This document shows, in pieces, positions 1 through 32,207 of a stretch of 32,207 nt of DNA. The notes beneath the pieces were generated by a model. It made no database searches. It was not told where the DNA came from and was given only the letters and a program-made list of their open reading frames with translations. The DNA is from Microcoleaceae cyanobacterium (lineage in GTDB: Bacteria > Cyanobacteriota > Cyanobacteriia > Cyanobacteriales > Microcoleaceae), in contig JBOFUV010000136.1 of the NCBI GenBank assembly GCA_051652765.1, positions 1-32,207 on the forward strand. The letters run 5' to 3'. The position numbers were made by a program, and so were the translations under genes. How positions within the stretch are numbered: the first letter of the stretch is position 1; each line of letters starts with the position of its first letter.

Positions 1-77
1 TCACTCCGTTTCATGCCATTGAGTTCGATTGCTTCAATCACTTTGCACCGCAGGTCATAGCTGTAAGATTTCGGCAT
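1..77 (-). CDS. IS630-family transposase, N-terminal fragment (truncated by window edge)
   Basis: Manual translation MPKSYSYDLRCKVIEAIELNGMKRS; the YSxDLRxKV start is typical of IS630 transposase HTH domains. Confidence 0.8.
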   Translation of the reverse strand, partial: MPKSYSYDLRCKVIEAIELNGMKRS

Positions 78-137
78 GGAGATACTCTGATTAGGGTAGA
101 CCCTTTTATTATGTCCTAATCTATCTGGCGACTGCTA
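1..137 (-). mobile_element. Left end of IS630-family insertion sequence (continues off the window)
   Basis: Minus strand reads TA|TAGCAGTCGCCAGATAGATTAGGACAT (terminus at 137, TA target dinucleotide at 138-139), followed by a transposase start at 77. Confidence 0.8.
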
Positions 138-139
138 TA

Positions 140-367
140 CTTATGGACTGTGGTCACTTCAAGCTTGGGGATTAAACCTTACATTTTGGCTTGGCATCAT
201 TGCAATTCTATATTGCAATTCTATTAGGGATAATTTTAATATTTCCAATATTTCCAGGACAGGAAATGACTGTTGGTGATACAACTCTTCGACTCGTCAG
301 AATTGCTCTGGACATCCTGATAGCTTATTACTTATCACAGCCAAGCGTTAAAAGATTGTTTCAGTGA
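140..367 (+). pseudogene. 3' remnant of a small membrane protein gene, cut by IS630 and frameshifted by a 13-bp duplication
   Basis: Frame from 142 reads YGLWSLQAWGLNLTFWLGIIAIL. After the duplicated ATTGCAATTCTAT (199-211/212-224) it continues in the +1 frame as LGIILIFPIFPGQEMTVGDTTLRLVRIALDILIAYYLSQPSVKRLFQ* (TGA 365-367). Confidence 0.65.
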
Positions 368-401
368 GGTTTAGAAATCTTATCTTCGGCTTAACTCTTC
401 T

Positions 402-743
402 TTACGGACTGTTGCTAATTTCCACGATCATTTCACCTTGCCGCAGTCTTTCCAATGCATCAGGAAAAGTAATGGTTAAGAGTCGCCGCAAATTTCGGTT
501 GGTGACGCTACCACAAGTCAGCCAAAGAATTTGAGGAGGGCTTCCCAATCGGCAGACCAAATCAACAAAATCGCTATCTTTTGTCATTATGACAGCATTT
601 GCGACTCGCGCCTCCTCAAAGATTTCGACATCCTTGGCATCTCGTAATCCGAAATCCCGCAGCGCCATTGCATTTACTTCAAATGTAGAATTCAGCCAGC
701 TAGCTAACGTTGGAGGTAACTGAGCATCAATCCAAATGTTCAT
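402..743 (-). CDS. DUF5615 PIN-like toxin (VapC45-type)
   Basis: MNIWIDAQLP...AKDVEIF...IMTKDSDF acidic PIN-like motifs; 4-bp overlap with the upstream DUF433 gene. Confidence 0.85.
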   Translation of the reverse strand: MNIWIDAQLPPTLASWLNSTFEVNAMALRDFGLRDAKDVEIFEEARVANAVIMTKDSDFVDLVCRLGSPPQILWLTCGSVTNRNLRRLLTITFPDALERLRQGEMIVEISNSP

Positions 744-973
744 GCAGTTAATCGAGGAAAGTCAGTACGTCGTGCAGCAAATAGCAAGCAAGCTTGAATG
801 TCTTCAGACTCTAGATCAGGAAAATCTTCCAAAATCTCTTTGACACTGACGTTTTCAGCTAGCATTTCTAAAATATCACTCACTCGAATTCTCATTCCTC
901 GAATGCAAGGACGACCGCCACACTGCCCAGGCGTTTGCGTGATACGATTTAACAAGTTAGGTAATTGGTTCAT
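740..973 (-). CDS. DUF433 antitoxin (likely start ATG 973, 77 aa)
   Basis: RITQTPGQCGGRPCIRGMRIRVSDIL...EILEDFPDLESEDIQACLLFA is the DUF433 signature; paired with the PIN toxin. Confidence 0.9.
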   Translation of the reverse strand: MNQLPNLLNRITQTPGQCGGRPCIRGMRIRVSDILEMLAENVSVKEILEDFPDLESEDIQACLLFAARRTDFPRLTA

Positions 974-1066
974 TCTGGAATGTAGATAATGGCTTAGAAT
1001 TGCTATCTCTATAATACAAGCCATCGTGAGCAGTATAAACTTGACGAATTGGCAACTACTTAAAAG

Positions 1067-1153
1067 GGCTAGCAACCTGGCTGGAGCGGACTGTCGAGAG
1101 ATCTTGGCGATGTTGCAAAGGTTGTTTGCAGCCGCTCAGCAGGAACGTTATCT
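1067..1153 (+). other. Integron attC-like recombination site 1 (R'' degenerate)
   Basis: GGCTAGC-7nt-CTGGAGCGGAC...GCCGCTCAG-7nt-GTTATCT. The arms pair with extra bases on the left arm; R'' has AGC instead of AAC. Confidence 0.7.
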
Positions 1154-1357
1154 TGCCAGCGCACCATAGCTTCCCTATGGAGTTGAACCCGAAGGGCGAC
1201 TGACTGTTGAGAGAGGGTTTGCATTATCTGCGCTGGTCATTTTGCTGAGTTAAGAGGCAGTCAGCTCGCCCAAGTCAAGCTAACCAATCACTGCACACGA
1301 CCTGCAATAGTATTATTGGATTAATTCTGAAGCTATCAGCAGCGGGTAAGTTCAACG
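1147..1357 (+). other. ORF-less gene cassette (210 bp between the two R' GTT crossover points) with strong predicted structure
   Basis: The cassette start GTTATCTTG is complementary at 8/9 to CAAGCTAAC at its own R''; no ORF of 60 aa or more in the track; several internal stems. Confidence 0.55.
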
Positions 1358-1363
1358 TTATCT
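1278..1363 (+). other. Integron attC-like recombination site 2
   Basis: AGCTAAC-6nt-CTGCACACGACCTGC...GCAGCGGGTAAG-6nt-GTTATCT; symmetric spacers and intact AAC/GTT. Confidence 0.7.
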
Positions 1364-1494
1364 TGCCAGCGCACAGTCCTTGCACTCGTCCTTGAAGGTT
1401 TTCGGTGAGTGTGCAAGCACCCAGAAGGTGATCGCCCTCAACTATCATCTTCAGTGATCACCCCAGCAGTCTACCATCCAAGTTCCTACAGCAA

Positions 1495-3501
1495 TTATCG
1501 CAGCCACCAAATTAGGAGCGCGATCGCCAACCCTACCGCAAACCACAACCACGAGTTCTGCCACCATCTCTGTGCTTGGCGAGAAGAACGCGAAGCAGAA
1601 GTTTTTGCCCCGGTAGGCAAACTCTTGGCATACCAATCGTCATTGTTGTGTTTCTCAGTGCCAATACTCGGTGCCATGCGTCGTTGAGCCACAATGATTC
1701 GATTCCGTTCTGCAATGGCGGTTTTGCATTGTTCAACCCGGTGATCAAGCTTGAGCGCTTCGTAAATTGCCAAAGCCTGTTGAAAGCTCTGCAATGCCTC
1801 ATAATGCTGATCGAGCCGAGCCAGCGCATTGCCCATGTTGAATAACGAGTTCGCTTCACCGTCGCGATCGCCAATCTCGCGTTGAATCGCTAAGGACTGC
1901 TGATGGAACTCGATCGCCTTCTGGTATTGCCCTAAGAACTGGTAGGCATTCCCCAGACCGCCTAACGAATTAGCTTCACCTTGGCGTAGAGCAATGCTCG
2001 TGCCAAAGGCTTCGCCAATCTCGCGTCGAATCGCTAAGGACTGCTGATGGAACTCGATCGCCTTCTGGTATTGCCCTAAGGAACGGTATGCACTCCCCAG
2101 ATTGTTGCAAACAGCAGCGTAGGTTTGCTGTTGGTCTGGCGTGGGTTGCCAGTTGGTGTAGAGTTGGCTGAAAAGGTCAACCAGGGTCTGGGCATAGCCA
2201 CGTCGTCTTAAAAATTCCTCAAAGACAAATAAGGTGTCTGCGGCATTGATATAGCGCCCCAATTGGCACTGATGATAGAACGTTTCTTCATATTCAGCAA
2301 CAACCTCCCGGCTATCATCTGCGGCAACTTCAGTCCGACGATGGCTCCAGAAATAGTCGATCGCCCGTTCATGGGCTGTGGTCAGATCATTCGCCCTCTT
2401 TTGGACAAACTCTCGGATGCGGGGCTGAAGTTGAAACAGTCGTTGTCCCTCTTGATTCCGCTTTGGTAATTCTTGTAAGAGCGATCGCCGCTCTAAATCA
2501 TGCAAATCGGCATCGCTGATGGGTGGCTCTAGAACCAAAGCCGTTGCCAATTCGGCATCAAAAGCCCCACGCAAAATGCTCACCTGAGTTAAAAGATACT
2601 GCCGTGCGGATGTCAGGCGATCGACGCTCCACTGCAAAACCCTGTCCACACTGATGTTTGGCTCGCCCCGATGCTTTCCTTCCAGTTGAAATAAATCGGT
2701 GTGCTGGTTCAGGTGGCAAACCAGCCGTTGGGGTTGGCGATATTCATCCCGTAGCCAGCCTGCAATTAGGGATAGGGCGAGTGGGTTGCCCTGGACTTGT
2801 TCTGATACCGTGGCTCGATTTTCGATCGTGTCTGCCACCTCCAAGCTTTCCAGCAGTGCGGCTCCTTCAATTGGCTCTAAGCCCTGCTCCAACGTCAGCC
2901 AGCGAGATTGTCGCCAACCATGATACTTCTGAGGATATTCTCGCCCTGCCAACAGCAGCACGCTTTCGCTACCCAGGTTCTGAAAACGATCCAGGAACTC
3001 TTCGTAGCCTCCGCGCCAGTCCCCGGTTGCCGTCAGCACCGATTCCAGGTTGTCGATCGCCAGCAAATAGCGCCCCTGCTGCAATTGCCGTAACAGGCGG
3101 AGAATCAGATCCTTTTCTTCCAGCGATCGCACCTGCTCATGCAACACACCAAACTCTTGCAGCACTCGTTCTGCCAAAGTTGCGATAGACATGCCCGTTC
3201 GCACATCTGCCCAAAACTTACCTGCAAATCCCAAGCTCTCAGCAAACACTTTTGCCATCAACGTAGATTTGCCAATCCCACCCTCGCCCCGAATGCCAAT
3301 CATCAAGACGGCTGGATTGGCTAGCCAGGTGTTGAGTTTTGAGCGTTCATCACCCCGTCCTTGAAAAACCCGCAGGTCGGGCAAAGGGTCACTGTAGATC
3401 AGCGCTACTTTTTGAGCTTCATAAATGATGACGTTATTGGTCTGACCATAGACCGTCGCTAAATTCACCACCCCAACCTTGTTGGCGATCGGTTCTCTCA
3501 T
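1495..3501 (-). CDS. NLR-like STAND protein: N-terminal putative amyloid motif, NB-ARC, TPR repeats, C-terminal transmembrane helix
   Basis: Walker A GEGGIGKST, Walker B LLAIDNLE, GNPLAL (GLPL) motif, TPR repeats LGQYQKAIEFHQQSLAI, hydrophobic tail WLWFAVGLAIALLIWWLR. Confidence 0.9.
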   Translation of the reverse strand: MREPIANKVGVVNLATVYGQTNNVIIYEAQKVALIYSDPLPDLRVFQGRGDERSKLNTWLANPAVLMIGIRGEGGIGKSTLMAKVFAESLGFAGKFWADVRTGMSIATLAERVLQEFGVLHEQVRSLEEKDLILRLLRQLQQGRYLLAIDNLESVLTATGDWRGGYEEFLDRFQNLGSESVLLLAGREYPQKYHGWRQSRWLTLEQGLEPIEGAALLESLEVADTIENRATVSEQVQGNPLALSLIAGWLRDEYRQPQRLVCHLNQHTDLFQLEGKHRGEPNISVDRVLQWSVDRLTSARQYLLTQVSILRGAFDAELATALVLEPPISDADLHDLERRSLLQELPKRNQEGQRLFQLQPRIREFVQKRANDLTTAHERAIDYFWSHRRTEVAADDSREVVAEYEETFYHQCQLGRYINAADTLFVFEEFLRRRGYAQTLVDLFSQLYTNWQPTPDQQQTYAAVCNNLGSAYRSLGQYQKAIEFHQQSLAIRREIGEAFGTSIALRQGEANSLGGLGNAYQFLGQYQKAIEFHQQSLAIQREIGDRDGEANSLFNMGNALARLDQHYEALQSFQQALAIYEALKLDHRVEQCKTAIAERNRIIVAQRRMAPSIGTEKHNNDDWYAKSLPTGAKTSASRSSRQAQRWWQNSWLWFAVGLAIALLIWWLR
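1868..2101 (-). repeat. Two near-identical TPR-coding DNA repeats (1868-1957 and 2012-2101)
   Basis: 6 mismatches over 90 nt by manual alignment; offset 144 nt = 120-nt TPR unit + 24-nt insertion. Confidence 0.9.
1981..2018. repeat. Small dispersed repeat (SDR)-like 24-nt in-frame insertion at a HIP1 site
   Basis: Minus strand TTGGCG-AA-GCC TTT GGC-AC-GAGC ATT GCTC-TA-CGCCAA replaces TTGGCGATCGC seen in the sister repeat; adds 8 aa. Confidence 0.65.
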
Positions 3502-3510
3502 GGCTGAGGG

Positions 3511-3921
3511 CTAGAACGAGAAGGTATTCGTTTGATTGATAATTGTCCCCTGGTTCACCACGCCAATTTTTTCTGCCAGTTGGGTTAAATTAACGATAGC
3601 ACTGGGCTGCGCTTGAACGGCGGTTTGAACCTCCTGCACTGCCTGCCGAATTTCTGCATCTTCTTGGGCAATTGCCTCAACCTTGGCAACAAGAGCCGAT
3701 GTGCCGTAAATTTCTGGCTGCTGCTCTGCCAGTTCTGGTTGCTGCACTACGGTAGCAATGGCATCAGCCGTTTTGGGATCTTTACGCCGCAAAGCACCGA
3801 GGAACTTGGGTATCAAGCCTCCAACCGCTTCACCAATTTTCTCGCCCGTTTTCTCAAATGCTTTAGTCGCAATCATTGTCGCGATTGCTGTTGCCGTCAG
3901 GGTTGTTACAGGTTCCACCAT
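3511..3921 (-). CDS. Small helical putative cell-death effector (Bell/HeLo-like) with C-terminal putative amyloid motif
   Basis: Hydrophobic N-terminal helix MVEPVTTLTATAIATMIATKAFEKTGEKIGE, helical body, beta-prone N/Q/G tail matching the N-terminus of the NLR 9 bp downstream. Confidence 0.7.
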   Translation of the reverse strand: MVEPVTTLTATAIATMIATKAFEKTGEKIGEAVGGLIPKFLGALRRKDPKTADAIATVVQQPELAEQQPEIYGTSALVAKVEAIAQEDAEIRQAVQEVQTAVQAQPSAIVNLTQLAEKIGVVNQGTIINQTNTFSF

Positions 3922-4084
3922 CAGCCGCTCCAGAATTTTATTGCTTCAACCACCTAATTATGGCAGTTAGAATATGAGTCACGGCAACTTCATAGATTCT
4001 TTGAAGGATGCTCTCCTAGTTGTTCATCAGGAACACTGAAATCATCCCTAACCTGATCAAAACATTCAATACGGAGTCTGGATT

Positions 4085-4363
4085 ATGCAAATCACCATCG
4101 ATCTTCCTGAAGAGCTAATTCAGCACTTTAATCACGATCGCCTTGCCCGTGAGATCCTAGAAGCTCTGGTGATACAAGCCTACCAAACTGAGAAAATTAC
4201 CCATGCTGAAGTGGGTCGTATTCTGGAGCTACCTTCTCGTTGGGCAGTGGATGCCTTTTTGAAACAGCACAATGCTGATTTGCATTACGATGAGGTTGAT
4301 TTGGAGCGCGATCGCACCACCCTTCACCAACTACGAGCAAAGCCCACCCGTAGCCTTTTATGA
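4085..4363 (+). CDS. UPF0175 family antitoxin
   Basis: MQITIDLPEEL...EALVIQAYQTEKIT...VGRILEL...FLKQH...YDEVDLERD pattern; ATGA overlap with the PIN gene. Confidence 0.85.
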   Translation: MQITIDLPEELIQHFNHDRLAREILEALVIQAYQTEKITHAEVGRILELPSRWAVDAFLKQHNADLHYDEVDLERDRTTLHQLRAKPTRSLL

Positions 4364-4833
4364 TCGTCGTTGCTGATACCTCACCGATCAACTATCTACT
4401 GCTCATTAACCAGATTGATCTACTACCTCGTCTATTCCAGGAAATCATTATCCCTGACGTGGTTCGGGATGAAATGCTTGATCCAGATGCACCACCAGTT
4501 CTTCAGCGATGGATTACTAATCCACCCTCCTGGCTCACTGTTCAAACCGTTCCCGTAATCGATACAACCCTCAACACCCTTGATCCTGGAGAACAGGCAG
4601 CGATTACCCTGGCTCAAACCCTACCAGCAGATCTGCTGATTATCGATGAACGCTTGGGACGAAGGATTGCAAGCGATCGTGGTATTGCCATCATCGGCAC
4701 CCTGGGAATTTTAGATGATGCCTCAACTCAAGGTTTGATCAACCTTGCTGAAGCGATCGCACAATTGCAACAAACGAATTTTCGGGTTTCCCGTCGTATT
4801 ATTCAGGCATTGCTAAACAAACCAGAGAACTAA
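4360..4833 (+). CDS. DUF3368 PIN-domain toxin
   Basis: MIVVADTSPINYL, LDPGEQAAI, LLIIDERLGRRIA, IGTLGIL motifs. Confidence 0.9.
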   Translation: MIVVADTSPINYLLLINQIDLLPRLFQEIIIPDVVRDEMLDPDAPPVLQRWITNPPSWLTVQTVPVIDTTLNTLDPGEQAAITLAQTLPADLLIIDERLGRRIASDRGIAIIGTLGILDDASTQGLINLAEAIAQLQQTNFRVSRRIIQALLNKPEN

Positions 4834-4869
4834 AAGCGGCGCTGGATCAGAATTGCAAGTAGATCTTGC
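4828..4869 (+). other. Possible degenerate left half of a third attC site
   Basis: AACTAAA (overlapping the toxin stop)-7nt-CTGGATCAGAATTGCAAGTAGATCTTG resembles attC1 CTGGAGCGGACTGTCGAGAGATCTTG; no clear right arm. Confidence 0.35.
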
Positions 4870-4900
4870 CAAGCGATCGCAGACAAGACTTACGCACTCG

Positions 4901-4931
4901 CCTCCTGCCCCTAAGCTTAGGAGCAGGGGGG
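4901..4931. repeat. GC-rich palindromic intergenic element / possible terminator
   Basis: CCTCCTGCCCCTAAG CTTAGGAGCAGGGGG imperfect hairpin; related C/G-tract palindromes at 9599-9685. Confidence 0.5.
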
Positions 4932-5067
4932 CCAAAGAATGCTTAACTGCATAAGCTTTTTAACTTCAGAGATATATTCTGGTAGACGGTTTGTCGAGCC
5001 GGAATTGAATGCCAGTTCCGGTACTCGAGCCCTTTTCTCAATCTAGATACTTTAGGATGAATCACCC

Positions 5068-8000
5068 ATGGTCTTTCTACCAGATAATTCAATTTTCGGA
5101 GACTCAAATGCTAACCTTCTGGTTGGCACAACCGCTCAAGATGCCATTTTTGGTTTGCAGGGCGCGGACAGTATTGTTGGGGGAGAGGGAATTGATGGCC
5201 TTTACGGCAATGCTGATGCAGATATTCTCTATGGGGCTCAAGCCGATGACTTCGGTTTTGGTGGTCAGGGCAATGATCTAATGTTCGGCGGTCAGGGCAA
5301 TGATCAGATCTCCGGCGACAGCGATAACGATACACTCTATGGGGACAAAGGGGCCGACATTCTCACGGGAGGGACTGAAGCCGATGTTTTTGTGATAGCT
5401 CCCGGAACAGGAGGGTTCAGTATTCCAGAGAGTGACTTAATTATTGACTTTACGGTTGGCGAGGACTTGATTCAACTCGCAGAAGGGTTAATCTTTACTG
5501 ATTTAGATATTCTGGCAAATGCAGGCAACACCGTCATTCAGGACAACACAACGGGTGAAATTTTTGTAGTTCTGCAAGGGGTTGACAGCGCAACGATCAC
5601 TGTAGACAGTTTCCTGCCAGTTACTAATCCACCCGAACCAGAGCCGCCCACAATCCCAGACTTTGAGCCTCCAGTCATTCAAGCTGCACTGGCAAACGAT
5701 ACCGGAGTGAGCGGAACGGACTTTGTTACCTCTGACCCCACAATCATTGGTGGTTTCAATGATAACGTTGGCATTGCTCGACTGGAAGCCAGTCTGGATG
5801 GGGAAACTTTCACCACGGTTTTCCCGACCTTCAACAGTTCAGGTAACTTTGTTCTGGGTCGAGGCGATCTGGAATTCATTCGGGGTAGTCAGTTAACCGA
5901 TGGCAGCTACGCGCTGCAACTGCGGGCGGTGGATACTTCTGAACAGGTTTCTGAAGTAATCACTGTTTCCTTTACTCTGGCTACTGACGCTCCCCAAATT
6001 ACGGCAGGATTGGCCAATGATACTGGGGACAGCAACACCGATGGTGTGACGACTGATGCCACCATTAACGGCACGATTCTGAGCACAGTGGGAATCGTGG
6101 AGTTGCGGGCAGGCTTTGCTGGGACTTTAACTGATATCTCGGATGAACTAGGAACCAATGGTCAGTTCAGCCTCAGTCGTCAAGATTTGGAGATTCTCCA
6201 AGGGGCCGCTTTAGTTGATAACACGGCCTACATCCTCCAACTGGAAGCTATGGATCAAGCGGGGTTGGTATCCACTGCCACCGTCAGCTTTACCTTTGAT
6301 GCGGTTTCCGGAGAACCCCCTGAGCCTCCTATTGTAGTTCCGGGACTGCCTGATCCTGAGGTAATTGAAGATGCCCCAGTTGAGGTGATTGAGATTGATT
6401 TGCCTGACATGGGAGATGGAAAAGAACGGGAAGTTACCGCAGATCCGGGTAACACCCTGGAGACAGCCCTGGATATTGCGGTTAGTTCCAATACGTTGAT
6501 CTATTCAGAACAAGTGAGTGCAACTGATCCAGAGGATCTGTATGTGTTCTCGGTGGGAGCTAGTAGCAACCTGATGCTCTCCCTAGGCGGCCTGAACCAT
6601 GACGCGGATCTGTTTCTTCTTGATAGTAATGGTACTGAGATTCAACGTTCTGAACGTTTAGGAATTTCTGATGAGTTCATCACCCAGCCGTTAACAGCCG
6701 GAACCTACTTCATCCAGGTGAAAGCTCTTGAGCCGGAAGTCACAGACTACAACCTGAATGTGACAGCAATTCCCCGCGATCCTGACATCTCTACCGGAGG
6801 TTCAGAGGAAGAGTTCGAGTTATTTACCGATGAATCTACAGCTTTAGTGGGTTTGGTTCCGGCTCCAGCCGACCCCAGTGGCACTGCTTTCCGCACTGAT
6901 CCTCGGTTTGCCGGGATTGATGGCAGCGGTTTTGCCACAGTGATCATTGATACTGGCATTGACCTGGATCATCCTTTTTTCGGGCCAGATGCGGATGGCA
7001 ATGGCATTGCCGACCGAATTGTCTATCAATACGACTTTGCTGACAATGATGCCGATGCCAGTGATGTTGATGGCCATGGGTCTAACGTTTCCAGTATTGT
7101 CGCCTCTGAAGATCCTGTCTTTACAGGAATGGCTCCCAGCGCCGATATTATCCACCTGAAGGTGTTCTCGGATGATCCTAGTGCAGGAGCGAGTTTTGGT
7201 GATATCGAAGAAGCCTTGCAATGGGTTGTTGAGAATGCTGAGACCTATAATATTGCCAGCGTTAACATGTCCCTGGGTGGAGGAAATCTCACGGAAGCAG
7301 TTTCTCCAGAAGTATTTGGGATTGGGGATGAACTAGCTGCCCTAACAGACAATAATGTCATCGTTGTCTCTGCCGCTGGGAACAGCTTCTTTGAGTTTGG
7401 CCCTGGGGTAAGTTACCCTGCTGCTGACCCGAACTCCCTGGCCGTTGGTGCCGTTTGGGATGGAGACAATGGTTCGTTTATTGCATGGGCTGATGGCGCA
7501 ATAGACTTCAGCACAGGGGAAGATCAGATTACCTCCTTCTCCCAACGTCATCCTGAATTGCTGGACATCTTTGCTCCGGGTGCATTCATTACGGGTGCAA
7601 ATCAAAACGGCGAAACTGTTGACCAGGGAGGAACCAGCCAAGCCTCTCCCCATATCGCCGGAATTGCAGTTCTGGCTCAGGAACTAGCAGTTCAGGAGTT
7701 GGGTCGCCGTCTCACTTTCGATGAATTCAATAGCTTGATTCAGGAATCGGGTGACACAATCTTCGATGGAGACGATGAAGATGACAACATAATTAATACT
7801 CAGACTGAGTATGAGCGCGTGAACGTTCTGGCCTTGGGAGAAGCGATTCTTGCTTTAAAAGGTACGCCTCCAGAAGAACCCCCAACTGAACCTTCTCTAG
7901 TTCGGTATGACTTTGCTTACCTCTACGACGGATTGAGTGTAAGCAGTGACTACTACTTTGGTTATACCTATGCTGAACCTGGTAGCTTTGACATTGGCAC

Positions 8001-9411
8001 ACTCTATGACGTTCAGCCCATGCCCAATGAAGCAGGGGAAAATGGGTTGTACTTTGTCTTTGGTGAAACTGCTGCTCCCGAAACGTCAAGATCAGGGGAG
8101 GTATTTGTGAGTGCCTATGCGGATGTGGATGCGAGTAACACCGCCTATACTCCTTATTTCTTCAGCTTTGGTTTGCCCTCTGGGTTTGACGGCATGGGTA
8201 GTGAGTTGGACTTCGTAGCAACAACGGATGAAACCACTGGAGCACCAATCTATGATGCCTTTGGCCTGGATTTCTTTGCTGCAGATGTTACAACAGAAAC
8301 TTTTACCAATACTCAATGGACACGGGCAGATTACTTTGTCAATCAACAACCCGGACTTATGGTAAACGGTGACCTGGATGCCGATGGGGACGAAGATTTA
8401 ATCGTGACCAACACCAGTGGGTTATTTAGTGGGTTCTCCAGCGGGTTCTCCCTGCTGTTCAATAGCGGGGATGGTTCTTTTGAAGCCCCAATTGACTTTG
8501 AAACAGACTTCTTCTCCTCCGGAGCCGGAGATGACCCTACTGTAGTCACTGCGGACTTTGATGGGGATGGGGTTTTAGATGTGGCCAATGCCGAAGCAGA
8601 TTCGGATCAAATCTTGCTGTATTTCGGTGATAGTAGCAAAAATTACAGTTTACCCGCCAGCGATCGCCCAATTCTAAGGGAAGCAGCCGATCTCGATGGG
8701 GATGGCAGCCCAGATTTATTGACCATCAACTCGATTGAGAGTGAGTTCGGTGTGGGTTACTTCGGGAATACAGTCTCCATTTACTATAACGATGGTGCGG
8801 GCAACTTTCCCCAGAAGTCCACAGTAACTGTTGAGGAAGGGGTACAGGATGTGACTGCTGCGGATCTGGACGGGGACGGAGATCTGGATCTGGCCACCGC
8901 TAACGAACGCACTGATACGGTTTCTGTCCTATTCAATCAAGGTAGTGGTACGTTCACTCAAGCAGTGGAAGTTGCCGTAGGCGATCGCCCTAATGACATT
9001 GTTGCCGACGATTTCGATGGGGATGGTAACCTGGATCTAGCAACTGCCAACTTTGGGGATGGCACCAGTTCAGTGCTGTTGAGTAATGGGGATGGGACGT
9101 TTGCGGCGGCGATCGCCCTTGACTCGGGCGCAAACCCCAGCACCCTGAGTGCGGCAGATCTGGATGGCGATGGCCAGCCTGACCTGATCATGCGAAACTC
9201 AGTGTTCTTTAATGATGGAAGTCGTCAGGGGAATCAGGTCACCCTCCTGCTGAATCAAGGGGATGGCAGCTTTGCTGCGCCGGAAAGCTTCACCGTTGGG
9301 GACATTCCGCAAGGGTTAGTGGTGGCTGACTTTGACAACAACGGTCAGTCAGACTTTGCCACCTCCAACTTTGACAGTCAGGATGTCACGGTTTATCTAC
9401 AATCGGCTTAA
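5068..9411 (+). CDS. Large extracellular S8 (subtilase) serine protease with RTX Ca-binding repeats, two Ig-like repeats, PPC domain and FG-GAP/VCBS repeats
   Basis: GGQGND nonapeptides; two LANDTG...TSDPTI/TTDATI repeats; catalytic triad IDTG (D628), HGSNV (H670), GTSQASP (S857); many DLDGDGDLDL repeats. Confidence 0.9.
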   Translation: MVFLPDNSIFGDSNANLLVGTTAQDAIFGLQGADSIVGGEGIDGLYGNADADILYGAQADDFGFGGQGNDLMFGGQGNDQISGDSDNDTLYGDKGADILTGGTEADVFVIAPGTGGFSIPESDLIIDFTVGEDLIQLAEGLIFTDLDILANAGNTVIQDNTTGEIFVVLQGVDSATITVDSFLPVTNPPEPEPPTIPDFEPPVIQAALANDTGVSGTDFVTSDPTIIGGFNDNVGIARLEASLDGETFTTVFPTFNSSGNFVLGRGDLEFIRGSQLTDGSYALQLRAVDTSEQVSEVITVSFTLATDAPQITAGLANDTGDSNTDGVTTDATINGTILSTVGIVELRAGFAGTLTDISDELGTNGQFSLSRQDLEILQGAALVDNTAYILQLEAMDQAGLVSTATVSFTFDAVSGEPPEPPIVVPGLPDPEVIEDAPVEVIEIDLPDMGDGKEREVTADPGNTLETALDIAVSSNTLIYSEQVSATDPEDLYVFSVGASSNLMLSLGGLNHDADLFLLDSNGTEIQRSERLGISDEFITQPLTAGTYFIQVKALEPEVTDYNLNVTAIPRDPDISTGGSEEEFELFTDESTALVGLVPAPADPSGTAFRTDPRFAGIDGSGFATVIIDTGIDLDHPFFGPDADGNGIADRIVYQYDFADNDADASDVDGHGSNVSSIVASEDPVFTGMAPSADIIHLKVFSDDPSAGASFGDIEEALQWVVENAETYNIASVNMSLGGGNLTEAVSPEVFGIGDELAALTDNNVIVVSAAGNSFFEFGPGVSYPAADPNSLAVGAVWDGDNGSFIAWADGAIDFSTGEDQITSFSQRHPELLDIFAPGAFITGANQNGETVDQGGTSQASPHIAGIAVLAQELAVQELGRRLTFDEFNSLIQESGDTIFDGDDEDDNIINTQTEYERVNVLALGEAILALKGTPPEEPPTEPSLVRYDFAYLYDGLSVSSDYYFGYTYAEPGSFDIGTLYDVQPMPNEAGENGLYFVFGETAAPETSRSGEVFVSAYADVDASNTAYTPYFFSFGLPSGFDGMGSELDFVATTDETTGAPIYDAFGLDFFAADVTTETFTNTQWTRADYFVNQQPGLMVNGDLDADGDEDLIVTNTSGLFSGFSSGFSLLFNSGDGSFEAPIDFETDFFSSGAGDDPTVVTADFDGDGVLDVANAEADSDQILLYFGDSSKNYSLPASDRPILREAADLDGDGSPDLLTINSIESEFGVGYFGNTVSIYYNDGAGNFPQKSTVTVEEGVQDVTAADLDGDGDLDLATANERTDTVSVLFNQGSGTFTQAVEVAVGDRPNDIVADDFDGDGNLDLATANFGDGTSSVLLSNGDGTFAAAIALDSGANPSTLSAADLDGDGQPDLIMRNSVFFNDGSRQGNQVTLLLNQGDGSFAAPESFTVGDIPQGLVVADFDNNGQSDFATSNFDSQDVTVYLQSA

Positions 9412-9434
9412 GCGGGATTATACGGGATTATTCG

Positions 9435-9469
9435 GTGCGAGTTTTCTTGTCTATGGGTGGAACTCGCAC
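9435..9469 (+). terminator. Hairpin downstream of the protease gene
   Basis: GTGCGAGTT...AACTCGCAC 9-bp stem. Confidence 0.4.
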
Positions 9470-9507
9470 TAGTTTGACCTCTTGCAGACTAGCCACTCGC
9501 TGAACTT

Positions 9508-9542
9508 AAACAGGGTGATCCTCTGAGATTTCCCTGTTTTTT
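9508..9542 (+). terminator. Rho-independent terminator
   Basis: AAACAGGG...CCCTGTTT stem running into a T tract. Confidence 0.55.
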
Positions 9543-9598
9543 GTCTTGGCAATTAACCGGTATAACAATTTAGGACTTATGCAGTTAAGCATTCTTTG

Positions 9599-9685
9599 GC
9601 CCCCCTTGCCCCCCAAGGTTGGGCAGGGGGTTTGGGGGCTTTTAATTCCGGGAAGAACTAGACTCAAAGCCCCCAATGTTGGGGA
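9599..9685. repeat. Cyanobacterial C/G-tract palindromic dispersed repeat cluster
   Basis: CCCCCTTGCCC...GGGCAGGGGG, GGGGGCTTT...AAAGCCCCC and CCCCAATGTTGGGG palindromes. Confidence 0.5.
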
Positions 9686-9813
9686 ATTACTCTCCGAGAA
9701 ACTCTGCGGTCTAAAGGAGGCAAGTGCGGAACTCTTGTGTTGACTGTTGTTTTGCTATGCGGGCAAACGGCTAAAATCTAAGCTAGATAATCTCTGGGAT
9801 ACGGGAGGTCAAG

Positions 9814-10428
9814 ATGGTACAAACCCCTGCACAGTTGGCAACTGAAACGCTGTCCCTCAATCTGCCCAAAACGCTGAAGCTCTACGTTACCCCAGAACAG
9901 TTTGTCGCCCTGGCTGCCAGCAATCGAGAATTACAAATGGAAAGAACCGCAGAGGGAGAATTAATCGTGAATCCACCAACGGGTTGGGAAACGGGAGAAC
10001 GGAATAGTAGTCTTTCCGGAGAGTTATATCTCTGGTGGCGGAATGCAGGTGAACCCGGCAAAGCCTTTGACTCTTCAACGGGATTCTTCTTGCCCAATGG
10101 TGCAAATCGTTCTCCCGATGCCTGTTGGATCAGTCAAGCCCGTTGGGATGCACTAACGGAGGAACAAAAAGGAACCTTTGCGAATATTTGCCCAGACTTT
10201 GTGGTGGAATTGCGGTCGAGTTCGGATACGCTTAAATCCCTGCAAGAAAAAATGCAGGAGTACATGAAGAACGGGGCGAGAATGGGTTGGTTAATCGATC
10301 CCCAAAATCGAACGGTGGAAGTGTATCGAATTGGTGTAACAGTAGAAGTCTTGTCCAATCCGAGTGAACTATCCGGTGAAGAAGTCGTACCGGGTTTTGT
10401 GTTGAATTTACGTCGAGTTTGGGGTTGA
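9814..10428 (+). CDS. Uma2 (DUF820) family endonuclease-fold protein
   Basis: ERTAEGELIVNPP, FDSSTGF, RSPDACW, CPDFVVELRS, KMQEY, GWLIDP motifs. Confidence 0.95.
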   Translation: MVQTPAQLATETLSLNLPKTLKLYVTPEQFVALAASNRELQMERTAEGELIVNPPTGWETGERNSSLSGELYLWWRNAGEPGKAFDSSTGFFLPNGANRSPDACWISQARWDALTEEQKGTFANICPDFVVELRSSSDTLKSLQEKMQEYMKNGARMGWLIDPQNRTVEVYRIGVTVEVLSNPSELSGEEVVPGFVLNLRRVWG

Positions 10429-10595
10429 ATAAGTTGGGTTTCTATCAAACGATCAAGTTTTCTATGGATATCCTCGTTACACAAAGGATATTGATATTTG
10501 GGTTGAGATGTCGTCCAAGAATGAGAGTAGTGGCAAGTGCGTAAGTCCTGACAATTGTTGGATGGGCTGTTGGATGAGTGAAGGCAAGATTGGGC

Positions 10596-11846
10596 TCAGG
10601 CTAATAGCTGACGGCGCAAGATATCTAAGGCATTGCAACCACTGACCCGCCGAATCCATTCCCGACCCCGCGAACTACCACAGGGACACTCAAAACTGGT
10701 AACCGTGTTCCCTGGCCCTGCCAACCCAATATAGACCAAGCCAACGGGTTTTGTGTCCGTTCCGCCTCCCGGCCCTGCAACGCCTGTAATGCTCAATCCC
10801 CAAGTTGTTTGTAAACTGGATTGAACCCCGACTGCCATCTGTTCAGCAATTTGGGGACTTACGGCTCCAAATTGGTTTAGGTCATCTGAGTTAACGTTTA
10901 ATAGATTGACCTTCACAAAATTTTCATAGGCGATGATCCCGCCATAAAAATATTGGGAACTGCCCGGAATCGTGGTCAACATTTGACCCAAGCCTCCCCC
11001 TGTGCAGGATTCGGCTACACTCAAAGTGGCTCCCTGATTCTGAAGCAACTGACCCACAACGGATGCTAAGGAGTCTTCATCCTGACCATAGCAATCCAAC
11101 CCGGTCAGGTCTCGAATGTGTTGCTCTACTGGGGCGATGAGTTGATAGGCATCGTCCTCCGTGGCTGCCCGTGCTGAAATCCGTAGTTTTGCCTCTCCGT
11201 GGTTGGCGTAGGGGGCAACGGTGGGGTTGGGAAGGTTCAAATAGCCGATTACTTTTTCCGCCAAAGTTGATTCAGCGATGCCCCAAAATCTTAAGGTTCG
11301 ACTGCGAATGGTGGCTTGACTCCAATGACGGGTTTGGAGATAGGGAATGGCTGTTTCCTGCCACATAGCTTTCATCTCAGTTGGAACTCCCGGAAAGGTC
11401 ATCAGGGTTAACTTGTCCTGACGGGGTTGCCAGATAATACCTGGGGCACTACCCACAGGATTGGGTAAAATGTCTGCTCCCTTAGGGATTAAGGCTTGCT
11501 TGCAATTGCTTGGGGACATCGTCCGACCCCGTTGAGCAAACTTGTGCTGGATGTCTTCCAGGATTTCTGCCCGTTCTTCTAGAGGAGCCCCAAAAAAATC
11601 AGCAATAGTCTCAACGGTTAAATCATCGGGGGTTGGGCCAAGTCCTCCGGTGAACAGCAAGAGTTGGGAGCGTTTGGCGGCGATGGCAATCACCTGTTTC
11701 AGCCGCTCAGGATTATCTCCAACAACATTTTGGTGATAATGAGGAATCCCCAGTTCAGCCAGTTGTTGTCCCAAAAATTGAGCATTACTGTTGAGAATAT
11801 CTCCGAGCAGCAGCTCCGTTCCAACACAAATCAGTTCAGCAACCAT
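10596..11846 (-). CDS. cinA: Competence/damage-inducible protein CinA (MoCF-like domain + PncC NMN deamidase domain)
   Basis: AELICVGTELLLG, TGGLGPTPDDLT, VAESCTGG, SITGVAGPGGG. Confidence 0.95.
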   Translation of the reverse strand: MVAELICVGTELLLGDILNSNAQFLGQQLAELGIPHYHQNVVGDNPERLKQVIAIAAKRSQLLLFTGGLGPTPDDLTVETIADFFGAPLEERAEILEDIQHKFAQRGRTMSPSNCKQALIPKGADILPNPVGSAPGIIWQPRQDKLTLMTFPGVPTEMKAMWQETAIPYLQTRHWSQATIRSRTLRFWGIAESTLAEKVIGYLNLPNPTVAPYANHGEAKLRISARAATEDDAYQLIAPVEQHIRDLTGLDCYGQDEDSLASVVGQLLQNQGATLSVAESCTGGGLGQMLTTIPGSSQYFYGGIIAYENFVKVNLLNVNSDDLNQFGAVSPQIAEQMAVGVQSSLQTTWGLSITGVAGPGGGTDTKPVGLVYIGLAGPGNTVTSFECPCGSSRGREWIRRVSGCNALDILRRQLLA

Positions 11847-11891
11847 AGACCCTAACCATAGACTTTGTTCATAGTTTTTTGCTGATTCAGT

Positions 11892-12947
11892 CTACTTTGC
11901 CCGTTTCAAGGTCTTCCAACTGGTATACCCTAATAGCCCTGTTGCTCCTAAGGCGTAGGCCAAACCACTCGGAATTCCAGAAAAAGCGAGGGCCAAACAT
12001 CCCACCCAAAGCGTGAGAGAGTAGATGAAAAATACCGTCAGTTTTTGAGATAAACCTGCCTTGAGCAAGCGATGATGCAAGTGACGCTTGTCTGCTTTAA
12101 ATGGGGACTTCCCTTCCCGCAAGCGATCTACAATCACCGCCACCATGTCCAGAATCGGTACAGCCAGGATAATGTAGGGCAGCAATACTGATGTTACCAC
12201 GGTGGTTTTGACCAAGCCAATCACCCCAACTCCCGCTAAGGTGAAGCCAATAAAGTAGGAACCTCCATCCCCCATGAAAATTTGGGCAGGATTAAAGTTG
12301 TACCGTAGAAATCCAATTGCACTGCCCGCTAGGGCCGCTGAAATTATGGCCGCAGCGGGTTGGTTCATGAACAGGCTGACAATGCACATGACCATTGCTG
12401 AAATGGCTGAAACCCCTGCTGCCAAGCCATCCAACCCGTCAATCCAGTTGATCGCATTCACCATTCCCACCAGCCAGGTAATAGTGACAGGCAAACTCAA
12501 CCAGCCAATATGAACTAGCCCCACAAACGGAATGGTGAGAAACTCAATCCGAACACCAACCCCCCAAGCCAAACTCGCAACCCCTGCTTGCAATAGCAGC
12601 CGAGTGAAGGGAGACAAACTGTACAAATCATCTGCCAGACCAATGAGAAAAAAGGCCAGTCCTCCTAAGGTTACACCCCAAATCTCATACTCCTGTTGGG
12701 GACTCAAGGCTTGGCCACTCGCATCAATAAATCCCCCTGACCACCAAACCACCAACAACGCAATTAAGGTACCAGCAAAGATGGAAACCCCCCCCAGCCT
12801 GACCATCGGGCGCTGATGCACCTTACGATCCGATGGCAAATCAACTCGTCCGCTTTTCAGACCCACCTGTTTGACCAAGGGTGTACTGAGCAAAACGACT
12901 AGGGCAGAGACAAGAAAGGCCAGCAGATGATAGAGAGTATGGGGCAT
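11892..12947 (-). CDS. MraY/WecA (glycosyltransferase family 4) undecaprenyl-phosphate GlcNAc-1-phosphate transferase
   Basis: RKVH..P..RLGG, GLADD, NAINWIDGLDGLA, NFNPAQIFMGDGGS, DKRHLHHRL; many TM helices. Confidence 0.9.
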   Translation of the reverse strand: MPHTLYHLLAFLVSALVVLLSTPLVKQVGLKSGRVDLPSDRKVHQRPMVRLGGVSIFAGTLIALLVVWWSGGFIDASGQALSPQQEYEIWGVTLGGLAFFLIGLADDLYSLSPFTRLLLQAGVASLAWGVGVRIEFLTIPFVGLVHIGWLSLPVTITWLVGMVNAINWIDGLDGLAAGVSAISAMVMCIVSLFMNQPAAAIISAALAGSAIGFLRYNFNPAQIFMGDGGSYFIGFTLAGVGVIGLVKTTVVTSVLLPYIILAVPILDMVAVIVDRLREGKSPFKADKRHLHHRLLKAGLSQKLTVFFIYSLTLWVGCLALAFSGIPSGLAYALGATGLLGYTSWKTLKRAK

Positions 12948-13046
12948 CTGGAGTAGATTTGGACACAGGACAACAGCAATTACAGGCAGAGTCTACTACA
13001 TTTCAGCCTATTTCTGATCCTGAGGTTATGCCAGATCATGCCAGAA

Positions 13047-14342
13047 TCATGCCAAAGCAGGAACTTTTGGGGTCAGATGGGGATAGAGCGGAAACCGTTC
13101 GCAGAGGTTGGCAATCCGTTGACGACACGTTTGGGCGATCGCCCCATCTTCTGGGTGAAGTAGCCGCTCTGCAATAATGTCCCCAATCTCGACAAACTCT
13201 GCTGTGCCCATGCCTCGAGTCGTCATGGCTGGAGACCCCACTCGCAGTCCACTCGTGACAAAGGGGGATTCTGGGTCAAAGGGAATCGTGTTTTTATTGG
13301 CTGTGATGTTAATCTCACTCACCAGTTGATCCGCTTGCTTGCCCGTCAGCCCAACGGAACGCAGGTCGATCAGCAGCAAGTGATTGTCCGTTCCCCCTGA
13401 AACAATTCTGAGTCCTCGTTGCTGCAACTGACCGGCCATAGCTTGAGCATTGTGAATCACTTGAGCAGAATAGGCTTTGAATTCTGGTTTGAGGGCTTCT
13501 CCAAAGGCAACGGCTTTTCCGGCAATCACATGTTCTAAGGGCCCTCCCTGAGTGCCAGGAAACACGGCCTTATCCAGCTTTTTGCCCAACTCTAGGTCAC
13601 GGGTCAAAATCAACCCGCCCCGAGGCCCCCGGAGGGTTTTGTGGGTCGTCGTGGTGACAACATCGCAGTGTGGCACTGGACTGGGATGATGCCCGGTTGC
13701 GACCAATCCAGCAATATGGGCAATGTCTGCTAGTAAGTAGGCTCCAACCTGATCGGCGATCGCCCGAAACTTTTCAAAGTCAATGATTCGGGAGTAGGCC
13801 GAAAAGCCACAGATGATTAGCTTCGGCTGATGCTGTTGGGCCAAGTCCAGAATGTGGTCGTAGTCTAACACTTCTGTTTCCGGGGCAACCCCGTAGTGAC
13901 AGGCTTTAAACCACTTCCCAGAAACGTTCACGGGAGAGCCATGGGTGAGGTGACCCCCGTGGGACAAGTCCATCCCCATGATCGTATCATCTGGTTCCAG
14001 CAGAGACAGGAATACGGCAAAGTTGGCCTGAGCGCCAGAGTGGGGTTGAACATTGGCGTGGGCTGCTCCAAACAGTTCCTTGGCCCGGTCAATGGCCAAC
14101 TGCTCAATACTGTCGATAAACTCACACCCGCCGTAGTAGCGTTTTTTGGGGAGACCTTCGGCATACTTGTTGGTTAAAATCGATCCCTGGGCGGCCATCA
14201 CCGCTGGGGAGGTAAAGTTTTCACTGGCAATCAATTCTAGGTGATCCCGTTGGCGTTGCAGCTCTCGTTGTACCAGCTCGGCCACGATTGGATCAGTTTG
14301 AGATAGGGTTTGAGACGAAGCGTCTAGGCTAGTATTAGTCAC
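13047..14342 (-). CDS. glyA: Serine hydroxymethyltransferase (likely GTG start at 14342)
   Basis: [39 protein letters not shown]-lysine motif; GAGG RBS upstream of GTG 14342. Confidence 0.97.
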
Positions 14343-14501
14343 GGTACAATTCCTCAATGTTTCTAAATCTTAACCTTGTCTAGTTGTTCAGGATAGGAAC
14401 AGTTCTGTCAATCGTTTTCAGATCAGTTCTTGACAAATACGTTACGTTGTGGATCGACGACCATGATTTTAGGGAAGTCTAGACTACAATAGGAACACGG
14501 G

Positions 14502-14536
14502 TTTGGAAGTGATTTTGGAAGTGATTTTGGAAGTGG
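14502..14536. repeat. 12-bp tandem repeat x3 (TTTGGAAGTGAT)
   Basis: Directly visible. Confidence 0.8.
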
Positions 14537-14550
14537 TTGGAGAGATAAAA

Positions 14551-14748
14551 ATGCTTGTGATTCTAATGGAGAACCAACTCATTGAGCTACAGCAGGTTTG
14601 TCAAGGATGCTTACTGGCTGATCAGAGCGGTCAACCTCGCTGGAGGGGGGGACAGCTTAGTTGTGGTCAGTTAGTGCGTAGACCTGTAGATAATCAACCG
14701 AGTCAGTACGAGTGTCAAATGGGATTTCGCATCGCCAATATTGAGTAA
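14551..14748 (+). CDS. Small Cys-containing conserved cyanobacterial hypothetical protein (65 aa)
   Basis: ATG 14551 after GGAGAG; MLVILM...VCQGCLLAD..GQPRW...CG...YECQMGFRIANIE. The longer ORF-track start is a tandem-repeat artefact. Confidence 0.7.
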   Translation: MLVILMENQLIELQQVCQGCLLADQSGQPRWRGGQLSCGQLVRRPVDNQPSQYECQMGFRIANIE

Positions 14749-14856
14749 ATCTTCATAACTTTTGAGCGCCGTTGCGTTTAAGGTCTGAGTTTAAAGTCTA
14801 AGTTTAAGATCGCTCTAACTCAACATTAAGCAAGAGCTGTACGTTATCCTGGAACT

Positions 14857-14890
14857 ATGGATTGACTCAATGGATTGACTCAATGGATTG
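14857..14890. repeat. 13-bp tandem repeat x2.6 (ATGGATTGACTCA)
   Basis: Directly visible upstream of tic20. Confidence 0.85.
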
Positions 14891-14914
14891 TAAATTGGTA
14901 AGAGGAATACTCAC

Positions 14915-15394
14915 ATGACATGGCGTGGCTCTACAACTCCAAAGGACAGAATATTTGCCTGTTTGCCTTACTTGCTCCCGCTGTATGATGGGTTGCCGTT
15001 TGGTGGTTTTCTTCTGGCTCAGTTCCCTGTTTTAAGTTGGATTACTCTTCCCTTGCGCCCGGTGGGTGTGATTTTTGGTCTAATTCCCTTTGGCTTGGGG
15101 CCACTGATCATTTTTATTGCGCTTTATGCTTTGGTTGTTCGCAATAGCAATATTTCCCACTTCATTCGCTTTAATGCCATGCAGGCGATTTTGCTAGATA
15201 TTGTTTTGCTGCTCTGTGGCTTGATCTTAGGGGTCTTCGGAGGAGCGCTGACGGGATTCATTGGAGAAACCTTTTACAACATGATTTTCCTCGGAACACT
15301 AGCGGCTGTGGGTTACTCCGTTGTTCAGTCTGTTAGAGGGCAGTATGCTGAGATTCCAACGATTTCTAATGCTGCTTATATGCAGGTTCAATAG
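14915..15394 (+). CDS. Tic20/Ycf60 family membrane protein
   Basis: MTWRGSTT..DRIFACLPYLLPL, VVRN..ISHFIRFNAMQAILLDI, GQYAEIPTIS.AAYMQV. Confidence 0.92.
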   Translation: MTWRGSTTPKDRIFACLPYLLPLYDGLPFGGFLLAQFPVLSWITLPLRPVGVIFGLIPFGLGPLIIFIALYALVVRNSNISHFIRFNAMQAILLDIVLLLCGLILGVFGGALTGFIGETFYNMIFLGTLAAVGYSVVQSVRGQYAEIPTISNAAYMQVQ

Positions 15395-15445
15395 TCTGAT
15401 TTGTGGCTGTAGCAGTTCCATGATGCTGCTGATTTAGGTTGGTTC

Positions 15446-17809
15446 ATGCGTGTCAGAACTCCAACAATCTTGCAAATGGAAGCGGTCGAATGCGGCGCAG
15501 TAGCTCTAGCTATTATTTTGAGCTACTACGGTCGAACGGTATCGCTTGCGGAGCTACGTCAAGTTTGTGGGATTACTTCTAGCGGGAGCCAAGCCTCAAA
15601 TATGATTCTCTCTGCCAGACACTATGGAATGCGGGCAGAGGGGTATCGAATGGAGATCAATGCCCTATCCCAGCAGCCTCTTCCGTTTATTGTCTTTTGG
15701 AATTTCAATCATTTTCTAGTGGTTGAGGGATTTAGCAAAGATAAGGTTTTTTTAAATGATCCGGCGACTGGGCCTCGCTGGGTCTCTTGGTCAGAGTTTA
15801 CCCAAGGGTTTACTGGGGTTGTTTTAAGCATCAGACCGGAGCCTGAGTTTCAGGCGGGAGGTCGAGTTTCTAGCCGACTGTCTTTGGTATTTTCCCGGTT
15901 ACAAGGGTCAATCGGTGGAGTGCTTTACTGCACTTTAGTCGGGTTTCTGTTGGTTCTTCCGGGGGTGGCCATTCCGATCTTGATCCAACTTTTGGTGGAT
16001 TGGGGATTGGTCAGGGCTGAGACCAATTGGCTGCGCCCTCTGGTTTTAGGGTTAATCCTGGTTGTGGGATTACAAGGACTATTACTACTGCTGCGATTGC
16101 GAACCCTGAGACGGTTACGGGTGAAGCTTACGATAGAACTGTCAAGCCACTTTATCAAACATTTGCTGGCGCTTCCGATTGGATTTTATGCCCAACGCTT
16201 TACGGGAGAAATCGGCAATCGCCTTCGCTTCAATGAAACCCTAGCCCAAACCCTCTCTGGCTCAATCAGTGTTGCAGTGATTGATGCGACTATGGTTGTG
16301 CTCTATGTTTTGGTGATGCTGACCTTCGACCCACTGTTAACCTTGGTTGGGATTAGCAGCGTAGTAGTTAATTTACTGACATTGAACTGGGCTTTGCGCC
16401 AGAGCAAAAATGCAATCTCAAGATTTGCTCTAGCCAATAGTCAGGTGACTGCGGTTGGCATTGCAGGGCTACAAAATCTTGAAACCCTGAAAGCTTCTGC
16501 GATGGAGTCAGAGTTTTTCTCGCACTGGGCAGGTCATTGGACAAAAGCAATCAATGCTGAGCAGGATATTGAGCTTTCCAACCAAATCCTCAATATCCTT
16601 GCCTTACTCCTGCGAACTCTGACTGCTGCTTTGATTCTAGGGATTGGTAGTCTTAAAGTCATGGAGGGTTCTCTCACGCTAGGAATGTTGGTTGCATTTC
16701 AGAGTTTGATTCAGAGTGTTCAACACCCGGCCAATGTTTTAGTTCAGTCCCTCAGAACCCTGCAAGGACTCTCCGCAAATCTAGAGCAACTGGATGAAGT
16801 TCTCAGGTATCCGATTGAAGACAGAACTCAAGCGGCAGTCCTGCGTCGAGACCCAGAGCCCAAAGTTGATTCTAGTTCTCCATCCTCGAACGTCTACAGC
16901 CATGTTAGTGATTGTCCTGAAGACTATGTTGCTGCTGAATCAGACTTGTTACCGTCTGGGGTTAAAAGTCGAACATCCTTGCATTCAAACGGCAACTCAA
17001 GCCCAACTTCAAGCTCAACTAGTTATCCTGTTGCTTCTTTGAGAGAGGATCGTTTGAGTGGGTTTGTTGAGCTACGAGAAGTTACCTTTGGCTATGCTCA
17101 GGTGACACCCCCCTTAATTCAGCAGGTGACGCTCGCGATTCAGCCTGGACAACTGGTGGGTTTGGTTGGGACAAATGGTTCGGGGAAATCAACTCTTGCT
17201 AAATTAATTTGTGGCCTATACCAACCATGGGCTGGGGAAATCTTGTTTGATGGAAAAAGGAGAACAGAAATTGACCGCAGTATTCTAACCACTTCTTTGA
17301 CCTTGGCAGAACAGCACCCAACCTTGTTTGAAGGCACAGTGCGAGATAATCTCACCCTCTGGGATACCACCATTCCAGATGCTCAACTGGTTCAGGCTTG
17401 TCAGGATGCCGCAATTCACCAGGCAATTCTGGGGATTCCCGGAGCCTATGATGGTCTCGTCATTGAAGAAGGAGCCAACTTTAGTGGCAGCGAACGACAA
17501 CAGCTAGAAATTGCCAGGGCATTGGTGAATAATCCAACCATTCTAGTCATGGATGAAGCGATGAGTGCCCTGGATGGCCAAAGTCAACAAATTATTTTAG
17601 GAAATATTCGTCGTCGAGAATGCACTTGCATTCTCATTACTCACTATCTCAGCGCTTTGAAAGAGTGCGATCAAATTTTTGTTCTCGGCCAAGGCAAGAT
17701 TGCACAACAAGGTGTTCACAGAGAGCTGCAGCAAGAAGCAGGAATCTACCAACATCTGATGAACCTGACCTACGACAATCAACAGCAGCAAAGCCATCAG
17801 GCAAAGTGA
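15446..17809 (+). CDS. NHLP-type bacteriocin export ABC transporter (C39 peptidase + permease + ATPase)
   Basis: RTPTILQMEAVECGA (catalytic Cys), WNFNHFLVVEG (His), LNDPA (Asp); six TM helices; Walker A GTNGSGKST; Walker B ILVMDEA. Confidence 0.9.
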   Translation: MRVRTPTILQMEAVECGAVALAIILSYYGRTVSLAELRQVCGITSSGSQASNMILSARHYGMRAEGYRMEINALSQQPLPFIVFWNFNHFLVVEGFSKDKVFLNDPATGPRWVSWSEFTQGFTGVVLSIRPEPEFQAGGRVSSRLSLVFSRLQGSIGGVLYCTLVGFLLVLPGVAIPILIQLLVDWGLVRAETNWLRPLVLGLILVVGLQGLLLLLRLRTLRRLRVKLTIELSSHFIKHLLALPIGFYAQRFTGEIGNRLRFNETLAQTLSGSISVAVIDATMVVLYVLVMLTFDPLLTLVGISSVVVNLLTLNWALRQSKNAISRFALANSQVTAVGIAGLQNLETLKASAMESEFFSHWAGHWTKAINAEQDIELSNQILNILALLLRTLTAALILGIGSLKVMEGSLTLGMLVAFQSLIQSVQHPANVLVQSLRTLQGLSANLEQLDEVLRYPIEDRTQAAVLRRDPEPKVDSSSPSSNVYSHVSDCPEDYVAAESDLLPSGVKSRTSLHSNGNSSPTSSSTSYPVASLREDRLSGFVELREVTFGYAQVTPPLIQQVTLAIQPGQLVGLVGTNGSGKSTLAKLICGLYQPWAGEILFDGKRRTEIDRSILTTSLTLAEQHPTLFEGTVRDNLTLWDTTIPDAQLVQACQDAAIHQAILGIPGAYDGLVIEEGANFSGSERQQLEIARALVNNPTILVMDEAMSALDGQSQQIILGNIRRRECTCILITHYLSALKECDQIFVLGQGKIAQQGVHRELQQEAGIYQHLMNLTYDNQQQQSHQAK

Positions 17810-17851
17810 ACTCTCGGTGCTCTTGATTACAGGGAATTGATCAGGCAAATC

Positions 17852-17880
17852 AGTAGGGGCAAGGTGACCCTGCCCCTACT
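17852..17880. repeat. GTAG-type REP-like palindrome / terminator between convergent genes
   Basis: AGTAGGGGCA-AGGTGACCC-TGCCCCTACT perfect 10-bp stem. Confidence 0.7.
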
Positions 17881-17936
17881 ACTAGAAAGGTTGAGGACTA
17901 AGGACGGAGAACTGAGAACAGGATTTCATTGAACGA

Positions 17937-18011
17937 AGCTTAATTGGACTGGGCTTAATTGGATTGAGCTTAACTAGACTGAGCTTAACCAGACTGAGCT
18001 GAATTGAATTG
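17937..18011. repeat. 15-bp imperfect tandem repeat x5 (AGCTTAAyTrGAyTG)
   Basis: Units start at 17937, 17952, 17967, 17982 and 17997. Confidence 0.8.
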
Positions 18012-18097
18012 AGTATGAGGAGTCTTGTAAAAGATCAAACAGATCTTGAAAATTAGGCCAACATGCAGAGCCCTTAATTCAGAACTTGATTCAGAAC

Positions 18098-18664
18098 TTA
18101 GTTCAGAAAGACGGCTCCGGTCTGGTTAACTTCTAGGGCTTTAGTATCTAGACTAAAGTCATTGGTCGCTTCAAACCGCACTTCTAAAACCCCTGGTTCT
18201 GTTGATTTTGGAATCACCAACAGTAATCCATTATCCTGACGTTGGTAAGTCAGGGTTAAGGGCATTGACAAACTCTGAAGTTCAACCTGAGACTGCTCTC
18301 CTAGGCTACGTTCCCGCGTCCCCGCTACGATTTGATAGTTGATGACAGCATTGGTTTGATTCATCAGCTTGAGAGTTACAACTCCATTCACACCAGCGAC
18401 TCTGGCGCTGGGCAGGGGAAAACGGGGAGGTATTTCAGGAGTTTCAGCGGGGTTTGCTGGGGCGGCTGGTGCTGTTGAAGTTGAGCTTTCCTCGGCCTTT
18501 TCTGCGGTCTCACTGGGCTTGTCAGTCGATTCTGCTGGTGTAGGCTTACCCTGGGGCGGTGGGCCTCCAGCTTGAACAATCGCTACTGGCCCTACAAATG
18601 CAATGCCCATCAGCAGACTCAGCAACCAAACACCAACTTTTCGAGGGGAGTTAGCTTGAATCAT
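18098..18664 (-). CDS. Hypothetical exported protein (signal peptide, Pro/Ser/Glu linker, beta-rich C-domain)
   Basis: N-terminal hydrophobic segment ending in AIVQA; low-complexity linker; compact C-terminal domain. Confidence 0.75.
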   Translation of the reverse strand: MIQANSPRKVGVWLLSLLMGIAFVGPVAIVQAGGPPPQGKPTPAESTDKPSETAEKAEESSTSTAPAAPANPAETPEIPPRFPLPSARVAGVNGVVTLKLMNQTNAVINYQIVAGTRERSLGEQSQVELQSLSMPLTLTYQRQDNGLLLVIPKSTEPGVLEVRFEATNDFSLDTKALEVNQTGAVFLN

Positions 18665-18799
18665 GGGTAGGTATCCCTTAATTTAAAAATCAGTTGTAAC
18701 AGAGTAGATGTTATCACTGATTGCTCTGAACGCAATTAATAGTCCCTCTGGGTTTGGATAATGATTGCGGTTGCAAAGTAGATTTTGGGACTTCCTTGC

Positions 18800-19528
18800 C
18801 TAGGGACGCAATAGCATCATCCAAGTCTCCCTACCAACAACACCATCAGGAGCCAGTTGGAACTGTCTTTGGGCTGCTTGAACGGCCTCTTCGGTTGCTG
18901 GCCCAAATACACCATCGCTCTGACCCTGAAGAAAGCCCTTGGCCCGTAAACGTTCCTGAAGTCCAGTGACTGCTTCTCCCCGCATTCCGAATTTGAGGAC
19001 GGGTAGACGGATCGATTCAGCCAAAATTTCTGAGCTGCTTGAAGAATCTATTGAGTTGGCCGTTGCTTGGATCACAGAAGATGTTGCAGAGCTGCGATCA
19101 GGTTGCAGGGCTGGCTCAGGTTGCTGAACCGGTTGCTGAGACATAACAGATCGAATTTGAGCGGAATCACTAGGAGGAAATAAACGATTCCAAGTCGTTT
19201 GATCCATGACTCCATCAGGATTCAGACCCGCTCCAGCCTGAAACTGGGTAACAGCTTGAGCGGTCTCACGGCTATAGATTCCGTTAATGGCTCCTCGGTA
19301 AAATCCCAACAGGTATAATGCCGCTTGCAATTCCAGAACTTCTGGCCCTTGGCTACCGGATTGCAATCTGGGTCGGTTCAGTTGAGCCGCCTGCGCCCTT
19401 TGATCCAAAGGTTGTGGTGCTGGGGCTAAATCAGGTTGGGCGATCGCCAGTCCTAAACCCTGGAAAGCCCCGATCACGCTCAATCCCCATAGACTCAATC
19501 CCCATAGACTCAATCGTTGTAGTCTCAT
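18800..19528 (-). CDS. Peptidoglycan-binding protein with two PG_binding_1 domains
   Basis: LQSGSQGPEVLELQAAL...G.Y...T..AV..FQ...GL.PDG and LKFGMRGEAVTGLQERL...DGVFGPAT...DGVVGRETW; signal peptide. Confidence 0.9.
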   Translation of the reverse strand: MRLQRLSLWGLSLWGLSVIGAFQGLGLAIAQPDLAPAPQPLDQRAQAAQLNRPRLQSGSQGPEVLELQAALYLLGFYRGAINGIYSRETAQAVTQFQAGAGLNPDGVMDQTTWNRLFPPSDSAQIRSVMSQQPVQQPEPALQPDRSSATSSVIQATANSIDSSSSSEILAESIRLPVLKFGMRGEAVTGLQERLRAKGFLQGQSDGVFGPATEEAVQAAQRQFQLAPDGVVGRETWMMLLRP

Positions 19529-19765
19529 AGCCCACTCCTCCTAACAAGCGATAGACCCTAAATCTAGTCATCTGCCCATGACTTCTGATAAGACCTGCTC
19601 CAAATCAAATGAGTAGAGATGAGTTTAATTCAGAATCTAGGTTTTACTCCGGAATTTTATCTTAGTCTAGGGCCTATTTGCCCAGAAATGTTGCTGCTGA
19701 AACCATGGGGATACGCTAGGATGGGGTTACGACTGCTTGATTTAAGGCATTAGTAAGGCACTAGA

Positions 19766-20224
19766 ATGATCGGATCAGAACGCACTGAATCGAAGAACCC
19801 TAAGTTACAAAGTCCTAAATTAGAAACCTCTAAATTAGAAACCTCTAAATTAGAAACCTCTAAATTAGAAACCTCTAAATTAGAAATCATTACAGAAGAC
19901 GAATCATCTTCACACAGTCATGAACATGGAGATCACTCTCTTATTCATTCTCATGTTCATAGTGAGGAGTCTCTACGACAGATTGTCAATCGCCTGTCGC
20001 GGATTGAGGGTCATGTTCGCGGTGTGAAAACGATGGTGCAAGAAAGCCGTCCCTGTCCAGATGTTTTAGTCCAGTTAGCAGCCGTTCGGGGTGCGTTAGA
20101 TCGGGTATCTCGCATGATTCTGGATGAGCATTTGAGCGAGTGTGTGGCTCGGGCCGCCAAAGAAGGAAATATAGACTGTGAAATTGAAGCCCTCAAAGCA
20201 GCCCTTGATCGGTTTTTGCCTTAG
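19766..20224 (+). CDS. CsoR/RcnR-family metal-sensing repressor (InrS-like) with His-rich N-terminus
   Basis: HSHVHSEESLRQIVNRLSRIEGHVRGVKTM, RPCPDVLVQLAAVRGALD, LDEHLSEC. Confidence 0.9.
   Translation: MIGSERTESKNPKLQSPKLETSKLETSKLETSKLETSKLEIITEDESSSHSHEHGDHSLIHSHVHSEESLRQIVNRLSRIEGHVRGVKTMVQESRPCPDVLVQLAAVRGALDRVSRMILDEHLSECVARAAKEGNIDCEIEALKAALDRFLP
19815..19886 (+). repeat. Perfect 15-bp coding tandem repeat x4.8 (CTAAATTAGAAACCT; KLETS)
   Basis: Directly visible. Confidence 0.95.
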
Positions 20225-20255
20225 GGCGTTAACTTTAGCGTTAACCTTACCTTTG

Positions 20256-21641
20256 TTACAGTCCTAAGATTGTTGGGTTGCCATTGTCATAAACGCCAGC
20301 CAAACAAGCAATCATCAAGGTTGCTAAGGTTCCTGCAAGTAATGCTTTCCAACCTAGTTCAGAGATGTCCTGACGACGAGAGGGGACTAGGGCAATGGTT
20401 CCCCCCACAAAAATACCGACAGAGGCAAGATGAGCAAACCCGGACAAGGCATAACTTACAATTAACAACGTTCTAGGGCCAATAATTCCTTGTTTTGCCG
20501 CTTCCGCTAGGGCTTGATAAGGCGGAATTGCAGTTTCCAAAAGTCGCCGCCCAATTAAAACTGAAGCCGTCCAGGATTCATCGAATGGAACCCCCGTCAA
20601 CAGGGTTAACGGGTAAAACAGGGCTCCCTGAATATTCGCTAGGGTAACCACTTGAAAAATACTACCAATGGGATCAGGGAGGGTTCCTAACCAGGTGAAA
20701 AATTGGTTCACTAAGGAGACTAACCCTAAAATTAAAATCAACACCGCCGCAATTGAAACCGCCATTTTCACCCCATCTAACGATCCAACAATGGCGGCAT
20801 CCAAAGGACTCATCCGTTCCAACGGTTCCCCAGCAATTGTTTCCAAAAGTTCCCTGCGACTCGGATCATCTCTGAGATCTGAGTCAGAGCGTTCTAGCAC
20901 CTGAGCAGATGCCTCTGTGGGGATTCCCCCAAGGGTTAAGGGTTTTTCGACCTCAGGAACTAAGATTTTTGAGATGACAAAACAGGCTGGAATGCCTAAA
21001 ATTGAGGCTGAAACTAAATGCCCCAAAATATTGGGAAATACAGGCCGAAGAAAACTAACGTAAATTGCCAGGGTTGATGATGCGGCTGTTCCAAAACAAC
21101 ACGATAGAATCGCACACAACTCTGAACGGGTCATCTGTGCCAGATAGGGTTTCACAACAATTGCTGCTTCAATCCCAACGAAAATGTTCGCTGCACCGCT
21201 GAGGGCTTCAGCTCCACTTAATCGCATGGTGTAGTAGAACAATTTAGCAAAAATATTTGTCAGAACTTGAATCATCCCTAAGTTGTATAACAGCGCCATT
21301 AAACCAGAGAAAAAGATCACGGTGGGCAAGGCACGAAAGGCAAAAATATAGCCTAAGTTCACAGTAGGTTCTTCCCCTGGAACTGGAACAATATTCCGAC
21401 CAAATACAAACCGAGCGCCTGCATCAGCAGCAATAAACACGCTATCTAGCAAACTGCTAAACCACTCCAATACCGTGCGGGTCGGCGGAAACCAAAAAAT
21501 CAAAAACGCCAGAAATAACAGTAAACCGATTCCTAAACCAATTGTGCGCCATGGAACAACCCGTTTATTCTCCGAAAAGAGCCATGCCACTGCACAAAGA
21601 CCAAAAATTCCCAGGAAAGAAATGAGGTTAAGGTAAGTCAT
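20256..21641 (-). CDS. Concentrative nucleoside transporter (CNT/NupC family)
   Basis: WLFSENKRVVPWR, FAFRALPTVIFFS, AANIFVG.EA, LAQMTRSEL, SYALSGFAHLASVGI. Confidence 0.92.
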   Translation of the reverse strand: MTYLNLISFLGIFGLCAVAWLFSENKRVVPWRTIGLGIGLLLFLAFLIFWFPPTRTVLEWFSSLLDSVFIAADAGARFVFGRNIVPVPGEEPTVNLGYIFAFRALPTVIFFSGLMALLYNLGMIQVLTNIFAKLFYYTMRLSGAEALSGAANIFVGIEAAIVVKPYLAQMTRSELCAILSCCFGTAASSTLAIYVSFLRPVFPNILGHLVSASILGIPACFVISKILVPEVEKPLTLGGIPTEASAQVLERSDSDLRDDPSRRELLETIAGEPLERMSPLDAAIVGSLDGVKMAVSIAAVLILILGLVSLVNQFFTWLGTLPDPIGSIFQVVTLANIQGALFYPLTLLTGVPFDESWTASVLIGRRLLETAIPPYQALAEAAKQGIIGPRTLLIVSYALSGFAHLASVGIFVGGTIALVPSRRQDISELGWKALLAGTLATLMIACLAGVYDNGNPTILGL

Positions 21642-21989
21642 AATCTGGGGACGGGGTGAATAGCGTACCGTAGAATGCTATTAGCTTATCAAACTGCGAT
21701 CGCCATGATCATAAAAAATTGTCTGGTTTTGGGCTCCACATTGTTAGAACGTTGTTAAAACGTTGTTAAAACTCAGTGATTCAAGTTGTGATTAACGTTA
21801 AGTTATTAGAATATAAGTTATTAAAATATTTGTATCACTAATATTCTTTACACCGATAAAATTTTGGGGTTGCCATCAGTCAGCAGACAAGATTAATGAG
21901 ACAAAGCTACTGAATTATACAGCTCAATTTACGAGTTGGGGCAAATGCATAACTTTACAGAACCCGAAGTAGACGAAGACTATAAAACT

Positions 21990-22187
21990 TATGGAGCAGG
22001 AGTCTTGGGCTGATCGGTCGTTTCGGGTTGGGAGTCTCTTCAAGTTAGCTTAGTAAAGATGACGAGGGCAATGCCAGCAATTCTCAGCGAAAAGATCTGG
22101 CTCTTGCTTAAACTCAGAAGCAGTCTTTTTTGAATCGTGAACGTGACGTGGGAATCCTGTCCACGCAGGCTTCTAGTCTGCTCCATA
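21990..22187 (+). ncRNA. Probable 6S RNA (ssrS/ssaA)-like structured RNA
   Basis: ~198 nt closed by a perfect 10-bp stem TATGGAGCAG/CTGCTCCATA. Inner stems need G-U pairs that work only on the + strand. CTTTTTTGAATC lies ~55 nt from the 3' end, like the 6S central-bubble motif. -10-like TATAAA at 21981. Confidence 0.55.
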
Positions 22188-22727
22188 GACATCTGACAAA
22201 TCATGACTGACTGCCATATAGCGTGTAAACAGTAAATTGGTATCAGTAAATTCTCGCAATCCGATTTTAAAACAAGTTCATTAATTTCACGGAAGATTTA
22301 TCGGGACTAAATTGTTAGGTTTATCTTTAGGAACTGATTATCGGGTTTGTTAAAAGTCTTGTACGGGCTCAACCGTCAACAACCATTATTTTTAGTCCTG
22401 GCAATCGATTCGAGTTAGGTTTTCAAGAGCTTTATCTTGGCTCTATGGAAGCCCAAATTTTTAGGGCTCGAATTTGAAAAATCAGCCCTATTAATCGGAA
22501 AACACCTTTCAAAATTCTTTTTTAATGAATTTTTAATGAATTTTAAAAAATTCAAATCAGCTCACACAAAAACTATGCTACTGGGTCACCCAGATGGGCG
22601 AAGTAACCCTCAAGTCAAGCATGGGATAGTCAGATTAAATCAAAAGGGTTTGAAGTTTCCTCTCTAACCCTCTCAAATCAGTTTCAAGTTGAACTCACCT
22701 ACAATTTGTGCCCAGGAGATATTTGTT

Positions 22728-23528
22728 ATGCCACTTGCAGCCACCCAAGAACTTAAGTCTGATAGTTTGGAATTGCTCCGTCAATTTCAGTATTCCCCCT
22801 CTCAACCTTTGCGGAATCAAATTGTCCAATTGAATCTTGGCCTAGTCCGAAAAGAGGTGCATCGGTGGGTGAATCGGTGCGGGGAAAGCTATGATGATTT
22901 GCTGCAAGTTGGCTGCCTCGGTTTGATTCGGGCGATTGAGCGGTTCAATGTCTCCAAGGGTCATGCCTTTAGCTCCTTTGCCGTTCCCTATATTCGCGGC
23001 GAGATCCAACATTATCTGCGGGACAAAAGCCCTGCTGTGCGGTTGCCTCGAACTTGGACAACACTGGAACGGCAGGCCGAGAAGGTGATTCATCAACTGC
23101 AAACTCAGTTTGATCGCGCTCCCAAAGATGCAGAAATTGCTAGCGCTCTGGACATTTCAGTGGCGGAGTGGAATCAGGTAAAACTGATGAGCCGCAACCG
23201 CTCCCTGTTGAGTTTAGATGCTCCAGTGAACGAGGGGGATGAAGGGGTGACTTATCTCGGAGACCTAATGTTGGATCAAAATTACTTCGGCTTTCAATCT
23301 GCCCAAGAAGATCAACTCTGTCTCAGACAAGCTCTTGAAATGTTGGAAGAAGGAACCCGCAAGGTTCTAGAGTTTGTCTTCCTGGAGGAGTTGACCCACA
23401 AAGAGGCAGCTCGACGACTAGGGGTCAGCACCGTTACCGTTTCTCGCCGGATTAGAAAAGGTATAGACTGTCTCAAGGGAAGTTTACTAGAGTCTGAATC
23501 TTGGAGCTTGAGCTGCGATCGCAACTAG
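22728..23528 (+). CDS. sigF: Group 3 sigma factor SigF (likely start ATG 22728)
   Basis: LRNQIVQLNLGLVRKE, YDDLLQVGCLGLIRAIERF, FSSFAVPYIRGEIQHYLRDK, region 4 LTHKEAARRLGVSTVTVSRR. Confidence 0.88.
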   Translation: MPLAATQELKSDSLELLRQFQYSPSQPLRNQIVQLNLGLVRKEVHRWVNRCGESYDDLLQVGCLGLIRAIERFNVSKGHAFSSFAVPYIRGEIQHYLRDKSPAVRLPRTWTTLERQAEKVIHQLQTQFDRAPKDAEIASALDISVAEWNQVKLMSRNRSLLSLDAPVNEGDEGVTYLGDLMLDQNYFGFQSAQEDQLCLRQALEMLEEGTRKVLEFVFLEELTHKEAARRLGVSTVTVSRRIRKGIDCLKGSLLESESWSLSCDRN

Positions 23529-23714
23529 GCACTGACATCAATATTGACCGGCCAGGGTGAGTGAATCTCATCCCGGCCTAGAGTTTTGGGTTGTAGGGAT
23601 CGTAACTAGAAATCAATGATAAGACTACCAAATAGGAGTTTGGGGACAGAGTTCTCAAGCAGGGACAACGCCCTTGAGCGCAAATCATTCCTAACTGCCA
23701 TACCTGATTGCTAC

Positions 23715-23845
23715 ATAAGTTTGGCTTAAGCTTGCAATCAAAAACATTTTCTAATTCAATGTTTTTTTGATTTTGCCATAGATTAAAATCAATACGAAGC
23801 TGCTTGAACTTTTTTAAAAATCTATGCCATAGGTTTAGACTTCTC
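23715..23845 (+). promoter_or_regulatory. Putative NdhR/CcmR (LysR) operator region upstream of ndhF3
   Basis: ATAG-N8-CAAT at 23778-23793 (consensus ATAG-N8-CTAT), T-N11-A palindrome ATAAGTTTGGCTTAA at 23715-23729, and inverted repeat AAATCTATG-C-CATAGGTTT at 23818-23836. Confidence 0.5.
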
Positions 23846-24001
23846 ACTCAACTTTGGATTGAGCCAAGGGTTTAGATCGGGTATTTACGGTTCAGTTTGA
23901 CTTTAGTTGGCTTTCTGGTCTTCAGCTTTTTCCCTGGAGAGGGTGAGGGCGGATCTGTTTAGAAGAGTGTTGATTCAAAGTGGATTTTTACGGAAGTTGG
24001 C

Positions 24002-25837
24002 ATGATTGAATTTTTTTTGAAAACTGTTTGGTGGATACCGTGTTATCCGTTGATTGGCGCGTTATTGTCAGTTCCTTGGTCTCCGGCAATTATTCGGCGC
24101 ACAGGGCCACGACCTGCGGGCTACATTAACATTTTGATGACGTTGCTTGCGTTCTTACACAGTGTGTTGGCGCTGCAAGGCATTTGGGGCCAACCTGCCC
24201 ATGAGCTGATCATTCCCTGGTTGCAAGTGGTTGATCTCGATTTTTCCATTCCCCTGGATATCTCAATGGTTACCCTTGGGGCAACGGTAGTGATTACTGG
24301 GTTAAATCTGGCTGCCCAAATTTATGCGGTTGGCTACATGGAAATGGACTGGGGATGGGCCAGATTCTATTCCCTTTTGGCTCTATTTGAGGCTGGGCTT
24401 TCGGGTTTAGTGTTGTGTGATTCTCTGTTTTATAGCTACATTATTCTGGAAATTCTCACCCTGGGAACCTATTTGTTGGTCGGGTTCTGGTTCAATCAGT
24501 CTTTAGTTGTCACGGGGGCTAGGGATGCCTTTCTAACGAAACGGGTCGGGGATTTGTTTCTGTTAATGGGAGTTGTGGCGCTCTATCCCTTGGCAGGAAC
24601 CTGGAACTTTTCAGAGTTAGCCACTTGGGCAGCCACAACTGACCTTGATCCCAAAACAGCACTGCTGCTCGGTTTGGTGTTGCTGGCAGGGCCTGTCGGG
24701 AAATGTGCTCAGTTTCCCTTGCACCTATGGCTGGATGAGGCGATGGAAGGCCCGATGCCCAGTACAATTCTACGGAACGCGGTGGTTGTGACTGCCGGGG
24801 CTTGGGTTTTGGTCAAGCTTGAACCGATCTTAGCCCTATCGCCAACGGTCATGTCAGCAACTGTTTTTGTGGGGGCGGCAACGGCGGTGGGTGCAAGTTT
24901 GATTGCGATCGCCCAGATTGATGCTAAGCGCTCGATTTCCTATTCAGTCAGCGCCTACATGGGAATTATTTTTATTGCCATTGGGACTGGACAGACCGCA
25001 AGTGCTTTCTTGTTAATGCTGACCTATGCGTTTGGGATGGCTCTTTTGGTGATGAGTGTTGGCATGGTGGTATTAAACTGTATTACTCAAGATTTAACTC
25101 AGTACGGTGGGCTGTGGTCACGGCGACCGATCACAGGGCTGTGTTTTATTATTGGAGCAGCGACCTTGATTGCGTGCCCTCCCTTTGGCGGATTTTGGGC
25201 CGTTCAAAGGCTAGCAGAAAACCTTTGGGTAACTCATCCTGGGGTTGCCTTGGTTCCATTGATTGTGAATGGGGTGACGGCATTTAGTTTAACCCGTGAG
25301 TTTGGGTTGATTTTTACAGGCAAGTCCAAACCCATGACGGTGCGCTCTCCAGAACCTCTGTGGGCGATGGTATTACCCACTACAATTCTGGCGGGATTTT
25401 GTCTCCATTTGCCTTTGTTGCTCTGGCAATGTCAGCTCATTCCATCCTGGGCCAACTTAAATAAAACTGTGGCCTTGAGTTCCCTACTCTCGACCGGAAT
25501 TGGAGTCGGAATTGGTGCTTTAATTTACTGCAATGAGAAGTGGGAAAAACCTGTTAAGCTTCCCTCCCAAGCCGTTCAGGACTTTTTTGCTTACGATTTT
25601 TACACTGCAAAGCTTTACCGAGTCACGATTATTGCCATTGTTGCAGTCATCTCCAAGTTGATGTTCTGGATCGATCAATACCTAGTCGATGGCGTGGTGA
25701 ATTTAGTCGGTTTGGCAACCATTTTTGGTGGACAAAGCCTGCGTTATAACGTCTCGGGTCAAACCCAATTTTATGCCCTGACGATTGTTTTAGGGATGGC
25801 CGCGTTCCTAGGTTTGTTGGTCTATGGCCTGTTTTAA
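24002..25837 (+). CDS. ndhF3: NDH-1 subunit F3 (CO2 uptake)
   Basis: RRTGPRPAGYIN, GYMEMDWGWARF, ARDAFLTKRVGD, KCAQFPLHLWLDEAMEGP; operon with ndhD3-cupA. Confidence 0.92.
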   Translation: MIEFFLKTVWWIPCYPLIGALLSVPWSPAIIRRTGPRPAGYINILMTLLAFLHSVLALQGIWGQPAHELIIPWLQVVDLDFSIPLDISMVTLGATVVITGLNLAAQIYAVGYMEMDWGWARFYSLLALFEAGLSGLVLCDSLFYSYIILEILTLGTYLLVGFWFNQSLVVTGARDAFLTKRVGDLFLLMGVVALYPLAGTWNFSELATWAATTDLDPKTALLLGLVLLAGPVGKCAQFPLHLWLDEAMEGPMPSTILRNAVVVTAGAWVLVKLEPILALSPTVMSATVFVGAATAVGASLIAIAQIDAKRSISYSVSAYMGIIFIAIGTGQTASAFLLMLTYAFGMALLVMSVGMVVLNCITQDLTQYGGLWSRRPITGLCFIIGAATLIACPPFGGFWAVQRLAENLWVTHPGVALVPLIVNGVTAFSLTREFGLIFTGKSKPMTVRSPEPLWAMVLPTTILAGFCLHLPLLLWQCQLIPSWANLNKTVALSSLLSTGIGVGIGALIYCNEKWEKPVKLPSQAVQDFFAYDFYTAKLYRVTIIAIVAVISKLMFWIDQYLVDGVVNLVGLATIFGGQSLRYNVSGQTQFYALTIVLGMAAFLGLLVYGLF

Positions 25838-25918
25838 CCCGGTTAATTTCCTGTTGACACCAGTCCACTGGCAATTCATCTGATTGAATTCCTGAATTAA
25901 TTAAATTCCTGGATTAAC

Positions 25919-27463
25919 ATGACACTGAGCTTATTTATTCTGATTCCAGTTTTAGGGGCTGCTTTAGTGGCATTCTTGCCCACCTCCCTAACTGCTAGAC
26001 AAGTTCGGGCCCTAGCCTTGGGTGTGATAGTAACGGTTCTGCTCTGGACGGTGAAGCTGGCCTGGGCCTTTGATCTCACGACGGCTTCATTCCAGTTTTC
26101 AGAGTATTACTCCTGGATTCCTCAGTTGGGCCTGTCTTACAGTTTGGGAACGGATGGTTTGTCCTTTCCGCTGTTGGCGTTGAATGGGGTTTTGGTGGCG
26201 ATCGCCATTTCCAGTACAAGACCGGATATTCATCGTCCGCGCTTGTACTATTCCTTGATTTTGTTGGTCAATGCGGCGATTGCTGGGGCGTTCCTGGCTC
26301 AAAATTTACTGCTGTTCGTGTTGTTTTATGAATTGGAACTGATTCCAGTTTATTTGTTGATTGCGATTTGGGGCAGTGAGAAACGGGGCTACGCCGCTAT
26401 GAAGTTTCTGCTGTACACCGCTGTATCCGGCATTCTCATTCTGGCCGGATTTCTAGGCGTTGCTTGGCTGAGCAACGCTACCAGTTTTGATTACCGAGGG
26501 CTAGATACCCGCAGTTTGTCCACGACGGTTCAATTGGTGTTGCTGACTTTACTGCTGGTCGGATTTGGGATTAAGATTCCTCTGGTTCCCCTTCACACCT
26601 GGTTACCTGATGCCTATGTAGAGTCTTCCGCCCCTGTGACGATTCTTTTGGGTGGGATTCTGGCAAAACTGGGAACCTACGGCTTGATCCGCTTCTGCTT
26701 CCAACTTTTCCCGGAAACCTGGCAATTGATTGCCCCTAGCCTGTCGATCATTGGCGTGGTCAGCGTGATGTATGGGGCGTTAACGGCCATTGCCCAGCAG
26801 GATATTAAACGGATGGTGGCTTATAGTTCCATTGGTCACATGGGTTACATTGTGGTTGCTGCTGCTGCTGGAACTCCAGTTAGTTTGATTGGGGCGATCG
26901 CCCAGATGGTGGCTCACGGGTTAATTCTGGCGATTCTCTTCCATCTAGTGGGAGTGGTTGAAACCAAGGTCGGAACTCGGGATCTAAATGTCCTGAATGG
27001 CTTAATGAATCCGATCCGGGGATTGCCTCTGGTGAGTGGATTGCTGATTATGGCTGGAATGGCAAGTGCTGGGATTCCTGGATTAGTTGGGTTTGTGGCT
27101 GAATTCTTGGTGTTTCAAGGAACATTTTCGGTGTTTCCGATCCAAAGCTTGCTGTGCATTATTGCATCGGGTTTAACAGCGGTTTACTTTGTGATTCTGC
27201 TCAATCGCACTTGTTTTGGCAAGTTGGATAATGACTCTGCTTATTATCCTGTGGTGAACAATTCAGAACAGGCTCCGGCTCTAGTTTTAGCTGCATTAAT
27301 TTTCTTCTTGGGTGTACAACCGGGTTGGCTGCTGCGCTGGATTGAACCCACCGTTAAAGCGATGGTGGTTGCCTTTGACCATCCTTCCCCTACCCAAGTT
27401 GCATTGAAGGCGTTTAATCCTGAAAACAGCGATCGCCGTGGCTCAGGTATCTTGCCTAACTAA
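25919..27463 (+). CDS. ndhD3: NDH-1 subunit D3 (CO2 uptake)
   Basis: GIKIPLVPLHTWLPDAY, KLGTYGL, QDIKRMVAYSSIGHMG, LNGLMNPIRGLP; lies between ndhF3 and cupA. Confidence 0.92.
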   Translation: MTLSLFILIPVLGAALVAFLPTSLTARQVRALALGVIVTVLLWTVKLAWAFDLTTASFQFSEYYSWIPQLGLSYSLGTDGLSFPLLALNGVLVAIAISSTRPDIHRPRLYYSLILLVNAAIAGAFLAQNLLLFVLFYELELIPVYLLIAIWGSEKRGYAAMKFLLYTAVSGILILAGFLGVAWLSNATSFDYRGLDTRSLSTTVQLVLLTLLLVGFGIKIPLVPLHTWLPDAYVESSAPVTILLGGILAKLGTYGLIRFCFQLFPETWQLIAPSLSIIGVVSVMYGALTAIAQQDIKRMVAYSSIGHMGYIVVAAAAGTPVSLIGAIAQMVAHGLILAILFHLVGVVETKVGTRDLNVLNGLMNPIRGLPLVSGLLIMAGMASAGIPGLVGFVAEFLVFQGTFSVFPIQSLLCIIASGLTAVYFVILLNRTCFGKLDNDSAYYPVVNNSEQAPALVLAALIFFLGVQPGWLLRWIEPTVKAMVVAFDHPSPTQVALKAFNPENSDRRGSGILPN

Positions 27464-27470
27464 AAATTTC

Positions 27471-27530
27471 AAGTTCCCTTTTTCTAGAGGCGAAGCGCTT
27501 CTCGTTAGAGTAGGGGGATTGAAGTGGGAT
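27471..27530. repeat. Degenerate CCCCCTT...AAGGGGG-type dispersed repeat carrying an SDR-like insert
   Basis: AAGTTCCCTTTTT[CTAGAGGCGAAGCGCTTCTCGTTAGAGTA]GGGGGATT; the insert forms two mini-hairpins. Confidence 0.35.
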
Positions 27531-27689
27531 TGATCTGGATTACACGTTAACAAAAACGGCTGTATGTCCTCAGTCTTCTCTGTTTCAAAGTCTGAATTTT
27601 CACGCTGTTTTGACTGGCTTAGCCCCCATTCTCGACTCCCCCTCCAACTCCCGATCTGATCTAGCAAAACTATCGTTGAGACTTTACCT

Positions 27690-28997
27690 ATGACTGTTGC
27701 AGTTGAACCTCAAACCAAGCCTGTTTTACCCCCATCTACCCATGAATTTCCAGATGTGATTCATCGGTTGGAAGCAGGGGGCACAATGCTGCCGGACACG
27801 CCAGAAAATCTGATGCAAATTATTGGATTGTATAAAGCGTATGCCGTGCCTATGGATTTTTATTGGCGGGATTTACTCTATATTGGGGAACAGGTTTTTC
27901 TAGAACCCTTGCCATTTTTCAAGTACTTTATCCCTCAAGACTATTTAGATCGACACAATCACTACGCGGGGGAGGATGCTGACCTCCGGATTTGGCGGGG
28001 GGAAGCCTCTACCCATCCAGAATTGCTGGCTTTTATTGAAAAAGGAGAGGTAAAGTCCAAGCTGCCGCGCCTGTTTCATCACTTGTTCCACGACCGCATC
28101 AATATGGAATTTGCTGAAGAGTGTATGCGGGCAATGTTCTGGCATGGTCGGGATATGGGCATGGGGTTATTTGATGCCTATTTGGATAGTGAAGAATATC
28201 GGCAAAACGCCGATCGAGCAATCAAGGCTTATTTCAAGGGCAATCCCCTGATGTTGGGGCTGTACCAACTCTTTCCAGAGATGTTTCTGGAGCAGTGCCG
28301 CCAAGCCTCTTACTATGCCAACTTGGGCCTGTTCTGGGAAGTCATGGCTCCGGTGTTTTTTGAAATGTCTGATCTGTATGATGAGGGCAAGCTGACCAGC
28401 GTTCCCGAGGCGATGAATTTTTTGGTGAATGGAATTTTTGCGATCGCGGGACGGCCCATTTACCACCATGTTTATATCCGGGGAGAATGTTACGAGGTTA
28501 TTCCCAAGTCCAAAGGGTTCATGTGGCTGTACGAGGCTGCCCTACCCTATGTTGAAGCGGTGTTCTATCGTACGTCGCCGTTTCGTGGCACAAAGTCTTA
28601 CAATGCCCAAGCCAAGCAGGTTCCTGATGAACAAAAGGACTTTCACTACGGGGTGCTGTATGCGGATAAGTTTCCCGTCGGGACAGCGGGCATTCCGCCT
28701 ACCTTGTTAGCTCAGGATATGTTCCACTTTTTGCCTCAGTATTTAGTGGAGTATTACCAAGGGTATTGTCGAGGAGAGCAGGATATGTTGATTCAGCTCG
28801 CGATTAGCTTTCAGCGCTCTATGTACTGCGTGACCTCAGCGGTAATTCAAGCCTTGCGAACGGCGTTGCTATACCCCCTAGATGATCCAAATCCGAAGCA
28901 CCTGATGGCGAACCGGAAGTTCTTTGAGGCTCAGGTGGATCGCTTTAAGCGCCCCGAGGCGCGTCTACGGAATATTCAGTCCCAGGATTATCGATGA
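27690..28997 (+). CDS. cupA: CO2 hydration protein CupA (ChpY)
   Basis: PPSTHEFPDVIHRLEAGG.MLPDTPENLMQIIG.YKAYAVPMDFYWRDL; the 435-aa length fits CupA rather than the shorter CupB. Confidence 0.93.
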   Translation: MTVAVEPQTKPVLPPSTHEFPDVIHRLEAGGTMLPDTPENLMQIIGLYKAYAVPMDFYWRDLLYIGEQVFLEPLPFFKYFIPQDYLDRHNHYAGEDADLRIWRGEASTHPELLAFIEKGEVKSKLPRLFHHLFHDRINMEFAEECMRAMFWHGRDMGMGLFDAYLDSEEYRQNADRAIKAYFKGNPLMLGLYQLFPEMFLEQCRQASYYANLGLFWEVMAPVFFEMSDLYDEGKLTSVPEAMNFLVNGIFAIAGRPIYHHVYIRGECYEVIPKSKGFMWLYEAALPYVEAVFYRTSPFRGTKSYNAQAKQVPDEQKDFHYGVLYADKFPVGTAGIPPTLLAQDMFHFLPQYLVEYYQGYCRGEQDMLIQLAISFQRSMYCVTSAVIQALRTALLYPLDDPNPKHLMANRKFFEAQVDRFKRPEARLRNIQSQDYR

Positions 28998-29062
28998 ACA
29001 CTATCGATAGAGATTCAGTTAGTCCTGATTGCCACACCGTTTGTAACGAGATCTGAATCAGC

Positions 29063-29101
29063 AATCAAGCGGGGTTTAGGGGATCAAACCCCGCTTGATT
29101 T
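29063..29101. terminator. Bidirectional terminator hairpin between cupA and the phosphatase gene
   Basis: AATCAAGCGGGGTTT/AAACCCCGCTTGATT perfect 15-bp stem. Confidence 0.8.
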
Positions 29102-29150
29102 CGAGACCAACTAACCCAGCCCAGACCTAATCCAATCTAATCACTGCTAC

Positions 29151-29870
29151 CTAGTAGGTGTTATAACGCCCAAAATCGTTGATCCAGGCAGTCCGGGACT
29201 GACCGCCTTGATTTGCTTGCCAAACTTGACCACTCGTCACATCCAAACAGGTTAGCCAGCCTCGGCCATAGACCCAGGTGTCAATACAGATAGCATGGCC
29301 TAAATTCAGAGGTTCGCCACTTTTTTGGCTGGTATGACCACAGACCATCGTTTTCCCAGAACGATGGGGAGCAGGTCGATTAAACTTCTGCCAAAACAGC
29401 ATCCGTTCAGGTTGCTGACTCAGGGGCAGATTAGAATAGGCATTAGCATGGACAAAGAAGTGGGACGTTGTTTCCCACCAATTCACACAAATTTTCTCTA
29501 GAAAGTGCCAATGCTCTTCCGGAATACAGGCTAAACCCCTACTCTCCCCTGTTTCGGTGTAGGAATCTAGGGTTTCCTCACCCCCTGCAGATAGCCAGTG
29601 ATAGAGAGCAAACCGTTCTGACTGCCTTGCCCGCAGCATCATAAGTTCATGATTTCCCCTGAGGGCAATCAATTGTCCCTTTCGGTGCAGTGTCATTAAG
29701 CGCTCGATTACCCCCTTGGAGTCTGGCCCACGATCAACATAGTCTCCTAGGGTGACCACTTGGTCTTGGGGTTGTAACCGAACTGCAGTCATCAAGGTGT
29801 CCCATGCAGTTAAACAGCCGTGAATATCCCCTACTGCTAAAACTCGCGCTGCTCTCTGGATGCTAGTCAT
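29151..29870 (-). CDS. PPP-family Ser/Thr protein phosphatase (metallophosphoesterase, PrpA/PphA-like)
   Basis: [31 protein letters not shown] motifs. Confidence 0.92.
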
Positions 29871-30363
29871 GAACTACAACAGGTGTTCCCACTGATGCCC
29901 ACTCAAACAGCCACTCTGCATGGTTTACTGCAACATTTGTACAACCGTGGCTGACCGGGGTACCAAACCTCTGATGCCAATACGCACCGTGAATCGCCAT
30001 GCCGCCATCATAATACATCGTATAAGGAACGTCTGGAACGTCATAATCTGGCCCTTGCATTCGAGTCTCTTGATGCTTTGTCTGGATCTCAAAGGTGCCT
30101 TTGCGAGTGGGGGTTGAGGGTTTTCCTGTAGAGACCACTATGGCATAAACGGCCTTGTTGCCTTCCCAAGCAATTAATCGCTGTCGAGCTAAATCAATCT
30201 CAATCCAGCGATCTGAGGATTCTTGCAATTCCAACATCCGATAGGCGATTACATCGTGAAGGGCACTAGCTTGGGTTAACCCTGGAGTTGGAAACCAGAC
30301 AGCTAAACTCAGTACGACACTGGCCGCTAGCGTTCTAAGAGAATGAAAATTGTTCCAGTTCAT
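29863..30363 (-). CDS. L,D-transpeptidase (YkuD domain), exported
   Basis: [37 protein letters not shown] catalytic motif; signal peptide. Confidence 0.93.
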
Positions 30364-30720
30364 CTTGAATTTCTCCCATCAGCAACGTTTCACCCTGACG
30401 TGCTTCCTTGCAACACTAAATTATGTAAACCCTTTCTAGTTCTGAACTTTACTTTGGATTTTTACTTTGAACTTTTACTATGAACTTTATTTTAAATTTT
30501 AGCCTTATCTTAACATAAATCTGTGCTCCCATCTGGGGAGTGCTCAACTCTCCAATTGATCTATGGCATCCATGGCAATCTCGAATGATATTAAACTGGA
30601 GCAGAAGCAGAGATTGTCCCAGGGTCGCTGCTTATAGGTGTACTGTTCGTATTAGCGGTCGGATGTGGCGGCTCTACGGTATATTCTGATCACGATTCAA
30701 AAAAATACTTAGTCGGTTCA

Positions 30721-31827
30721 ATGATTTCAAATCTCAAGTTACCCACTTGGCTGAATCTGTGTCTTGTATTCCCAATTTTAGCTCTGGATGCATGGCTACT
30801 TGTCCGACTCTGCCAATTTTTACAGCCCATCCCTAGCATCATTGTTACGGCTAGCCTGATTGCTTTTCTACTCGAATTTCCGATTATCTCCCTGGAAAAA
30901 CAAGGTTTGAAACGAACCTGGGCAATTTTACTGGTGCTGTTGGTGGCTCTGGTAATATTCAGCCTCATCAGTTTGATTCTTGGCCCGCTTGTTGTGCAGC
31001 AATCGATTGAATTTGCTAAGCGCCTACCTGACTGGTTGAATAAAGCTGAGCAGCAGTTACAAATCTTGTCTGACCGGGGCATTCTACAAAATCTACCTTT
31101 CAACCTGAGTGGTTTAGCAGATCAGATCTCTGATCAAATTTCAAGTACATTCAATTCTTTCACTAGTAGACTGATTAATTTTACCTTTGAGACCATTAAT
31201 GGTACCCTCAATTTTTTGGTTACCCTAGTACTCTCAATTTTGCTAGTGATTAGTGGGCCTATGTTGTGGGAAGGGCTGTTGAGCTGGCTGCCGCCTTTGT
31301 GGAGCGATCGCGTTCAAATGGCACTTCGACCTAGCTTCCAGGGGTATTTTTCAGGGCAGGCCATCATTGCCTCAATTCTAGGAGTGGTGCTTTCAATCGC
31401 ATTTACACTGCTCAAAATTCCCTTTGGTTTGCTCTTTGGGATTGGGATTGGGGTTGCGAGTGTGATTCCTTTTGGCGGAATCACTACGATTGCTCTGGTG
31501 AGTGGATTGCTGGCGTTTCAAGATGTCTGGCTAGGGACAAAGGTACTGGCTACAGCTCTGATTCTTGGGCAGATTAATGAAAATGTAATTGCGCCTCGCC
31601 TCATTGGCGGGATTACTGGGTTAAATCCTGCAGTTGTGTTTATTTCTCTATTAGTAGGGGCACGCTCTGGCGGATTTTTGGGGTTGATTCTAGCAGTTCC
31701 AACTGCAAGTTTTGTTAAGCGAATTGCAGATACATTCAAGTATCCTGGAAACTATTCTGAGGATGGTGAGACCAATCCATTGAGCCCCCCTGCTGTTCTA
31801 GGAACTTCAGACCCATCAAGAGCTTGA
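30721..31827 (+). CDS. AI-2E (PerM/UPF0118) family transporter
   Basis: Multi-TM; GYFSGQ, IPFGG, QINENVIAPRLIG..TGLNP..VFISLL.G...GGFLGLILAVP. Confidence 0.9.
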   Translation: MISNLKLPTWLNLCLVFPILALDAWLLVRLCQFLQPIPSIIVTASLIAFLLEFPIISLEKQGLKRTWAILLVLLVALVIFSLISLILGPLVVQQSIEFAKRLPDWLNKAEQQLQILSDRGILQNLPFNLSGLADQISDQISSTFNSFTSRLINFTFETINGTLNFLVTLVLSILLVISGPMLWEGLLSWLPPLWSDRVQMALRPSFQGYFSGQAIIASILGVVLSIAFTLLKIPFGLLFGIGIGVASVIPFGGITTIALVSGLLAFQDVWLGTKVLATALILGQINENVIAPRLIGGITGLNPAVVFISLLVGARSGGFLGLILAVPTASFVKRIADTFKYPGNYSEDGETNPLSPPAVLGTSDPSRA

Positions 31828-31959
31828 GATCCAACAAATAATCAACAAATATTTGAGATTACAACAGGAGAGTAACAGTTTTTTTAGGCTCTAAAATATT
31901 CGTTTGGCTTGGGTTCCAAATATAGAGATTCTTACCATCAAGCTAGATTACAAGCCAGA

Positions 31960-32207
31960 TTAGCTCTCAACATTCATTCTCAACCAAATGGTTACCGTTG
32001 TTCCCAATAATGTGGGTGAAGACTCAGGAAAATCCTCAGGAACCCATTGGCGGCTCAACGGCGATACAATCCAAATATCTCCATCCATTTGCTGGATGAG
32101 ATCCTGAGTGATTGCCAGTCCTAAGCCTGTGCCAGGAATATTTCCCTTTGCCTGTGCCCCGCGATACCCGCGTTGAAACAGATGGTCTAAATCTTCTGCT
32201 GGAATGC
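31960..32207 (-). CDS. Sensor histidine kinase, C-terminal HATPase fragment (Hik2/CSK-like), truncated by window edge
   Basis: Manual translation IPAEDLDHLFQRGYRGAQAKGNIPGTGLGLAITQDLIQQMDGDIWIVSP...GTTVTIWLRMNVES*; F and G2 boxes. Confidence 0.85.
   Translation of the reverse strand, partial: IPAEDLDHLFQRGYRGAQAKGNIPGTGLGLAITQDLIQQMDGDIWIVSPLSRQWVPEDFPESSPTLLGTTVTIWLRMNVES

Follow-up and report, generated by a model that had tools for sequence, protein, structure and literature searches.

A probable Bell/NLR amyloid-signalling gene pair of the BASS3 cluster in a Microcoleaceae cyanobacterium, and relatives in which stop-codon readthrough may replace the second motif

The HET-S/NWD2 system of Podospora anserina, an example of HRAM amyloid signalling, joins two proteins through one motif: the N-terminal motif of the NLR matches the C-terminal motif of the neighbouring effector, and templating driven by oligomerisation activates a membrane-attacking helical domain. 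In bacteria, Bell/NLR pairs linked by BASS motifs have been described, with ONI86675.1/ONI86674.1 of Saccharothrix as the founding BASS3 pair (Dyrka et al. 2020, bioRxiv 10.1101/2020.01.06.895854). As set out in that work, a pair comprises an effector of about 120-140 aa and an NB-ARC or NACHT protein with TPR or WD repeats at a distance of ≤5 kb, usually collinear and about 10 bp away, with at least about 15 residues common to the effector C-terminus and the NLR N-terminus; of 346 published matching pairs, 91.3% are collinear and 57% have open reading frames ≤10 bp apart. The Bell signature given there places a hydrophobic helix after an acidic residue at position 2-3, a combination linked to membrane attack of the HeLo/Hell/Bell/MLKL type. 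BASS1 and BASS3 motifs behaved as prions in Podospora and formed fibrils in vitro, and NLR-side motifs converted Bell-side ones (bioRxiv 10.1101/2020.01.06.895854). Bab/Agp of E. coli ECOR25 is an abortive-infection system built on a Bell-related protein with a shared motif, in which Bab moves to the periphery of the cell and causes its death (Ibarlosa et al. 2024, bioRxiv 10.1101/2024.11.07.622273).

The locus analysed here lies in a 32,207-nucleotide stretch of DNA from a Microcoleaceae cyanobacterium (GenBank assembly GCA_051652765.1, contig JBOFUV010000136.1), hereafter the window, and consists of two collinear genes on the minus strand. The small effector gene (3921..3511) encodes 136 aa followed by a TAG stop (3513-3511) and is present as a single copy in its own genome. 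The NLR-like receptor gene (3501..1495) begins with ATG and encodes 668 aa, arranged as motif, NB-ARC domain, TPR repeats and hydrophobic tail. A spacer of 9 nt (3502..3510, minus strand; CCC TCA GCC) separates the effector's TAG from the ATG of the NLR and keeps both open reading frames in one frame; this PSA-M spacer is also present in the related locus L002, which has TAA as its stop. Toxin-antitoxin-like genes flank the pair and the remainder of the contig is housekeeping, so that the defence-island context is weak.

The two proteins are tied together by a sequence at their facing ends. On the Bell side the motif AEKIGVVNQGTIINQTN occupies effector residues 116-132 (3526..3576, minus strand), within a conserved block that spans residues 111-136 (nt 3514-3591), and on the NLR side ANKVGVVNLATVYGQTN occupies residues 6-22 (3436..3486, minus strand). 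They are identical at 10 of 17 positions, ungapped, and N, Q, G, V, I and T account for 14/17 and 12/17 residues in the two copies, with proline in neither; both the recurrence of the motif across the 9-bp gap and its composition, first noticed in a sequence-only reading of this DNA, are confirmed with their coordinates. The last 35 aa of the effector and the first 35 aa of the NLR reach a BLOSUM62 local score of 55 over 18 aligned residues, a value that shuffling the NLR N-terminus 20,000 times never produced (mean 20.6, sd 4.4, maximum 50). When the window's remaining open frames with 100 aa or more were compared as 1,774 pieces of 35 aa, the best score was 30, and the rest of the NLR gave at most 21 against the effector C-terminus.

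The RHIM core follows the pattern G-(V/I)-Q-(V/I)-G, and most BASS3 entries carry a RHIM-like G-V-Q-V-G; in the window the Bell-side copy reads G-V-V-N-Q-G and the NLR-side copy G-V-V-N-L-A. Near-identical cyanobacterial C-termini of the type ...LTQLAEKIGVVNQGQINNQTNNFSF are found in the file ucluster_03.input.fa of Supplement 1 of PMC8086366, whose README equates C03 with BASS3; entries A0A1Z4N7M3, A0A2Z6DJE0, A0A367QA32, A0A2T1E3J8 and A0A2W7B832 have the core LAEKIGVVN(Q/L)G...NQTN. The file thus includes the motif of the window effector's close homologues, while the window's own protein is absent from it. Since C-termini of its relatives are listed under BASS3, the class of the motif is a catalogued one, which answers the question, left undecided at the outset, of whether it is catalogued or new. 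With BASS3 entries such as ...KGVQVGDHNTQTNTF it shares only its flanks (K-x-G-V ... N/G-Q-T-N), the common part being a K-x-G-V start and an N-x-Q-T-N-x-F end, and by sequence comparison it is a divergent subtype inside the BASS3 cluster. This subtype is not among the tested motifs named in the text available of bioRxiv 10.1101/2020.01.06.895854, and our literature search found no experiment on it, nor one in any cyanobacterium.

Set beside the BASS3 pairs of Dyrka et al., the window shows the same elements: a small helical effector in the range of 120-140 aa whose N-terminal helix is hydrophobic, an NB-ARC-TPR gene that follows collinearly within a few bases, about 20-25 aa of motif common to both termini, and a cyanobacterial host; it differs in that their core is GVQVG and that of the window subtype GVVNQG. 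The early comparison of its layout with bacterial NLR/Bell BASS pairs holds at every sequence-level point, namely effector, adjacent NB-ARC-TPR protein and shared terminal motif, and as judged from these features the locus is a further member of the published Bell/NLR BASS class. Bab/Agp, for which anti-phage cell death has been shown in E. coli, is alike in pairing a small, helical, Bell-related protein that ends in an amyloid motif with a neighbouring partner that has the motif at its N-terminus, but its motif is BASS11 and Bab is shorter, at 109 aa (bioRxiv 10.1101/2024.11.07.622273). The likeness to HET-S/NWD2 lies in neighbouring genes for an NLR and an effector that share one motif, N-terminal in the former and C-terminal in the latter. 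The fungal effector is of the HeLo type, whereas that of the window is Bell; the fungal genes are eukaryotic and form no operon, and the HET-s motif is a two-repeat beta-solenoid, in contrast to the single copy per protein in the window.

In the effector, a Bell-like helical domain (about residues 1-105) precedes the C-terminal amyloid-type motif. An AlphaFold2 model (32-row alignment, mean pLDDT 66, pTM 0.55) is all-helical, with about five helices ahead of the motif, in agreement with the hydrophobic N-terminal helix and helical body proposed for this protein beforehand. The first helix, residues 5-25 by DSSP on the model (3847..3909, minus strand), is composed of A, T, I, M, V and L, is preceded by Glu3, and is presumably the membrane-attacking end. 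The motif region (118-136) is drawn as a low-confidence helix with pLDDT below 50. We found 189 homologues at E≤1e-3, of 74-238 aa and almost all cyanobacterial, and among 401 sampled genomes of the same order the family occurs in 132. Residues E3, P4, L8, T9, I13 and A14 and a KAFEKTGEK block show no or almost no variation in the family alignment, in which the N-terminal Glu plus hydrophobic-helix signature is the best-conserved part.

Searches by family and by fold returned little for this protein. Pfam, NCBIfam and PADLOC gave no family for it, NET2A, DUF3035 and IcmG being weak helical matches that all fell below cut-off, and a sequence-profile search of the PDB gave designed coiled coils and similar helical noise only. 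For the AlphaFold2 model, Foldseek against the PDB gave nothing at E≤0.001 (best E 1.7), and the best of 48,161 chains in VIA-align reached Z 5.8, below the noise quoted for helical models, with HeLo, Hell and MLKL-type families absent from the VIA-align listing. In the ESM Atlas the effector resembles clusters of cyanobacterial 'hypothetical protein' entries, one of which has PF20701 HetE-N on 20% of its members; HetE-N identity was rejected, as no member of the alignment used for this comparison matched it at E≤0.1 among the best 25 families. Fused forms of the effector, sought among longer proteins, scored in no case, which is weak evidence. The presumed Bell homology of the effector rests on the presence of its relatives' C-termini in the Bell-side sets of the original authors.

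The receptor has an NB-ARC domain for nucleotide-binding oligomerisation (residues 55-294; 2620..3339, minus strand; Pfam E 1.3e-15) with the P-loop GIRGEGGIGKST, and TPR repeats, the presumed sensor, at about residues 462-582 (1756..2118, minus strand; TPR_1, TPR_12 at E 5e-26, and related Pfam models). Pfam places no domain between the motif and NB-ARC, and the NLR therefore has no other N-terminal effector domain, as had been supposed. At its C-terminus a hydrophobic segment, WLWFAVGLAIALLIWWL (residues 651-667; 1501..1551, minus strand), may be a tail anchor inserted in the membrane. A tail of this type is kept at the extreme C-terminus of the orthologous NLRs in L001, L002, L003 and L006 and has decayed in L004; we met no mention of such a segment in the text available of Dyrka et al. 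The window locus is thus one more cyanobacterial Bell/NLR pair, from a clade whose NLR has a conserved hydrophobic tail.

We consider it probable that the two genes form a Bell/NLR-type BASS amyloid-signalling pair with a motif of the BASS3 cluster. By analogy with the published family, from which amyloid templating, membrane attack and defence are all drawn, the NB-ARC-TPR protein would be an NLR-like sensor whose NB-ARC domains oligomerise when the TPR part meets a trigger. Oligomerisation would gather the N-terminal motifs, allowing a cross-beta nucleus to fold, and this nucleus would template the near-identical C-terminal motif of the small protein produced from the same operon. Conversion would then free the effector's hydrophobic N-terminal helix to attack the membrane, so that the cell is killed or arrested. 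Such an outcome would amount to abortive infection or to regulated cell death of another kind, and a cell-death or anti-phage role is what we infer for the pair.

The motif follows the pairing of the genes. In all 15 two-motif pairs examined (the window and 14 further loci), the NLR-side motif belongs to the same class as that of the neighbouring effector, so that the co-conservation expected from the sequence-only reading is observed. Own-neighbour scores in these pairs, which fall into BASS3-like, BASS5 and BASS7 classes, are 36-101; among the between-class scores listed, most are 15-34 and the highest 40-49. The Bell-side motif is kept in 22/25 aligned effector homologues, and the remaining 3/25 bear another C-terminal motif on the same N-domain. 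Such co-variation fits any homotypic interaction equally well, and the motif could be a docking tag that acts without amyloid templating, as a short beta-strand or helix recruiting one effector to each activated NLR in the manner of an adaptor domain; the low-confidence helix drawn by AlphaFold2 for the motif region also agrees with this. We regard such a tag as unlikely, however, given a composition that fits published amyloid motifs and a motif type that falls in a cluster with prion- and fibril-forming members (bioRxiv 10.1101/2020.01.06.895854).

Somewhat less likely still is that the small protein is an antitoxin-like regulator or chaperone of the NLR, the work being done by an unseen effector or by the NLR's membrane tail. 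The effector model lacks a fold match to pore-forming domains, and the NLR has a conserved hydrophobic segment of its own, as this explanation would have it. Against it, the best-conserved part of the small protein is the very signature tied to membrane attack, and its Bell relative Bab is itself the protein that reaches the cell periphery and kills (bioRxiv 10.1101/2024.11.07.622273).

An NLR start downstream of the motif, which the first reading had named as a possible way for its proposal to fail, was checked against related loci. Together with its motif, the N-terminus of the NLR is retained at the protein level in L001, L002, L003, L006 and L036, with synonymous differences, as in L001 and L002 (for example GGG/GGC, TTA/CTA/CTG and CAG/CAA), and the start therefore does not lie beyond the motif. 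Although the ATG at 3501 lacks a strong Shine-Dalgarno sequence and GTG codons occur inside the motif, this conservation, together with the same pairing in three unrelated motif classes, makes it very improbable that the similarity is a neutral relic of local duplication or that the NLR starts past the motif and only the small protein carries it.

The proposed Bell/NLR pairing gains a further aspect from relatives that have a single motif. In these loci (L004, L008 and others) the NLR is without a motif of its own and lies directly downstream of the effector, in frame with it in all cases; the closest such NLR is 77% identical to that of the window. The effector stop is TGA in 23/23 one-motif junctions, with C as the +4 base in 22/23, and TGA is the stop in 1/14 two-motif junctions. 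In 21 of 30 one-motif relatives the first NLR ATG lies at or past the P-loop. A hairpin of 5 bp begins 8 nt downstream of the TGA and is 98.5% paired, with compensatory changes in 2 of 4 pairs in a MAFFT alignment. A second, pseudoknot stem is only suggestive: subgroups differ by one base in loop register, which makes alignment columns unusable, and the stem was therefore scored by a script comparing own with swapped partners, which gave 4.83 vs 4.44 bp. Rfam showed no family at the TGA junction of the five one-motif loci searched, and the model that we built of the readthrough-type RNA element has no match in the window.

In bacteria, UGA with C as the next base has been documented to terminate weakly (PMC5289835). 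We think it fairly likely, from these junction sequences, that the two-motif pair of the window is one of two interchangeable wirings and that the other is programmed readthrough at UGA-C, helped by the conserved hairpin and possibly by a pseudoknot. In the murine leukaemia virus gag-pol junction a stop is followed by an 8-nt spacer and a pseudoknot, and the coat/A1 junction of phage Q-beta is a leaky UGA. As in both, a leaky stop, putative here, would yield much of a short product and little of an extended one, and as in murine leukaemia virus, structured RNA begins about 8 nt past the stop; unlike either, the relatives' junctions lie in chromosomal bacterial immune genes, with a 5-bp hairpin and a pseudoknot stem that is only suggested. 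One gene would then yield abundant free executioner together with a rare executioner-motif-receptor fusion that nucleates it, much as Gag and Gag-Pol are produced. Readthrough would give the NLR the effector's motif, which is what is expected if the receptor must physically carry it; this apparent acquisition is independent support for the pairing proposed at the window.

Selenocysteine insertion at the TGA was considered and rejected on a search for SelB (TIGR00475), which scored above cut-off in 0/5 genomes with such loci, against 2/14 reference genomes as control. Four stop-less matches spanning the junction were likewise discarded as TGA-to-sense variants, two being linker-less Bell-NLR fusions and two the N-termini of two-motif NLRs.

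The existence of two kinds of link between the same effector and receptor families, two motif copies or TGA-C with a hairpin, supports the view that physical possession of the motif by the receptor matters. If programmed readthrough does operate in the one-motif relatives, these loci would represent an undescribed family of such signals in bacterial chromosomal genes and would demonstrate, as a natural experiment, the receptor's need for its effector's motif. To our knowledge, programmed readthrough of bacterial cellular genes is barely documented. We found no paper describing a readthrough Bell-motif-NLR fusion, though Dyrka et al. may list such loci under another description. The fields of recoding and of bacterial immunity would both have an interest in a conserved, structured signal linked to immune genes, and the candidate signal is directly testable with reporter constructs.

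The one-motif arrangement spans at least BASS5, BASS7 and BASS9-like motifs, and its receptors include both NB-ARC and NACHT proteins. As indirect evidence that the extended product may be made, in one protein of 1169 aa (P0121, named NB-ARC domain-containing protein in its source) a W occupies the position of the stop and is followed by a linker of the same kind.

The effector and the NLR are encoded by collinear ORFs in a common frame, 9 bases apart. The effector ORF (3921..3511, minus strand) specifies 136 aa ending in ...LTQLAEKIGVVNQGTIINQTNTFSF and stops at TAG, and the NLR ORF (3501..1495, minus strand) specifies 668 aa from an ATG at 3501, with the N-terminus MREPIANKVGVVNLATVYGQTN. 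The two 17-residue segments paired in the sequence-only reading lie where it had placed them and are identical at 10 of 17 positions, as it had counted. The BLOSUM62 local score between the effector C-terminus and the NLR N-terminus is 55, a value reached by none of 20,000 shuffles of the NLR N-terminus (mean 20.6, maximum 50) and by none of 1,774 35-aa pieces from the window's other open frames (maximum 30); the terminal motif match is real and beyond chance. Since the NLR N-terminus, motif included, is kept as protein among relatives with synonymous differences, the start codon at 3501 stands, and the NLR does not begin downstream of the motif.

Pfam places NB-ARC at residues 55-294 of the NLR (E 1.3e-15) and several TPR models at ∼462-582, and finds no domain between the motif and NB-ARC, in agreement with the earlier claim that the receptor lacks a further N-terminal effector domain. 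The NLR terminates in a hydrophobic segment, WLWFAVGLAIALLIWWL, plus a basic residue (1501-1551, minus strand). This segment is kept in the orthologous NLRs of four related loci (L001, L002, L003 and L006), and NLRs of the window's clade may be tail-anchored, membrane-bound receptors. A similar hydrophobic tail is present at the C-terminus of two database proteins that are Bell-HEAT fusions (P0122 and P0123).

The small protein has no family match in Pfam, NCBIfam or PADLOC. AlphaFold2, given a 32-row alignment, models it as all-helical (mean pLDDT 66, pTM 0.55; helices 5-25, 31-47, 49-60, 74-87 and 89-103), with pLDDT <50 in the motif region, and fold searches with this model, at its mean pLDDT of 66, returned nothing above noise. 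Conservation in the family is highest in helix 1, which after Glu3 is made of A, T, I, M, V and L residues, and in a KAFEKTGEK block. The model reproduces the hydrophobic N-terminal helix (5-25) and helical body anticipated from the sequence, and the predicted structure matches the Bell domain as described by Dyrka et al. (bioRxiv 10.1101/2020.01.06.895854): 120-140 aa, five helices, a hydrophobic helix 1 and an acidic residue at position 2 or 3.

Homologues of the small protein number 189 at E≤1e-3. Among 401 genomes sampled within the window's order, 132 contain the family; the window's own genome has one copy. Co-variation was assessed in 15 pairs, the window and 14 loci, each with a motif at the NLR N-terminus. 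Three motif classes are represented, LAEKIGVVNQG...NQTN, KLADKIG...GG...I.NQ and ENWKGINIKGG, and the NLR-side motif belongs to the same class as that of the neighbouring effector in 15/15 pairs, showing the motif to be co-conserved. Own-pair motif scores are 36-101; among the scores listed, between-class values are mostly 15-34, and the highest of them, 40-49, involve the two classes with a common LAxKIG start. Three of 25 close homologues retain the N-domain and carry a different C-terminal motif, which shows modular exchange.

Whether the window's motif was catalogued or new had been left open. The motif sets of the Dyrka authors (PMC8086366, Supplement 1) include, in ucluster_03.input.fa, the Saccharothrix founder ONI86674.1 and cyanobacterial C-termini like ...LTQLAEKIGVVNQGQINNQTNNFSF, and the accompanying README equates C03 with BASS3, C07 with BASS5 and C12 with BASS7. 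The window motif therefore falls inside the BASS3 cluster and, by sequence comparison, is an already catalogued cyanobacterial subtype within this RHIM-like group. It has the same flanks as typical BASS3 entries (...KGVQVGDHNTQTNTF) but carries GVVNQG in place of GVQVG. BASS1 and BASS3 motifs are described as showing prion behaviour in Podospora and forming fibrils, with Bell-side motifs seeded by NLR-side motifs (Dyrka et al., 10.1101/2020.01.06.895854), and the Bab/Agp system of E. coli ECOR25 is described as an abortive-infection system acting via a common motif (Ibarlosa et al., 10.1101/2024.11.07.622273). Judged by its sequence, the window locus is a further member of this published Bell/NLR kind. 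By analogy, amyloid templating is the most likely mechanism for its subtype: a trigger sensed by the TPR domain would cause the NB-ARC domains to oligomerise, the N-terminal motifs, once clustered, would form a cross-beta nucleus that templates the effector's C-terminal motif, and the effector's N-terminal helix, then freed, would damage the membrane.

Many relatives are arranged differently. At 11 of the first 19 genome loci the NLR ORF starts directly after the effector stop, in the same frame, and the NLR has neither a motif nor an ATG ahead of the P-loop. The junction at these one-motif loci, where only the effector bears a motif, reads TGA CTN ... TCG CCY GA. GGG AAC CGG GCA AAG (for example L004:4409-4460, L008:4439-4490 and L013:4433-4484, with others among L021-L034 and L037-L064). 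A family search in the order yielded 29 more loci (10 with motifs on both proteins, 16 of the TGA type and 3 unclear). A covariance model of the junction located 14 more sites in 10 of 151 genomes sampled from the phylum (8 of 80 genera). At each of them a small Bell-like ORF whose C-terminus is of amyloid type precedes an in-frame ORF of NLR type; 12 of these downstream ORFs stay open as far as the retrieved DNA reaches (at least 515 aa), and 2 are cut or broken. A peptide pattern caught 43 distinct junctions after de-duplication, kin included and hence non-independent: the stop is TGA in 23/23 one-motif junctions, followed by C in 22 and A in one, and TAA (9), TAG (4) or TGA (1, followed by T) in 14 two-motif junctions. 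Loci missed by the pattern, such as L026-L032, L044, L051-L056 and L064, fit the same split. One-motif loci comprise several motif classes, and NB-ARC and NACHT receptors alike.

A hairpin, GCCYG/CGGGC, starts 8 nt past the TGA. When 34 junctions are aligned with MAFFT, blind to structure, its pairing is 98.5% and 2 of 4 pairs show compensatory changes; with the 3′ strand slid by 1, pairing drops to 45-47%. The encoded peptide differs (SPERERAK, SPDGNRAK, SSGRERTK, PSQGEDGTK) with pairing retained, and the hexamer GGGAAC occurs in two different reading frames, so the constraint is at least partly on RNA. A candidate outer helix, UGACU with AGUUA, is 92.9% paired. Bases of the loop (GGGAA and variants) are complementary to (U)UCCC a short way downstream, giving ≥4 bp in 23 of 26 cases and a mean helix of 4.85 bp against 3.58 with shuffled tails; swapped partners pair nearly as well, and a pseudoknot is therefore only suggested. 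No Rfam family matches at the junction. From the RNA element to the first canonical start, eight close, non-independent pairs differ 20/7/30 times at codon positions 1/2/3 (22 synonymous and 25 non-synonymous codon differences), the pattern expected of translated sequence.

We consider it fairly probable, from these comparative data, that the one-motif loci use programmed UGA readthrough, which would yield mostly free effector and a little effector-motif-NLR fusion; bacterial termination at UGA followed by C is documented as weak (PMC5289835). Termination followed by re-initiation at the NLR needs no common frame, would give a receptor without a motif, and has no start codon available, the first in-frame ATG coming no earlier than the P-loop in 21 of 30 cases and an ATG, GTG or TTG occurring among the first 15 codons in only one of the 30. 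Decoding of the TGA as selenocysteine conflicts with the missing factor, SelB scoring over the cut-off in 0/5 genomes with such loci. Random pseudogenes would not have one stop codon, context and structure in common across genera.

Programmed readthrough is linked to the window through a close relative, L004, whose NLR is 77% identical to the window's over 547 aa from just past the window's motif; its effector is almost the same as the window's through residue 75 and has another motif in the C-terminal half, after which comes a TGA-C junction. The window itself does not match the junction covariance model, and its effector stop is TAG. A full-text literature search found no published description of a UGA-readthrough Bell-NLR junction; term searches of the Dyrka preprint and PMC12261475 found no mention of stop codon, in-frame or TGA, and 'readthrough' does not occur in the preprint.

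One database protein, P0121 (1,169 aa, named NB-ARC domain-containing protein at source), is a natural sense variant and reads ...RGSTFNI-W-LDTPERVRVKLNP... at residues ∼130-160. Its Trp occupies the exact position of the TGA in relatives such as L011 and precedes the same linker type; P0121 is a continuous Bell-motif-NB-ARC fusion. A 139-aa piece of P0121 gave 22 matches spanning the junction (beginning at query residue ≤62), 18 of which have a single in-frame stop, TGA every time; the 4 without a stop were rejected as TGA-to-sense variants, having different architectures on inspection. Direct Bell-NB-ARC fusions with neither stop nor linker element, 'all-in-one' receptors, occur at L071 and L073 as a third wiring.

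Two-motif NLRs carry a linker of the same kind directly behind their own motif, as in ...NF-ISSERERVKSNPP of L049, and the one-motif junction is thus the point where the NLR motif would sit. The hairpin in a two-motif NLR is still recognised at 30 bits. L049, whose NLR is of BASS7 type, has TCG TCC GAA CGG GAA CGG GTA AAG in the coding region behind the motif (1969-2030), with no stop, a hint that one of the two wirings derived from the other. At L040 and L054 the in-frame extension past the TGA and hairpin is no NLR but a frame of 212-240 aa containing a hydrophobic stretch of membrane-like character; the junction element may serve partners other than NLRs.

To either side of the pair, the window has a toxin-antitoxin-like couple, DUF433 with DUF5615/PIN_10 (402-1075, minus strand) and UPF0175 with PIN-like DUF3368 (4085-4833, plus strand), and a Uma2 endonuclease lies nearby. 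A 1,447-aa protein (5068-9411, plus strand), probably a large protease that is secreted or sits at the surface, combines an S8 subtilase with a PPC domain, Ig-like domains, FG-GAP repeats and RTX calcium-binding repeats. The remainder of the 32-kb contig is housekeeping in content, with SHMT, NDH-1 and CO2-uptake genes and a sigma factor.
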